Source of the DNA: Candidatus Thorarchaeota archaeon | GTDB lineage: Archaea; Asgardarchaeota; Thorarchaeia; Thorarchaeales; Thorarchaeaceae | Direction: 5' to 3' | Length of the DNA: 41,981 nucleotides | Assembly: GCA_004524445.1 (NCBI GenBank) | Contig: SDNP01000027.1 | Coordinates: 1-41,981, forward strand | Shown: positions 1 to 41,981 of the stretch, one piece after another | Layout of the letters: the number at the start of each line of letters is the position of its first letter | Position numbering within the stretch: position 1 is the stretch's first letter | The notes under the pieces: generated by a model | The model's input: only the letters and a program-made list of their open reading frames with translations | What the model was told of the DNA's origin: nothing | The model's database searches: none | Program-made: the position numbers and the translations under genes

Positions 1-185
1 CCCGATCGGACCTCATTCTGGAGGCGAACCCCCAGAATAACGAGTGTCACCTAGACGACGGCCAGTTCATGACCCCGTGTGTCAGGGCTCGAAGGGAGCC
101 CAGATCTGGAGCCCGTCGCCATTCCGTTCCAGGCAGCTAGGGAAACCCTAGAGGCTGACTAGGCCACCACCCCATTGGGTGTAGC
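1..185 (-). ncRNA. Unassigned structured RNA, truncated by the window start
   Basis: Minus-strand helices with G-U pairs: AUUCUGGGGG-UUCG-CCUCCAGAAU, GGCGACGG/CCGUCGUC, GCCUGGA/UCUAGGU, CUAGGG/CCCUAG, GGGCUC/GAGCCC. A BRE/TATA-like GAAAGGTTCATAT lies at ~216-204 on the minus strand. Confidence 0.5.
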
Positions 186-348
186 ACGGCATGCCGGTTT
201 ACGATATGAACCTTTCGCCAGCACACTGAACGAGTCTGATGATTTGTCCGGAAGTGAGAGTGAATCCTCAAGGTAGAATTCCAGTGTACCCAGTTCCACG
301 CAAGACTGATATGGAGAATCAGCAAAAGAGAGGCTGGAGTTATGCGGC

Positions 349-1495
349 GTGGGCAGGATTGAGATTCCCTACATAACCATGGATGGCGAACGTAGGTCCA
401 AATATTGTGATACAGATACCAATCATTTGTCAATCAAGTATTCCCTCACAAAGATGTTGGACCTCTCCCCTCTGGCAAGTTGTTCTTCCCTTCAACCCCT
501 AGAAATAGAGGATAATGTCTCAAAGAAGCTGGTTCTCCCTGCCAGCTCCTCCTTTGCAGATCCTCACAATAAAGCGAATTATAGAATTGGACAAACTCGA
601 TTTATCTCCCCTAGATCGTTGTTCTTCCCTGCAGACTCTGGAAATAGGAGGCATCCTTGTGCAGGAACTGGACCTATCTCCCCTAGCTTGTTGTTCCTCC
701 CTGCAAACCCTCTCGATACTGTGTTCTCATTTGCAAGAGCTGGACATAACACCACTGCTAGCAACCAGAGAATTAGGGCTCAATGTAATTGGATCTCCTG
801 TTCACACGGTTTTCAGCAAGGCCGCCGTCGAGCAGGCCAACCCCCATCTTGCAACAAAGGTAAATCATTTCGATAGCATCAGGAATCGCTATACTGTGGC
901 TACAGTTCGGAGCTTACTCCCCCTCATCGTCAAATACGAGGATTCCAAATGGAAGATAAGACACCTCGCTTTTGGTCTGACAAAAGACATTGATATTCAG
1001 GGGATGGGCCTGATTGATATTCCCTTGGACAAGTTTCAGTCACATCTTCAAGAAACCGCCTCTTCTGATCTCTCTGAATTTCTTGTTTCATTCTACTGTG
1101 ACCAGATTGATAGAGGAGGTACGACCATCGGAGCTGATATTCAAGGTTTGAGTGAACACGATGGCGAGTGTGCCATCAGAGCCAAAGCCATCATCAACCT
1201 GCGGAATGAAGAGATGAAGCAGGTCTACGTTCTGAAGAATTCTCATACCATCGACCTGCGTCCTCTCTGGCTTACTGCGTATGGCTTTCAGATTCTCTCC
1301 GGTTTGAAACTTGGGCTAGAGTGCTCCAAGGAAGAGTTTGAGCAGGTTCAGGAGGCTATAGAGAAATTAGGCTTTGAGATCGAAGTGAGAGAGGACGGAT
1401 TAACCGACTATCCGGATACTATCTCCCCTGAGCTCTGGGAGTACATCTGGAGGCTTGCAGAAGATCCAGAACTACGAGAAAAGATGAAACTCTGA
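349..1495 (+). pseudogene. Leucine-rich repeat protein split by a frameshift near 553 (ORFs 349..876 and 515..1495)
   Basis: LDLSPLxxCSSLQxLxI repeats start in the 349 frame and continue in the 515 frame. The second repeat unit is eroded and carries the frame change. Confidence 0.7.
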
Positions 1496-1650
1496 ATGTA
1501 AGGTTTGCTCCTTCCCCCGAGCTGAATGAGGTCAACTGAATCCTGAATTCATGTCTAGTAGTTGACTAACACCACTAAGTGAAGATTGCTTCTATCGTAA
1601 GGGTATTTTATGCAAAAGTACAATGTATAGTGTATTAAAGAAGAGGACGC

Positions 1651-2532
1651 ATGAAGATGGCTAAAAGATCCAACGCAATAACGCTCCTAGTCGCAGTATA
1701 TCTTCTTGTAGCAATGTTCATGCCCGTGCCGGCCCAAGTGGGCACCCCTGGCGTTCCAGGGAGGATTGTTTCTGAGGTGGACGCATTTACCTACCGAACA
1801 TCCTTCCAAACTTCTGATGGCACAGAAATATTCCTGATTCGGAGTGCCTATACCCTTCGGCACCTCTATCAACACCATCACCCTACCATCAACCATCATT
1901 ACATGCGCATCTCAGTGGGCTTCTATTACGGAAAGACACTCCTGGGTCGTTCTATTATTGACTCAATTGAATTTGGAGAACTTGCCTTTTATGCCAAATG
2001 GATCGACTCTGCAGGATATTCCTTTGATTTGAAGGGGCAAGAGGATATGTTCTCCCTATCAGGTTCAGTCGAAGATGGCAAACTGGTTGCAGTAACAAGG
2101 CTGCTGGATGATGATGCCCGTTCACGGTATATGCCCTTGTTTGGCGGCACATACGTGCTTACAGACTTCGAAATAACACTTATAGACGAAACAGTGATCG
2201 ACTATGGCGATGTAGAGATTGAGGTATTGAAGTCTGCCAACGAGTTCACTGCTCGCGATGCGCAATTAGTCAGCGAAAAGAATTTGACCTATGAGAGCGA
2301 CGAAAAATATCTGGAAATCTCATCATCTGTTCAAACACCATTGGTAGTAATCGTGGATGCGTTTCTTGCTGTTACAGTTTTGGGCGGGGTAAGTGTCACC
2401 GCTATACTAGTTTTATTGCATGTTCGGGGACGCATTGAACTGCCAATTGACAGACTGAAAGGAATCATTGGAAAACAAAAGGATGGAAACGAAGAGAGGC
2501 CCTCAAGTATCAATCCAAAGCAAAACTCGTAG
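1651..2532 (+). CDS. Hypothetical secreted, membrane-anchored protein
   Basis: Hydrophobic N-terminal signal-like segment, C-terminal TM helix with a basic tail, His-rich patch, and a TATA-like element upstream (~1605). Confidence 0.7.
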   Translation: MKMAKRSNAITLLVAVYLLVAMFMPVPAQVGTPGVPGRIVSEVDAFTYRTSFQTSDGTEIFLIRSAYTLRHLYQHHHPTINHHYMRISVGFYYGKTLLGRSIIDSIEFGELAFYAKWIDSAGYSFDLKGQEDMFSLSGSVEDGKLVAVTRLLDDDARSRYMPLFGGTYVLTDFEITLIDETVIDYGDVEIEVLKSANEFTARDAQLVSEKNLTYESDEKYLEISSSVQTPLVVIVDAFLAVTVLGGVSVTAILVLLHVRGRIELPIDRLKGIIGKQKDGNEERPSSINPKQNS

Positions 2533-2613
2533 TCTTCATGGGTACCACCTTACAATTACACGGGGCTGTCCTAGAGCAAGGTTTAAATCATCATATCGAA
2601 TTTCTCATTCTTG

Positions 2614-2730
2614 ATGGCGGCCATAGCACATGGGTTTTACCTGATCCCATTCTGAACTCAGAAGTCAAGCCCATGAGCGTTGAGGGAGATGTGCGGTGCG
2701 CGAGCCCGTGACAGGCCCTCAAGCTGCCAC
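2614..2730 (+). rRNA. rrf: 5S rRNA (stand-alone)
   Basis: TGGCGGCCATAGC...CCTGATCCCATTCTGAACTCAGAAGTCAAGCC...GCTGCCA with pairing ends; TTTAAA box at 2582 and a T-run after 2730. Confidence 0.95.
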
Positions 2731-2830
2731 TTTTTCCAGTTTTACCATTACCTCCCAATTTTGTTATTTTCCTTCACAAAACCCAATGTACTAACAGAAA
2801 CGATTAAGTGATAACTTTCAGCAGTCCGCA

Positions 2831-3964
2831 GTGATTTATATGCAACTCCCAGGTCAAGAGACTGGCGAATTCAGCTGGCTCATAAATATTGCATTCTTTG
2901 CGTTCATCATAATAATGAGTCTCTACGGAACGAAAATTCAGCTCTGGCAGATGCTAAAACAGATTGAGGCCGGTCTAATTGAGCTGAAAAAGATGGCGAT
3001 TGAATCAAGACAGACTGCAATTGAAACCTTCGAGCAATATGGGAAATCCGAGGAAGAGGTTGCCACAGATATAGACAGATGGTTAGACTACTTTACCATC
3101 ATGCCCGTAGACCTTGACCCGGCCGGTGTACTAAAAAGACTTGACCACATCTTAGATGAACGCCGAGACCGTTTTCAAGAATTTGTTTCTACACTCGCTC
3201 CGGAGGCAACGGAATCTCAGTGCCAATCACTTGAGAATACACTAGAGGTCACCCAAGTGCTCGGCCTGATTTTCAGAATAGTAAGGCACTTCTACATTCT
3301 TGGGAAGAAGACTGGGAGTCAGATAATGATAATGCAGGTCCATATGCAGATGCCTGAACTACTTAGAATTGCAAAGGCATACTTTGATGCCCTCGATGCC
3401 TTCTCTGCCGGAAAACCAATTGGCGATGGCATTGGCCCTCTATCTGTGACCAAATTTGCTAGGGAGATGGGTGCCACACCAGACTCGTATGTACAGGAGG
3501 TTTCTCGAGAAGTTGGATACTATCCTGTTGAATTCGAAGAACGCACTATCTACGCTGTACGGGCAACAGGCCCTGGCGGCACTGTTGGAAAACCCGGATT
3601 TGCAGTGAAGAATCTTATAGAGCAAAATCAGGGTCAAATCAAAAGAATTGTTACTGTTGATGCTGCCCTAAAACTTGAGGGAGAATCTCTTGCTCGTGTT
3701 TCGGAGGGTACAGGAGCTGCTATTGGAGACCCTGGACCTGAGAAATATGCAATAGAAGAAACTGCAACTAATAACGGCATTCCTCTCGAGGCCATAGTAA
3801 TCAAGCAGGATGAAGCAGCCGCCGTGGGCGTTATGGACAAACGTATTCTCGATTCAGTTGCAGAAGTCATCGAACGTATTAAGGCGGCAATAAGATTCCG
3901 TACACAACCCGGAGATAAAGTGATCTTGGCTGGAATTGGCAATACAATTGGAATTGGACTATGA
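2831..3964 (+). CDS. DUF1512 family protein
   Basis: N-terminal TM; motifs PVDLDPAG, PIGDGIGP, GPGGTVGKPG, VDAALKLEGE, GIGNTIGIG. Confidence 0.85.
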   Translation: MIYMQLPGQETGEFSWLINIAFFAFIIIMSLYGTKIQLWQMLKQIEAGLIELKKMAIESRQTAIETFEQYGKSEEEVATDIDRWLDYFTIMPVDLDPAGVLKRLDHILDERRDRFQEFVSTLAPEATESQCQSLENTLEVTQVLGLIFRIVRHFYILGKKTGSQIMIMQVHMQMPELLRIAKAYFDALDAFSAGKPIGDGIGPLSVTKFAREMGATPDSYVQEVSREVGYYPVEFEERTIYAVRATGPGGTVGKPGFAVKNLIEQNQGQIKRIVTVDAALKLEGESLARVSEGTGAAIGDPGPEKYAIEETATNNGIPLEAIVIKQDEAAAVGVMDKRILDSVAEVIERIKAAIRFRTQPGDKVILAGIGNTIGIGL

Positions 3965-3974
3965 GGTGGAATAA

Positions 3975-4346
3975 ATGGGTGTACTATCAAAAATACTTGG
4001 TGCAATTCTCTCGGGCGTTGGAGGCATTATCCTCTTTTTCGGGTTTAATGCAGATCCCGGCATCTCTTACATTTGGCTATTCATAGGAATACTGGTAATG
4101 TCAATGGGTTTCAGTTTGCTTACTGGTGGTCGAAAGAAACCAGAAATTGAGCCACTTCCACCAACAATAACTGAAATTCATTGTACGGATCCTGAATGCG
4201 ACTTCAAAGAACTTCGCGATTTTGAGAAGGATGATTATATTCTCAAACCTTTGGATGCAAAATGTCCAAAATGCGGTGGAAAAATGGTCATCGAAGGTGT
4301 GTACATAGTCAGAGAAGAAGATGAAAATGAGGAAATCAAGATTTAG
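3975..4346 (+). CDS. Small membrane protein with a zinc ribbon
   Basis: Two TM helices, then CxxxxC...RDFEKDDYI...CPKCGG; GAGGTG RBS directly after DUF1512. Confidence 0.75.
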   Translation: MGVLSKILGAILSGVGGIILFFGFNADPGISYIWLFIGILVMSMGFSLLTGGRKKPEIEPLPPTITEIHCTDPECDFKELRDFEKDDYILKPLDAKCPKCGGKMVIEGVYIVREEDENEEIKI

Positions 4347-5254
4347 TCATTGCTGGTTAGCGTAATAGTTTCATCTTCACCAACGAAAACCGTGTGTTCC
4401 GATTGTGAAACTGGACGACCCTTCTTAGAAATCTGTACTGGATGCCCTCGTATGGCTCCCACCTTCAGGAGCTCTCTCATCTCAGTCAACAGATCTACGC
4501 TTTCGGATTTTACCCGAATCCACCGAGCTGTGAATGGAAAGGGCCCGTATTTTTTTCGCAAATGAATACGCAGTTTCTCGGTCACTCCCTCTAGCCCAAC
4601 CTTTTTTCCGGTATTAGAGAAAATGTATACAAGGTCACTATCAATGACTTCCCCTACTCCACTAGTAGCATACGGTTCAATGGCATAACACTCACCGACT
4701 TCGATGCTAGGTGAGAACCTCTTCCCAACATTTGGAACACTCTTTTCCCCATGAAGCCTATTTCTCTCTATTTGGTGACCGGAAAGGTTTCTAATTGGTT
4801 TCAGACCGTATTGCTTCAGAACACTCTCAATCTTCTTGCCAACATCACCAAGAGATATCCCGGGTCTGAAAAGAGAGATTGCCTCTCTCAGAGCATCATC
4901 TGTTGCATAAACAAACCCCTCAAGTTCACCATCCAAATCTACGGTCTTTGCAGTGTCTGTAATGTAACCATTTACCTGAACCCCAAGATCGACTTTAACC
5001 AATCCGGATTCCGGAATACTGCGTTGGTCTCCTATTGGAGAAGTGTAGTGAGCTGCAAAATTATCTATGGACACTGTACAGGGAAAAGCTGGTCGCCCTC
5101 CATACTCGACGATTTTGTCCTCTGCAAACCTACAAATCTTCGCCACCTTGGCTCCCGACTGCACAGCTTCTATCGTTTCATCTAGTACTCTTGCAGCTAT
5201 TCTTCCTGCTTTGATGTGCTCGGCAGTAGGTTTGCTCATGATTATGTTCTCCAC
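4343..5254 (-). CDS. map: Type II methionine aminopeptidase, paralog 2 (alternative start 5239)
   Basis: PAFPC, AAHYT, KVDLG...DTA, GHQI, AIEPY and SQSEHT metal ligands intact. Confidence 0.92.
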   Translation of the reverse strand: MENIIMSKPTAEHIKAGRIAARVLDETIEAVQSGAKVAKICRFAEDKIVEYGGRPAFPCTVSIDNFAAHYTSPIGDQRSIPESGLVKVDLGVQVNGYITDTAKTVDLDGELEGFVYATDDALREAISLFRPGISLGDVGKKIESVLKQYGLKPIRNLSGHQIERNRLHGEKSVPNVGKRFSPSIEVGECYAIEPYATSGVGEVIDSDLVYIFSNTGKKVGLEGVTEKLRIHLRKKYGPFPFTARWIRVKSESVDLLTEMRELLKVGAIRGHPVQISKKGRPVSQSEHTVFVGEDETITLTSND

Positions 5255-5256
5255 GA

Positions 5257-6168
5257 CTACACTATTTCATTACATCTTCTTGTGGTTACTATGGTCTTCT
5301 CTTCGCCAACGAATACGGTGTGTTCAAACTGAGAAACCATGCCACCTTGTCCTTCAATCAAGACGGGATATGCTCTCAATATACCTAGGTGAGTTAGATT
5401 GTTGATTGCCGCATCCACATCAACGCCCTTTAACTTCCCATGAAGCCATCTAGAGGCCCAAGGAAGGGTACCGAATGCTTTTCTGGCAGCATCTCTCACG
5501 CGACGTGATTCTCTATCTGTTTTCTTCTTATTCTTCATATCATTCGAGTAGATGTATGCTTCTGACGCTGCTTTTATTGTTCCATTACCGTCTGTGGCAA
5601 ACGGTTCAATTGCATAGGTTTCCCCCGCCTTCATTTTGCTTGTGAACTTAGACCCAATATTTGGGACGTTCTTTCCCGCATGCAAAGACCAGGGTTTCAT
5701 TTGATGTCCAGATAATTGATGTATCGGACGCAGATTGTGGCTCTTAATCACCCGTTCTATAATGGACCCAATCTCCCCGAGCTTTACCCCCGGTTTCACT
5801 GCATCAATTGCCGCATTCAGGGCATTTCTTGCCGCAAATATGTAGTTGTCATAAGAACCGTCCAAGTCCACCGTATATGCGGTATCGGATAAATGGCCAT
5901 TTACATGAGCGCCAATATCCACCTTCACCAGCCCAGTTCCTGGAAAGACTCGTTTATCTCCATATGGACTGCTATAATGAGCCGCCTCTTGATTTATTGA
6001 AACATTACATGGAAAGGCAGGTCGACCTCCGTAAGCAACGATTTGTTTCTCAACAAGCTCACATATTTTGAGGACAGATTCCTCCGGTTTTACATGCGGA
6101 ATTGCATGGCGCATTACTTCTGCTGCAATTTTTCCAGCTTTGATAAAATCAGGGTGCGGTTCCATCAA
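5257..6168 (-). CDS. map: Type II methionine aminopeptidase, paralog 1
   Basis: PAFPCN, AAHYS, KVDIGAH...DTA, GHQM, AIEPF and SQFEHT intact. Confidence 0.93.
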   Translation of the reverse strand: MMEPHPDFIKAGKIAAEVMRHAIPHVKPEESVLKICELVEKQIVAYGGRPAFPCNVSINQEAAHYSSPYGDKRVFPGTGLVKVDIGAHVNGHLSDTAYTVDLDGSYDNYIFAARNALNAAIDAVKPGVKLGEIGSIIERVIKSHNLRPIHQLSGHQMKPWSLHAGKNVPNIGSKFTSKMKAGETYAIEPFATDGNGTIKAASEAYIYSNDMKNKKKTDRESRRVRDAARKAFGTLPWASRWLHGKLKGVDVDAAINNLTHLGILRAYPVLIEGQGGMVSQFEHTVFVGEEKTIVTTRRCNEIV

Positions 6169-6318
6169 TAATATTTCACCATTGACACTCTCGGTAGGAC
6201 CTCTAACCCCTTACAAGGAATTCGATTAAGTCATTGGGATTGAAGCAAAGAGTGTCGGTTGGTGTGACGAAAGATAGAAGTGTATGTGCTAAGGAAGACC
6301 TAGTGAGGTAGACAACCA

Positions 6319-6993
6319 ATGGAAATTACCTATCTTGGTCATTCCGCGTTTAAGATTGAAGCAGATGGAAAGATAATCTTCCTTGACCCTTGGTTAGGTG
6401 GTCCTGCATCCCCTATGACTGTGGACTCGGTGGACGATGCTGATATATGCCTAGTAACGCACGACCACGGCGATCATGGGTATTCAGAAGCAGTTGAAAT
6501 CTGTAAGAAGACCGGGGCATATTTTGTTGCCATAAATGAATTGGCTCTCAAGGCAAAATCAGCAGGCGTGGAAAATGTCCATACATTAAACATCGGAGGA
6601 AGTATTGACATAAATGGTGTAGTCGTTACATTAGTGCAAGCCTTTCATTCCTGTAAAATAGGCTCACCCACTGGTTTTATCATCCAGCTTGACTCCGGTA
6701 CTGTTTACCATGCTGGGGACACGGGCATTTTCTATGATATGAAACTCTTCGGAGATATGTATGATATTGATATTGCAATGTTGCCAATAGGATCTTACTA
6801 TACAATGTCAATAAAACAAGCTTCTAAGGCAACTAGTTTGATCCGTCCGAAAGCAGTAATTCCAATGCATTACAATACATTTCCAGTCATTGAGACTGAC
6901 CCTGAAGAATTCCGGAAATTAGTATCAAAAGAATCACCTGAAAGTAAGGTAGAAGTTTTCGACATTGGCGACACGAGAGATATCGCTCTGTAA
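6319..6993 (+). CDS. Metallo-beta-lactamase fold hydrolase (UPF0173-like)
   Basis: YLGHS, THDHGDH, YHAGDT, LPIG, PMHYNTF. Confidence 0.9.
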   Translation: MEITYLGHSAFKIEADGKIIFLDPWLGGPASPMTVDSVDDADICLVTHDHGDHGYSEAVEICKKTGAYFVAINELALKAKSAGVENVHTLNIGGSIDINGVVVTLVQAFHSCKIGSPTGFIIQLDSGTVYHAGDTGIFYDMKLFGDMYDIDIAMLPIGSYYTMSIKQASKATSLIRPKAVIPMHYNTFPVIETDPEEFRKLVSKESPESKVEVFDIGDTRDIAL

Positions 6994-7021
6994 GCGACTA
7001 GTACACCCGTAAAAATAAAGT

Positions 7022-7123
7022 GGTCGATGCCTGTATCCCAGCACACTAACTCCCAGAATCACAGCATCGGAGTGTATCCGGCTCCTCTGAGCTGTCTCGT
7101 GTCGGGTGAATAAAGCATCGACC
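7022..7123 (-). ncRNA. Putative ~100-nt structured small RNA
   Basis: Terminal stem GGUCGAUGC/GCAUCGACC extended by G-U pairs on the minus strand, internal hairpins GCUC/GAGC and CGGA/UCCG, followed by TTTATTTTT. Confidence 0.45.
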
Positions 7124-7220
7124 TACCCGCCAATGTGCGAGGTCTGGGTGACCTACAAATCATCTACGGAGCAATGCCCCTTATCATATAGGTCCGTTTT
7201 ACCTCACTATATTGGTATTT

Positions 7221-7328
7221 GGCAGGCTATCATCTAGGCTGTGTCCCATTCCTTGCGCAACACCTCATCGATCGAGTCTCAGTGCGCCCTCGTGAATGGG
7301 TAATTTCTCCTAGACAGATTATCCTGCT
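7221..7328. ncRNA. Putative long interrupted-hairpin small RNA
   Basis: Nested helices GCAGG/CCTGC, TCTAGG/CCTAGA, CCCATTC/GAATGGG and GCGCA/TGCGC in an intergenic region. Confidence 0.45.
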
Positions 7329-7735
7329 CATTTCTTTTTATTAGCATTGTCACACGACAAAGAGGGACACGTGAGTTACTTTGGTAATCATTCAAATGGC
7401 GACAGCGACATCTTCAAAAGGAATAATGACTGAATGGCCCGCAGGACAGAGTCGACCAATATCGATTAGGTCCATAAAATCATCAAATCATAAACGCCGT
7501 GGAAAACCACCGGTAAATATCGAGTACATGTGGAATAATTATCATCACTCATAACTTGAGATTATCATCATCACATACTCATCACATCACGATTATCACA
7601 AACACACGTCAGAAATGGTACAAAATCGTTTCCAAGCGAAGTTAGGTCAAATAGACCCGAGTATTCAGACTCGTAGAAGAAGAATCACATGTGAGTGAAC
7701 TCGGTACAAGGTGGGGAGAACGGCACACATAGGAG

Positions 7736-9010
7736 ATGTGCATAGAAATAGGTGCAGGTGACTTTGACTCGAGTACTGCAAAATACGTAATTCGAGCGAA
7801 GATTGAGATTGACGGAGTAGTAGACAAACCCGATGTTATCGGCGCAGTCTTTGGACAAACTGAGGGCTTACTAGGAGAAGACTTGGATTTAAGGGAACTT
7901 CAGCGTACTGGACGAATTGGGCGGATACAAATCGCTATCAAATCGAAAGGAGGCAGTAGTCGGGGAGAGATTGTCATACCGGTTTCTTTGAATAAAACTG
8001 CCACTGCGATACTCGCAGCCGCATTAGAAACTGTAGACCGTGTAGGTCCCTGTTCTGCGAAAGTTACCCTTCAGAAGCTAGAGGATATTAGAGGCGCAAA
8101 GCGAAGACGGGTGGTCAGTAGAGCTATATCCATTCTCAAGGGCTGGGAGGATGAAATTGCTCCAGGAACTGAGGAAATCACTTCAGCCGTTTCCAAAGGG
8201 CGAAAGAGAACTGTGGCGAAATACGGACCGGATAGATTGCCCGCAGGTCCCGATTTCTCAAAAGCTGATGAAATTATCATTGTTGAGGGACGTGCGGATG
8301 TCATTAATCTCTTGAAGAGTGGTATTACAAACACAGTTGCAGTAGAAGGAACAAATATTCCAAAGTCAATTTCCAGTCTAACAAAGGAGAAGGACAAGAA
8401 GGTTGTGGCATTTCTAGATGGTGACAGAGGTGGCGATTTAATCCTCCGTGAGTTGATGCAAGTTGCAGATATAGACTTCATTGCTCGGGCCCCAGAGGGA
8501 AAGGAAGTTGAGAATTTGACTCATAGAGAGATAACCAAAGCACTACAGGCACAAATTCCAGCAGGTGAAGCCTTGTCCATTGTCAGCAAGAAACCCTCAA
8601 GAGAGCCAGAAAAAGCAAAATCGGTTTCTAAAGAGAGGAAGAAACCAGCAAAGACTGCATCCAAACCCGAGAGAAGGGTTCGACGGCCTAGACGAGAGCC
8701 TAAACCCACTAAGCCACAGGCATCTGTAGACTCAGAGTACCTCGGAAAATTAGATGATTTGAAAGAATCATTCAAGGCAGTCATCTATGATGAGAATAAG
8801 AACGTAGTCGAAGAATGCGGGGTAGCTGAGCTCGCCAAAAAATTGGAAACAATGGAAAAAGTGTCAACGATTTTGTTTGACGGAGTCGTAACACAGCGAA
8901 TCGTGGATACAGCAGGGGCAAAAGGTACAGAACTGGTCATTGCAGCTGCCAAATCGGACATAGAGAATAAGCCCAAACAGATGACAATTCTAACATATGA
9001 CGACTTGTAG
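7736..9010 (+). CDS. dnaG: Archaeal DnaG (TOPRIM; exosome-associated)
   Basis: DVIGAVFGQTEGLLG, LRELQRTGRIGRI, VEGRADV, FLDGDRGG. Confidence 0.96.
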   Translation: MCIEIGAGDFDSSTAKYVIRAKIEIDGVVDKPDVIGAVFGQTEGLLGEDLDLRELQRTGRIGRIQIAIKSKGGSSRGEIVIPVSLNKTATAILAAALETVDRVGPCSAKVTLQKLEDIRGAKRRRVVSRAISILKGWEDEIAPGTEEITSAVSKGRKRTVAKYGPDRLPAGPDFSKADEIIIVEGRADVINLLKSGITNTVAVEGTNIPKSISSLTKEKDKKVVAFLDGDRGGDLILRELMQVADIDFIARAPEGKEVENLTHREITKALQAQIPAGEALSIVSKKPSREPEKAKSVSKERKKPAKTASKPERRVRRPRREPKPTKPQASVDSEYLGKLDDLKESFKAVIYDENKNVVEECGVAELAKKLETMEKVSTILFDGVVTQRIVDTAGAKGTELVIAAAKSDIENKPKQMTILTYDDL

Positions 9011-9187
9011 TCAGCTCTTCCTGAGAAAGCCTCGAATGTCTAGATAGAAGAAAAAGGCGCTTCTAAAAAGCCCTCTATCGGTATGCCCAGAAAGTGCTAT
9101 TCCGCATTTTTTATTTGGGTAGTATATCGGGCAAGGCATAACGAACGGGTCCCGAAAAGGATCCTGACGATTTGGAGATAGATACAA

Positions 9188-9631
9188 ATGACAAAAGTAT
9201 TCTCGACGACCCTAAATAGGACAGAGAAGGCAAAAATCCACGAAATAGGAATTAATGGCTCTCAGAAAGTGGATGTAGTCCCTCCACCAATGATGGCAGA
9301 CAATGAAGGAACTACGAGCCCTCATCATCTCTTCCTTGCATCTATTGGCGGTTGCATCAACCTGATTTTTGAAACAGCTTTAGAGCGCGGTAGAATTGAA
9401 CTCATTGATTTAGAATCAACAATAAAGGGAAATTATGAAACAGAAGAAGACACTCAGAGAAGTTATTTCTCTTCGGTTGAAATCGAAACAACTGTTACCG
9501 TTCCTGAAGGCACTTCGGAGAGCAAATTAGAGCGGTTCTTCAACATCGCCCACGAAAACTGCCCAATAGGGAACTGCTTGATTGGTTCCTGTGTGAAACT
9601 AATCACTAAATTGAATGTCGCCTTTGCTTAA
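9188..9631 (+). CDS. OsmC/Ohr-like family protein
   Basis: SPHHLFLASIGGC and ENCPIG cysteine motifs. Confidence 0.85.
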   Translation: MTKVFSTTLNRTEKAKIHEIGINGSQKVDVVPPPMMADNEGTTSPHHLFLASIGGCINLIFETALERGRIELIDLESTIKGNYETEEDTQRSYFSSVEIETTVTVPEGTSESKLERFFNIAHENCPIGNCLIGSCVKLITKLNVAFA

Positions 9632-9652
9632 TTGATTTAATGCATCCATTGA

Positions 9653-9682
9653 GAGGAGGTAAGCCCCCTCCTCACTTATTTT
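9653..9682 (+). terminator. Hairpin plus T-run after osmC
   Basis: GAGGAGG/CCTCCTC stem followed by TTATTTTT. Confidence 0.4.
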
Positions 9683-9746
9683 TCAAATAAAAGAGATAGG
9701 AAATAAACTGTGTATTACTCACAGTTAATTCTCTCAATTCGCAGTC

Positions 9747-11216
9747 ATGATTTGGCAGAAACATAAATCGGAGTCTGAAAGATTGCCCTCCATAATCAAG
9801 GAAATTGAATCCACTAGGGATCTACGGCCAGTAAGAGATCCATTCCAGAAAATAATAGGGCAACAGAAAGCAATATCGCTTGTAAAATCCGCAGTAGCCC
9901 AACGACGACATATTCTGCTTTGTGGTGTTCCGGGAATTGGAAAATCTATGATTGCAAAGGCCGCGCAATCATTGCTTTCCCCGCCAAAAACAGAGGTATA
10001 CATTCAGGAAAATGCGCCCCATCCTGAACGGCCGCAAGTTTTCATCCGTGAGCGAGATGACACTACAATTGAACGGTCAGCATCCAAGCCTTTCTATCAG
10101 TCATTCATCAGGCCGGAAGACTTGCCTTTCGAAATAGCTGTCAAAATGGGGCTGCGATGTCCAAGATGTAAAGCATTATGCTTACCAGAACAGAAAATCT
10201 GCATGGACTGTGGAAGTCCAAAGAGGAGCGAATGGCAACCATCAGATTCGTATCAGGGTCTTCTCCACGCGCTAGATGTCATCTCCGAACCCGCTCTTGA
10301 AACGCTCACGATTCCAGAAATTCTCGATGGAATCGAGTATCATACCAATTACAGACGTAGTGAGAGCCCCTCTATTACAGTATCTCGTACACCAGTTTCC
10401 GAAAAGATTGATGATGCCACGCAAGGACTTTCACAGAACTCCAAATTACTGATATCTCGTGATATGAATCGTTTTGTTTGTGTAAGTGGTAGAAGCCCCG
10501 CCGAGCTTCTAGGTGATGTGAAGCATGATCCATATGGTGCTGCAGAAGAGCTGGCTAAAGCCCCCTATGAACGCGTGGTCCCAGGTGCTATTCACGAAGC
10601 TCATGAAGGGATACTATACGTGGATGAATTGGCTGCGCTAGGTGAATATCAGAAGCATCTTCTAACGGCGATGCAAGATGGATTCTATCCGATACTGGGT
10701 CATAATCCACATAGCTCGGGTGCATCTATTCGGGTAGATGCTGTACCGTGCAACTTTATTCTCTTTGCGTCCTGTAACCCCGAAGACATTGAAAAAATAA
10801 TTCCCCCTCTTCGCTCCAGAATCCGCGGTTATGGCTACGAAATTATGCTGAATGCAACCATGGAACACAATTCTGAAAACGCATCGAAAATCATCAGGTT
10901 TGCAGCACAAACAATCTACGAGGATGGGCGCATCCCCCATATCTCTAGGGGGGGACTAGATGCGATAATTGATGTGGCAAGTGACATCGCCTATCATATT
11001 GATGGTCAAAAGGACGCGCTCACACTTCGCCTTCGAGAACTAGGTGGAGTAATCCGTGTCGCAGGTGACCTCACAGTTCAATCCGGTGAAGAGTTAATCA
11101 GCTCAACTCACGTTGAAGAGGCGAGGGAGCTGGTCTTCGGTTTAGAAGGCCAAATGTCTTTTGCAGGACTCTCTACTGCAAAACAACCTGAGCCTTACGG
11201 AGACTATTTCTTTTAA
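9747..11216 (+). CDS. LonB-type AAA+ ATPase without a protease domain, with a zinc-ribbon insertion
   Basis: IIGQ, Walker A GVPGIGKS, LLGDVKHDPYG, GAIHEAHEGILYVDE, LRSRIRGYG, LRLRELGG; CPRC...CMDC insertion; the ORF ends before any Ser-Lys protease domain. Confidence 0.88.
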   Translation: MIWQKHKSESERLPSIIKEIESTRDLRPVRDPFQKIIGQQKAISLVKSAVAQRRHILLCGVPGIGKSMIAKAAQSLLSPPKTEVYIQENAPHPERPQVFIRERDDTTIERSASKPFYQSFIRPEDLPFEIAVKMGLRCPRCKALCLPEQKICMDCGSPKRSEWQPSDSYQGLLHALDVISEPALETLTIPEILDGIEYHTNYRRSESPSITVSRTPVSEKIDDATQGLSQNSKLLISRDMNRFVCVSGRSPAELLGDVKHDPYGAAEELAKAPYERVVPGAIHEAHEGILYVDELAALGEYQKHLLTAMQDGFYPILGHNPHSSGASIRVDAVPCNFILFASCNPEDIEKIIPPLRSRIRGYGYEIMLNATMEHNSENASKIIRFAAQTIYEDGRIPHISRGGLDAIIDVASDIAYHIDGQKDALTLRLRELGGVIRVAGDLTVQSGEELISSTHVEEARELVFGLEGQMSFAGLSTAKQPEPYGDYFF

Positions 11217-11243
11217 ACAGCCGTTGATGTTCTTGGTGTTACA

Positions 11244-12329
11244 GTGAAAGTCCGGCGTTATCTAAAGGATGGAAAAGTCAAGATCAAGCTGGAATCTCTT
11301 GATGACCTTTGGCACTTGTACAATGTTCTCTCTCCTAATGACATAGTCATATCTAGAACAAGTCGCAGAATACGTATTGGAAATGATGATGCCAGGAAAC
11401 AAGAGAGTATTCGTAAGACCATGGTGTTGAAAATACAGGTTGAAGACGTTGCGTTCCACTCATTCTCCAATCGAGTTCGTATTAAAGGTACTATCCTTGA
11501 GGGGCCAGAGGACCTAGTTAGCATTGGTTCTTATCATACGTTCAATATGGAGGTCGGGAATAGCCTGACCATAATAAAGGAACATTGGCCTAAGTTTTCG
11601 TTGAAACGGTTAAAGCAGGCAGAGAATGCAAAAGAAAGTCCTCTTGCATTAATCATAATGATTGAAGACGGATCCGCTGAAATATTTCTCGCTGCAGACT
11701 TTGGCATAAGAGAGGCCGTTAGCATCACTACCAGCATTTCTCGAAAGAGAGGCAGCCAAAAGGCGCATGATGCTACCATGAGAGAGTTTTATGGTGATGT
11801 TACCATGGCCGTTCGCTCGCAACTTGAGCAAAACAAGCCCAATATTATCGTAATTGCAGGCCCCGGGTTCGTAAAAGATCATTTCAAGGACTATCTTCAA
11901 GACTCTGGCATCCCAAATCTTCCTCAAATTATGGTAGAGAGCACCAATTCAACGGGCGTTCCTGGAGCCAAAGAAATCCTTTATCGTGGAGTCATCTCCA
12001 AAGCTGTTCAAGGAATAAAGCTCGAAAAGGAAACACAACTCATGGAAGAGATTTTGTCAAATGTGGCCAAGGGCAATGGACTTGGAGCTTATGGGCCAGA
12101 GGAGGTTCAACGCGCTGTGCAATATGGTGCTGTAGAAGAACTATTAATTACAGATAAGAAACTGCGTGAAGGATCAGAGGAAGAACGTCATCGCATGGAT
12201 CAACTGATTCGGGATACAGAGAAAAGTCGTGGCAACTTCCATATTGTTTCAACAGAACATCCCGCCGGAGACCAGCTTGAAAATCTTGGTGGAATTGCGG
12301 CACTTCTACGCTTTTCCATTGGTGTCTAG
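11244..12329 (+). CDS. pelA: mRNA surveillance protein Pelota
   Basis: ESLDDLWHL, GSYHT, AGPGF, GGIAALLRF. Confidence 0.96.
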   Translation: MKVRRYLKDGKVKIKLESLDDLWHLYNVLSPNDIVISRTSRRIRIGNDDARKQESIRKTMVLKIQVEDVAFHSFSNRVRIKGTILEGPEDLVSIGSYHTFNMEVGNSLTIIKEHWPKFSLKRLKQAENAKESPLALIIMIEDGSAEIFLAADFGIREAVSITTSISRKRGSQKAHDATMREFYGDVTMAVRSQLEQNKPNIIVIAGPGFVKDHFKDYLQDSGIPNLPQIMVESTNSTGVPGAKEILYRGVISKAVQGIKLEKETQLMEEILSNVAKGNGLGAYGPEEVQRAVQYGAVEELLITDKKLREGSEEERHRMDQLIRDTEKSRGNFHIVSTEHPAGDQLENLGGIAALLRFSIGV

Positions 12330-13441
12330 ACCGGTTCAAATAGTACCTGTAATCGATCCCATGACGGATATTCGTGTGCTATTCCCATTTCAATGGGCAA
12401 GGCATCAGATAATTCATCTTTGAGTTCTTCTGCAATGGTCTCTAGAATCCAGGGAGCAATCTCTATTCTGTTTCGGTTTTCGTCCAAGTTGACTAAATCT
12501 GGAGGCACATCGAATTTTTGGCGTACTATCTCCAATATCCCAAGCAAATCGTTCATGTTCATCGATTTGCCATGCTCTGCCCTGATGACTCCCAGAACAA
12601 CAATTGGTTCTTCCTCCTCTTTCTCTTCGAGGGTACGAATGGTTCTGTCAAGTCTTCTCTCAAGTCGCGTTCTGAGTTGAACTATGTCCTTAAATTTCGC
12701 AGAACAAAAATGCAACGAAGTATACTCCAGTTCTTTGCTTCCCCATTCTAATATGGAGATGGCTGTTTCCTTGCTCCCAGCAATACTTGAACTACTCAAA
12801 TTCGTCAGACGCATTCCCATGGATATCAACTTCTGGAAATTCGTTTCACTAGTTTCCAATTCATTAATGTTGAAGAAGTCAATCTTCATATCGTCTGCTC
12901 TCTTCGCTGTTTCAATCAATTTCTCTTTCTCACCTGGTATTGCGGGCAATTCCAACCCTGTTACCATACCTAACGAGAGTGCATGTTCAATACCAGACCA
13001 ATCGTTATCTTGGGGGTGGAATCTTATCTCATCAAGTCCAGCAGATTGCAGTTGCTTTAGTGTATCTATATCCACCTTATTCTGACTGGTATAGAGATGA
13101 ATATGAAATTCTTCACCAAATTTCTCCTTTAAAAAAGAGATGTATGTGAGAGTGCGATCAAGTCTGCAGAGTGGGTCTCCTCCACTAACTCCAACACCAT
13201 GAGCTCCGATTGCGTTTGCTTCTTCAATAATATCAATTGCTGTTTCTACAGGCATTTCATCAGCAAACACAACATCTTTTCCTCCTTTCTCCTGAGATAA
13301 AGGGCAATAGTAACAAGAACTGTCACAGAGTCCAGTGACAAACAGGACCATTTTGGTTCCACTTGAACAGAGTTTACAACCTTTAGGCAAATCTCCAACT
13401 AATAGTGAATCGCCCTGTAGTTTTCGAACAGTCCTTTTCAT
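12326..13441 (-). CDS. Radical SAM protein (COG2108-like)
   Basis: LPKGCKLC, FVTGLCDSSCYYCP, DEIRFHP. Confidence 0.9.
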   Translation of the reverse strand: MKRTVRKLQGDSLLVGDLPKGCKLCSSGTKMVLFVTGLCDSSCYYCPLSQEKGGKDVVFADEMPVETAIDIIEEANAIGAHGVGVSGGDPLCRLDRTLTYISFLKEKFGEEFHIHLYTSQNKVDIDTLKQLQSAGLDEIRFHPQDNDWSGIEHALSLGMVTGLELPAIPGEKEKLIETAKRADDMKIDFFNINELETSETNFQKLISMGMRLTNLSSSSIAGSKETAISILEWGSKELEYTSLHFCSAKFKDIVQLRTRLERRLDRTIRTLEEKEEEEPIVVLGVIRAEHGKSMNMNDLLGILEIVRQKFDVPPDLVNLDENRNRIEIAPWILETIAEELKDELSDALPIEMGIAHEYPSWDRLQVLFEPV

Positions 13442-13447
13442 CTTTCA

Positions 13448-14146
13448 TCATGCTCTTCTTTTCATAGTCCGTCGAATAGCTGGATCTCTGTCTATGAGTT
13501 GTTTTGCCACTTCCTCGAAGCTCCGATTCTCTTCCACTACCTTGGACAAATATACCCCCGTTCTTCCTACTTCATCCCTGCGGGTCAGAACTCTAACGCG
13601 TTCCTTTGCCACTGATGGACTAACTCCCAGTTTCTTGGCCACACGATTCTCGTATCCGATAACCCCACTCTCAATATGTCCTTTCTGTGTGGGTTGAATT
13701 AGAATCAGTCTCTTATCAACGCCTGGCACCCTTTTTTTACTTGCAATTTTCTCCTCGTCAACTTGTCCTCCCCACTTGTAGAACTCAATTTCTCTACTCA
13801 TCATTTTGAAGAGAGGGAAACTGATGACCGTTTTTTGGTCTAAATGAATATGAGCCTTTAGAACCGAAGAGGGGGTTGCTTGAACAATCTCTCTTAGTAT
13901 CCCTCTTCCGAGTACCATCTCTATCTTATAGCTAGGGACAACATAGGGAATTATGATGTCAATATCAGATGATTCAGTCACATCTCCTCGTGCTAGCGAC
14001 CCATATGCCCAGCCACGAATGTTTACACTTTTTGCTTTTTCAAGCACTTGCAACGCTCTTTCTCTGAGGTGAGCTAACAGCTCCCACTTATCTTCACTAT
14101 ATACGACAGTTCTTTGCTCATGAAGCTCTTCGGGTTTTTCTGTCAA
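13448..14146 (-). CDS. Nucleotidyltransferase (COG2413-like)
   Basis: YGSLARGDVTESSDIDI, RVPGVDKRL, GRTGVYL. Confidence 0.88.
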   Translation of the reverse strand: MTEKPEELHEQRTVVYSEDKWELLAHLRERALQVLEKAKSVNIRGWAYGSLARGDVTESSDIDIIIPYVVPSYKIEMVLGRGILREIVQATPSSVLKAHIHLDQKTVISFPLFKMMSREIEFYKWGGQVDEEKIASKKRVPGVDKRLILIQPTQKGHIESGVIGYENRVAKKLGVSPSVAKERVRVLTRRDEVGRTGVYLSKVVEENRSFEEVAKQLIDRDPAIRRTMKRRA

Positions 14147-14159
14147 TTATTGTATCCTC

Positions 14160-15098
14160 TCACTCACCACGAATTTCTTTGAGCATCTGACAGGCTTTAC
14201 AGAGAACGGATGGTGTGGGCTCTCCGCATTCGATGCATTCCGAGAACTCGATGCTCCTGGACTCCTGGGTAACCATATTTGCAATAGATTCGCCAGACCG
14301 AAGTACTGCCAGAAGTGTACCCGGTCGTTCGTACTCCATTTTATTGAGAAAATTCCGTACATCATTACGGTACGCCTCAGACGCATAGGGGCATGGAACA
14401 TCATGATACGGCAGCATTAAATGATACGAGTACGCCACAATATCCCTCTCTGAAATCTCCGTTAGGGGTTTAACTCTTGGAACAAAGCCCTCGATGGAAT
14501 CTTCTCTTCTTCGTGACGTTCGTGAAATGCGAATACTCTCTCCACGCAGTATGTTCATTAGAATTGTTTGGGACTCATCATCCAGATTATGCCCTGTGGT
14601 GACAACATCTGCATTCAAATCCTTTGCGGCCATATTGAGCGCATATCTCCTGAGAACACCACAGTATGAACATGCACCAAGAGCATCATCACCCCGCGCA
14701 TCGATTATCTCATCAAGCGTATTGCCAAATAACTCCTTGAACGAATAAACCTCAAGACTGAGAGTCAATGAAGAAGAGAGTCTCCTTGCTGCTTCCAACG
14801 CTTTATCTCTATAGCCCAAGATACCTTCATCAATTGTAAGAGGAACTAATTCTGCATGAGGATATCTTCTCTCTATCTTATGTAAAACATCAAGCAATAC
14901 TGCACTGTCCTTTCCCCCAGATATGGCGACGGCAATTCTATCATCTTCTCGAAGCATCTGTTGCGCATTGATTGTTTTTCTCACCCGGTCTATAGTTGTG
15001 TTAACCATGCAGTCTCGGCATAATCGCTCTCCAGTGTATCTTCTGAGATAGACCGCCTCATTGTTACATTTTGAGCAGGTGACTTGCATGTGATTCAT
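14160..15098 (-). CDS. ncsA: tRNA 2-thiolation protein, NcsA/Ctu1 (TIGR00269) family
   Basis: N- and C-terminal Zn fingers, SGGKDS PP-loop, CSYCGVLRR, TGHNLDDE, CPYA. Confidence 0.9.
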   Translation of the reverse strand: MNHMQVTCSKCNNEAVYLRRYTGERLCRDCMVNTTIDRVRKTINAQQMLREDDRIAVAISGGKDSAVLLDVLHKIERRYPHAELVPLTIDEGILGYRDKALEAARRLSSSLTLSLEVYSFKELFGNTLDEIIDARGDDALGACSYCGVLRRYALNMAAKDLNADVVTTGHNLDDESQTILMNILRGESIRISRTSRRREDSIEGFVPRVKPLTEISERDIVAYSYHLMLPYHDVPCPYASEAYRNDVRNFLNKMEYERPGTLLAVLRSGESIANMVTQESRSIEFSECIECGEPTPSVLCKACQMLKEIRGE

Positions 15099-15188
15099 CT
15101 CCTACAGAGAATATTCTGAAAAATTACTGTTAAAACTGGTCAGGTATGATGCTAATTACGCCAACATACCTCCCTCTAGTTTTGCACC

Positions 15189-16355
15189 TTAGAATAGACC
15201 CTTCCCCATTACAAGTGAGAGGATGATACTAAGTAATACAATACCAAGTGAAAGTATTCTCATAGGCCAGATAATTCGCTTGACTGTAGTTTCATCATCT
15301 GTAATAAGTCGAAGCCCGTTCTGTAGCATTCGATCTCCATCAAGAGCTGGGATGGGGAGAAGGTTGAACAGCGCCACTGAGAATAAAATCAGAAAACACC
15401 AGAATACAACCTGCTGAAAATGGAATGCAAACATAGGATCAAGGAAAAGACTCCAGCCCGGTTTAGGTTTCCAATAATCAGCGCCATAGACTCCAATATA
15501 CCCCCTCGTTTCATTTTGGTCCGATGAACCTAATACCACAGTAACGCTTTCTTCAAGCGTAACAATGGTGAGAGTATCACCTGCATTGGCATCCGCCATG
15601 AATTGTGAAACTTCATTCCAAGTTTCAATGGTGGTATCATTCAGGCCGATGATAACATCACCCACCTCCAAGGCCTCTGCAGCTGGAGTTCCTGGTGCAA
15701 TATCGTAGATATATGCTCCGCTGGGGGGATTGTATCCTATCGATAGAACCGCGGGCATATTAATTAGCAGTATGAAAAAGAAGAAGCCCCAAATGAGATT
15801 AGAGTAAGAACCTGCAGCTAACATGCGCAGTCTAGATTTCGGACCGACTTTTTCTTCGAATGTTTCTTCATCTGGTTCCACAAATGCACCAAATAAGACC
15901 AGAAAGAATAGCAATCCCGAGCTCTTTATGGGAATATCATCCTTTGCTGAGGCTAAACCATGAGCAAACTCATGAGTAACGAGCGTGATTGCCAAGGCAA
16001 TTATCATATACACCAGAGGAAGGCCAGTGATAGTGACGCCGGGAATAATCGGAACTACTCCTCCTGCAGTTTCGGGTTGGAAGAAGAACCTTAGCAAATT
16101 CTCTCCAAACATATAGAATCCAAATCCCATCCCTACAAAACTTACGACCACCCCTATGTTGAAAAAAGCACGTGGGAATTTCTTTCCAAGCCGGGTAAGA
16201 AACGCGTTTAGACGTTCTGTCTTCCACATCAAGAAAAATGGTGTGCCTGCCTCGACTCCCTTCTCACTAAGCTTGTCAATCCCGATTGCCTGTGCCACTA
16301 TATAGATGACAAGGTAAATCCCAAAGATGATCAGGAAGGTGGTCACAATATCCAT
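15189..16355 (-). CDS. Site-2 protease (M50) with a PDZ domain
   Basis: HEFAH, GAFVEPD, NLLPIPALDG, PDZ-like segment, multiple TMs. Confidence 0.93.
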   Translation of the reverse strand: MDIVTTFLIIFGIYLVIYIVAQAIGIDKLSEKGVEAGTPFFLMWKTERLNAFLTRLGKKFPRAFFNIGVVVSFVGMGFGFYMFGENLLRFFFQPETAGGVVPIIPGVTITGLPLVYMIIALAITLVTHEFAHGLASAKDDIPIKSSGLLFFLVLFGAFVEPDEETFEEKVGPKSRLRMLAAGSYSNLIWGFFFFILLINMPAVLSIGYNPPSGAYIYDIAPGTPAAEALEVGDVIIGLNDTTIETWNEVSQFMADANAGDTLTIVTLEESVTVVLGSSDQNETRGYIGVYGADYWKPKPGWSLFLDPMFAFHFQQVVFWCFLILFSVALFNLLPIPALDGDRMLQNGLRLITDDETTVKRIIWPMRILSLGIVLLSIILSLVMGKGLF

Positions 16356-16565
16356 ATATATTCACTTCATTTTGCCTGAGGCGTTGAGAAACGGCCTTTG
16401 ATGCATCTAATAATGATTGCGTACTAGGAGATTTCCGGGGCTAAGGAAAAGGCTCCAGTATGACAAGTCAAGCTAGACCACAATCCTCATAAAGTGAACT
16501 CTAGACTCTCCGATTTGTCCGATATGTGGACGGTCATAACAACTCCAAAGTAGGCGGAAGTACAA

Positions 16566-16949
16566 TTGCCATTTAAACTTGTAATCAGTGACCCCGAAAC
16601 TGCAACTGCTGTGCAGTATGAATTAGATGATGCGAAGACAAATTCCCTAATTGGCAAGAAGGTGGGAGAAGTCGTGGAAGGAGATGTTATAGGCCTGCCC
16701 GGTTACAAACTGAAGATTACAGGCGGCAGTGATAGTTCAGGATTTCCTATTCGGCCTGATATGCATGGCAGAGGCAAGAGAAGAATATTGGTTAGAGGAC
16801 CACCAGGTTTTCGGCCAAAGAGAGAGGGCATCGCACGACGAAAAACGGTACGCGGCAGTGAACTGGGAAATGAAATCTCGCAAGTCAATATGCGTGTTGA
16901 AGAAAAGGGAAGCACGCCTCTGGAAGAACTTGTCATCAAAGCCGCCTGA
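16566..16949 (+). CDS. rps6e: 30S ribosomal protein eS6
   Basis: KLVISDP, LKITGGSDSSGFP, RRKTVRG. Confidence 0.96.
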   Translation: MPFKLVISDPETATAVQYELDDAKTNSLIGKKVGEVVEGDVIGLPGYKLKITGGSDSSGFPIRPDMHGRGKRRILVRGPPGFRPKREGIARRKTVRGSELGNEISQVNMRVEEKGSTPLEELVIKAA

Positions 16950-17085
16950 ATTTAACCTATTCATCCCTTCCCGGACCAGACTCTGGAGAGTATCTTAGCA
17001 ACTTACCGTATCGCGAAATCCATATCTTCTTATGCGAAACTTTGAACTGACCTCAATAGGCCGTGTACGTGGAAGTGAACAACAG

Positions 17086-18324
17086 GTGACCAAATACAAA
17101 GGACAATCAGAGGTAAACATCGGTGCACTTGGTCATGTTGACCATGGAAAGACCACAATGGTGAGTTACCTGACTGGTGAATGGACAGATCGCCACTCTG
17201 ACGAAGTAAGGCGCGGGATTTCCATTAGGCTGGGATATGCCGCAACAGTTCTTCAAAAATGTAAGAAGTGCTCTGAACCAGAAGCCTATACAACATCTCA
17301 TTTGGCTAAGGATGGAAAGTGTCCCAAATGTGGCGGTGAGTTGGAAGTGTTACGCGAAATATCGTTCGTAGACAGCCCGGGTCACGAATCACTTATGGCA
17401 ACGTGCCTAAGCGGTGCCAGCTTAATGGATGGTGCCATTCTAGTTATTGCAGCGGACGAACCTTGTCCTATGCCTCAAACCTCTGAGCATCTGCATGCTT
17501 TGGAAATTGTTGGTGTCAAAAACATCATTATCGTTCAGAATAAGATTGAATTAGTCACAAAGGAGGAGGCAAAGGAGCACTACAAACAAATCAAGGATTT
17601 TGTGAAAGGCACCGTTGCTGAGAACGCACCGATCATTCCCTTTTCTGCTATATTCGGGGCAAACCACGACCTTCTTATCCAGAAAATTCAGGAGGTCATT
17701 CCTACTCCCGAACGAGAAGAAGATGCACCGCCAAAAATGTTTGTTGCACGATCCTTCGATATTAACCGACCGGGAACTGGACCAGATGATTTGCAGGGTG
17801 GAGTGGTAGGCGGATCAATAGTACAGGGTAAGCTTAGTGTGGGGGATAGCATTGAGATTGCACCGGGTGCACGGACCGATAAGGGATTTGAGCCCATCGA
17901 GGCAAATATCCTGAGTCTACGCTCGGGAAGTGGTAACAAATTAGATGAAGCCCACCCAGGGGGACTCATAGGGGTTGGAACAAGATTAGATCCATCTGCG
18001 ACACGAGCCGACCGATTGGTGGGCAATGTCGTAGGGCAGGCTGGGAAGATTTCAAAACCGATTGAAAAAATTATGATTGAACCACACCTCATGGAACGCG
18101 TTGTTGGTTCAGAATCAAAAAGAGCTGTAGAAAATCTACGACTTAATGAACCGCTAATGCTTGTTGTGGGAACTGCTGCCACTGTCGGTGTCATAACGAG
18201 ACTTCATGGCGACGAAATTGAGCTTTCTCTGAAAAGGCCTGTTGTGGCTGAAGAAGGTCAGAGAGTCGCCATTGGCCGCCGAGTTGAGAACAAGTGGCGT
18301 CTGATAGGTTATGCCGAAATATAG
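17086..18324 (+). CDS. eif2g: Translation initiation factor 2 gamma subunit (GTG start inferred)
   Basis: [34 protein letters not shown], Zn ribbon, WRLIGY. Confidence 0.97.
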
Positions 18325-18339
18325 GCGTACAACGGGCGC

Positions 18340-18756
18340 GTGAAGGTTGTGCCGAAAGAAGTAATAATTGATACTAATTTCCTCACTGTACCTTCTCAAT
18401 TTAATGTAGATATTTTTTCAGAAGCGGAACGACTTTTGGAGGGACGGCTTGAGTATGTGGTTCTGACTGGGTCCTTGGAAGAAATTGAGAAAAAACTAGC
18501 ACAAGCAACAAAAGTCAAAGAAAAACGGAAATTCCGAATGGCAAAAGATTTAGCAGCCCGATGCCAAATTGTTGAGCCAGATGCAAGGATTGCACGCCAG
18601 TCAGTGGATGACCAGATACTGGAGTATGCAGCTTCTGTATCGGGGGTAATTGCTACAAACGACCGAGAACTCAGACAACGTGCAATAAGAAAAAACATCC
18701 CTGTTATTTTCCTCAGAGGGAAAAAGCGACTGAGTCTTGAAGGTCTTGTTTTGTGA
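18340..18756 (+). CDS. PIN domain protein (Fcf1/Utp24-like)
   Basis: IIDTNFL, VDDQI, ATNDRELR; usual position after eIF2gamma. Confidence 0.9.
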   Translation: MKVVPKEVIIDTNFLTVPSQFNVDIFSEAERLLEGRLEYVVLTGSLEEIEKKLAQATKVKEKRKFRMAKDLAARCQIVEPDARIARQSVDDQILEYAASVSGVIATNDRELRQRAIRKNIPVIFLRGKKRLSLEGLVL

Positions 18757-18885
18757 TACGTGTCACAAGTTTTTTATGGACTCCAAGTTGTGGCAGCGAT
18801 GAGCCGGCGTATTCAGTCTCAACTAGGTTATCACCGAGATCTGATTGTTCTGCGATTAATCCATTGATTCAAGGAGCCTCTCCAA

Positions 18886-19479
18886 ATGTATTCAGTTGTA
18901 ACAGTACGTGACGTTGTTCGAATTCCTCCCAAGGAATTTGGCGAGCCTATAGAAAAGGCTGCACTCATCCACTTACGCAAGTCAAGTGAAAATGTACTTG
19001 ACCGTGATATTGGATTAATGATTTCAGTGATAGGCATAGATGAGATTGGACAAGGACGTTTAATGCCAGGCGATGGTGCAACCTATCATACCGTCGAGTA
19101 TGAGGTTCTGGTTTTCAAACCGGTACGCGGTGAGATTGTTGAAGGAAACGTTGTTGAACTAATGGATTTTGGTGCATTCATTAGAATGGGGCCTCTTGAT
19201 GGTCTCTGTCACGTGAGTCAAATCTGTGACGACTTTATCACTCAAGATCCGAAAGGCAACACCTTGCTGGGAAAAGAAACACAACGTACGCTCTCAGAGG
19301 GCGATCAAGTCCGCGCTAGAATAACATCCATAAGTTTTGAGTCTGGTAATCGATCTGGCAAGCTCGGTCTAACTATGCGCCAACCGTTCTTGGGCAAAAT
19401 CGGCCCTGATGTTTCATGGATAGAAGAAGATGTCGAATCTGCGCGGGGCGAGAGCAAAAAAGAGAAAAAGAAGAAATAG
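18886..19479 (+). CDS. rpo7: RNA polymerase subunit Rpo7 (E')
   Basis: VRIPP, GDGATY, S1 domain FGAFIRMGPLDGLCHVSQI, LTMRQPFLGK. Confidence 0.96.
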   Translation: MYSVVTVRDVVRIPPKEFGEPIEKAALIHLRKSSENVLDRDIGLMISVIGIDEIGQGRLMPGDGATYHTVEYEVLVFKPVRGEIVEGNVVELMDFGAFIRMGPLDGLCHVSQICDDFITQDPKGNTLLGKETQRTLSEGDQVRARITSISFESGNRSGKLGLTMRQPFLGKIGPDVSWIEEDVESARGESKKEKKKK

Positions 19480-19497
19480 AATTGAGTTGGAGATACG

Positions 19498-19710
19498 ATG
19501 GCGAAACCAAAAGCATGCCGTGAGTGTCATTATCTCACCACAGAAAACATGTGCCCAAATTGTAATAGTACGAACCTATCAACCTCGTATACTGGTATTG
19601 TAGTCATTCTACCAGGGAGGACTCCCAATGAAGACCCGAGAAACACCTCCTATGTTGCAGACCGACTAAACATCTCCAAACCTGGAAAATACGCCCTTAA
19701 GGTTAGATAG
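19498..19710 (+). CDS. spt4: Transcription elongation factor Spt4 (RpoE'')
   Basis: KACRECH...CPNC...PGKYALKVR. Confidence 0.95.
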   Translation: MAKPKACRECHYLTTENMCPNCNSTNLSTSYTGIVVILPGRTPNEDPRNTSYVADRLNISKPGKYALKVR

Positions 19711-19813
19711 TAATCACATCGTTTTCTTGACGGTGGTGAAAGCTTTATTAGCCGACTCCAAGTCGGCTTCGTGTCACATCCTGTTGGTGACATATTTTCA
19801 GAGTGTGAAAAGA

Positions 19814-20107
19814 ATGAAAATTGAAGTACTCCAAGAAATCCAAAACAAACCTCTTGGAAGAAAGGAAGTTGAGTTCAGGCTTGAACACAGAGGGAGTACT
19901 ACCCCTAGCAGAGATGATGTTCACAGCAAGATTGTGGCCCAATATGATGCAGATCCCTCCGCTGTTGTGATCAAAGTACTGAACACAAAGTTTGGGGCAG
20001 GTATTTCCACGGGAGAAGCAAGGATATATGAGGACCCCAAACAGATGAAAAAGGTTGAACTCAAACATATCATTGACAGGCATGCCGGCCATAAGGCAGA
20101 GGAGTAG
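19814..20107 (+). CDS. rps24e: 30S ribosomal protein eS24
   Basis: NKPLGRKEV, TPSR, TKFG, ARIY; start moved to MKIEV. Confidence 0.93.
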   Translation: MKIEVLQEIQNKPLGRKEVEFRLEHRGSTTPSRDDVHSKIVAQYDADPSAVVIKVLNTKFGAGISTGEARIYEDPKQMKKVELKHIIDRHAGHKAEE

Positions 20108-20114
20108 ATCGGAA

Positions 20115-20276
20115 ATGTCACATGATTTATACAAAGTAGACTCCAAGACCGGAAAAGTAACCCCCACAAAGAGGCCCTGTCCACGGTGTGAAAAGGGAAC
20201 CTATCTAGCTGAACATTATAATCGATATTCGTGTGGTCGTTGCGGGTACACAGAATTCAAACGAAACGAAAAATAG
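20115..20276 (+). CDS. rps27ae: 30S ribosomal protein eS31 (S27ae), without a ubiquitin fusion
   Basis: CPRC...LAEH..RYSCGRCGYTEF. Confidence 0.95.
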   Translation: MSHDLYKVDSKTGKVTPTKRPCPRCEKGTYLAEHYNRYSCGRCGYTEFKRNEK

Positions 20277-20319
20277 CAGTACAATACGCTTTTTCTTGCC
20301 ATCCAACTCTCCTCGAACG

Positions 20320-20577
20320 TTATGCTGATACTATTGCCATTATCCATCTAGAAAAAACTAAAACCACAATTATAACAGTCAAAAGGATGTCAACAAGCAA
20401 GAACCCTGGGATATAGATTTCCACTGTTGCAGAAAGAACAAGTGCCACTGGAAACGTAATTATGAATGGGAGAGTTGTGATAGTCAGAGAGATTTCCTCA
20501 CTTGAAACCATCATGTTCACTAGCGTTACTAGCCAAATGATGTAGATTGATGCAATGATTGCGATTTCCAATAACAT
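20320..20577 (-). CDS. Small hypothetical membrane protein
   Basis: 85 aa, three hydrophobic helices. Confidence 0.65.
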   Translation of the reverse strand: MLLEIAIIASIYIIWLVTLVNMMVSSEEISLTITTLPFIITFPVALVLSATVEIYIPGFLLVDILLTVIIVVLVFSRWIMAIVSA

Positions 20578-20768
20578 GCTTTATACCCCATAGTAGAGCT
20601 TCATTCTAATTGCTCTTCTGTGCCTTTTGAAGGCTGCTGATAGTTACTACCAACCAAATTTTCAGATATTGCTGGCGAAAAAGAGAAACTCTTTGTAAGT
20701 ACAGCATGTTTCTCTTCGCTCCATGAAAACCCTTAATACCTCATTAGAAACAGTTCCGCAATAGCAAC

Positions 20769-20882
20769 AGCGGGTTGGGGAAGCCTGGCCTATCCCGCGG
20801 GGCTCATAAGTGCAAGAACACTTCTGGGTTCTGCGATTGGGACACCCCGAGATCGTACGTTCAAATCGTACACCCGCTACCA
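20769..20882 (+). tRNA. Initiator tRNA-Met (CAT) with a 35-nt intron (20809-20843) and encoded CCA
   Basis: AGCGGGT/ACCCGCT acceptor stem with A1-U72, CGGGG/CCCCG anticodon stem, GTTCAAATC T-loop, bulge-helix-bulge at 37/38. Confidence 0.95.
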
Positions 20883-21205
20883 CCCTCATTCTCCTCATCT
20901 GAGATGGCCTTAATCAGAATTCAACATCGAGAATTTTGCAAGATGGTGTTTGATTGTGGACAAAATACGATAAAAGAGGGGAACCTTGATTAGATGCGAA
21001 TCATCGGATTCTGCTTCTGTTTGCAATACTCTGATTTTGAATCCGGACTGCGTGTATCCACCATCAAAACCCGAGTAGCCTGGGCATCTCTCTGCAGTAA
21101 GATTCCAAACTCGGATATTCTCATCGGACATATATTATCTATGAGAACTACGGTGGAAGCAATATCATTCTTTTCGTTGTAACAAATCTTCACTCAATTG
21201 AGATA

Positions 21206-21640
21206 TCATGCCGCTATCTGGTGTGCCGCTACAAATCTACTCTGATGTGGAATCATCTCCCAATTGATAGAAGATGGATGTTCAAAGCAATGGAGCCCGC
21301 GGTATTTACCAATCCATCTCCAGCAAGAAACACCTCCCAAATCCTCCAGCTTGTAAAGATTCGCCTTTGTAGCGCTGTATCGCACCTCCAATAATGTTCC
21401 GGATTTCAGTTCCGTGGCAAGCTCATCAATATCAATCACATTCAGCTTTCTTCTTCCATCGCCATCCACTGGGCCAACTTGAGAAACGTAGTATCGTGAA
21501 TTAAACCCTGTAATTGGATCGTCTATTACAATTGCAACATGTGGGCGAGCAAATGAGTCCCAGTATTTTGGAATAGCTGGTCTTCTTATTACGATGTAGT
21601 CACTTATTGGCTCCATTTGTTCTCTCATCGATGCACACAT
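21206..21640 (-). CDS. Hypothetical protein
   Basis: 144-aa ORF with protein-like composition and an upstream TTATAT box; no motif recognised. Confidence 0.55.
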   Translation of the reverse strand: MCASMREQMEPISDYIVIRRPAIPKYWDSFARPHVAIVIDDPITGFNSRYYVSQVGPVDGDGRRKLNVIDIDELATELKSGTLLEVRYSATKANLYKLEDLGGVSCWRWIGKYRGLHCFEHPSSINWEMIPHQSRFVAAHQIAA

Positions 21641-21839
21641 GACTAAGCACTCTAAGCTAGAATCCTGCCTATTGAGATATATAAGAGAGTGTCAGATAGC
21701 AAGATGTTGCAGAATACCAATCTAAGACCATTTCAGACCAACTGACGGGGGTTTCCACTGGAGCTTCCTGAATCCACTATTTTGGGTGTAAGAACAAGAA
21801 CTCCCAACTCAGTCGTACTTAACAAATGGACAAAATCAA

Positions 21840-22157
21840 TTATGGCTCGGGATTTTTCTTTTCTGGAAACCCAATTACAAGTTTTCTGCCATCGAACAAG
21901 GACCTCGCAATTTTCTCTCTCGCACTAGCTAGCAGACGCCAAATAGTACCTCGTGAAACACCCATCCTCTCACCAGCCTGTTCTTGGTATAAGCCCTTGA
22001 TGTCAACCAATCTTAGGACTTCAGCCTCAGCATGATCCATATAGATTGGATTCTCATCCAATAACGGTTCGGGGATCAGCTTTTTTGCACTGGGTATCTC
22101 TCCTATGTCTGGTTGAATTGGAAATCTACCTCGGCCACCGCGTCTTCTTCTATGCAT
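21840..22157 (-). CDS. DUF134 family predicted DNA-binding protein
   Basis: EAEVLRLVD..GLYQEQAGERMGVSRGTIWRLLASAREKIA HTH. Confidence 0.9.
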   Translation of the reverse strand: MHRRRRGGRGRFPIQPDIGEIPSAKKLIPEPLLDENPIYMDHAEAEVLRLVDIKGLYQEQAGERMGVSRGTIWRLLASAREKIARSLFDGRKLVIGFPEKKNPEP

Positions 22158-22228
22158 TAGCTCAAGAACCTCATGTTACAATCTGAAACGAATTCTAATT
22201 ATCTTTTCCGAAGGGGAATAAGTCTATT

Positions 22229-22267
22229 ATGTGACTATGCACAGATATATAAATGTGATTATGCACA
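22229..22267. promoter_or_regulatory. Tandem operator-like sites flanking a TATA box
   Basis: ATGTGACTATGCACA (22229) and ATGTGATTATGCACA (22253), each a TGTG-N6-CACA dyad, around TATATAAA. Confidence 0.65.
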
Positions 22268-22290
22268 AATAAATACAGGTGACTTAGATA

Positions 22291-22599
22291 ATGAGTTATG
22301 TATCATATGGCTATGGTCGTGGTCGAGGCAGAGGCGGTCGCGGCAGAGGAATGTATCCTGGAAATGGGCCATTTAGTCATTTACCTCCATGGGAAAGGCC
22401 TGGTTGGTTATATGGCCCCGGATCATGCTGGTATCTCGGCATTAGAACTGGCGACACAGGAACATCTGTACCCGTTGTTGATAATGTTGAAACCCTCCAG
22501 CGTCAGAAGGACCTACTCGAAACACAGCTTGCTTCCATATCAAAGACCCTTGAACAAATCAATTCTAGATTAGATGAGCTCGAAGCAAAAAACGAGTAA
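22291..22599 (+). CDS. DUF5320-like protein (RG-rich, coiled coil)
   Basis: GRGRGRGG repeats, GPFSHLPPWERPGW, C-terminal coiled coil. Confidence 0.75.
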   Translation: MSYVSYGYGRGRGRGGRGRGMYPGNGPFSHLPPWERPGWLYGPGSCWYLGIRTGDTGTSVPVVDNVETLQRQKDLLETQLASISKTLEQINSRLDELEAKNE

Positions 22600-22619
22600 A
22601 AACTCTAAAGGAAGACGAA

Positions 22620-23486
22620 TCATGACCCACTGATGCTCATGATTTTCTTCCACATATTTTCAAGAATCTCTACAATCTCATTTTCAGGAGCATACTCCGG
22701 CAGGGTCTGAGCTGCCACCATGGACTTTGTCATGATAGGATCAAATGGTATTCTTCCTAACATTGTTACTCCCATATTATCAGCAGCTCTCTTTATTTCC
22801 GCTGATTTATCTTCGTTCAAGTCAAACTTGTTGATGATTATCAAAGGTTTCACCTTGAATTGGAGCATCAATTTAATGATTCTGTTCATGTCGTGAATGC
22901 CACTGGGAGTCGGTTCGGTTACCACCACTCCTGTTGAGAGTCCCGTGACTGTAGCTATGACAGGACAACCAATTCCTGGAGAGCCATCAATGAGAATGTG
23001 ATCCTTCTTCTCTCTCTCTGCCATATTCTCAGCCTGTTTCCTGACTGCCGTGACAAGTTTTCCCGAGTTTCCTTCGCCAGGCAGTAACTTCGCATGAGAC
23101 ATTGCCCCAAATCTGGTTTCTGATTTGAAGAGATGTCCAGATACTCTCTCTCTCATTTCAATGGCGCCTTCGGGGCAGACATATGCACATACTCCACACC
23201 CCTCACATGCAATTTTATTCACATTCGGAGGGTTGATGGCATCAAATCGACATTTCTCTTCACACACACCACAATAGACACAGAGAGAGGGGTCGATATA
23301 TGCAACGCTGGAGTCAACAAAGTCGTTCGAATCAATGACCTTTGGATGTAGCAAGATATGAAGATCGGGAGCATCAACATCACAGTCTGCAAGAATCTTG
23401 TTCTGTGCTAATGCTGCAAATGCTCCTGTTATCGTAGTCTTACCTGTGCCGCCCTTTCCACTAAGGACCGCAATCTCGTCGACCAT
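22620..23486 (-). CDS. MinD-family P-loop ATPase with 4Fe-4S ferredoxin insert (COG1149)
   Basis: SGKGGTGKT, DCDVDAP, two CxxCxxCxxxC, DGSPGIGCP, VTEPT. Confidence 0.92.
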   Translation of the reverse strand: MVDEIAVLSGKGGTGKTTITGAFAALAQNKILADCDVDAPDLHILLHPKVIDSNDFVDSSVAYIDPSLCVYCGVCEEKCRFDAINPPNVNKIACEGCGVCAYVCPEGAIEMRERVSGHLFKSETRFGAMSHAKLLPGEGNSGKLVTAVRKQAENMAEREKKDHILIDGSPGIGCPVIATVTGLSTGVVVTEPTPSGIHDMNRIIKLMLQFKVKPLIIINKFDLNEDKSAEIKRAADNMGVTMLGRIPFDPIMTKSMVAAQTLPEYAPENEIVEILENMWKKIMSISGS

Positions 23487-23487
23487 T

Positions 23488-24318
23488 TCAAATATACTCC
23501 TTGATTTTGTCAATCAAATCTACAAATGCTGATCGATACTCTTCCAGTTCATTGACGAATGGTATTCCCCTAGAGTAGAGTTCTGCAATCTTTCTATCGA
23601 ATGGAATCTTCATAAGCAGTTCCACTCCCCTCTCATCAAGGAATTCCTCCACTTTTTCATCGCCAATCCCATATCTGTTGATTATGACGCCATAAGGAGT
23701 GCCCACCGCGTCAACTGTATCAATAGCCATTTCCAGATCATGTAGACCGAAGGGAGTAGGTTCAGTGACCATGATAACATAGTCACTGTCCTCGACTGTT
23801 TCAATAAGTGAACATGAAGTACCAGGGGGTGCATCAAGAATGTTGAGCTTTTGTTCGTCTATGTTTCGCTTTACAGCCTTAATCAAAGGAATTGAGATTG
23901 GTTCTCCGACATTCAATTCGCCATATACCAACTTGATGCCGTCAGTTGTAGCAGCCCGCGTCTCTCCTATCTCTCGGTCTTTCTCTGATATGGCCCCCTC
24001 AGGGCATACCAAGGCGCATCCGCCACAGGAATGGCACATCTCCTTGTAGACTAGCACCTCCTCCTTTCCCACAAAGAGTGCATTAAACTCACAGAAATCT
24101 GCACACTTGCCACAGAGCGTACATAAATCAGGATCGACTACTGGCACAGGCACGAGAACACTCGTGATTGTTTCATTCCCAATTTTCAACAGAGTATGTG
24201 CATTAGGCTCCTCGACATCACAGTCTAGTAACACAGCCTCTCTGCTTGAAAGTGCCATATTCACCGCAACAGTGGTCTTACCAGTCCCGCCCTTTCCACT
24301 TGCTACTGTGATAATCAA
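23488..24318 (-). CDS. MinD-family P-loop ATPase with 4Fe-4S ferredoxin insert (COG1149)
   Basis: SGKGGTGKTT, DCDVEEPN, two CxxCxxCxxxC, DAPPGTSC, TEPTPFG. Confidence 0.92.
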   Translation of the reverse strand: MIITVASGKGGTGKTTVAVNMALSSREAVLLDCDVEEPNAHTLLKIGNETITSVLVPVPVVDPDLCTLCGKCADFCEFNALFVGKEEVLVYKEMCHSCGGCALVCPEGAISEKDREIGETRAATTDGIKLVYGELNVGEPISIPLIKAVKRNIDEQKLNILDAPPGTSCSLIETVEDSDYVIMVTEPTPFGLHDLEMAIDTVDAVGTPYGVIINRYGIGDEKVEEFLDERGVELLMKIPFDRKIAELYSRGIPFVNELEEYRSAFVDLIDKIKEYI

Positions 24319-24345
24319 TGGGGGTTTCCTCCATCAACCTATCCT

Positions 24346-24708
24346 CTAACGGTGATGAGCATCGGCACATCCTTGCGTTAACTCTTCCAATTTGTTCTCT
24401 TTATAGGCATCAACGATGCTGCTGATTTCTGTTGTATTTGCACACAATACAGCAACATTTCTATCCTGGAAACTACGAATCCCTCTCGGGCCCATACCGC
24501 TTACAATAATTACGTCAGGATTTAGGCTCATTACATTATCATGAGCATGACCGCGTCCTCCCGCGTGTTCTCCTCTATTGGGATGTACAATCTTTTCAAC
24601 AGTGTCATCTGTAATATCGATAGCCGCAAAATAGGGCGCCCTGCCAAAGTGAGCTGCAAGGTTGTTCCCTTCTTTATCTTCAGTTGGAATCACTAACCTC
24701 TTCTTCAT
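24346..24708 (-). CDS. NifB/NifX family protein
   Basis: HFGRAPYF, GMGPRG, C-terminal C..HH. Confidence 0.88.
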   Translation of the reverse strand: MKKRLVIPTEDKEGNNLAAHFGRAPYFAAIDITDDTVEKIVHPNRGEHAGGRGHAHDNVMSLNPDVIIVSGMGPRGIRSFQDRNVAVLCANTTEISSIVDAYKENKLEELTQGCADAHHR

Positions 24709-24715
24709 GCTAAGT

Positions 24716-25132
24716 TCACCAGCCTCTTCCACCGCCTCGACCTCGCCCACCGCCCATACCTCTTCCTCTGCCCATGCCTCGATGAGCTGGTCCTGGCTGC
24801 TGTATTGTACTCATGTTCCCCTCTCTAAATCTTTCTACAGTGTCTTTTACTGTCCCCGAAGCACCCCCATAGACAGCGATTCCTGCAGCGTCTAGAGCTT
24901 GGAATGCATTCGGACCAACGCTCCCGGTTATTACTGCACTAACGCCCTTTGATGAAATAGTTTGAGCTGCTGTGATTCCTGCACCACTTGATGCCGCAAC
25001 AGCCTCATTGGACACTGCTTCAAAGTCCATTGATTGCGGGTCAATTATGATGAAATACGCGCATCTTCCAAATCTTGGATCAACAGGCGCATTCAGATTG
25101 TCACCAGTTGACGTTATACAAATCTTCGGCAT
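24716..25132 (-). CDS. NifB/NifX family protein with a GR-rich tail (IssA-like)
   Basis: RFGRCAYF, GAGITAAQ, VGPNA, GMGRGRGMGGGRGRG. Confidence 0.9.
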   Translation of the reverse strand: MPKICITSTGDNLNAPVDPRFGRCAYFIIIDPQSMDFEAVSNEAVAASSGAGITAAQTISSKGVSAVITGSVGPNAFQALDAAGIAVYGGASGTVKDTVERFREGNMSTIQQPGPAHRGMGRGRGMGGGRGRGGGRGW

Positions 25133-25147
25133 TTTCTACACCTTTAA

Positions 25148-25188
25148 ATGAATCATAATCCATTATCAAGTTATGAATCCAGATTCAT
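25148..25188. promoter_or_regulatory. Tandem dyad operator upstream of the nifX/minD operon
   Basis: ATGAATC-CA-GATTCAT (25173-25188, perfect) and ATGAATCATAATCCAT (25148-25163), next to a minus-strand TTTATAT box. Confidence 0.6.
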
Positions 25189-25286
25189 ATAAACCCTACT
25201 GAATGTATATTGTTATCGTGCAGAATACTATTAGGTCAAGTTTATCTCAGTGTAGGATTTTGCTATTAATATAGGTGAATCTGACA

Positions 25287-26504
25287 ATGGGATTTAGCAT
25301 TGGAATCGTTGGAAAGCCGTCATGTGGGAAGACTTCGTTTACGAATGCTGCATGTATGACAGATTTCAAGGTGGGAAGTTATCCTTTTACGACGATTGAC
25401 GCCAACGTAGGCGTTGCACATGTTCGCTCCAAATGTGTTTGCGAGGATTTTGATGTACAGGACAACCCCCAAAACTCACTCTGCATTGAAGGCACCCGTC
25501 TCATTCCCGTCAAACTAATTGATGTTGCTGGTCTAGTTCCAGGCGCCCACGAGGGCCGTGGCATGGGAAATCAATTCTTAGACGATTTGAGTCAGGCCGA
25601 TGTTCTCATTCACATTGTTGACGCAAGTGGTTCCCTTGATTCGGAAGGTCAGGAGATTGATGCAGGATCTTATGACCCTGTAAATGATGTTGAATTTCTG
25701 GAAACCGAAATAACCCAATGGATGCTAGGAATTGTCACTAAGGATTGGAAGAGAATCACCTCAAAAGCACGAGCGGAAGGGGCAAAACTAGAGGAACTGC
25801 TTCTTAAGAAACTGTCAGGCCTTCAAGTCACAAGAGGACATATTCTGAAATCGATACGAGAAACAGGGCTCAGCGCCCAGGAAGCGTATAAGTGGTCTGA
25901 AGAAGACATCCTCGAATTTGTACGTCAACTCCGACTTATTTCTAAGCCCATAATAATCGCAGCAAATAAAATTGACAAACGGGGCGCAGAAGAAAATCTG
26001 CAGCGCCTCCGGGAGGCATACCCCAATCAAATGGTTGTGCCCGTGAGTGCATTAGCTGAGAAAATCTTACGGGACCTAGAGAAGAAGGCGATTCTATCCT
26101 ATATTCCAGGGGACGAAGATTTCGATATCCTAGAATCCGACAAATTAACACCTGGAGAGATTGCTCCGTTGGAGAAAATAAGGAGCGAAATTCTTCAGAA
26201 GTTTGGAGGGACAGGAGTTCAAAATATCCTCAACAAAGCAGTCTTTGATTTTCTAAACATGATTTCTGTCTATCCCGTTCATGACGCAAATTCACTAACG
26301 GACAGTGATGGCAATATTCTGCCTGACGTCTATCTTGTTCCAGAAGGAACAACAGCGAAGCAATTCGCAGGAGTCATCCATTCGGACTTGGAGGAATCCT
26401 TTTTGCATGCCATTGATGCTAGAACCAAGATGCGCATATCCGAAAAACACAATCTCAAGGACAGAGATGTAATCAAAATCGTCAGCACCAAGGGCTCAAA
26501 GTAA
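25287..26504 (+). CDS. ychF: YchF/OLA1 family Obg-like NTPase
   Basis: GKPSCGKT, YPFTTI, DVAGLVPGA..GRGMGNQFL, ANKID, TGS domain. Confidence 0.95.
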   Translation: MGFSIGIVGKPSCGKTSFTNAACMTDFKVGSYPFTTIDANVGVAHVRSKCVCEDFDVQDNPQNSLCIEGTRLIPVKLIDVAGLVPGAHEGRGMGNQFLDDLSQADVLIHIVDASGSLDSEGQEIDAGSYDPVNDVEFLETEITQWMLGIVTKDWKRITSKARAEGAKLEELLLKKLSGLQVTRGHILKSIRETGLSAQEAYKWSEEDILEFVRQLRLISKPIIIAANKIDKRGAEENLQRLREAYPNQMVVPVSALAEKILRDLEKKAILSYIPGDEDFDILESDKLTPGEIAPLEKIRSEILQKFGGTGVQNILNKAVFDFLNMISVYPVHDANSLTDSDGNILPDVYLVPEGTTAKQFAGVIHSDLEESFLHAIDARTKMRISEKHNLKDRDVIKIVSTKGSK

Positions 26505-26578
26505 TCGAAAAGTTGTCCTTCTCACCAATTCAGACATGCCTGTCAACTTATCAGCGAAAGGCGTGCATCAAAGCATGC

Positions 26579-27115
26579 CTACCCAATCTTTTTTCCGATA
26601 CCCCAGTATTCGCCAGTGAGGGGAATGTATGTGAAAGGTGCCGCTATATTCAAGTCAAGACGTTCCTTAGAATCAATTGCCTCCTGGTCCATATGAACCG
26701 CAACAACTTCCGCGATGAAGAGATCGTGAACTCCCACACTGATGATTTTTTTGACCTCTGCTTCGATGTTGAGGGGACACTCCTCTATCATCGGAGCGGA
26801 TACTTTTGTGGCATTTACAGGTGTGAGACCACATTCTTCGAATTTGTTGTGTTCCCTACCAGAGTGGGTGCCACAGAATACAGTGGCATCTAACAAGTCA
26901 CGACTCGGAATATTCACAACGAAATCTCCGGCTTCTTTAATCAGGTCATAGCTATATCTGCTCGGACGAACTCCTATCGCTATACTTGGTGGATCACTAC
27001 AGACATTGGCTGCCCACGAGAGAGTGATTATATTCGGTTGTTTTTCGTGTGCGACACTAACCAATATGACCGGACATGGGATAATTGCTGTTGATGGTTT
27101 CTTCTGTTTTTTCAT
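26579..27115 (-). CDS. Flavin reductase family protein
   Basis: PCPVILVS, FVVNIP, CGTHSGR, APMIEECP, GVHDLFIAEV. Confidence 0.9.
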   Translation of the reverse strand: MKKQKKPSTAIIPCPVILVSVAHEKQPNIITLSWAANVCSDPPSIAIGVRPSRYSYDLIKEAGDFVVNIPSRDLLDATVFCGTHSGREHNKFEECGLTPVNATKVSAPMIEECPLNIEAEVKKIISVGVHDLFIAEVVAVHMDQEAIDSKERLDLNIAAPFTYIPLTGEYWGIGKKIG

Positions 27116-27217
27116 ACGAAGAACGGTGTATTCTCCGGTTTATGAAAGTGGTGCTTTCATCAGGTTTAAGTCGAAGTATTGAATTTCAGTGCTCAAGAAT
27201 TAAGGAAGGCTCTACCA

Positions 27218-28129
27218 ATGGCACGTGTTTTAGTATCAGATCCTATAGCTGACTCAGCTGTGAAGACGATAGATGACGCCGGTATCGAACTGGTGCACAG
27301 AGACCACGAGAAAGACGGTCCTCTTGAAGAACTAATCAAGGGGTTCGATGGAATCATCGTACGAAGTGCAACCAAAGTGACTCGAGGTGTCATTCAGGCT
27401 GCAGATCAATTGAAAGTTATCGTTCGAGCGGGAGTCGGTTTAGATAATGTTGACCTTGAGGCGGCAAAAGATAATGGTGTCGAGGTCTTGAATACCCCAG
27501 AAGCCCCAACTGTATCAGTAGCGGAGATGGTCTTTTCGCTCATGTTCGCATTAGCAAGAAATGTGACTCAAGCTGACAGTTCCATGAAGGATGAGCGATG
27601 GGAAAAGAAGAAGCTTAGAGGCGTTGAACTCTGGAAAAAGAACCTTGGAATTGCTGGATTTGGGCGGATTGGACAGGAAGTAGCTCGTATGGGTAAGGCT
27701 TTTGGAATGAACATTCTTTCTTATGGAGGTTCACGTCTCATAGAAGCCTCCAAGAAAATTGGAGCATCACCTGTATCACTTGATGAACTTCTTGCTCAAT
27801 CTGATTATCTCTCACTTCATGTACCCATGAAATCCGAAACTGAGGGAATGATCGGCTCCAAGGAATTTAAGAAAATGAGAGAATCTGCATTTCTCATCAA
27901 CACTGCCAGAGGTGGCGTTGTAGACGAAGAAGCTCTACTTGCTGCTCTAGACCAAGGTCAAATTGCCGGTGCAGGGGTGGACGTGTTTGAAAACGAACCC
28001 CCTGTTGATTGGGCTCTCGCAAAACACCCCAAGGTAGTAGCAACTCCGCATCTAGCATCTTCTACGTTCGAAGCTCAAAATAGAGTGGGAGAGCTTACTG
28101 CAGAGAAAATCATAGATTTCTTTAAGTAG
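27218..28129 (+). CDS. D-2-hydroxyacid dehydrogenase (short SerA-like)
   Basis: RAGVGLDNVD, GFGRIG, INTARG, DVFENEP, TPHLAS. Confidence 0.92.
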   Translation: MARVLVSDPIADSAVKTIDDAGIELVHRDHEKDGPLEELIKGFDGIIVRSATKVTRGVIQAADQLKVIVRAGVGLDNVDLEAAKDNGVEVLNTPEAPTVSVAEMVFSLMFALARNVTQADSSMKDERWEKKKLRGVELWKKNLGIAGFGRIGQEVARMGKAFGMNILSYGGSRLIEASKKIGASPVSLDELLAQSDYLSLHVPMKSETEGMIGSKEFKKMRESAFLINTARGGVVDEEALLAALDQGQIAGAGVDVFENEPPVDWALAKHPKVVATPHLASSTFEAQNRVGELTAEKIIDFFK

Positions 28130-28192
28130 TCGAAAGAGATTAATGGCTTTCGTATCGTTAGACCTTTAAGCAAATAATTGCGGGAATCACTT

Positions 28193-28290
28193 GGCTCAGC
28201 AAGTGTGCTGAGCCCTACCAATTCCTTTGTGTTGGCGGATGCGTCCGCAGGGATGTGGCCTTGACCGGCTGAACCACAAACAAAGAGAAT
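28193..28290 (+). ncRNA. Structured 5' leader of rpl15e (candidate ribosomal protein leader)
   Basis: GGCTCAGCA-AGTG-TGCTGAGCC hairpin, GCGGA-TGCG-TCCGC, outer ATTCCTTTGT/ACAAAGAGAAT stem; TTTAAG box at 28165. Confidence 0.55.
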
Positions 28291-28317
28291 GAACTACGAC
28301 AAAGGATGTAGCAGCAG

Positions 28318-28899
28318 ATGGCAGCTTACAAATACATGAATAAAGAGTGGATTCGGGAACAGAAAGAACGCTCAGAGATTGTTCGACAGCGGCTTATTGT
28401 ATGGAGAAAACAGGGCAATATTGTTCGACTGAAACGCCCTACACGCCTGGGACGCGCACGAAATCTTGGTTACAAGGCCAAGCAGGGGTACGTTGTTGTA
28501 CGAATTAAGACAGGGCGAGGTCCTCGCGAAAAACCACGACCCCGCATGGGCAGAAAACCCCGCAGTCTGGGTGTGAATAGATACACCCCACAAAAATCTC
28601 GCCGTTGGATATCTGAAGAGCGTGTAGCAAAGAAGTTTCCAAATCTTCGAGTTCTGAACTCCTATTGGGTAGGGTCTGATCACAAACATGTTTGGCATGA
28701 GGTGATTCTTGTTGATCCTAATCATCCCGTGATATACAATGATCCTGAGATTAACTGGATTTGCGAGGATCGACAGAAAGGCAGAGAAAGCCGCGGATTG
28801 ACCTCAGCGGGCAAGAGAAGCCGAGGTCTGAGAAAGAAAGGCATCGGTTCAGAGAAAACCAGGCCTAGTCTAAAATCCAAGGGCAATCGCGGAAAGTAG
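28318..28899 (+). CDS. rpl15e: 50S ribosomal protein eL15
   Basis: RPTRLGRARNLGYKAKQG, NLRVLNSYWV, EVILVDP, RGLTSAGK. Confidence 0.98.
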   Translation: MAAYKYMNKEWIREQKERSEIVRQRLIVWRKQGNIVRLKRPTRLGRARNLGYKAKQGYVVVRIKTGRGPREKPRPRMGRKPRSLGVNRYTPQKSRRWISEERVAKKFPNLRVLNSYWVGSDHKHVWHEVILVDPNHPVIYNDPEINWICEDRQKGRESRGLTSAGKRSRGLRKKGIGSEKTRPSLKSKGNRGK

Positions 28900-28905
28900 T
28901 CTAAG

Positions 28906-29379
28906 ATGAATTCGGGCTCGACATCCTCTGATATTTTCACCGATTATATTGAGGTTCGTGCCCACTCACGGGCTACAGAGGTTCCTGAAAGGGTAGAAGA
29001 GGCAATACTCAATGTATTCCAGGAAGACCTGAGAGAACACGTGAAGGTGAGCCGTGACGTTGCCGAAGGACACTCTGATAATCCTATTGTGGTCATCAAG
29101 GGGGTTCTCAAGAATAAGCGGAGATGCTTAGAACAGCTCGTGTCTTTAGCTAGCCGCTTGGACAAAGATGACTTATCATATATTCGACATACGATGACTC
29201 GCAGATTTGACGATGATTGCCGATTCTATCTTAGAATTGATAAGCAAGAAGCATATCTAGGAAATATACATCTTGCACAAGCAACCGATATGATTAGTGT
29301 TGAGATTCGATTAAGGCAATACCCGCGGTGCGAGTCCGACTCAGCAATGGAATGGCTTTTTGACCATCTCAACAAGTAG
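28906..29379 (+). CDS. RNA-binding protein (COG1325/DUF54)
   Basis: ATEVPERV, EGHSDNPI, FYLRIDKQ; conserved synteny. Confidence 0.85.
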   Translation: MNSGSTSSDIFTDYIEVRAHSRATEVPERVEEAILNVFQEDLREHVKVSRDVAEGHSDNPIVVIKGVLKNKRRCLEQLVSLASRLDKDDLSYIRHTMTRRFDDDCRFYLRIDKQEAYLGNIHLAQATDMISVEIRLRQYPRCESDSAMEWLFDHLNK

Positions 29380-29393
29380 GAGCGAAATAGCCA

Positions 29394-30077
29394 TTGAATG
29401 CTACGGATCTCAATTTGAGAATAAAACACAAAGATGAGATTCAACGTTTTCTTCATATTGCTCAACGACTCGGTTTTGACCATCTTGTTATTCCCTCTGC
29501 CCTGTTGAATTCCTATGAAGAGCAGCGAGAAGGTATTACACTGCTTTCCAGAACCGATATCCCAGATGTGAAATTAGGGAAACTGAAGGGAACACTTGAC
29601 CGTTATAGAAAGAAACATGTAATCGTAGCGGTTCAGTTATCGAATCCATCTGTGTCAAACTGGGCTGCAAAGGATGAGCGCATTGATTTGCTCACAATGA
29701 TTCCCGCCTTAGATTCTGTGCATTTGAGGAGGAGTACAGCCAAACTGGCATCAGAATCCGGGACTGCTCTTGAAGTCACCCTGGCGCCCCTCTTAGAAAC
29801 ACAAGGATTTGACCGGTCTAGAACCCTCAAAATCATGAGAGAAAACATATCCACCGCACTAGATGCAGGTATGAAGGTGGTAGTCTGTAGTGGGGCAAAT
29901 GAACCAATGATGATGCGTTCTCCTAGAGCATTGTGCTATTTTGGAAAACTCTTGGGGCTTGATAGGACTTTGGCCAAATCTGCTGTTTATAATTACCCTA
30001 CTGAAATAGTGCAGTCAAATCTTAGGAAGCTTACAGGCCAATTCGTTCGACCGGGAGTAGAAATCCTAGAGAGGTAA
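29394..30077 (+). CDS. rnp3: RNase P protein Rpp30
   Basis: DLNL, RIDLL, CSGA...MRSPR; synteny after rpl15e. Confidence 0.88.
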   Translation: MNATDLNLRIKHKDEIQRFLHIAQRLGFDHLVIPSALLNSYEEQREGITLLSRTDIPDVKLGKLKGTLDRYRKKHVIVAVQLSNPSVSNWAAKDERIDLLTMIPALDSVHLRRSTAKLASESGTALEVTLAPLLETQGFDRSRTLKIMRENISTALDAGMKVVVCSGANEPMMMRSPRALCYFGKLLGLDRTLAKSAVYNYPTEIVQSNLRKLTGQFVRPGVEILER

Positions 30078-30081
30078 TGGC

Positions 30082-30393
30082 ATGAAACCGAATAGGAAAA
30101 GGTACGTGCGATTCAGGCTGCATCAGTCTGATGCAAAAATCGGCAAACATCAACTCAATGATGCACTCTGGCAAGAACTTCTATCTCTTTTTGGCGAGTC
30201 CGGCATCGCTGATACACGATTATACCTCAACGAATTCGACGATGAAACAGGAGTAGGCATCCTTCAATGCAATGCTGTTCACCTTGAACGGGTTATCCAA
30301 GCTGCAATCCTTATTCGTGCAATAGATGGAACCCTAGTTTCTTTTGAACCCTTGAAGACATCAGGGACGTTGAAATCCTTGAAACCACCCTAA
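30082..30393 (+). CDS. rnp2: RNase P protein Pop5
   Basis: RKRYVRF, LFGE.G, GILQC, TSGTLKSL. Confidence 0.9.
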   Translation: MKPNRKRYVRFRLHQSDAKIGKHQLNDALWQELLSLFGESGIADTRLYLNEFDDETGVGILQCNAVHLERVIQAAILIRAIDGTLVSFEPLKTSGTLKSLKPP

Positions 30394-30803
30394 ACCCGTT
30401 TTACTTCTACTTGTTTGATGTGCCCGCCCTCCAGAAGGAATGCATGGCTTTCCCATGTTTCGTTTTTCTTGGAAGCAATCAGCCAAATCACGGGATTCAG
30501 ATTCATGTTCTCCCTATCTCTACCTGATGGTCTTGGTTTACCCGGATGCGAATGGAAAATACACACCAACTCTTGTCCTCTCTTGTCTGCATCCATGAGA
30601 AGTCGATACTGAGTCATCGGTTCAACTGCAAAGGATGTACTAGAATCAAGGATGTTCTCAACAAATTCTATCCTATCGATGGTGACGATTCTCTCATGCA
30701 CGCTGCCAAATAGAAGTGCAACCGCTTCTTTGGGAAGAAACTTTTCTGCATGTTGATGAAGTCTATCAAGGTCCTGTTTTTTGACCTTAAGCACATCCAC
30801 CAA
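30390..30803 (-). CDS. JAMM/MPN+ (M67) metalloprotease
   Basis: PKEAVALL, FHSHP...PSGRD. Confidence 0.9.
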   Translation of the reverse strand: MVDVLKVKKQDLDRLHQHAEKFLPKEAVALLFGSVHERIVTIDRIEFVENILDSSTSFAVEPMTQYRLLMDADKRGQELVCIFHSHPGKPRPSGRDRENMNLNPVIWLIASKKNETWESHAFLLEGGHIKQVEVKRV

Positions 30804-30812
30804 CCTAAAGCC

Positions 30813-31256
30813 TCATGCATCAAAGGGAGATTTTACCGTTTCAAGTACGATGCATGTTTCAACCTCGCCCACTCCCGGAACTTTTCCAAGGCGTTTCTCT
30901 AAAAACTGCCTCAGCTGGGATAAATCATCCACTGTTACTTTGAGCATCACTCCGCAGGCGCCATCAAGGAAATATGCTTCGTCTACCTCTTCGTATGCCT
31001 TGACCTTCTCGGCAATGGCAGATGCCTGTTTCATCTGCGCTTTGACTCGAACAATCGCACTTATTTTCGGACCTATCTTGAGTGGATCTAATACAATGGT
31101 AAATCGCTTGATGATGCCTTCCTTCAGCAGACTGCGTACTCTCCGCCGAATTGTGACCTCGGTACGATCTACTTCCTCTGCAATCTCGCTATAGGAACGT
31201 CTACCGTCTTCCTGAAGCATGGAAATTATCTGTCTGTCAATGTCATCAAGTGTCAC
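30813..31256 (-). CDS. Lrp/AsnC transcriptional regulator
   Basis: LDDIDRQII..LQEDGR.SYSEIA HTH plus RAM domain. Confidence 0.93.
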   Translation of the reverse strand: MTLDDIDRQIISMLQEDGRRSYSEIAEEVDRTEVTIRRRVRSLLKEGIIKRFTIVLDPLKIGPKISAIVRVKAQMKQASAIAEKVKAYEEVDEAYFLDGACGVMLKVTVDDLSQLRQFLEKRLGKVPGVGEVETCIVLETVKSPFDA

Positions 31257-31397
31257 GTTAGTATCCTCGGTTATGTTTAAGGTCCTCGAAAAGACTCTCA
31301 GGATTCGTTCATCTAGCCGTACATATATCTTACTAAATGCTACATATTTGAGCTGATAAATGTACGAAGTCGAAAATCAATTCATATCCACATGATA

Positions 31398-32216
31398 TCA
31401 TAGAATCTGTAGCTGTTCCCCAATGATGGTTTCCTCTTTCTCAGCAAGTGTTGCTACCAGCTCAATGTAGGGCAGAAGCTTCTCCGCGCTACGAATCTTC
31501 ATTTCCAATAGCTCTTGTATTTGGAAGATGCCAGATGCATTATTCATTACGACTTCAATTCGAACGGCTTTATTTTTGCCCGATGTAATCTTTACTCTCT
31601 CAATCGACATTGCTGATGCAGAGTGGATGTTGACACTTCCAGCCTCAAATGGAATTCTTGCTCGCCCTTTTGTCATATCTAACGCATCTGCAATTCCAAC
31701 TATTCCTGCCTCAATGGTGGTAGGATCAATGAATTTCTCATGAGAGTACATTGCATGCAGGATATGTCCGCGAAGGTGTGCCTGCTTTCTCGTTTCGTTA
31801 GGATATGCCTTCTTTAATACTCGTGTGATTATTGGGGTTGCTAATGCCACAGAGAACACGTGATGTTCGTCCCGATGCACTGACATCCCAATATCATGCA
31901 GATATGATGCCATCATTACGATTAATTGGGCATCATCATTATTTCCTGTTTCCTCCTGAACGATAGTTGGTTTCAGGTGTTTGCTCAGAGCTTTTAGTAA
32001 TTGCATGCCATTTTTTACTACTATTAGAGAATGGATATGTCCATGGTCTGAATACCCCATCCTATCTATAGCCATTCGATTTGCGTCTTCAAGAATCATT
32101 TGTAATTCGTCATCATTTTCCATCGCATCGAATGCTACTCTGCATACTCTGTTTCCTTTGAAAAGTTGCCTTACTCTATCTACTAGTGTTTGTCTTTGTT
32201 TATGGCCCTTCTTCAT
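31398..32216 (-). CDS. HD-superfamily phosphohydrolase (COG3294-like)
   Basis: DHGHIH, LHDIG, IADALDM, NIHSAS. Confidence 0.88.
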   Translation of the reverse strand: MKKGHKQRQTLVDRVRQLFKGNRVCRVAFDAMENDDELQMILEDANRMAIDRMGYSDHGHIHSLIVVKNGMQLLKALSKHLKPTIVQEETGNNDDAQLIVMMASYLHDIGMSVHRDEHHVFSVALATPIITRVLKKAYPNETRKQAHLRGHILHAMYSHEKFIDPTTIEAGIVGIADALDMTKGRARIPFEAGSVNIHSASAMSIERVKITSGKNKAVRIEVVMNNASGIFQIQELLEMKIRSAEKLLPYIELVATLAEKEETIIGEQLQIL

Positions 32217-32333
32217 TCTTTGCTGGCCCCCTAATTCTATCTCTTTCTAAACTATACTCTGGTTAAATTATGTTAATTCCTCTAAAGCCGTTTCCATATG
32301 GTAGTTTGTCTTGTGTTTCTATGAAGAAGTTGG

Positions 32334-33209
32334 TTATTTCTTTGGCCGATGCGGAGTTTCTTTTGGTTCATTGACCGTTCTTCGTCGAGAGATAAAATAC
32401 ACTCCTATCATGAGAACATAAGTAGCATATGCAACTACCTCAAGTGCAGAAGGATTCCCATTGTATCCAAAGAGTGATTTCAAGAGGGCACCAATGGCAC
32501 CATTCTCATGGAATAATGGATAACTGCCATCAGGCAGTTGAGCAGGGTTGATATTCCATACCTCAAGCGGTCCAATAAGGAGGAGTCCTGCCTCTTGCAG
32601 TTCATGTATTCCATATGCAATCATTCCTGCGGCAAAGAGAACCAAGAAAACAGAGGTCCACTTGAAAAATGTACCAAAACTGATTCTCAATGATCCCCTG
32701 TATATTCCATAGCCCAAGATCACGGCTGCAATCAATCCAATAAAAACACCGATATAGGCTCCTCCTCCTTCTTGAACCACAAGTGCTATCGTAAACAGTG
32801 AAAGCTCTATTCCCTCTCTTAGTATCAGTGCAAAAGCAAGAGCCCCCAGTCCGAATCCTCCTTTCGCCACCATGGAGTTTCTTGCTGCCGATTCTATCTC
32901 CGATGATATACTAGAACCAACTCGATTCATCCAGATTATCATGGTTGTTAGAAGAATCGACGCTACGATGACTACAACCCCTTCAAAGATTTGTAGCGCT
33001 GCCCCCTCGAAGAATCCCCAAATGAGCGATAAAGCTGCAGAAACACCAACACTGGTTATAACCGCACCAATCGAACCCAAATACACAAACCTAGATAGGT
33101 CCATTCTTCCTGCTTTACGAAGAAACGAAAGCATAATTGCTATTATCAGAGCCGCCTCGACTCCTTCTCTCACGGAAACAATAAATGGCGCTATAATCAC
33201 CGAAAACAC
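32334..33209 (-). CDS. FTR1 family iron permease
   Basis: REGVE and REGIE motifs, seven TMs, HELQEAG. Confidence 0.92.
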   Translation of the reverse strand: MFSVIIAPFIVSVREGVEAALIIAIMLSFLRKAGRMDLSRFVYLGSIGAVITSVGVSAALSLIWGFFEGAALQIFEGVVVIVASILLTTMIIWMNRVGSSISSEIESAARNSMVAKGGFGLGALAFALILREGIELSLFTIALVVQEGGGAYIGVFIGLIAAVILGYGIYRGSLRISFGTFFKWTSVFLVLFAAGMIAYGIHELQEAGLLLIGPLEVWNINPAQLPDGSYPLFHENGAIGALLKSLFGYNGNPSALEVVAYATYVLMIGVYFISRRRTVNEPKETPHRPKK

Positions 33210-33212
33210 ATC

Positions 33213-33228
33213 ATTAACAATTGTTAAT
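33213..33228. promoter_or_regulatory. Perfect 16-bp palindrome at the FTR1 start (candidate metal-regulator operator)
   Basis: ATTAACAATTGTTAAT. Confidence 0.55.
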
Positions 33229-33343
33229 ACTTTAAATGAATCGTGTTATAAATAATGAGATGTGCATACCTGAGGTTGTATGCCTTGTTTCCACCGGCAG
33301 GTGACACATCACGGTTATCTGCAAAAAGGCTAGGTGATTCAGT

Positions 33344-34060
33344 ATGAGCAAAAATGAAGAAACCGACATTATTGACCTGGTCAATGGTGAAATCGTCCAG
33401 GCAGCGGAGTTAAACATAGATCCTACAGAAAATATCAACTGGAATGATTGGGATGTCAACACTCCAGCTGTAAGAACTGCTGCCTCTAAGGCCTTGCGAT
33501 TGCTCAAGGAGAGGGGCATCATGACTATGGATTCTTTGCTTCCTCTTTGCGAATCTCTCCTCGATACAGGTCAATGGCCGCATAGAACCATCGCTTTCCA
33601 ATGGAGTTTTAGTCTAAAGAAGCAATTTCAACCAAGACATTTTGCATTTCTAGATGGATGGGTTAACACTTATCTCCACAGCTGGGGGAGCTGTGACGAT
33701 TTGTGTACTCATTCGATGGGCTACTTTTTGATGAAACATCCTCAATTTGTAGAGTCTGTGAAGAAGTGGGTGCAACCAGATAATCCGTATGTCCGACGAG
33801 CAGCTGCTGTTTCATTCATTTATGCGCTAAGGAAGGGCAAGCTCTTCGAACACATTTTCGATATCTCCGATAACCTGATGCATGATACGCACCATCACGT
33901 TCTCAAGGGATACGGTTGGATGCTCAAAGAGGCGACTCTCTATTTCATGAATGATGTCTTTGAGTATGTTATGGAGAACAAGGAGCATATGCCTCGGTTA
34001 TCTCTAAGGTACGCAATCGAGAAAATGCCGAAGGATATGCGCAAGAAAGCCATGGCGTAG
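33344..34060 (+). CDS. AlkD-like DNA alkylation repair protein
   Basis: WGSCDDL, NPYVRRAA, KGYGWMLKE, LRYAIEK. Confidence 0.88.
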   Translation: MSKNEETDIIDLVNGEIVQAAELNIDPTENINWNDWDVNTPAVRTAASKALRLLKERGIMTMDSLLPLCESLLDTGQWPHRTIAFQWSFSLKKQFQPRHFAFLDGWVNTYLHSWGSCDDLCTHSMGYFLMKHPQFVESVKKWVQPDNPYVRRAAAVSFIYALRKGKLFEHIFDISDNLMHDTHHHVLKGYGWMLKEATLYFMNDVFEYVMENKEHMPRLSLRYAIEKMPKDMRKKAMA

Positions 34061-34195
34061 CAGCCCGCTGTGGTACCTTCACTTGAAAACACACTCGAAT
34101 CATGACGCTGTCTTGATGCTTACTGAAATGGTTGTAGTCCATACAGACAAGCCTCATTGACTTGAGACATAGGCCTTCAGATCCATAGAAATCCT

Positions 34196-34489
34196 CTAGA
34201 CCATTTCGCTCTCTTCTTCTGAATTCATGCTCTCAAGGAACGGCCACTTGCCTAGTCTGGAAACCCACCAGAAGAGCACTACACTGATGTTAATGGTGAT
34301 AATCCAAAGGGCGGCAACTAGGAAGAACTGTGAGATGGCCTCGTAATCCCATGCGGGGGGACGACCATACCATATGAACGCAAAGAACATGATTACCTGA
34401 ATCAGGAGTCCAAGCAGAATCATAATCTGAAAGAACAAGAGAGTCTTTTGCTCTGTTACAAATGTTTTGAACCGACGCTGGACACTCAA
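34196..34489 (-). CDS. Hypothetical membrane protein
   Basis: Two TM helices. Confidence 0.6.
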   Translation of the reverse strand: MSVQRRFKTFVTEQKTLLFFQIMILLGLLIQVIMFFAFIWYGRPPAWDYEAISQFFLVAALWIITINISVVLFWWVSRLGKWPFLESMNSEEESEMV

Positions 34490-34690
34490 ATCTTCACACC
34501 GCTGAATACTAGTGCAAACTATGATTTAGACTTTTCCAGAGAACCCTTGGGACTGGGAGATGTTATTTACCCTCCATGGCACGAAGAAACTGCTCTGCAC
34601 ACTGCAAAAACTGATAAATTCGATTACGCAATGATAAGATGATTGGCTCATCATGCTGAGACGGGGGCGATTCTAATAGAGCAGAAGGCT

Positions 34691-35173
34691 ATGACCGATA
34701 AACATCCGATACCGGTTTCCCTTGTCCTGATACTATTTTTGCTGATTCTAATCTTCATCCTTCCAATTGCGATGCAAATCCATTATCCAAATGTAAACAT
34801 CATGGCTGTGACTTGGATATGGTTCTATGACCTGGAATCGTTTGCTTGGTCAATCGTGATATGGCAATTTTCCACATGGGGCGTAGGACTTGTCTGGAGT
34901 TTCTCTAGGTTTGTCTTCATTTTCCAAATTGGTCGTTATTTTGCAGGAAAGACAACAAAGACACGTACCCTAGCGCTCGGTTTTCTTGCTGAACTACAAA
35001 TGGCTATCCCCTATTATGGTATTATGATTCATTCCGTTGTCCTGCATGGCTTTGTTCCCTATTCCTTTCTCCTCCCAACTCCGATTTTTCTGGTCATTGG
35101 CTGGCTGTTCATGCGAATTCACCCTCCGGAAAAGTATGAACAAACATTAGATTGGCTCGATCAACCGAGATAG
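34691..35173 (+). CDS. Hypothetical multi-pass membrane protein
   Basis: Several hydrophobic helices; start moved to MTDKH (track ORF starts at 34643). Confidence 0.65.
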   Translation: MTDKHPIPVSLVLILFLLILIFILPIAMQIHYPNVNIMAVTWIWFYDLESFAWSIVIWQFSTWGVGLVWSFSRFVFIFQIGRYFAGKTTKTRTLALGFLAELQMAIPYYGIMIHSVVLHGFVPYSFLLPTPIFLVIGWLFMRIHPPEKYEQTLDWLDQPR

Positions 35174-35202
35174 ATTCTGAGTATTCAAGCAACGAAAAAG
35201 GA

Positions 35203-35575
35203 CTAGAGTCGAATCGGGTTCGGTCCAATCTCTCGGATCTTCGCAGCAAAGTCGTTGATGTGTTTGGCGAACAAATCTCCCTCAGCCGCGCTGACGAACA
35301 CCATCTTCACTCGCTCCTTATTCATGCCCAGCTTATCGACCAACTCCCTGGCGAACCGCACTCGTCGTTCGGCCCCGAGGTTACCGGTCTTGTACGCACA
35401 ATCACCCGGGTGACAACCCACCACTAGCACACCGTCAGCACCTTCCTGCAGCGCTTTCATGATGAAGTTGATATCCATTCTCGCCGTGCACGGCATCCGG
35501 ATGATCCGCGCGCTCACGTCGTACTGCAACTTCATAGTTCCCGCTAGGTCCGATGCGGCGTACATGCACTGCATG
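35203..35575 (-). pseudogene. mvhD: 5'-truncated copy of hydrogenase iron-sulfur subunit MvhD
   Basis: Two aa differences from 37006..37422; lacks the first 15 aa including the first Cys of GCMQC; homology stops at 35575. Confidence 0.85.
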
Positions 35576-35583
35576 GTGGATTG

Positions 35584-36099
35584 CTAGTCACTCAGGTTCT
35601 TTGCAATAGATATTGCGCGCCTATAGACCTTTGAATCCAACCTGAATCCCAAATCAAGCATCCTATCGAGAATAGTTATGAACTCGTCATGTTGCAGTAT
35701 AGATTTGGATACGGCCTGGAGAAGGACACCAACAGTTCCCAGACATGTCACCCTCAGAATTTTTGCAGCACTTCTTCCCAACTTGTCGTCTATCAGGAGT
35801 AGACCATCCTCCTCCCTAGCCAGTAAGATAGCTGCAGCCTCCCCACTCTCAATCCCTGCGCTCTCGGCTAACTGATTCACTTCTTTATGAGCTGAATCTT
35901 CAACACCTAGCCATCCATCGTCCACTGCAGAAGCTATCAATAGTGCATCTGGCGACTCCTTAGACCCAGAAGTCTCTTGGAAGACTTTTCTCGGAATCAG
36001 AAGCTCGGTGTAGAGCTCCCTGAGCAGATGAAGTCGCCCAGCTTTAGCCAAGTAGATCAGCGGGCTTGCGTTACTGACCACTCTGATTTTCTTTGACAA
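35584..36099 (-). CDS. PIN domain toxin, DUF3368 family (start uncertain, 36099 or 36081)
   Basis: VSNASPLIYL, GEAAAI, LIDDKLGR, GTVGVL; overlaps the upstream antitoxin. Confidence 0.85.
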   Translation of the reverse strand: MSKKIRVVSNASPLIYLAKAGRLHLLRELYTELLIPRKVFQETSGSKESPDALLIASAVDDGWLGVEDSAHKEVNQLAESAGIESGEAAAILLAREEDGLLLIDDKLGRSAAKILRVTCLGTVGVLLQAVSKSILQHDEFITILDRMLDLGFRLDSKVYRRAISIAKNLSD

Positions 36100-36388
36100 G
36101 AGCAAGATCACGCTCCAAGTCCTCTTCATCATACGAGATGGGTATTGCGGCCTTATCCGCCTCCTCCATCATTTTTCTCAAGGGCATCCCCGCCATGGAT
36201 GCCGCTCTCCAGAGAGAGACCCTTCTCTCCCTGTATGCCTTGAGTGCTCTCTCCAAGAGAAACTGCTGAATGCCAATATCCAGTGCCCGTCGAATCATCT
36301 CCGATCTGTCAATGTGCTCCTCCTTGGCGATGAACTCCAGTTTCTTGATCATCTCATCGGGCAGTCGTGCTGTGACTGTCTCCATCAT
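36071..36388 (-). CDS. Antitoxin, RHH plus UPF0175 family
   Basis: TVTARLP...RSEMIRRAL RHH; VSLWRAASMAG; DLERDL. Confidence 0.85.
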   Translation of the reverse strand: MMETVTARLPDEMIKKLEFIAKEEHIDRSEMIRRALDIGIQQFLLERALKAYRERRVSLWRAASMAGMPLRKMMEEADKAAIPISYDEEDLERDLALVKENQSGQ

Positions 36389-36558
36389 CTATCGTATACA
36401 ATATATTATATTGTACACATAAGGATTTCTCTCCCTTTACTCAATCACATCCGTCAGTCAAAGAAGCCAATAGCCTCAATGCGTTGCCTCCCTTTCATTT
36501 CTATCGTAGGACTAGAAGGTGAAAACCACAAATAGCATTCAGTATCATCTTAGAAGAG

Positions 36559-37002
36559 GTGGATATAGTGAATATTCGTCCCTTCACTCCGGAGGATATC
36601 ACCCAGATTATTTCACTCACAAATGAGTATGCATCATTTGATTCCGATGTGACTGCAGCTGATTTTTCCTCTGCCCACGCCTTTCCTCAAGGCCTACTTG
36701 TGGCCGAAGCAGCCGGTCGTATTGTGGCATTCATATTTGGCTATATCAAAGAAGTACCAGGTACCATTCTCAATCGCTGGAATGCACAAAAAGCAGCTCA
36801 GATTAACCTCTTGGTAGTTGAACCGCCCTATCGGCGACAAGGTACCGGAGAGACATTGATGCGCAAGTTAGAAGATGCCTTCCGAGAAGAAGATGTGGAC
36901 CTAATTTTGCTTCACTGTCCCGCAGAAGCCACCGAGGCAAAACACCTCTATGACAAACTTGGTTTTGAGGTCCGTGCCTATGCCATGAAGAAACGCCTCT
37001 AA
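36559..37002 (+). CDS. GNAT family N-acetyltransferase
   Basis: VEPPYRRQGTGETLM, AKHLYDKLGF. Confidence 0.9.
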   Translation: MDIVNIRPFTPEDITQIISLTNEYASFDSDVTAADFSSAHAFPQGLLVAEAAGRIVAFIFGYIKEVPGTILNRWNAQKAAQINLLVVEPPYRRQGTGETLMRKLEDAFREEDVDLILLHCPAEATEAKHLYDKLGFEVRAYAMKKRL

Positions 37003-37005
37003 TCT

Positions 37006-37422
37006 CTAGAGCCGTATGGGGTTCGGCCCTATCTCCCGAATTTTCTCTGCAAAATCATTGATGTGCTTGGCAAACAAATCACCCTCAGCCGCGCTCACAA
37101 AGACCATCTTCACCCGCTCTTTATTCATGCCCAGCTTGTCAACCAATTCTCTCGCGAACCGTACTCGCCTCTCTGCTCCCAGATTCCCCGTCTTGTACGC
37201 ACAATCGCCAGGATGGCAACCAACAATCAAAACCCCGTCCGCCCCCTCTTGTAACGCCTTCATGATGAAGTTGATATCCATTCTCGCCGTGCACGGCATC
37301 CGGATGATCCGCGCGCTCACGTCGTACTGCAACTTCATGGTTCCTGCGAGATCGGATGCGGCGTACATGCACTGCATGCATCCCATGACGATGATGTTCA
37401 TATCTTTTGGAGGCATTGACAA
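37006..37422 (-). CDS. mvhD: Hydrogenase iron-sulfur subunit MvhD (full length)
   Basis: GCMQC, MPCTAR, GADGV...GCHPGDC, VSAAEG, GPNP. Confidence 0.93.
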   Translation of the reverse strand: MSMPPKDMNIIVMGCMQCMYAASDLAGTMKLQYDVSARIIRMPCTARMDINFIMKALQEGADGVLIVGCHPGDCAYKTGNLGAERRVRFARELVDKLGMNKERVKMVFVSAAEGDLFAKHINDFAEKIREIGPNPIRL

Positions 37423-37482
37423 TAACCATCCGTTGAGGGTAGAAATCAGCCTGCTGTTACTGACATATAATCTTTCAGATAG

Positions 37483-37911
37483 CTATTCTTCTGTCCGACC
37501 TTGTTCGTATAGCCATTCAGATAAGGATTCAACACCTTGTTCCGATAGCCTATAACCATCATCACACTCCTCAAAATATTGACTGTAATTGCCACGTGTT
37601 CCTGAAAACCACAAACTAACAGTTGATTGGTCTTTGCCAATTTCAGAAGCTATCGTGGTACCTGTTTTGCAGCTAGGATAGCAATCAAGGAGAGATAATA
37701 TCATTCCATTTCCTGTATTGACTTTGCTTGAAACTCTTCGCCCCTCTTCATCTTCTATCCAGTATGCTGAGGCTCGTTCCATCAGAGATTGGGCCAGTAG
37801 CCTGATTCTATTTCTAGTCTTGATTCTCTCTAGTTCAGATTTGGCATTTATCAGCTCAAGATATGCAGCCTCTAAGTCGGATATTTCCCGCGCTTGTACT
37901 TCAAGCTCCAA
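37483..37911 (-). CDS. Winged-HTH domain protein
   Basis: TIASEIGKDQSTVSLWF HTH, GYRLSEQG wing, N-terminal coiled coil. Confidence 0.65.
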   Translation of the reverse strand: MELEVQAREISDLEAAYLELINAKSELERIKTRNRIRLLAQSLMERASAYWIEDEEGRRVSSKVNTGNGMILSLLDCYPSCKTGTTIASEIGKDQSTVSLWFSGTRGNYSQYFEECDDGYRLSEQGVESLSEWLYEQGRTEE

Positions 37912-37982
37912 TTCCTCATCTCTAAACCTTAGAGTAATCTTGCGTTCATTCTCACCTATGAATACTCACCCAAAACAGAAAA

Positions 37983-38410
37983 ACCCTCTACATCTTATCT
38001 ATGCTTTGCAGCGCATAGTTTGACCTTCTGTAACCACTTGTGCTAATGTGATTGGCTGCATGCACCGACCCGAATCAGGTCTGTGTAGAGGGTGAGTGAA
38101 CCCCCTCAGTGACCGTCAACTCCCGTGTTCCACCCTGCTCGCGACTGCTGTCACCAGCGAGCGCGGGGACCTCTCCCCGAGCCTGTACACGAGCTTTATC
38201 CGAGCGGGCCTCGGATGGAGCTTCACTCCGCTGCACCCTATTGCCATGACTATCAGTAGCCTTGTGGGCGTCGATGGCGGCAGACGGCTGTTCCACGGTT
38301 CTTTCCACGGCAGGGTCGGTAGTGCTCACAAACTCTGCAAGCAGGGCCTGGTCATGGCACTCGGCCGCGGACCGTCCCCGTGAAGCTGATCTCTTCGAGG
38401 ACGGTTCGGA
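37983..38410 (-). ncRNA. Putative omegaRNA-like scaffold overlapping and following the TnpB 3' end
   Basis: Dense hairpins (CCGTCC/GGACGG, ATCCGAG/CTCGGAT, CGGGGA/TCCCCG, GCTCGC/GCGAGC, CTATGC/GCATAG), closing helix ACCCTCTACA/TGTAGAGGGT, then a U-run. Confidence 0.6.
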
Positions 38411-39859
38411 CTTCTCGTTAGAGCGTGTTCTCCTTCGAGCCTTCAAGCTTGCCTGTTTCTTCTCATGAGGAAACAACCAACGCTCTAGTCCGCTCTCATT
38501 CGCAAGTGAAGGAATGAGCTTGATGAGGCGCCGGGCGATATTGATGGCGCCGTTCTTGTCGGCATTGGAGCGATAACCGCAGGTGGGGCAGATGAAGAGG
38601 GACTGCTTGGGTCTGACCCCCTTGGAGCCACACCGGTGGCAGGTGATGGAGGTCCAGGACTCAGGAACAGGAACAAAGTGTGAACCCTTCCCATTTACCC
38701 TCCAGCCCTCCTGGACAAGAGTGTGCCTGAGTCCCTCGCTAACTCGCGCAAAGGTCCAGCGAGCAACTTTCTTTCTGAAGGACTTCCGCTTACCACTCTT
38801 TCTTCCTGCGCTACGGCGGATATGGGTGAGGCGACCGATGGCCACATACAGATTATACTTCTTTGAGAGCTCGAGGATGTGGTCAGTGAGCTCTCGAACA
38901 AGCACACCATCATAGTCGGTGCTGATGTTGGCACGGCGACTTCGAAGTTCCTTGAGCCGCTCGGCTACACCATCATATACTACACCAGCATTTTTTCGGT
39001 CACACATCTCCCGCTGCAGAGCATCTACCATCCCATCGTACCGTTCTATCTGACTAGCCTTGTCCGGTTGCGTGAAGTAGCGTACATACCTCACCCGTTG
39101 TTCAGTCAACACAACAGAACAGACCGCCTTGTCAATCCCAAGATCGATGCCCATGACTGCCGGAGGCAGACCGGTCATGTCAACCACCTCCACCTCCACT
39201 CTCACAGCAAACACAACCCACCATTTACGACGGACGTCCTTGAAGAGCCTCAGGGATGTCACCTCCCCCTCATCCAACCTGTTCAGATGGTAGGAAGAGG
39301 GAGTCAAAGGAATGAGCAATCTGTCATGAGTCCAGCTATCAGTCCGCGCCGAGTCCAAGGAGTCTAACAAATCAAGCCAATATTTTGTCTCCTGGCCCGG
39401 TCGGTACTCCAGTTTGAATCTTCTAGCATATACATACCGAGGCAGCTTTCGCTCCCGATATCCTTCTGACTTGAGGGGCGGCTGTCCATCCAATTCCAAG
39501 TAACTGTTCCACATAGCAACCGCAACTTGCCGACACTCCTGCAGCTCGTTGGTTGAGATGTTTGGGAATCTCTTCTTGAAGTCATGTGGAACAGATAGTC
39601 TATTCCTGGCTGGGTCTTTAAACCGCTCAGCTGTAAGGGTCAGCTTCTCCAGCGCTCCACCGTTGACCCGCTTTCGCTTCTTGCCAACAATGAGTTCTTT
39701 CTCGTGACGCGCAATGACCCCAAGAAACGCCCGGATGACTCGTGTATCCCGTCCGGTCAATCTCTCCAACCTAGACCTATCAGCATCACTCATGCAGTCC
39801 CACTTCACAGGAATTTTCACGCTGATGATTACAGTCTGGGTCTCGGGCATCGGCATCAC
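38075..39859 (-). CDS. tnpB: TnpB/Cas12f-like RNA-guided endonuclease with rearranged RuvC-II
   Basis: GIDLG (RuvC-I), VAIGRL, VPESWTS, CHRC/CPTC Zn finger, NADKNGAINIA (RuvC-III). Confidence 0.9.
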   Translation of the reverse strand: MMPMPETQTVIISVKIPVKWDCMSDADRSRLERLTGRDTRVIRAFLGVIARHEKELIVGKKRKRVNGGALEKLTLTAERFKDPARNRLSVPHDFKKRFPNISTNELQECRQVAVAMWNSYLELDGQPPLKSEGYRERKLPRYVYARRFKLEYRPGQETKYWLDLLDSLDSARTDSWTHDRLLIPLTPSSYHLNRLDEGEVTSLRLFKDVRRKWWVVFAVRVEVEVVDMTGLPPAVMGIDLGIDKAVCSVVLTEQRVRYVRYFTQPDKASQIERYDGMVDALQREMCDRKNAGVVYDGVAERLKELRSRRANISTDYDGVLVRELTDHILELSKKYNLYVAIGRLTHIRRSAGRKSGKRKSFRKKVARWTFARVSEGLRHTLVQEGWRVNGKGSHFVPVPESWTSITCHRCGSKGVRPKQSLFICPTCGYRSNADKNGAINIARRLIKLIPSLANESGLERWLFPHEKKQASLKARRRTRSNEKSEPSSKRSASRGRSAAECHDQALLAEFVSTTDPAVERTVEQPSAAIDAHKATDSHGNRVQRSEAPSEARSDKARVQARGEVPALAGDSSREQGGTRELTVTEGVHSPSTQT

Positions 39860-39864
39860 TCAAC

Positions 39865-39975
39865 GTACTTAAACTTCCGACCTGTCTTGTGTCAGAAGGG
39901 AGTTCACTCACCTCCATATCCAGCAGAGTGAATGATAACCTCCACACATTCTATATCATAATAGTACTTAAACTT
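39865..39975 (-). promoter_or_regulatory. Two identical BRE/TATA-like boxes upstream of tnpB
   Basis: AAGTTTAAGTAC at 39975-39964 and 39876-39865. Confidence 0.6.
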
Positions 39976-40103
39976 ATGAAGACTGTAGAGTTATGAACTC
40001 CTAATTTTCAATTCTAGGCACTCATATGCCTTATCTATTAAAACAGAGTAATAGTCGTAAAACCCGAGAAAGTATATATAAATAAACAATAAAAATGTAG
40101 AAT

Positions 40104-41981
40104 ATGGCTCATTTTGGGTCTCCCAAACAGCCAAACAAGGTCCTCATCACTGCCTTCAAGCGTGGGATGGCAGCGACATTGGCTCTCGCACGGGACCGTG
40201 CCATGGGAGCTGCCCGACCACTGTACTATGGGGATCACCGTGTGAAGGGCATGGCGAAGATCTGGGATGAGGCTAAGAACGCCTATCGAGAGACCCTTGA
40301 CCTGGATAAGCAGCGGAGGTCAGCCTCTTATCGACAGAGTTTCAGCCCCGACCAGCTGGAGGAGCTGGATAGGAAGGTCCTCCCTGACAGTAGACTTCTT
40401 CTAAAGGCGGAGAATAACATCCGGCGCAATTTCTACCGCATCATGTTGAAGACCGCCGTCAAATATGGCAACAAAGAGACCAAACGAGTCAAGCGTGGCG
40501 AGGGCCCACAGGGATACCTCAACCTTCTCTGGGACTACGCAGGCAGTAGAATCCGCGATGTCTGCAAGGCCCGGTACTTCTTTCCCCCGCCCACAGAGCT
40601 CAAGCTCGCAGACGGATCTGAGGGAGTAGGGTACCCTGCCCTCGGAGGACAGTCAGCATACTTGCTGAATCACGACAACCTCCCTGAACTGGACTTTGGA
40701 GACATGATACGAAGCCATCTGGTGGAGCTAGCAAGACAATGCATGAAGTACAATGTGCCTCTCAGGCCAGCCAAACGGTACATCGACCAGCTACTCAACC
40801 GGCTTCTTCCCTTTCTGGATTATGTCTACAGTGGAAGGAAGAGCGGTCGGTCCAACTTCGTGCGTGAGGGAACTGAAGAACTACGTGATGTGGTTGATAG
40901 AATCAGCATACTCTATGGCATGCGAAACGGCAGAGCTCCCTCTATCACTTCCATGGTTGCAGTCGATACAGAGGTGACACTGTCGGATGCTGATGCCCCT
41001 GTAGTTGAAGAGTATCCAGACGACCTCACTGAACCCCAATTCGAGCACACTCCTCAGACACCAGAAGAGAGTATCATAGCCTCTGATACGTCGGTCGAAG
41101 AAGATTTTGAGCAGTCAAAAAATCAGGACTTCTTCGCAACCCTTGTTGGTAGAGCGGAGGAGGAGGGTGTTGATGAGTGGAGTGATGCTCTGGATACACT
41201 CAAACAATTGTTGGATGACGGCATCTTAGATGAGGAGGACGCCGCACAGATTCTGAAACAGGCACAAGAGGAGAGCAGAAGAATCGGCAGCGCATTTCAT
41301 GACTTTGTATCAAAGGGCTTTCCCAGTCCCTTTGTGATGAGTGCAGTGGTCCATCATGGAGATGAGATGGTACAGGATAGGTCCGGCCTCCTGATAGTAT
41401 CCGAGTTGAGCGTTGCAGGAGGAAAAGGGCGAGTTGACCTCACAGTCTTCAGACGGAAACTTTTGCCAAGTGTGGATGCGACTCAACCAAAAGTCATCTA
41501 TGAACCCTGCATGGTTGTTGAGATAAAGACGAAGAGTGCTTTTGAAATCGATATCTACGGGGTGAGGTCTAAGAGTGAGAAGGAGAAGAACATTGTCAGT
41601 GAATTCCTGCTGGAGAGAAGAAGAATCACTGACAAAGAGTGGGCGGACATAAGGGCAAGCATCTCTCCCGGGAGTGTAAAACAGATTGAGCTATACCGTG
41701 AAGCCATGTTGAATGAGTATCAACGAGTGGGATGGATAGATCCGAGCCCACCAAACGAACTGATCAAAGCGGTTGTTCTGGTCGATTCAAAGGAAACGTG
41801 GAGTGCAGCTCGTGACGCATTGCATGCCCTGATTGTCGAGGGCTACGAGATGGTCATGAATAATGGAATCTCCACGGGCGACATTCTTCAGGTCAGCGAG
41901 AACGGAAGCCCGCTGAGATTAGCCATGCATATGGTATCAGATAGCTGTTCAGCCATCGAAGTTAAACCACCTGCTAAGAGA
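40104..41981 (+). CDS. Large protein (>626 aa, 3' end outside the window) with a RecB/Cas4-like PD-(D/E)XK nuclease domain
   Basis: Hand translation from ATG 40104 is open to the window end: MAHFGSPKQP...IGSAFHDF...IVSELSV..GKGRVDL...VVEIKTK...KQIELY. TATATAAA box at ~40075. Confidence 0.85.
   Translation, partial: MAHFGSPKQPNKVLITAFKRGMAATLALARDRAMGAARPLYYGDHRVKGMAKIWDEAKNAYRETLDLDKQRRSASYRQSFSPDQLEELDRKVLPDSRLLLKAENNIRRNFYRIMLKTAVKYGNKETKRVKRGEGPQGYLNLLWDYAGSRIRDVCKARYFFPPPTELKLADGSEGVGYPALGGQSAYLLNHDNLPELDFGDMIRSHLVELARQCMKYNVPLRPAKRYIDQLLNRLLPFLDYVYSGRKSGRSNFVREGTEELRDVVDRISILYGMRNGRAPSITSMVAVDTEVTLSDADAPVVEEYPDDLTEPQFEHTPQTPEESIIASDTSVEEDFEQSKNQDFFATLVGRAEEEGVDEWSDALDTLKQLLDDGILDEEDAAQILKQAQEESRRIGSAFHDFVSKGFPSPFVMSAVVHHGDEMVQDRSGLLIVSELSVAGGKGRVDLTVFRRKLLPSVDATQPKVIYEPCMVVEIKTKSAFEIDIYGVRSKSEKEKNIVSEFLLERRRITDKEWADIRASISPGSVKQIELYREAMLNEYQRVGWIDPSPPNELIKAVVLVDSKETWSAARDALHALIVEGYEMVMNNGISTGDILQVSENGSPLRLAMHMVSDSCSAIEVKPPAKR

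Follow-up and report, generated by a model that had tools for sequence, protein, structure and literature searches.

The 41,981-nt stretch of Thorarchaeota DNA analyzed here (the window) ends in a tnpB-like gene placed head to head with a large open reading frame of RecB/Cas4 type, and this raises the question of what such a pair is and how it could move. The original prediction, made from the sequence alone, proposed an undescribed element or defence module without TnpA, in which the large nuclease serves as the mobilisation, end-resection or guide-acquisition partner of an RNA-guided nuclease. The reading favored here, at a probability of about 0.6 and from sequence comparison and predicted folds, is that the locus is one copy of a Thorarchaeota aCas1-TnpB element targeted by RNA to the 5' end of mvhD, with aCas1 as the likely integrase and a TnpB that probably represses itself.

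Architecture of the locus

As seen in Table 1, the divergent arrangement of the two genes, the TATA-like boxes facing both ways and the large frame open to the window end are as originally described. The pair is also richer in GC (54.7% for tnpB and 51.3% for the large ORF) than positions 1-37000 of the window (44.7%). Profile searches of the 90%-complete genome found neither Y1 TnpA (PF01797) nor serine resolvase (PF00239), in agreement with the predicted lack of TnpA. The suggested role in defence or guide acquisition found no support: no CRISPR array was found by repeat search in window positions 34500-41981 or by self-comparison of the joined locus, and PADLOC gave no match for the large ORF. 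Homologs of the locus proteins, in both homolog and family-wide searches, are labelled Thorarchaeota. The passenger ORF next to the guide is also present upstream of mvhD in two other loci (L035 and L113).

Table 1. Features of the aCas1-TnpB locus, in window positions unless another contig is named
Feature	Position	Strand	Basis or remark
5'-truncated mvhD copy	35203..35574	-	begins at codon 14; 84% identity to full copy
Cargo between the two mvhD copies	35584..37002		GNAT acetyltransferase (+); RHH/UPF0175 antitoxin and PIN/DUF3368 toxin-like gene (-)
Full-length mvhD (FlpD) copy	37006..37422	-	sequence comparison
142-aa ORF between omega-RNA guide and mvhD	37483..37911	-	variable passenger; no convincing family match
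Putative omega-RNA guide	38051..38064	-	antisense to mvhD codons 12-15
Putative omega-RNA scaffold	38065..38460	-	conservation; 5' limit approximate, 3' end 38065
tnpB-like ORF, 594 aa	38075..39859	-	ORF call and profile matches
Gap between tnpB and aCas1 gene	39860-40103		244 bp, 33.6% GC; TATA-like boxes both ways
tnpB leader RNA unit with hairpins	39865..39947	-	layout conserved in 34 loci; presumably transcribed
Upstream tnpB promoter P1	39964..39980	-	sequence
aCas1 gene promoter, BRE/TATA-like	40068..40083	+	sequence; consensus match only
aCas1 fusion gene, 5' third (626 of ~1,820 codons)	40104..41981	+	open at window end
Cas1 catalytic alpha-helical domain, aa 1-260	40104..40883	+	AlphaFold model, mean pLDDT 84
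Predicted Cas1 active site: E103, H190, D200	40410, 40671, 40701	+	invariant residues
Cas4/RecB-type PD-(D/E)XK nuclease domain, aa ~380-615	41241..41948	+	fold and motif
Probable remainder of aCas1 gene	contig C9, 2-3586 (locus L033)		after ~21-nt gap; placed by alignment to L001

The aCas1 fusion protein

The contig extension proposed as a check with the original prediction was made with the ortholog L001 (1,829 aa). In tblastn, its residues 1-626 aligned to contig C8 (86%) and residues 634-1820 to contig C9 (81%). The large ORF very likely continues on C9 to give a protein of ~1,820 aa; no sequencing contig spanning the C8-C9 gap was seen. Sequence and profile searches of Pfam, NCBIfam, PADLOC and PDB did not identify this protein.

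By predicted fold and by motif spacing and conservation, residues 1-260 are assigned as a Cas1 catalytic domain. The top 12 matches in structure comparison (VIA) were all Cas1 or casposase (Z 9.1-13.0), and Foldseek also ranked Cas1 first, but at an E value of 0.02; the Pfam Cas_Cas1 profile did not detect aCas1. The alignment onto Cas1 chains begins at about residue 80-115, and the model opens with helices, the N-terminal beta domain of Cas1 being missing. The three active-site residues are invariant. aCas1 was reportedly introduced by Makarova et al. in CRISPR J in 2020. The earlier reading had overlooked this domain, as well as the fact that the window covers only one third of the fusion protein.

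The other features ascribed to the large ORF were reproduced. The nuclease region of the model resembles the folds of Cas4, MGME1, AddA/B, RecB and RecE (VIA, Z 5-8), and the motifs G395xxxH399, E434, D445, E473xK475 and Q527xxxY531 occur in this order and are invariant in 60 aligned sequences, with Glu or Asp at 473. Residues 1-135 are basic (30 K/R vs 15 D/E), and the linker at residues 273-345 is acidic (18 D/E vs 3 K/R). The model further contains a RecA/Rad51-like domain with degenerate Walker motifs and domains without assignment. The whole-protein model gave no fold assignment for the C-terminal ~800 residues, which does not imply a new fold because the domains were not folded alone. 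None of the assigned domains, a set that excludes these ~800 residues, matched TnsB, TnsC or TniQ.

TnpB and its putative omega-RNA

The tnpB product matches Pfam Cas12f1-like_TNB (E 2.6e-13) and NCBIfam guided_TnpB (E 8.4e-24, below the model cut-off), and carries a C4 zinc finger. Its RuvC-II site is rearranged: the RuvC-I Asp is D239, the position of the canonical RuvC-II Glu is taken by G342, the Glu is relocated to E400, and D434 is the Asp of the NADxN motif. The first three are kept in 34 of 34 close homologs and D434 in 33, the remaining one having a gap. Judged by these residues, the protein belongs to the rearranged RuvC-II type already described by Altae-Tran et al. (PMC10691335), and its predicted catalytic residues are intact.

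The putative omega-RNA overlaps the last ~130 codons of tnpB. A GTTCACTCA motif, also present in most close loci, lies at a hairpin tip (38101-38091 on the - strand, the motif itself at 38101-38093). Related copies with unrelated flanks have a sharp boundary at the scaffold end. Rfam gave no match. In one RNA library a 373-nt contig covers 38109-38460, a weak hint of the omega-RNA; these data are silent on level, strand and ends because the runs are contigs of related strains.

Distribution and boundaries of the family

The aCas1 family is patchy and multicopy, being present in 49 of 86 Thorarchaeota genomes with up to 17 matches in one. A divergent TnpB, of one of two types, lies beside aCas1 in 58/58 testable copies, as a count of adjacency had been expected to show. 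The congruent trees that the original prediction anticipated were not obtained: the aCas1 and TnpB trees are largely incongruent. Because the gene trees conflict, the partners must have been swapped, and the pairing appears to be architectural and not one of strict co-descent. Occupation of the mvhD site tracks TnpB phylogeny: in the TnpB tree, five of the six copies at this site fall in one clade (support 0.999), and the aCas1s of those copies belong to two distant clades.

On one side the conserved core is bounded by the omega-RNA 3' end and on the other by the aCas1 stop codon; in related copies whose flanks are unrelated, the similarity reaches these two points and then breaks off. Neither terminal inverted repeats nor a target-site duplication was found, and across 58 loci nothing is conserved past the aCas1 stop. 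A polymerase gene is not part of the two-gene core, and the flanking ORFs of the window copy, L001 and L002 belong to other families. Taken together, the gene pair is almost certainly a member of the aCas1-TnpB family, and the locus is very probably a mobile element. The idea of a linked, TnpA-less unit with the large protein as its likely mobilisation partner holds, a divergent TnpB being present in all 58 testable copies; the likely mobiliser within that protein is the Cas1 domain, not RecB/Cas4.

mvhD as a recurrent insertion site

Guides matching mvhD are found upstream of that gene in 24 of 44 loci (genomes). They occur in two registers 4 nt apart, both of which abut a TACAT-type sequence in many alleles, and one guide in L119 tracks an M14N change of mvhD. 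The matching site in the full copy of the window (37373-37383, + strand) has a single mismatch at guide position 9, and its TAM position reads TGCAC (37368-37372). mvhD retains the same host neighbors with or without the element. The site is also occupied by TnpBs without aCas1 in three genomes (L103, L112, L120) and by bare guides without aCas1 in L102, L125 and L126. In L112, L119 and L126, mini-guides that include synonymous variants are arranged in tandem upstream of mvhD. A GTTCACTG repeat with a period of 69 bp in L067, considered as a mini-array, was rejected, as it lies within the reading frame of a repeat protein.

Five other loci carry 5' stubs of mvhD that end at codons 9-12. None was found in the window genome, and a weak stub-like match on C9 proved to be the antisense of an Rce1 gene end. 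In 13 cases, not all independent, a truncated 3' copy begins at codon 14-15, and the junction of the window's truncated copy recurs in other genomes. This junction lies 3-5 nt from the TAM; the typical TnpB cut site is 15-21 nt away. Partial duplications of the target gene occur at some tRNA and mvhD sites, with none found flanking the window copy, and the tRNA-like targets of other copies have no clear TAM.

Perfect guide/mvhD matches number 3 of 32 vs 5.1 expected (p ~0.2), and 0 of 29 in the post-hoc subset of guides within 2 kb of mvhD. The adjacent allele is always mismatched within the first 11 nt, and its TAM position is often altered. Complete guide escape by resident alleles, seen in the first 14 loci, was not significant in the full set, and the excess of third-position mismatches is partly produced by the search pattern. 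Escape of the resident alleles from the guide is at most suggested by these counts. That the omega guide decides the mvhD insertion site is probable.

The putative leader guide and promoter P1

P1 consists of a TAM-like TTCAT (39980-39976) followed by a 12-nt BRE/TATA sequence (39975-39964). Within the leader, positions 39912-39902 are complementary to the loop of the omega-RNA; a scaffold-like end, GGTCGG (39882-39877), comes later and is followed by 12 guide-like nucleotides that copy P1 (39876-39865). This 12-mer is identical to the TAM-flanked sequence of P1, and it co-varies with the promoter in 34 loci: the match measures 12.4 nt when leader and promoter come from one locus and 2.5 nt when they come from different loci (0 of 10,000 permutations). 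The identity begins directly after GGTYRG on one side and after NTNAT on the other and spans 12-15 nt; at the non-consensus positions 10-12 it reaches 96% within vs 42% across loci. TAM position -4 is T at the promoter in 34/34 loci and A or G at mvhD. A TnpB of ISDge10 with a 10-nt guide binds DNA without cutting (PMC13507860). With good confidence, the co-variation indicates that the leader guide is functional. In the literature searched, no report was found of guide-based self-repression by a transposon TnpB, of a leader guide copying its own promoter or of an omega guide antisense to mvhD.

Proposed mechanism

In the aCas1-TnpB element as we picture it, TnpB with its omega-RNA would recognise a TAM (TACAT or TGCAT) and 11-17 nt at codons 12-16 of an unoccupied mvhD allele, and would open or cut the DNA there. 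The aCas1 fusion would join the DNA, its Cas4/RecB domain trimming the ends and its Cas1 domain joining them, with the ATPase-degenerate RecA-like domain as a possible DNA-binding or assembly scaffold. The old 5' end of mvhD would remain as a far-side stub, as in the five other loci. Since the omega-RNA is followed by a full mvhD copy, in most cases with mismatches to the guide, host mvhD would survive insertion. The leader guide, which could pair with the omega-RNA loop, would send TnpB to P1, and the co-variation suggests repression there without cutting. Catalysis of insertion at mvhD by aCas1 itself has somewhat less than an even chance. The scheme in full, RNA-guided integration outside the Tn7 family in which an active TnpB with a short homing guide marks mvhD, a single Cas1-Cas4-RecA-like polypeptide inserts and a leader guide silences the TnpB promoter, is less likely than not and is put forward as a tentative proposal.

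Several observations run against this mechanism. aCas1 is devoid of the beta domain that Cas1 and casposase use for dimerisation (PMC6977970). No terminal inverted repeats or target-site duplication were found, the window genome yielded no mvhD stub, and the codon-14 junction is off the usual TnpB cut position. Guide escape by resident alleles is at most suggested. The difference at TAM -4 between promoter and mvhD and the tRNA-like targets without a clear TAM also count against it, and frequent partner swaps oppose a tightly co-evolved TnpB-aCas1 interface.

Alternative explanations

Homing by host recombination is an unlikely but by no means negligible account, in which TnpB cuts unoccupied mvhD, host gene conversion together with end-joining on one side duplicates the element and its variable flanking cargo, and aCas1 is a rare mover to new sites or a hitch-hiking partner. 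The variable far ends and cargo, the lack of TIR and TSD, the duplicated 370-bp mvhD bodies resembling one-ended repair products, the intact TnpB catalytic residues, and the TnpBs or bare guides that persist without aCas1 all fit it. However, every testable aCas1 keeps its TnpB and invariant active sites, the sharp codon-14 junction disagrees with the usual cut position, and a match of 11-17 nt to the guide may not suffice for cutting. Nuclease-dead TnpB derivatives act as CRISPRi-like repressors, and TnpB could likewise be a natural repressor of mvhD whose guide pairs with the coding strand, the rearrangements being secondary. Matches of 8-11 nt to the adjacent allele, which fall into one length class with the leader guide, and guides remaining beside mvhD after aCas1 or tnpB loss would suit such a role; stubs and truncated copies that record repeated breakage at the matched codons, intact RuvC residues, and an adjacent allele that is always mismatched in the first 11 nt, often with an altered TAM position, make it very unlikely.

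The leader repeat might instead be a duplicated promoter, since both the leader and P1 copies resemble BRE+TATA, or the 16-bp inverted repeat flanking tnpB (38091-38106 / 39897-39912, 94%) might mark the ends of a tnpB-only mini-transposon. Both are improbable: the identity covers non-consensus bases and has a scaffold-like end and a TAM-like site as its starting points, and conservation continues for ~30 nt outside both arms of the inverted repeat. Cas1 and Cas4 form a spacer-acquisition pair, and their co-occurrence here, with the tandem mini-guides of L112, L119 and L126, recalls a module for defence or guide acquisition that works without an integrase, the RecB/Cas4-like protein resecting DNA or providing TnpB with guides. 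Traceable guides match host genes adjoining the element, not foreign DNA, no CRISPR array was found at the locus, the insertion pattern is multicopy and the Cas1 domain is intact, which makes this module very unlikely.

Comparison with known systems

The pair is not undescribed, as it matches the aCas1-TnpB loci catalogued in Asgard archaea as groups Cas1H-Asgard-1 and -2 by Altae-Tran et al. 2023, whose main text proposes an aCas1-TnpB transposon with aCas1 as transposase and notes frequent flanking repeats (PMC10691335). Shared features are the Asgard host, a diverged Cas1 by TnpB, the lack of Y1 or serine TnpA, two TnpB groups and GTTCACTCA near the tnpB 3' end. That account suggests as the guide the variable sequence that precedes GTTCACTCA; here this sequence is a hairpin arm and the putative guide lies ~30 nt later. 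Its main text is silent on a guide in the leader, on a host gene as fixed target and on partner swapping.

Casposons (M. mazei casposase, PDB 6OPM, PMC6977970) share a Cas1-fold domain with an E/H/acidic triad (Z 11.1 to 6OPM), a stand-alone Cas1 in a mobile element and, for some aCas1 copies, location at tRNA genes. Unlike them, the aCas1 element lacks the N-terminal beta domain, TIRs, a 14-15 bp TSD and, in its core, a Family B DNA polymerase gene, and has fused Cas4 and RecA-like domains and an obligatory TnpB. IS200/IS605 and IS607 elements also have an omega-RNA overlapping the tnpB 3' end, with the conserved unit ending where scaffold gives way to guide. In contrast to these, no TnpA is present here, the scaffold is ~400 nt, a second guide lies in the leader, and the guide of this clade keeps its match to a fixed host gene, which lies inverted at a distance of 100-700 bp. 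An adjacent array, expected for type V CRISPR (Cas12f), is absent from the locus.

Type V-K CAST with truncated, separately encoded crRNAs likewise uses a short guide to a conserved chromosomal attachment site, a tRNA or conserved gene (PMC11406308), but combines Tn7 TnsB/TnsC/TniQ with nuclease-dead Cas12k, whereas here catalytic residues are kept and the partner is of the Cas1 family. A guide of partial complementarity that is encoded ahead of the effector gene and matches the effector promoter is shared with CreR autorepression (10.1101/2023.03.10.532045) and the Cas9 long tracrRNA (10.1101/2020.05.21.102756); crRNA-like autorepression is known for CRISPR effectors (I-B, I-E, V-A, Cas9), and the effector here is a transposon TnpB.

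Significance

Since the gene pair has already been catalogued, the claim of a new module adds little. The locus supplies predicted guides, TAMs, targets and catalytic mutants for a family for which no experimental data were found. According to a 2024 review, only Tn7-like elements have co-opted CRISPR for guided transposition (PMC11406308). If the proposed mechanism is true, a TnpB-guided Cas1-family integrase would represent a route independent of Tn7-like elements, and would bear on the origin of CRISPR adaptation and on compact DNA-insertion tools.

Family assignment and element boundaries

Two Asgard groups of TnpBs associated with aCas1 were described by Altae-Tran et al. 2023 (PMC10691335), who proposed aCas1 as the transposase and noted a GTTCACTCA motif downstream of tnpB. 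The host, the Cas1 fold, the absence of TnpA, the two TnpB types and the GTTCACTCA motif are all found here, and by these matched features the locus is filed as a member of that family. The description in the original prediction of two ORFs with raised GC, an AT-rich 244-bp gap and an ordered set of nuclease motifs holds on re-examination, as does the absence of TnpA, neither the Y1 nor the serine type being found in this genome (90% complete). Its claim of a new module does not stand, the locus fitting the aCas1-associated TnpBs of Asgard archaea already published (PMC10691335).

In related copies whose flanks are unrelated, the shared DNA stops exactly at the omega-RNA 3' end on one side and, on the other, within about 10 nt of the aCas1 stop. 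Beyond that stop nothing is conserved among the copies compared, and neither a terminal inverted repeat nor a target duplication came to light; the element, which differs from casposons in the last two respects, is therefore not a casposon by definition. In the long TnpB type, the 3' RNA end is likewise a sharp boundary. At two loci, L092 and L082, tRNA-gene fragments follow directly after the aCas1 stop and the intact gene lies on the omega-RNA side, a partial target-gene duplication flanking the element.

Features of the window and of related loci
Locus	Coordinates	Strand	Feature
Window (contig C8)	40104-41981	+	aCas1 gene, 5' part
Window	38075-39859	-	tnpB
Window	37006-37422	-	mvhD (FlpD), full copy
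Window	35203-35574	-	mvhD, 5'-truncated copy
Window	35203-37422		mvhD copies 1,803 bp apart, enclosing a GNAT gene and an RHH/PIN toxin-antitoxin-like pair
Window	35550-38087		Region covered by contigs of co-occurring strains from runs X1 and X2
L033 (own genome, contig C9)	3656-7758		Genes after aCas1 for DUF3160, a small HTH-like protein and an Rce1-like protease; they differ from those at the ortholog locus and are probably variable cargo
L034 (own genome, contig C57)	1628-2250		Remains of a decayed second copy: a 3' piece of tnpB and an omega-RNA with a guide resembling a nearby tRNA-like gene
L034	7772-9286		504-aa ORF, weak match to aCas1 C-terminal part
L001 (same-site ortholog, same genus)	19849-19931		83-bp piece from inside an omega-RNA (95% identity to that of the element), 4.4 kb beyond the aCas1 stop, adjoining a truncated DUF3160 gene
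L001	6228-7364		Protein with a deaminase domain, encoded in the cargo that separates the mvhD copies; possible defence gene
L126	112-166 bp upstream of mvhD		Tandem mini-guides (scaffold end and mvhD-matching guide), no tnpB

The large aCas1 protein

The window is the entire contig C8 of a 2.8-Mb genome with relatives labelled Thorarchaeota. The ortholog at the same site in L001 has 1,829 aa and 86% identity to the large protein, and the start of C9 matches its residues 634-1820 at 81%, which makes it very likely that the large gene runs on into C9 across an unbridged gap of about 21 bases. Searches of sequence libraries (Pfam, NCBIfam, PADLOC, PDB) gave no identity for this protein. In an alignment-based structure model, residues 1-260 form the Cas1 catalytic helical domain, the top 12 structural matches being Cas1 or casposase only. 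Their Z scores (9.1-13.0) are by themselves modest for a helical domain, yet the Cas1 call is made because all matches come from one family and a Cas1-like E...H...DxxDxxR pattern is invariant in the homologs. The model lacks the N-terminal beta domain of Cas1; residues 380-615 form a nuclease domain of the Cas4/RecB type, and the part on C9 opens with 240 residues modelled as a fold like RecA/Rad51 paralogs, without the Walker A lysine and with a degenerate Walker B. The remainder drew no domain assignment.

Distribution and exchange of TnpB partners

The aCas1 family is present in 49 of 86 genomes, frequently in multiple copies, and only 125 relatives were returned from 1.8 billion representatives. 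The loci fetched were best matches, a non-random sample, with 58 distinct ones having sufficient upstream DNA; in all 58 a TnpB is the head-to-head partner, bearing out the divergent adjacency originally reported. In 34 it is of the type found here, mostly 220-270 bp from aCas1, and its RuvC-II-rearranged active site is kept in 34 close homologs. The remaining 24 (L038, L040, L046, L067, L072, L087 and 18 more) carry a longer TnpB/Cas12f-like type of about 715 aa, called by profile in 20 (six of these checked in NCBIfam) and cut by contig ends in four. At L053, L054 and L056 the tnpB start lies 1.1-1.3 kb from aCas1, compared to 0.25 kb otherwise, with extra DNA between. The comparison of both gene trees, proposed as a check on the original prediction, went against it: 5 of 31 splits are common, supported conflicts are many and Mantel rho is 0.18. 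Mapped on the aCas1 tree (FastTree, midpoint root), the TnpB type switches 7 times or more. Since TnpB occurs at every testable locus and the trees conflict, aCas1 always retains a TnpB but swaps partners.

A probable leader guide matching the tnpB promoter

In each of the 34 short-type loci a BRE/TATA sequence of 10-17 nt occurs twice in the intergenic region, at a distance of 90-100 bp. Read on the tnpB strand, NTNAT (TTCAT in this locus), which resembles known TnpB target-adjacent motifs (TAMs), precedes the upstream copy, and GGTYRG, as at the omega-RNA end, precedes the downstream one. There are 32 distinct 12-mers among the 34 loci, yet the copies match inside each locus, the mean match run being 12.4 nt within loci and 2.5 across them (0 of 10,000 permutations, a result that kinship among the loci qualifies). 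A segment between the copies is the complement of the loop in the GTTCACTCA hairpin of the omega-RNA, and the duplex is more stable within loci (-36.7 kcal/mol) than across (-32.8). No leader-type repeat at 80-120 bp spacing was seen in the long TnpB type. In ISDge10 TnpB a 10-nt guide is enough for binding with no cutting (PMC13507860), and self-promoter repression by such guides is known for CRISPR effectors (10.1101/2023.03.10.532045). The leader guide probably directs RNA-guided autorepression of tnpB.

The probable mvhD target site and a proposed homing model

The omega-RNA guide is antisense to codons 12-15 of mvhD, 650 bp downstream. Guides matching mvhD occur upstream of it in 24 of 44 loci, with aCas1 and tnpB, with tnpB only, or as bare RNA ends or tandem mini-guides, and in two registers offset by 4 nt, each adjoining TACAT/TGCAT in many alleles. 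In L119, one guide follows an amino-acid change in its own mvhD gene. The tandem mini-guides of L126, L112 and L119, which carry differing synonymous variants, are array-like, possibly reflecting guide accumulation.

Filled and empty mvhD loci have host synteny in common. Displaced mvhD 5' stubs ending at codons 9-12 are found in five loci and none in this genome; 13 truncated copies, including that in the window, begin at codon 14-15. Many Thorarchaeota carry cassettes similar to the one enclosed here, closing on an mvhD copy truncated at codon 14, which resemble a cargo array at a hotspot. In contigs of co-occurring strains from runs X1 and X2 the omega-RNA end is joined to mvhD with neither the cassette nor the 142-aa ORF between them, pointing to present-day variation at this site; at 85% likeness, other organisms are a possible source. 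In L069 the stub has an older guide next to it; the guide of the newer element has an 11-nt match to the allele of a sister genome bearing a similar older guide, which suggests successive invasions at mvhD. Five of six mvhD-site TnpBs fall in one clade whereas the aCas1s of the same copies do not, so site specificity appears to travel with TnpB and its RNA.

The main rival to an insertion completed by aCas1 is homing via host recombination. Some observations limit the reading of mvhD as a guide-set target: the codon-14 junction does not lie where TnpB usually cuts, TAMs inferred from the promoter and from mvhD targets disagree at position -4, and, taken overall, guides do not significantly avoid the resident allele. 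Other copies adjoin tRNA genes with guide-like matches and no clear TAM. Direct catalysis by aCas1 is a tentative proposal, at slightly under even odds. Sequence and model comparisons show the domains, the gene linkage, the element boundaries, the two guide matches and the pattern of breakage at mvhD; expression, binding, cutting, repression and any part of aCas1 in insertion are predictions from them. The gene pair is a further case of an already known, experimentally untested kind, and its best model (probability about 0.6) is an RNA-targeted homing element, in which the omega-RNA guide would target the element to its site and aCas1, as the joining enzyme, would join the DNA.

Follow-up and report, generated by a model that had tools for sequence, protein, structure and literature searches.

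Does a TnpB-like protein that lacks the canonical glutamate of its nuclease site still cut DNA, and what kind of element does it belong to? These questions are raised by an open reading frame on the reverse strand (38075-39859) of a 41,981-nucleotide contig from a Thorarchaeota archaeon (SDNP01000027.1, in assembly GCA_004524445.1); we refer to this whole stretch of DNA as the window. We think it quite probable that the gene encodes a catalytically competent, relocated-glutamate, TnpB-type RNA-guided DNA endonuclease in a Thorarchaeota aCas1-TnpB element.

The tnpB frame is intact, with 594 codons, and an ATG at 39856 or 39847 is a likelier start than a GTG. By family and by fold, the product is established as a TnpB. 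It matches the NCBIfam model guided_TnpB (E = 8.4e-24) over positions 69-389 of 389, at 84.5 bits, which is under the curated cut-off of 100 bits, and it matches Cas12f1-like_TNB from Pfam at residues 391-441 (E = 2.6e-13). A split RuvC-like domain (motifs I, II, and III) holds a C4 zinc finger between motifs II and III, and the AF2 model has the bilobed WED/REC and RuvC fold (core pLDDT of about 85). Foldseek aligned this model with AsCas12f (1.5e-17), ISFba1 TnpB (8e-14), and ISDra2 TnpB (7.8e-12); its structural matches had VIA Z scores of 14.6-17.5 across 320-380 residues. The part of the protein that is constrained and folded comprises roughly residues 1-470 (window positions ~38450-39859). 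Within this core, conservation is about 0.5 at third codon positions versus 0.7-0.85 at the first two, and judged by this measure the core has the pattern of protein-coding selection.

The earlier note on this DNA had described intact RuvC-I and RuvC-III aspartates, a glycine at the canonical RuvC-II glutamate position, and a glutamate 58 residues later, just before the zinc finger. All of these features hold up. The RuvC-I residue, Asp239 (39143-39145), lies in AVMGIDLGIDK, whose GIDLG is of the D-hydrophobic-G type rather than DPG. Gly342 (38834-38836) lies in the VAIGRL of LYVAIGRLTHIR, and because phmmer aligns "vaiGrL" with the canonical "iqmEdL" of solved Cas12f chains, we assign it to the canonical RuvC-II position. 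The predicted alternative catalytic residue, Glu400 (38660-38662, in FVPVPESWTSITCHRCG), is 58 residues after Gly342 and six residues before the first cysteine of the CxxC...CxxC zinc finger (C407, C410, C424, and C427; 38579-38641), which spans parts of FVPVPESWTSITCHRCG and FICPTCGYRSNADKNGAINIARR. The RuvC-III residue, Asp434 (38558-38560, in FICPTCGYRSNADKNGAINIARR), lies in NADKN, which has the "derived TnpB" NADxN form; Altae-Tran 2023 (PMC10691335) describes an NADXN RuvC-III class. All of these features are on the reverse strand.

In an alignment of 40 family members with 46-91% identity, D239, G342, E400, the four cysteines, N432, A433, D434, and N436 are all invariant, and the combination of DLG, G, E, and D was read in 119 of 120 proteins of the family. 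Among 80 nearest representatives of 50%-identity clusters, all but three have E400, together with G342 (or, in one case, Ser342). The three exceptions are two proteins with the canonical E342 and A400 and one with T342 and A400. Such reciprocal variation at positions 342 and 400 is the pattern that would be expected of a compensated relocation.

This predicted active-site arrangement is that of a published class, which has been called RIIr (Altae-Tran 2023), "TnpB2," with TvTnpB as an example (Jiang 2023, PMC10530073), or "Ealt" (Yoon 2023, PMC10711439). Like the members of this class, the protein has glycine in place of the canonical glutamate, the alternative glutamate six residues before the zinc finger, an NADxN RuvC-III motif, and a D-hydrophobic-G RuvC-I motif. 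Its sequence conforms in full to the Ealt definition of Yoon 2023 (PMC10711439): D-L-G, 158 residues, and E-x6-CxxC-x13-CxxC-x6-D. In the AF2 model, D239 ends the beta strand 233-239, Gly342 is near the end of the strand 336-343, E400 follows beta-5, and D434 is at the N terminus of the helix 433-448. The spacing of E400 and D434, 34 residues, is that of Glu467 and Asp501 in ApmFanzor2, and by the arithmetic of profile alignment coordinates they fall on those two residues of 9B0L. In the cryo-EM structure of ApmFanzor2, Mg2+ is bound by a triad that includes Glu467 and Asp501.

We infer that Asp239 (at the end of beta-1), Glu400 (just after beta-5), and Asp434 (at the start of the RuvC-III helix) form the metal-binding triad, and that Gly342, on beta-4, vacates the canonical position so that Glu400 can reach the site. 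As the earlier note stated, enzymes with this arrangement, among them rearranged TnpBs and Fanzors, are active: TvTnpB and ApmFNuc (Fanzor2) cut DNA, and cleavage is lost in the E467A mutant. Since the RuvC site is conserved under purifying selection, the predicted enzyme is likelier to be active than dead, which is what the earlier note had supposed. If Gly342 were instead a true loss of the glutamate and Glu400 a structural residue, then the protein would only bind RNA or DNA. The canonical RuvC-II glutamate is indeed absent and inactivated TnpB derivatives are common, but E400 is invariant and reciprocal with position 342, both aspartates and the zinc finger are retained, and Fanzor2 and TvTnpB catalyze cleavage with the very same arrangement. 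We therefore consider a dead nuclease very unlikely. The relocated glutamate also raises the possibility that this Asgard lineage is the direct (vertical) ancestor or the sister of the eukaryotic Fanzors. The host is an Asgard archaeon, as had been suspected from the sequence, and Jiang 2023 (PMC10530073) speculated that some TnpBs were inherited at eukaryogenesis; furthermore, Fanzor2 (ApmFz2, PDB 9B0L) has the Ealt arrangement in common with this protein, with identical E-x34-D spacing, and the TnpB fold (Z = 15.6). However, the combination of DPG and Ealt defines Fanzors and pro-Fanzors, and the pro-Fanzors are cyanobacterial and linked to IS607 (Yoon 2023, PMC10711439), whereas here RuvC-I is DLG (none of 298 family members and relatives has DPG), the context is archaeal, and there is no IS607 TnpA. 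Characteristic of Fanzors and pro-Fanzors is an IS607 serine TnpA (pro-Fanzor, Fanzor2) or a eukaryotic transposase, in a eukaryotic, giant-virus, or cyanobacterial host. The Ealt arrangement has arisen in several TnpB clades. Nor are the similarity scores higher for Fanzors: solved Cas12f and TnpB structures match the protein at least as well as Fanzor2 does, with AsCas12f (PDB 8J12) the best solved-structure match (E = 1e-14 and Z = 17.5, versus E = 4e-8 for Fanzor2), and among PDB chains, no Fanzor1 chain passed E = 0.01. Cas12f itself differs in having the canonical RuvC-II glutamate and a CRISPR array, which is not present here. Profile and distant-profile searches returned prokaryotic Ealt TnpBs only, and the closest relatives that bear a name are Ealt TnpBs of Asgard and other archaea. 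Judged by motif, context (a Cas1-like partner), and similarity scores, a special link to eukaryotic Fanzors, which the earlier note had thought worth testing, is not supported, and descent of the Fanzors from this lineage, or a sister relationship, seems extremely improbable.

The frame was originally taken as TnpB along its whole length. This reading stands for the core, but the last ~125 codons correspond to an RNA gene rather than to conserved protein. Past about residue 460, codon periodicity is gone; from residue 470, the AF2 pLDDT is under 30, and the last ~125 codons are disordered. A structured RNA is encoded at the 3' end of tnpB, overlapping the frame. We take this RNA to be a probable omega-RNA scaffold (38120-38447, reverse strand); it overlaps codons ~471-580, and its conserved helices lie at ~38123-38370. 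Its 38 consensus pairs are 98.4% paired, versus 35-52% in slid controls, and 24 of the 38 show compensatory changes, with covariation well above both controls. Folded alone, the 328-nt RNA does no better than shuffled sequences (z = -1.4), and the support for its structure comes entirely from comparative analysis. A search of 37400-40200 against Rfam gave no match. Because the frame stays open across the RNA gene, the ORF is ~150 residues longer than typical Ealt TnpBs (~430 amino acids).

A 328-nt contig from an RNA library (depth 61.7) corresponds exactly to 38120-38447 and has Illumina adapters at both ends; it is a Logan contig, and such contigs may include DNA and give no strand. In four runs, there were no RNA-library contigs over 39875-40400 or below 38120, which says nothing about expression there. 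TnpB would bind this long structured RNA, transcribed at the 3' end of tnpB itself (~38447-38120), and together they would probably cut DNA beside a transposon-adjacent motif. The RNA contig's end at 38120 precedes any plausible 3' guide; we did not find a guide. The 20-mers after the 3' boundary had no second match within the window at up to 5 mismatches, and the sole identity from the guide search in the window was 9 nt (TGCATGCAG) to the neighboring gene mvhD, which gives no support to mvhD as the guide's target.

After the TnpB core, related loci share a layout with a conserved T (38119), a variable stretch (38102-38118), and the conserved motif GTTCACTCA (38093-38101). The motif lies in or beside the loop of a 3' hairpin (38078-38114, reverse strand), and the 17 nt that look hypervariable are this hairpin's 5' arm. 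The hairpin encloses GTTCACTCA in 34 of 37 loci, with stems that differ in sequence. Since the variable stretch is only 8-17 nt across loci and covaries as a hairpin arm, a role as a spacer-like guide is unlikely.

The motif also occurs, inverted, upstream of tnpB. The right arm of this inverted repeat is 16 nt at 38091-38106 and is 94% complementary to the left arm at 39897-39912 (GGTGAGTGAACTCCCT), which is 38-53 nt upstream of the tnpB start codon; both features are on the reverse strand, and the arms carry GGTGAGTGAAC. The same arrangement is present in 34 of 80 related loci, with the arms 1770-1953 nt apart. The arms are a family-wide motif without a locus-specific extension: out of 44 positions, arms from the same locus matched at 12.35 and arms from different loci at 12.04. 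On either side of the left arm is a copy of an A/T-rich, promoter-like box (39865-39876 and 39964-39975, reverse strand), and the two copies are identical. In 32 of the 34 loci, a second copy of a 12-nt box, with at most 1 mismatch, lies 93-99 nt upstream of the first, and the sequence of the box varies between loci.

Head-to-head with tnpB is a gene for a giant protein, of which the window contains the N-terminal 626 amino acids (40104-41981, forward strand); the gene appears to continue on another contig, C9, for a further 1194 amino acids. In the AF2 model (pLDDT 78), residues 1-260 have the fold of the Cas1 catalytic domain and residues 276-615 that of a PD-(D/E)xK nuclease like Cas4, RecB, and MGME1. 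Each of the 12 best structural matches is a Cas1 or a casposase (Z = 8.9-13.0), and the nuclease matches have Z = 6-8. The protein has no sequence match in Pfam, NCBIfam, or PDB; in particular, Pfam's Cas1 family (PF01867) has no match in this genome and does not detect the giant neighbor. Of 82 related loci, 47 have a gene for such a giant protein, of 1500-1900 amino acids, upstream of tnpB. We consider the divergent Cas1-like/Cas4-like protein a likely integrase or transposase, and cutting by TnpB would help the element to persist or to home, as TnpB does for IS200/IS605. This is a different partner from the Y1 or serine TnpA of other Ealt TnpBs: the genome (90% complete) has no match to Y1 (HUH) TnpA (PF01797), and within the window no such gene adjoins tnpB.

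Altae-Tran 2023 (PMC10691335) catalogs aCas1-associated TnpBs of Asgard archaea as Cas1H-Asgard-1 and -2. These loci, like ours, are in Thorarchaeota hosts and have a gene for a Cas1 homolog adjoining tnpB, with GTTCACTCA following a conserved T and a short variable stretch; some of the published loci are flanked by repeats. Because of the Cas1-like partner and the GTTCACTCA motif, our locus matches this catalogued element, and nothing contradicts its membership. To that description we add that the partner is a giant of ~1800 amino acids that joins Cas1 catalytic and Cas4/RecB-like nuclease folds, and that, upstream of tnpB, two matched promoter-like boxes flank an inverted copy of the motif. 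The earlier note did not mention the aCas1-TnpB element.

The tnpB family and its relatives are found in metagenome-assembled genomes of Thorarchaeota and Heimdallarchaeota. Some genomes carry the family in multiple copies, and the giant gene may be present or absent. This genome has one full copy of tnpB and one fragment; other genomes have ~10 copies. In one related locus (L068), the pair of tnpB and the giant gene lies between the two copies, 7210 nt apart, of an 83-nt direct repeat containing the 3' part of a tRNA-Gly; in another (L036), the flanking repeat is weaker. In our genome, the far end of the element is on contig C9, and there was no flanking repeat above the shuffled control. In the window's subgroup, tnpB keeps its place next to mvhD, and this conserved position is as compatible with a resident or domesticated gene as with a mobile one.

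This raises the alternative that TnpB and its RNA are a domesticated regulator, which would bind the motif copy in its own promoter region and control tnpB and the Cas1-like gene, rather than act in transposition. The conserved 16-nt inverted repeat ties the RNA's 3' hairpin to the promoter region, in 32 of 34 loci the two promoter-like boxes of a locus have been kept the same, and in the subgroup of this genome tnpB occurs once and in synteny. However, the arms are a fixed motif of ~11-16 nt without locus-specific complementarity, which protein-binding terminal repeats would fit equally; the abundant RNA contig stops before the hairpin; the triad, which is lost in known TnpB-derived repressors, is fully conserved here; and there are the ~ten copies in other genomes. 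Overall, we think that domestication is unlikely. Another reading, which we consider quite unlikely, is that the element uses a second RNA. This RNA, a segment of ~85 nt with its own promoter upstream of tnpB and with GAGTGAAC in a loop, would pair with the GTTCACTCA hairpin that ends the omega-RNA precursor and would direct its processing or control. If so, a TnpB system in physical association with a Cas1-like integrase would contain a tracrRNA-like partner, and the element would be a living intermediate between the TnpB of transposons and type V CRISPR.

For our preferred reading, an active nuclease in an aCas1-TnpB element, the rearranged site has been textbook knowledge since 2023, and in this respect the find contributes just another example. 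What makes it valuable is its context, in which a Cas1-type integrase fused to a Cas4-like nuclease is coupled with an RNA-guided nuclease; the coupling of aCas1 and TnpB is relevant to how type V CRISPR systems came together. To our knowledge, none of the Ealt enzymes tested so far shows collateral cleavage, which also makes the family a candidate from which compact editors could be developed. Concrete constructs for a first experiment can be drawn from the ends of the RNA, the hairpin, and the inverted motif. As for additional copies of the motif, a search for a third copy past the stop codon of the giant gene gave one match, with 1 mismatch, in 16.6 kb of flanks. A motif copy at C9:3805 lies inside a convergent ORF of 745 amino acids and is probably due to chance.

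The minus-strand ORF at 38075-39859 translates to 594 residues and is similar to both NCBIfam's guided_TnpB model (8.4e-24, which is under the curated cut-off) and Pfam's Cas12f1-like TNB domain (2.6e-13). All of the motifs that an earlier note had read in this protein are found in the translation: RuvC-I with D239 in GIDLG, the segment VAIGRL with G342, an alternative Glu (E400) in VPESWTS, the zinc-finger CxxC pairs (C407 and C410; C424 and C427), and RuvC-III with D434 in NADKN. When phmmer was used to align the protein to solved chains, the AsCas12f-type "iqmEdL" paired with "vaiGrL", so G342 does occupy the canonical RuvC-II Glu position, and E400 lies 58 residues downstream of it, as had been proposed. 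In an AF2 model (pLDDT of about 85 in the core), D239 closes strand 233-239, G342 is near the end of strand 336-343, E400 comes right after strand 395-399, and D434 opens helix 433-448. As modeled, the placement of these four residues is the expected RNase-H topology.

Such sites have been described under several names. In Altae-Tran 2023 (PMC10691335), the Glu of the RuvC-II-rearranged (RIIr) clades is replaced by Gly and an alternative Glu after beta-5 substitutes for it, as in RuvX; NADXN is given there as a mark of "derived" TnpBs. Jiang 2023 (PMC10530073) named these proteins TnpB2 and reported DNA cleavage by TvTnpB and by Fanzors with a relocated-Glu site, loss of ApmFNuc activity in the E467A mutant, and no collateral activity. 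Yoon 2023 (PMC10711439) defined "Ealt" as a Glu six residues ahead of the first zinc-finger CxxC, with the pattern D{P}G-x(120,160)-E-x6-CxxC-x(12,18)-CxxC-x(4,8)-D. Our protein fits this pattern exactly (D239-L-G, 158 residues, E400-x6-C407xxC410-x13-C424xxC427-x6-D434). Comparison gives good support to the inference that this enzyme is probably active and not dead.

The family has more than 569 homologues, and the named ones are nearly all from Candidatus Thorarchaeota MAGs, which confirms the Asgard host. In a 40-member alignment (46-91% identity), D239, G342, E400, T403, S404, the four Cys, N432, A433, D434, and N436 are invariant, and DLG/G/E/D can be read in 119 of 120 family proteins. 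We searched 1.84 billion cluster representatives with a profile and obtained 7187 hits; among the best 80 of sufficient length to be scored, 77 carry E400, with Gly at 342 in every one except a single protein that has Ser. E400 is missing from the other three: two have the canonical arrangement (E342 with A400), and one has T342 with A400. This reciprocal variation at 342 and 400 is the pattern predicted by compensated relocation of a catalytic residue. By these alignments, the relocated-Glu site is not a product of chance.

We also considered whether the protein has a special relationship to Fanzors, as had been suggested. In the cryo-EM structure of Fanzor2, the triad D324, E467, and D501 binds Mg2+, and E467 and D501 are 34 residues apart, as are E400 and D434. 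Positions 285-439 of the family profile align with residues 352-509 of Fanzor2 chain 9b0l, and since E400 and D434 map to profile positions 397 and 431, they fall on E467 and D501, respectively. However, Fanzors and "pro-Fanzors" (their cyanobacterial, IS607-linked prokaryotic source) join Ealt with DPG at RuvC-I, a combination called exceedingly rare (Yoon 2023, PMC10711439), whereas our protein has DLG, and DPG was found in none of 298 family members and relatives. The nearest named relatives from outside the Thorarchaeota are from Heimdallarchaeota, Hadesarchaea, Nanoarchaeota, Altiarchaeales, Bathyarchaeota, and similar archaea, and in an unrooted FastTree phylogeny of the family with other Ealt clusters, the Thorarchaeota members form one clade. 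Among solved structures, the family profile matched Cas12f at 1.2e-14 and Fanzor2 at 4.1e-8, and no Fanzor1 chain passed 0.01. For the modeled protein, Fanzor2 ranked 20th in Foldseek, and the VIA Z scores were 17.5 for AsCas12f, 15.6 for Fanzor2, and 14.7 for ISDra2 TnpB. Because of the DLG motif, the archaeal relatives, and Fanzor2 scores that are not above those of Cas12f, a special relationship is not supported: nothing in motif, relatives, sequence, or fold scores singles out Fanzors.

Upstream of tnpB and divergent from it is an ORF at 40104-41981(+), truncated where the contig ends. Its product is one of a family of giant (1500-1900-aa) proteins whose genes stand head-to-head with the tnpB family in 47 of 82 loci; tnpB is alone in about 19 loci for which 2 kb or more of upstream sequence is available. 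Sequence searches of Pfam, NCBIfam, and PDB gave no match for the giant protein. In an AF2 model of its 626 residues within the window (pLDDT of 78), residues 1-260 match Cas1/casposase catalytic domains (all 12 of the top 12 structural hits; Z of 8.9-13.0), and residues 276-615 match PD-(D/E)xK nucleases of the MGME1, Cas4, RecB, and AddAB type (Z of 6-8). The predicted fold of the N-terminus is that of a Cas1 catalytic domain and then a Cas4/RecB/MGME1-like PD-(D/E)xK nuclease, and the family alignment contains the motif set GRxDLV...EIKTK...QLxxY. The gene appears to go on at 2-3586 of contig C9 of the same genome, with 1194 more residues, for a total of about 1820 aa. At the 3' end of tnpB, the motif GTTCACTCA (38093-38101) is preceded by a 17-nt variable stretch, which itself comes after a conserved T. 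This pattern of T, variable stretch, and motif is reported by Altae-Tran 2023 (PMC10691335) for the aCas1-associated "Cas1H-Asgard" TnpB groups, and we filed the locus there because of this match. The locus is an Ealt TnpB inside already catalogued aCas1-TnpB elements. Neither Y1 TnpA nor canonical Cas1 was found by Pfam in the genome.

The tail of the tnpB ORF is an RNA gene, as codon pattern, AF2, covariation, and an RNA-library contig agree. Across 71 family ORFs, third codon positions in the core are about 0.5 conserved, versus 0.7-0.85 for the first two, and past residue 460 or so all three positions are equally conserved (0.6-0.77). The AF2 pLDDT is below 30 from residue 470 on. RNAalifold, run on 37 loci, gave 38 pairs in 7 helices, with 98.4% paired versus 35-52% with slid partners, and compensatory changes at 24 pairs versus 5-13 in slid controls; none of 500 shuffles reached the observed values. 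One metatranscriptomic run has a 370-nt contig (depth 61.7) that spans exactly 38120-38447 with Illumina adapters at both ends, and contigs across the ORF body have depths of 2-15; these are Logan contigs, which do not prove strand or transcription. These data hint at a distinct RNA, about 328 nt long, whose start coincides with the loss of the protein signal and whose end, ...GGAACACGGGAG, is just ahead of the conserved T. No Rfam family matches the candidate RNA. The ORF tail also contains a PIP-box-like QALLAEFV (38330-38353; residues 503-510), in which Q504 is invariant and L507 is at least 90% conserved, and this conservation is inseparable from that of the overlapping RNA.

The variable stretch before GTTCACTCA has been suggested in the literature to be a spacer-like guide. 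It is only 8-17 nt across loci. Base pairing between it and the sequence after the motif gives, in 34 of 37 loci, a hairpin with the motif inside, and the stem sequences vary from locus to locus. We therefore set the guide reading aside and read the stretch as a hairpin arm. A search of the 3' flank against the window did not find a guide or TAM for tnpB. Family homology ends sharply about 25 nt past the motif. A 16-nt inverted repeat (39897-39912 and 38091-38106) brackets tnpB. Among 80 related loci, 34 have this layout: GAGTGAAC stands about 50 nt ahead of the start, and GTTCACTC follows at a distance of 1770-1953 nt. Both arms belong to a motif shared by the whole family, and neither is extended in a locus-specific way. 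The left arm is itself bracketed by identical promoter-like, A/T-rich 12-nt boxes (39865-39876 and 39964-39975, 99 nt apart). In 32 of 34 related loci, the box before tnpB recurs 93-99 nt upstream with at most one mismatch in 12. The copies match within a locus, but the box differs between loci, a pattern suggestive of concerted evolution or of a repeat resembling a target duplication.

On the other side of tnpB, mvhD is separated from it by a 142-aa ORF (37483-37911(-)) that matches no family. As mvhD directly follows tnpB in orthologous Thorarchaeota loci, this ORF is apparently a genome-specific insertion. At 35203-37422, a GNAT acetyltransferase gene and an RHH/UPF0175-PIN pair lie between two copies of mvhD (FlpD). 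The mvhD sequence shares only a 9-nt identity with the 3' flank of tnpB.

In three related loci (L068, and L073 and L082 near 7810-7905), tRNA-Gly(tcc) is immediately past the 3' end of tnpB. In L068, an 83-nt direct repeat (558-640 and 7768-7850), made up of a degenerate 3' hairpin and the 3' part of tRNA-Gly, lies on either side of the complete 7.2-kb giant-tnpB pair, which looks as though it had integrated at a tRNA gene. The flanking repeat is weaker in L036, another related locus, and was not seen in the other loci examined. Contig C57 of the window's own genome carries a 5'-truncated paralogous tnpB with the 3' RNA and the GTTCACTCA hairpin (L002:1315-2390). This fragment adjoins tRNA-His (L002:2224-2317, minus strand) and is flanked on both sides by the arms of an inverted duplication (114 nt, 79%) of the 5' part of tRNA-His and its upstream region.

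Follow-up and report, generated by a model that had tools for sequence, protein, structure and literature searches.

The window, that is the whole stretch of 41,981 nt of Candidatus Thorarchaeota DNA that was analysed, carries near its right-hand end a tnpB gene on the minus strand, a divergent giant gene on its upstream side and, on its downstream side, a gene that we take, from its sequence, to be mvhD, encoding the delta subunit of F420-non-reducing hydrogenase. The segment upstream of tnpB, which the original prediction had regarded as a separately promoted RNA, is instead the 5′ leader of the Thorarchaeota tnpB mRNA, located beside an Asgard Cas1-like gene. The features of the locus are as follows:

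37006–37422, minus strand: the linked mvhD, with its GCMQ site at 37369–37383
38048–38064, minus strand: native 3′ guide, antisense to the mvhD codons (V-I)-G-C-M-Q of a non-self allele
38065–38447, minus strand: omegaRNA scaffold with an uncertain 5′ end, placed by conserved motifs, fold and a metatranscriptome contig
38075–39859, minus strand: tnpB, 594 aa, RuvC-II-rearranged (D239, G342, E400, D434)
38086–38113, minus strand: anti-repeat-like arm and loop (TTCACTC, 38100–38094) of the last omegaRNA hairpin
38313–38319, minus strand: 5′ strand of the predicted, pseudoknot-like helix closing the scaffold (MFE fold), partner of the scaffold end
39856–39861, minus strand: Shine-Dalgarno-like motif of presumed function, directly behind the leader guide
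39865–39876, minus strand: leader guide, 12 nt identical to the gene's own promoter box, with family-wide covariation
39877–39895, minus strand: small hairpin and scaffold end GGTCGG, the same hexamer as at the omegaRNA scaffold end
39891–39916, minus strand: repeat-like leader segment pairing with the omegaRNA hairpin (Watson–Crick core, compensatory changes)
39899–39945, minus strand: leader 5′ hairpin in the free conformation (MFE fold), with a presumed transcript start near 39945
39964–39975, minus strand: presumed tnpB promoter box with the TATA element 39972–39967, target of the leader guide
39976–39980, minus strand: predicted TAM TTCAT, 5′ of the self-target (flank consensus TT(A/C)AT in 73 loci)
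40104–41981, plus strand: aCas1-like giant gene, cut by the contig end

The TnpB ORF matches the Pfam family Cas12f1-like_TNB (E 2.6e-13) and the NCBIfam model guided_TnpB (84.5 bits, under the cut-off of 100), and its last ~140 codons overlap the omegaRNA. Like RuvC-II-rearranged TnpB proteins (RIIr), it has glycine in place of the RuvC-II glutamate, a substitute glutamate preceding the zinc finger and both aspartates intact, with D239, G342, E400 and D434 being invariant in 20 homologues; PMC10691335 predicts such a rearranged site to be active. A 77% identical homologue is found in Candidatus Thorarchaeota, consistent with an Asgard host, and members of the family, often more than one, occur in 55 of the 87 class genomes. 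At the omegaRNA end, a hairpin with the loop UUCACUC is followed by the scaffold end and then by the guide, and the predicted scaffold-closing helix covaries between clades (CCGACC/GGTCGG, AAGACC/GGTCTT and ATGACC/GGTCAT). Salt-lake metatranscriptome contigs of a close strain cover the tnpB ORF in pieces, and the contig spanning 38120–38447 has a depth of 62 versus 2–15 for the other ORF pieces, a weak hint that fits an abundant omegaRNA; these contigs stop short of the leader span 39875–39950, and libraries of this kind cannot show small RNAs. An internal omegaRNA partner for GTTCACTC at 38222–38235 was dropped, as it is not conserved, a bacterial promoter scan of the locus was set aside as uninformative for an archaeon, and an Rfam search over 37500–40500 returned nothing meaningful. 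Elsewhere, the same genome contains orphan omegaRNA 3′ ends as well as one remnant of a broken tnpB (C22:28095, C41:58143 and C57:1628–2230).

The giant gene is adjacent to tnpB in 16 of 20 extended loci and appears to encode a Cas1 catalytic domain, a Cas4/RecB-like nuclease domain and a P-loop-like domain. The protein has no match in Pfam, Cas1 included, or in the Atlas, and the Cas1 assignment comes from the predicted fold of its 1829-aa orthologue in locus L034 (86% identical): residues 1–260 of the model superpose on Cas1 with a Z score of 13.6 (rmsd 3.6 Å, 178 aligned residues), and Cas1 structures occupy the top 28 rows of the structure search. Weaker matches of the model are to Cas4/RecB-like and KaiC-like domains (Z about 6), and the C-terminal 1070 aa are poorly modelled (pLDDT 64) and gave no usable structural match. 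A BRE/TATA-like motif at 40063–40085 on the plus strand, about 25 nt before the ATG, suggests that the giant gene is transcribed, leaderless, from a promoter of its own, located about 100 bp away from the TnpB target. The neighbours of tnpB are thus this aCas1-like gene and a small ORF, and neither a Y1 nor a serine transposase, as would be expected of an IS200/IS605 element, is among them. The small ORF (142 aa, 37483–37911, minus strand, no Pfam family) lies between the guide and mvhD, as it does in L041, and in L039 and L034 its homologues are grouped close to the giant gene.

Given the Cas1-fold neighbour and the GTTCACTCA motif, which follows a hypervariable stretch at the omegaRNA 3′ end, the locus can be identified as an aCas1-TnpB locus of PMC10691335. 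The accessible part of that paper (Altae-Tran 2023, citing Makarova 2020) calls the Asgard aCas1-associated TnpB systems Cas1H-Asgard-1/2 and describes the same combination of an Asgard host, tnpB beside a Cas1-fold giant gene and a 3′ hypervariable stretch before GTTCACTCA. There the hypervariable stretch was considered a guide candidate and the repeats were viewed as belonging to a transposon, and neither a leader RNA nor autoregulation is described in that part. At the present locus, in contrast, the hypervariable stretch forms a hairpin arm to which the leader is complementary, the guides being located more to the 3′ side.

The complementarity between the upstream segment and the end of the ORF runs exactly from 39916–39891 to 38113–38086, the partner being one base off the position first given, and the 11 contiguous Watson–Crick pairs noticed originally fall within a 16-nt inverted repeat (94%) that forms the duplex core. 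The leader:omegaRNA duplex reaches −39.7 kcal/mol at the window locus, whereas the best duplexes of 40 leader shuffles anywhere in the 2-kb locus average −26.4 and never fall below −31.9 kcal/mol. When homologous loci were compared, as had been suggested, the complementarity was found to be conserved: seven core pairs are 97–100% Watson–Crick in 92 loci, and compensatory double changes in the core occurred on five separate branches (L097, L125, L109/L111, L126 and L094, the last with a less sure anchor than the others), single core changes being mostly G–U compatible, with a few exceptions. The bias towards G–U that favours pairing at the RNA level holds modestly across homologues (86 G–U versus 53 A–C among the duplex mismatches), and the sense-strand duplex is stronger in 69 loci and weaker in 22. 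Cognate partners form duplexes of −26.7 kcal/mol on average versus −21.7 kcal/mol for non-cognate ones and still come out ahead in 31 of 46 pairs after nearest relatives have been exchanged (Wilcoxon p 0.0007; the loci are related by descent, so p values overstate significance). This swap test is weak among pairs at least 70% identical (21 versus 12 for the cognate), and the net pairing gain is only a little better for cognate partners than for non-cognate ones (−6.0 versus −4.9). The arm lengths of the leader and of the omegaRNA hairpin covary (rho 0.56). A second pairing, of 39948–39939 with 38091–38082, is present at this locus as first described but was rejected because it is not conserved (cognate −6.7 versus non-cognate −5.9 kcal/mol).

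The leader also folds by itself, which masks part of its pairing segment; in 33 homologues, 87% of the base helix of its 5′ hairpin is paired. No consensus emerged from RNAalifold on 33 leaders, the middle stem probably aligning poorly, and counts of named helices were used in its place. The leader pattern is present in 32 of 63 genomes having the TnpB family; two matches outside the family were not counted: the two are almost the same sequence, do not resemble the leader and equal the control in number. Within the family, leader complementarity covers the loop of the last omegaRNA hairpin together with its 5′ arm; at the base of the duplex the leader emerges with a scaffold end and a guide of its own, and could thus replace the omegaRNA 3′ arm. 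Covariation shows the pairing, whose geometry would be that of crRNA:tracrRNA, and topology and covariation together fit a predicted complex with TranC-type crRNA:reRNA pairing. Among the options first listed, the crRNA/tracrRNA-like split and the regulatory RNA are both supported by conservation, covariation and topology, and it is likely that the leader uses the omegaRNA as its scaffold.

The main point, which the original prediction had missed, is that the downstream of its two boxes copies the gene's own promoter. These identical 12-bp boxes indeed lie 99 bp apart, at 39964–39975 and 39865–39876, and are the sole copies in the 2.79-Mb genome (90% complete; contig ending at 41981), the promoter being the only 12-nt match of the leader guide; the genome search proposed at the outset yielded no further copies of the motif. 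The guide sits right after the hexamer that likewise ends the 3′ omegaRNA scaffold and is followed by the Shine-Dalgarno motif. Among the 110 loci analysed, 93 could be scored, and in 73 of these the hexamer is followed by an exact promoter copy of 9–17 nt with its target 90–105 nt upstream, the guides comprising 70 distinct sequences. The match averages 12.9 nt for cognate and 2.3 nt for non-cognate pairs, of which 0.7% reach at least 12 nt, and exchanging nearest relatives lowers it from 12.8 to 3.9 nt, with 31 of 34 pairs favouring the cognate. It decays over positions 12–15 and is at chance level from position 16, positions 1–9 being matched by the selection rule and so fixed in this profile. 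The ~20 scored loci without a promoter match are due in part to mis-anchoring and probably in part to decay.

The flank of the self-target has T at −1 in 73/73, A at −2 in 69/73 and T at −4 in 72/73 loci, a TAM-like signal to which overlap with the promoter BRE region could add. TTGAT is the TAM of ISDra2 TnpB, and the presumed TAM consensus TT(A/C)AT is close to it; this flank is found at the target site, and the guide gene copy lacks it. A TATA-like hexamer begins at target position 4 in 56 of 68 loci, the conserved leader start lies 29–33 nt downstream of the TATA-bearing target site, and the Shine-Dalgarno-like motif starts at guide position 15–19 in 60 of 72 loci. The leader guide is thus very probably aimed at its own promoter, and a short spacer matching the promoter beside a predicted TAM is what characterizes crRNA-like autoregulatory RNAs. 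No CRISPR array was found in 37000–41981, either as a cognate array from which such an RNA could derive or as an array of the TranC kind.

We propose that TnpB represses itself by a CRISPR-free, scaRNA/CreR-like guide swap, a reading to which we assign a probability of about 0.6. One promoter would give rise to the leader, the ORF and the omegaRNA, and the leader would act as a one-unit, crRNA-like guide within the tnpB mRNA. Through its GAGUGAAC segment, the leader would anneal to the last omegaRNA hairpin at the loop and 5′ arm and displace the omegaRNA's own 3′ arm and guide; a scaffold end and a new guide would then both come from the leader, in the manner of a crRNA bound to its tracrRNA. 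TnpB loaded in this way would bind the TAM-flanked TATA box of its own promoter, where a match of 12–15 nt would block TBP/TFB without efficient cutting and result in negative feedback. The native guide of the omegaRNA would direct the nuclease to non-self alleles of the neighbouring conserved gene, which would be why the TnpB level needs a cap. The promoter copy, the flank motif, the conserved and covarying complementarity and the intact catalytic residues are observed, and processing, loading, binding without cutting and repression are inferred. Precedents for short-match repression are scaRNA and tracr-L (PMC8730458) and CreR/Cracr with Cas12a (10.1101/2024.10.29.618823). The main caveat is that ISDra2 TnpB cuts with a match of about 12 bp (PMC10097598), so a match of 12–15 nt is not automatically safe. 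The larger enzyme would need a longer duplex, or the split complex would have to cut poorly; that ~70 intact TAM-plus-target promoters survive speaks for one or the other. The self-fold of the leader, the weak swap among close pairs and the ~20 loci without a promoter match also count against the guide swap.

Autorepression would be retained if the leader could load TnpB by itself, independently of the omegaRNA, as a mini guide comparable to tracr-L, which is a natural single guide; its complementarity to the omegaRNA would in that case be an antisense brake on the latter or a trace of common origin. The two conserved hairpins of the leader (86% of cells paired), the small one of which could replace the scaffold-closing helix, agree with this. 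However, the leader scaffold measures about 70 nt versus about 280 or more in the omegaRNA, it is the omegaRNA and not the leader's own 5′ arm that compensates for the core changes in L111 and L126, and one clade is without the small hairpin, and we consider this explanation unlikely. Pairing could also take place in cis on the primary transcript, with the ORF looped out, and control translation start or omegaRNA processing, in which case the guide would be used only once processed, or never. A cis stem enclosing the ORF would leave the same signature in sequence alone as pairing in trans, both partners lie on one predicted transcript, and the Shine-Dalgarno motif is right behind the leader guide. 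This motif nevertheless falls outside the duplex, and a locus-specific promoter copy with a TAM would be unexplained, which makes cis pairing as the whole explanation distinctly improbable; as an assembly route it is compatible with the guide swap.

Two further explanations dispense with RNA pairing. The segments might act as inverted repeats at the DNA level, with aCas1 as the transposase or integrase that recognises them: PMC10691335 reports that aCas1-TnpB loci are often repeat-flanked and that the GTTCACTCA motif resembles the start of a CRISPR repeat, and the neighbouring protein has a predicted Cas1 fold. Yet the promoter and target lie outside the left repeat and the scaffold end and guide outside the right one, and because conserved parts lie outside both repeats, the degenerate terminal inverted repeats initially considered are unlikely. 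The mismatches moreover favour G–U on the transcribed strand, and a leader with a full match is kept in L007/L035, where the giant gene was not found nearby, so that we regard this explanation as very improbable. Two ordinary TATA promoters combined with a chance inverted repeat would account for the TATA-like hexamer in both boxes, AT-rich boxes being alike, but this is already contradicted and has next to no probability: non-cognate boxes share far shorter matches than cognate ones (see the means above), only about 17 nt separate the second box from the estimated start downstream, the Shine-Dalgarno motif comes after the box, and the duplex outdoes all shuffles.

The cap that the guide swap would place on TnpB can be considered in the light of its 3′ guides, which match mvhD, 16S rRNA and tRNA genes. 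In the clade of the window, tnpB is located just upstream of mvhD and the guides are antisense to the mvhD codons GCMQ, in frame and with synonymous variation, with exact matches of up to 13–16 nt to mvhD of other genomes. For the window's guide, no full 17-nt mvhD target was found in 87 genomes, the best mvhD matches being 13 nt; the similarity to mvhD extends over about 17 nt at most and then diverges, unlike the flank of an IS200/IS605 element. The GCMQ site of the linked mvhD has a mismatch to the guide at position 9 and is without T at TAM position −1, and in 22 mvhD-linked loci no guide matches the linked allele versus 5.2 expected from the allele pool (P about 0.002, for loci that are not independent). 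At three loci adjoining a 16S gene, 16S sites whose flank ends in AT are matched by the guides, part of which are arranged in short arrays; in the linked 16S gene, small hairpin insertions break up these sites, apart from one case that shows a mismatch from position 13 onwards. The avoidance of the linked self allele points to an active nuclease, and the escape of linked alleles from the 3′ guides suggests homing, RNA-guided integration by aCas1 near these mvhD and 16S genes being an alternative.

Several further observations concern these target genes. The hairpin insertions at guide-matched 16S sites (L042:5640–5900, L043:16317–16620 and L044:12982–13317) are possibly micro-introns spread or selected by TnpB; L044 has insertions at 4/4 sites, three of them matched by its own guides. 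The 16S gene of the window's genome (G000 contig C9, near 96813) is apparently interrupted at one guide site, and no TnpB copy matching this site was found in the assembly. Copies in or beside tRNA genes occur at L057, L092, L130, L103, L113, L126, L127, L019 and L050, and in a few relatives a continuous tRNA flank serves as the guide, which is the arrangement seen at IS605 insertion sites. Arrays of 2–3 scaffold-end and guide units are located 3′ of tnpB at L021, L022, L029, L036, L037, L054, L055 and L058, and guides within one array differ yet target the same host gene. An omegaRNA end with an mvhD guide lies just upstream of mvhD at L138, L146, L148, L151, L152, L154, L155, L156, L158 and L159, and the mvhD locus is widely occupied among Thorarchaeota. 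Duplicates of mvhD shortened to start at codon 17, inside the guide target, are found in the window (35203–35574) and at L034, L036, L039, L137 and L140; they bracket cargo genes, which in the window are, judging from their sequences, a GNAT-like gene and a PIN-like toxin-antitoxin pair, and look like an insertion or repair hot spot.

TranC uses array crRNAs, whereas here a single repeat-spacer unit in an mRNA leader would serve self-control. As PMC13639567 summarises it, TranC (Jin 2025) is likewise a TnpB-lineage protein with its RNA split into tracrRNA-like and crRNA-like parts, but lies on the path to type V CRISPR-Cas. The scaRNA:tracrRNA-Cas9 system of Francisella (PMC8730458) similarly involves a lone diverged repeat with a short spacer that borrows a scaffold RNA for short-match repression; it differs in employing Cas9 with a CRISPR array against a lipoprotein operon, while here an array-less TnpB would act on the promoter of its own gene, and the scaffold role would fall to an omegaRNA that itself bears a guide. 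The tracr-L of Cas9 and the CreR RNAs of type I and V-A systems (PMC8730458; 10.1101/2024.10.29.618823) are also short guides against the effector's own promoter that are encoded upstream, but tracr-L is a single guide, CreR is without a scaffold partner, and both are CRISPR-repeat derived. TldR (PMC13565253) is a TnpB derivative that blocks promoters in an RNA-guided manner but is nuclease-dead and aimed at host genes, whereas the present TnpB retains its catalytic D/E/D. Arc of IS605 elements (10.64898/2026.09.24.754181) likewise represses TnpB expression but is a protein repressor. Intronless homing by T4 SegF and SegB (PMC13565253) resembles the 3′-guide arrangement in that a free-standing nuclease gene lies by a conserved gene whose linked allele escapes, although recognition there is by protein and in phages, and here it would be RNA-guided and chromosomal. 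No comparable leader guide RNA of a TnpB was found described in the literature searched, the coverage of which is incomplete.

More tentatively, we envisage an array-less CRISPR-like system, which is possible rather than probable. The Cas1–Cas4-like protein would write short guides behind the scaffold end, TnpB would cut non-self 16S rRNA, tRNA and mvhD alleles and thereby spread the element together with recoded or micro-insertion-protected alleles, and the split leader would throttle the nuclease. If true, guide acquisition, tracr/cr splitting and autoregulation would be united in a transposon nuclease.

The leader is most likely a built-in off switch of TnpB in a group of Asgard archaea, of a kind so far known only from CRISPR systems. 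The finding corrects the published guess on the guide position in Asgard aCas1-TnpB and provides a lead on the function of Asgard aCas1, and the predictions of the TAM, of the scaffold ends and of a guide in two parts (about 40 nt plus scaffold) make the family directly testable. Both RNA-guided self-repression and splitting into tracrRNA and crRNA are counted among the features of CRISPR-Cas; if an array-less TnpB family does both, such traits can arise at the transposon stage, which would bear on the evolution of Cas12.
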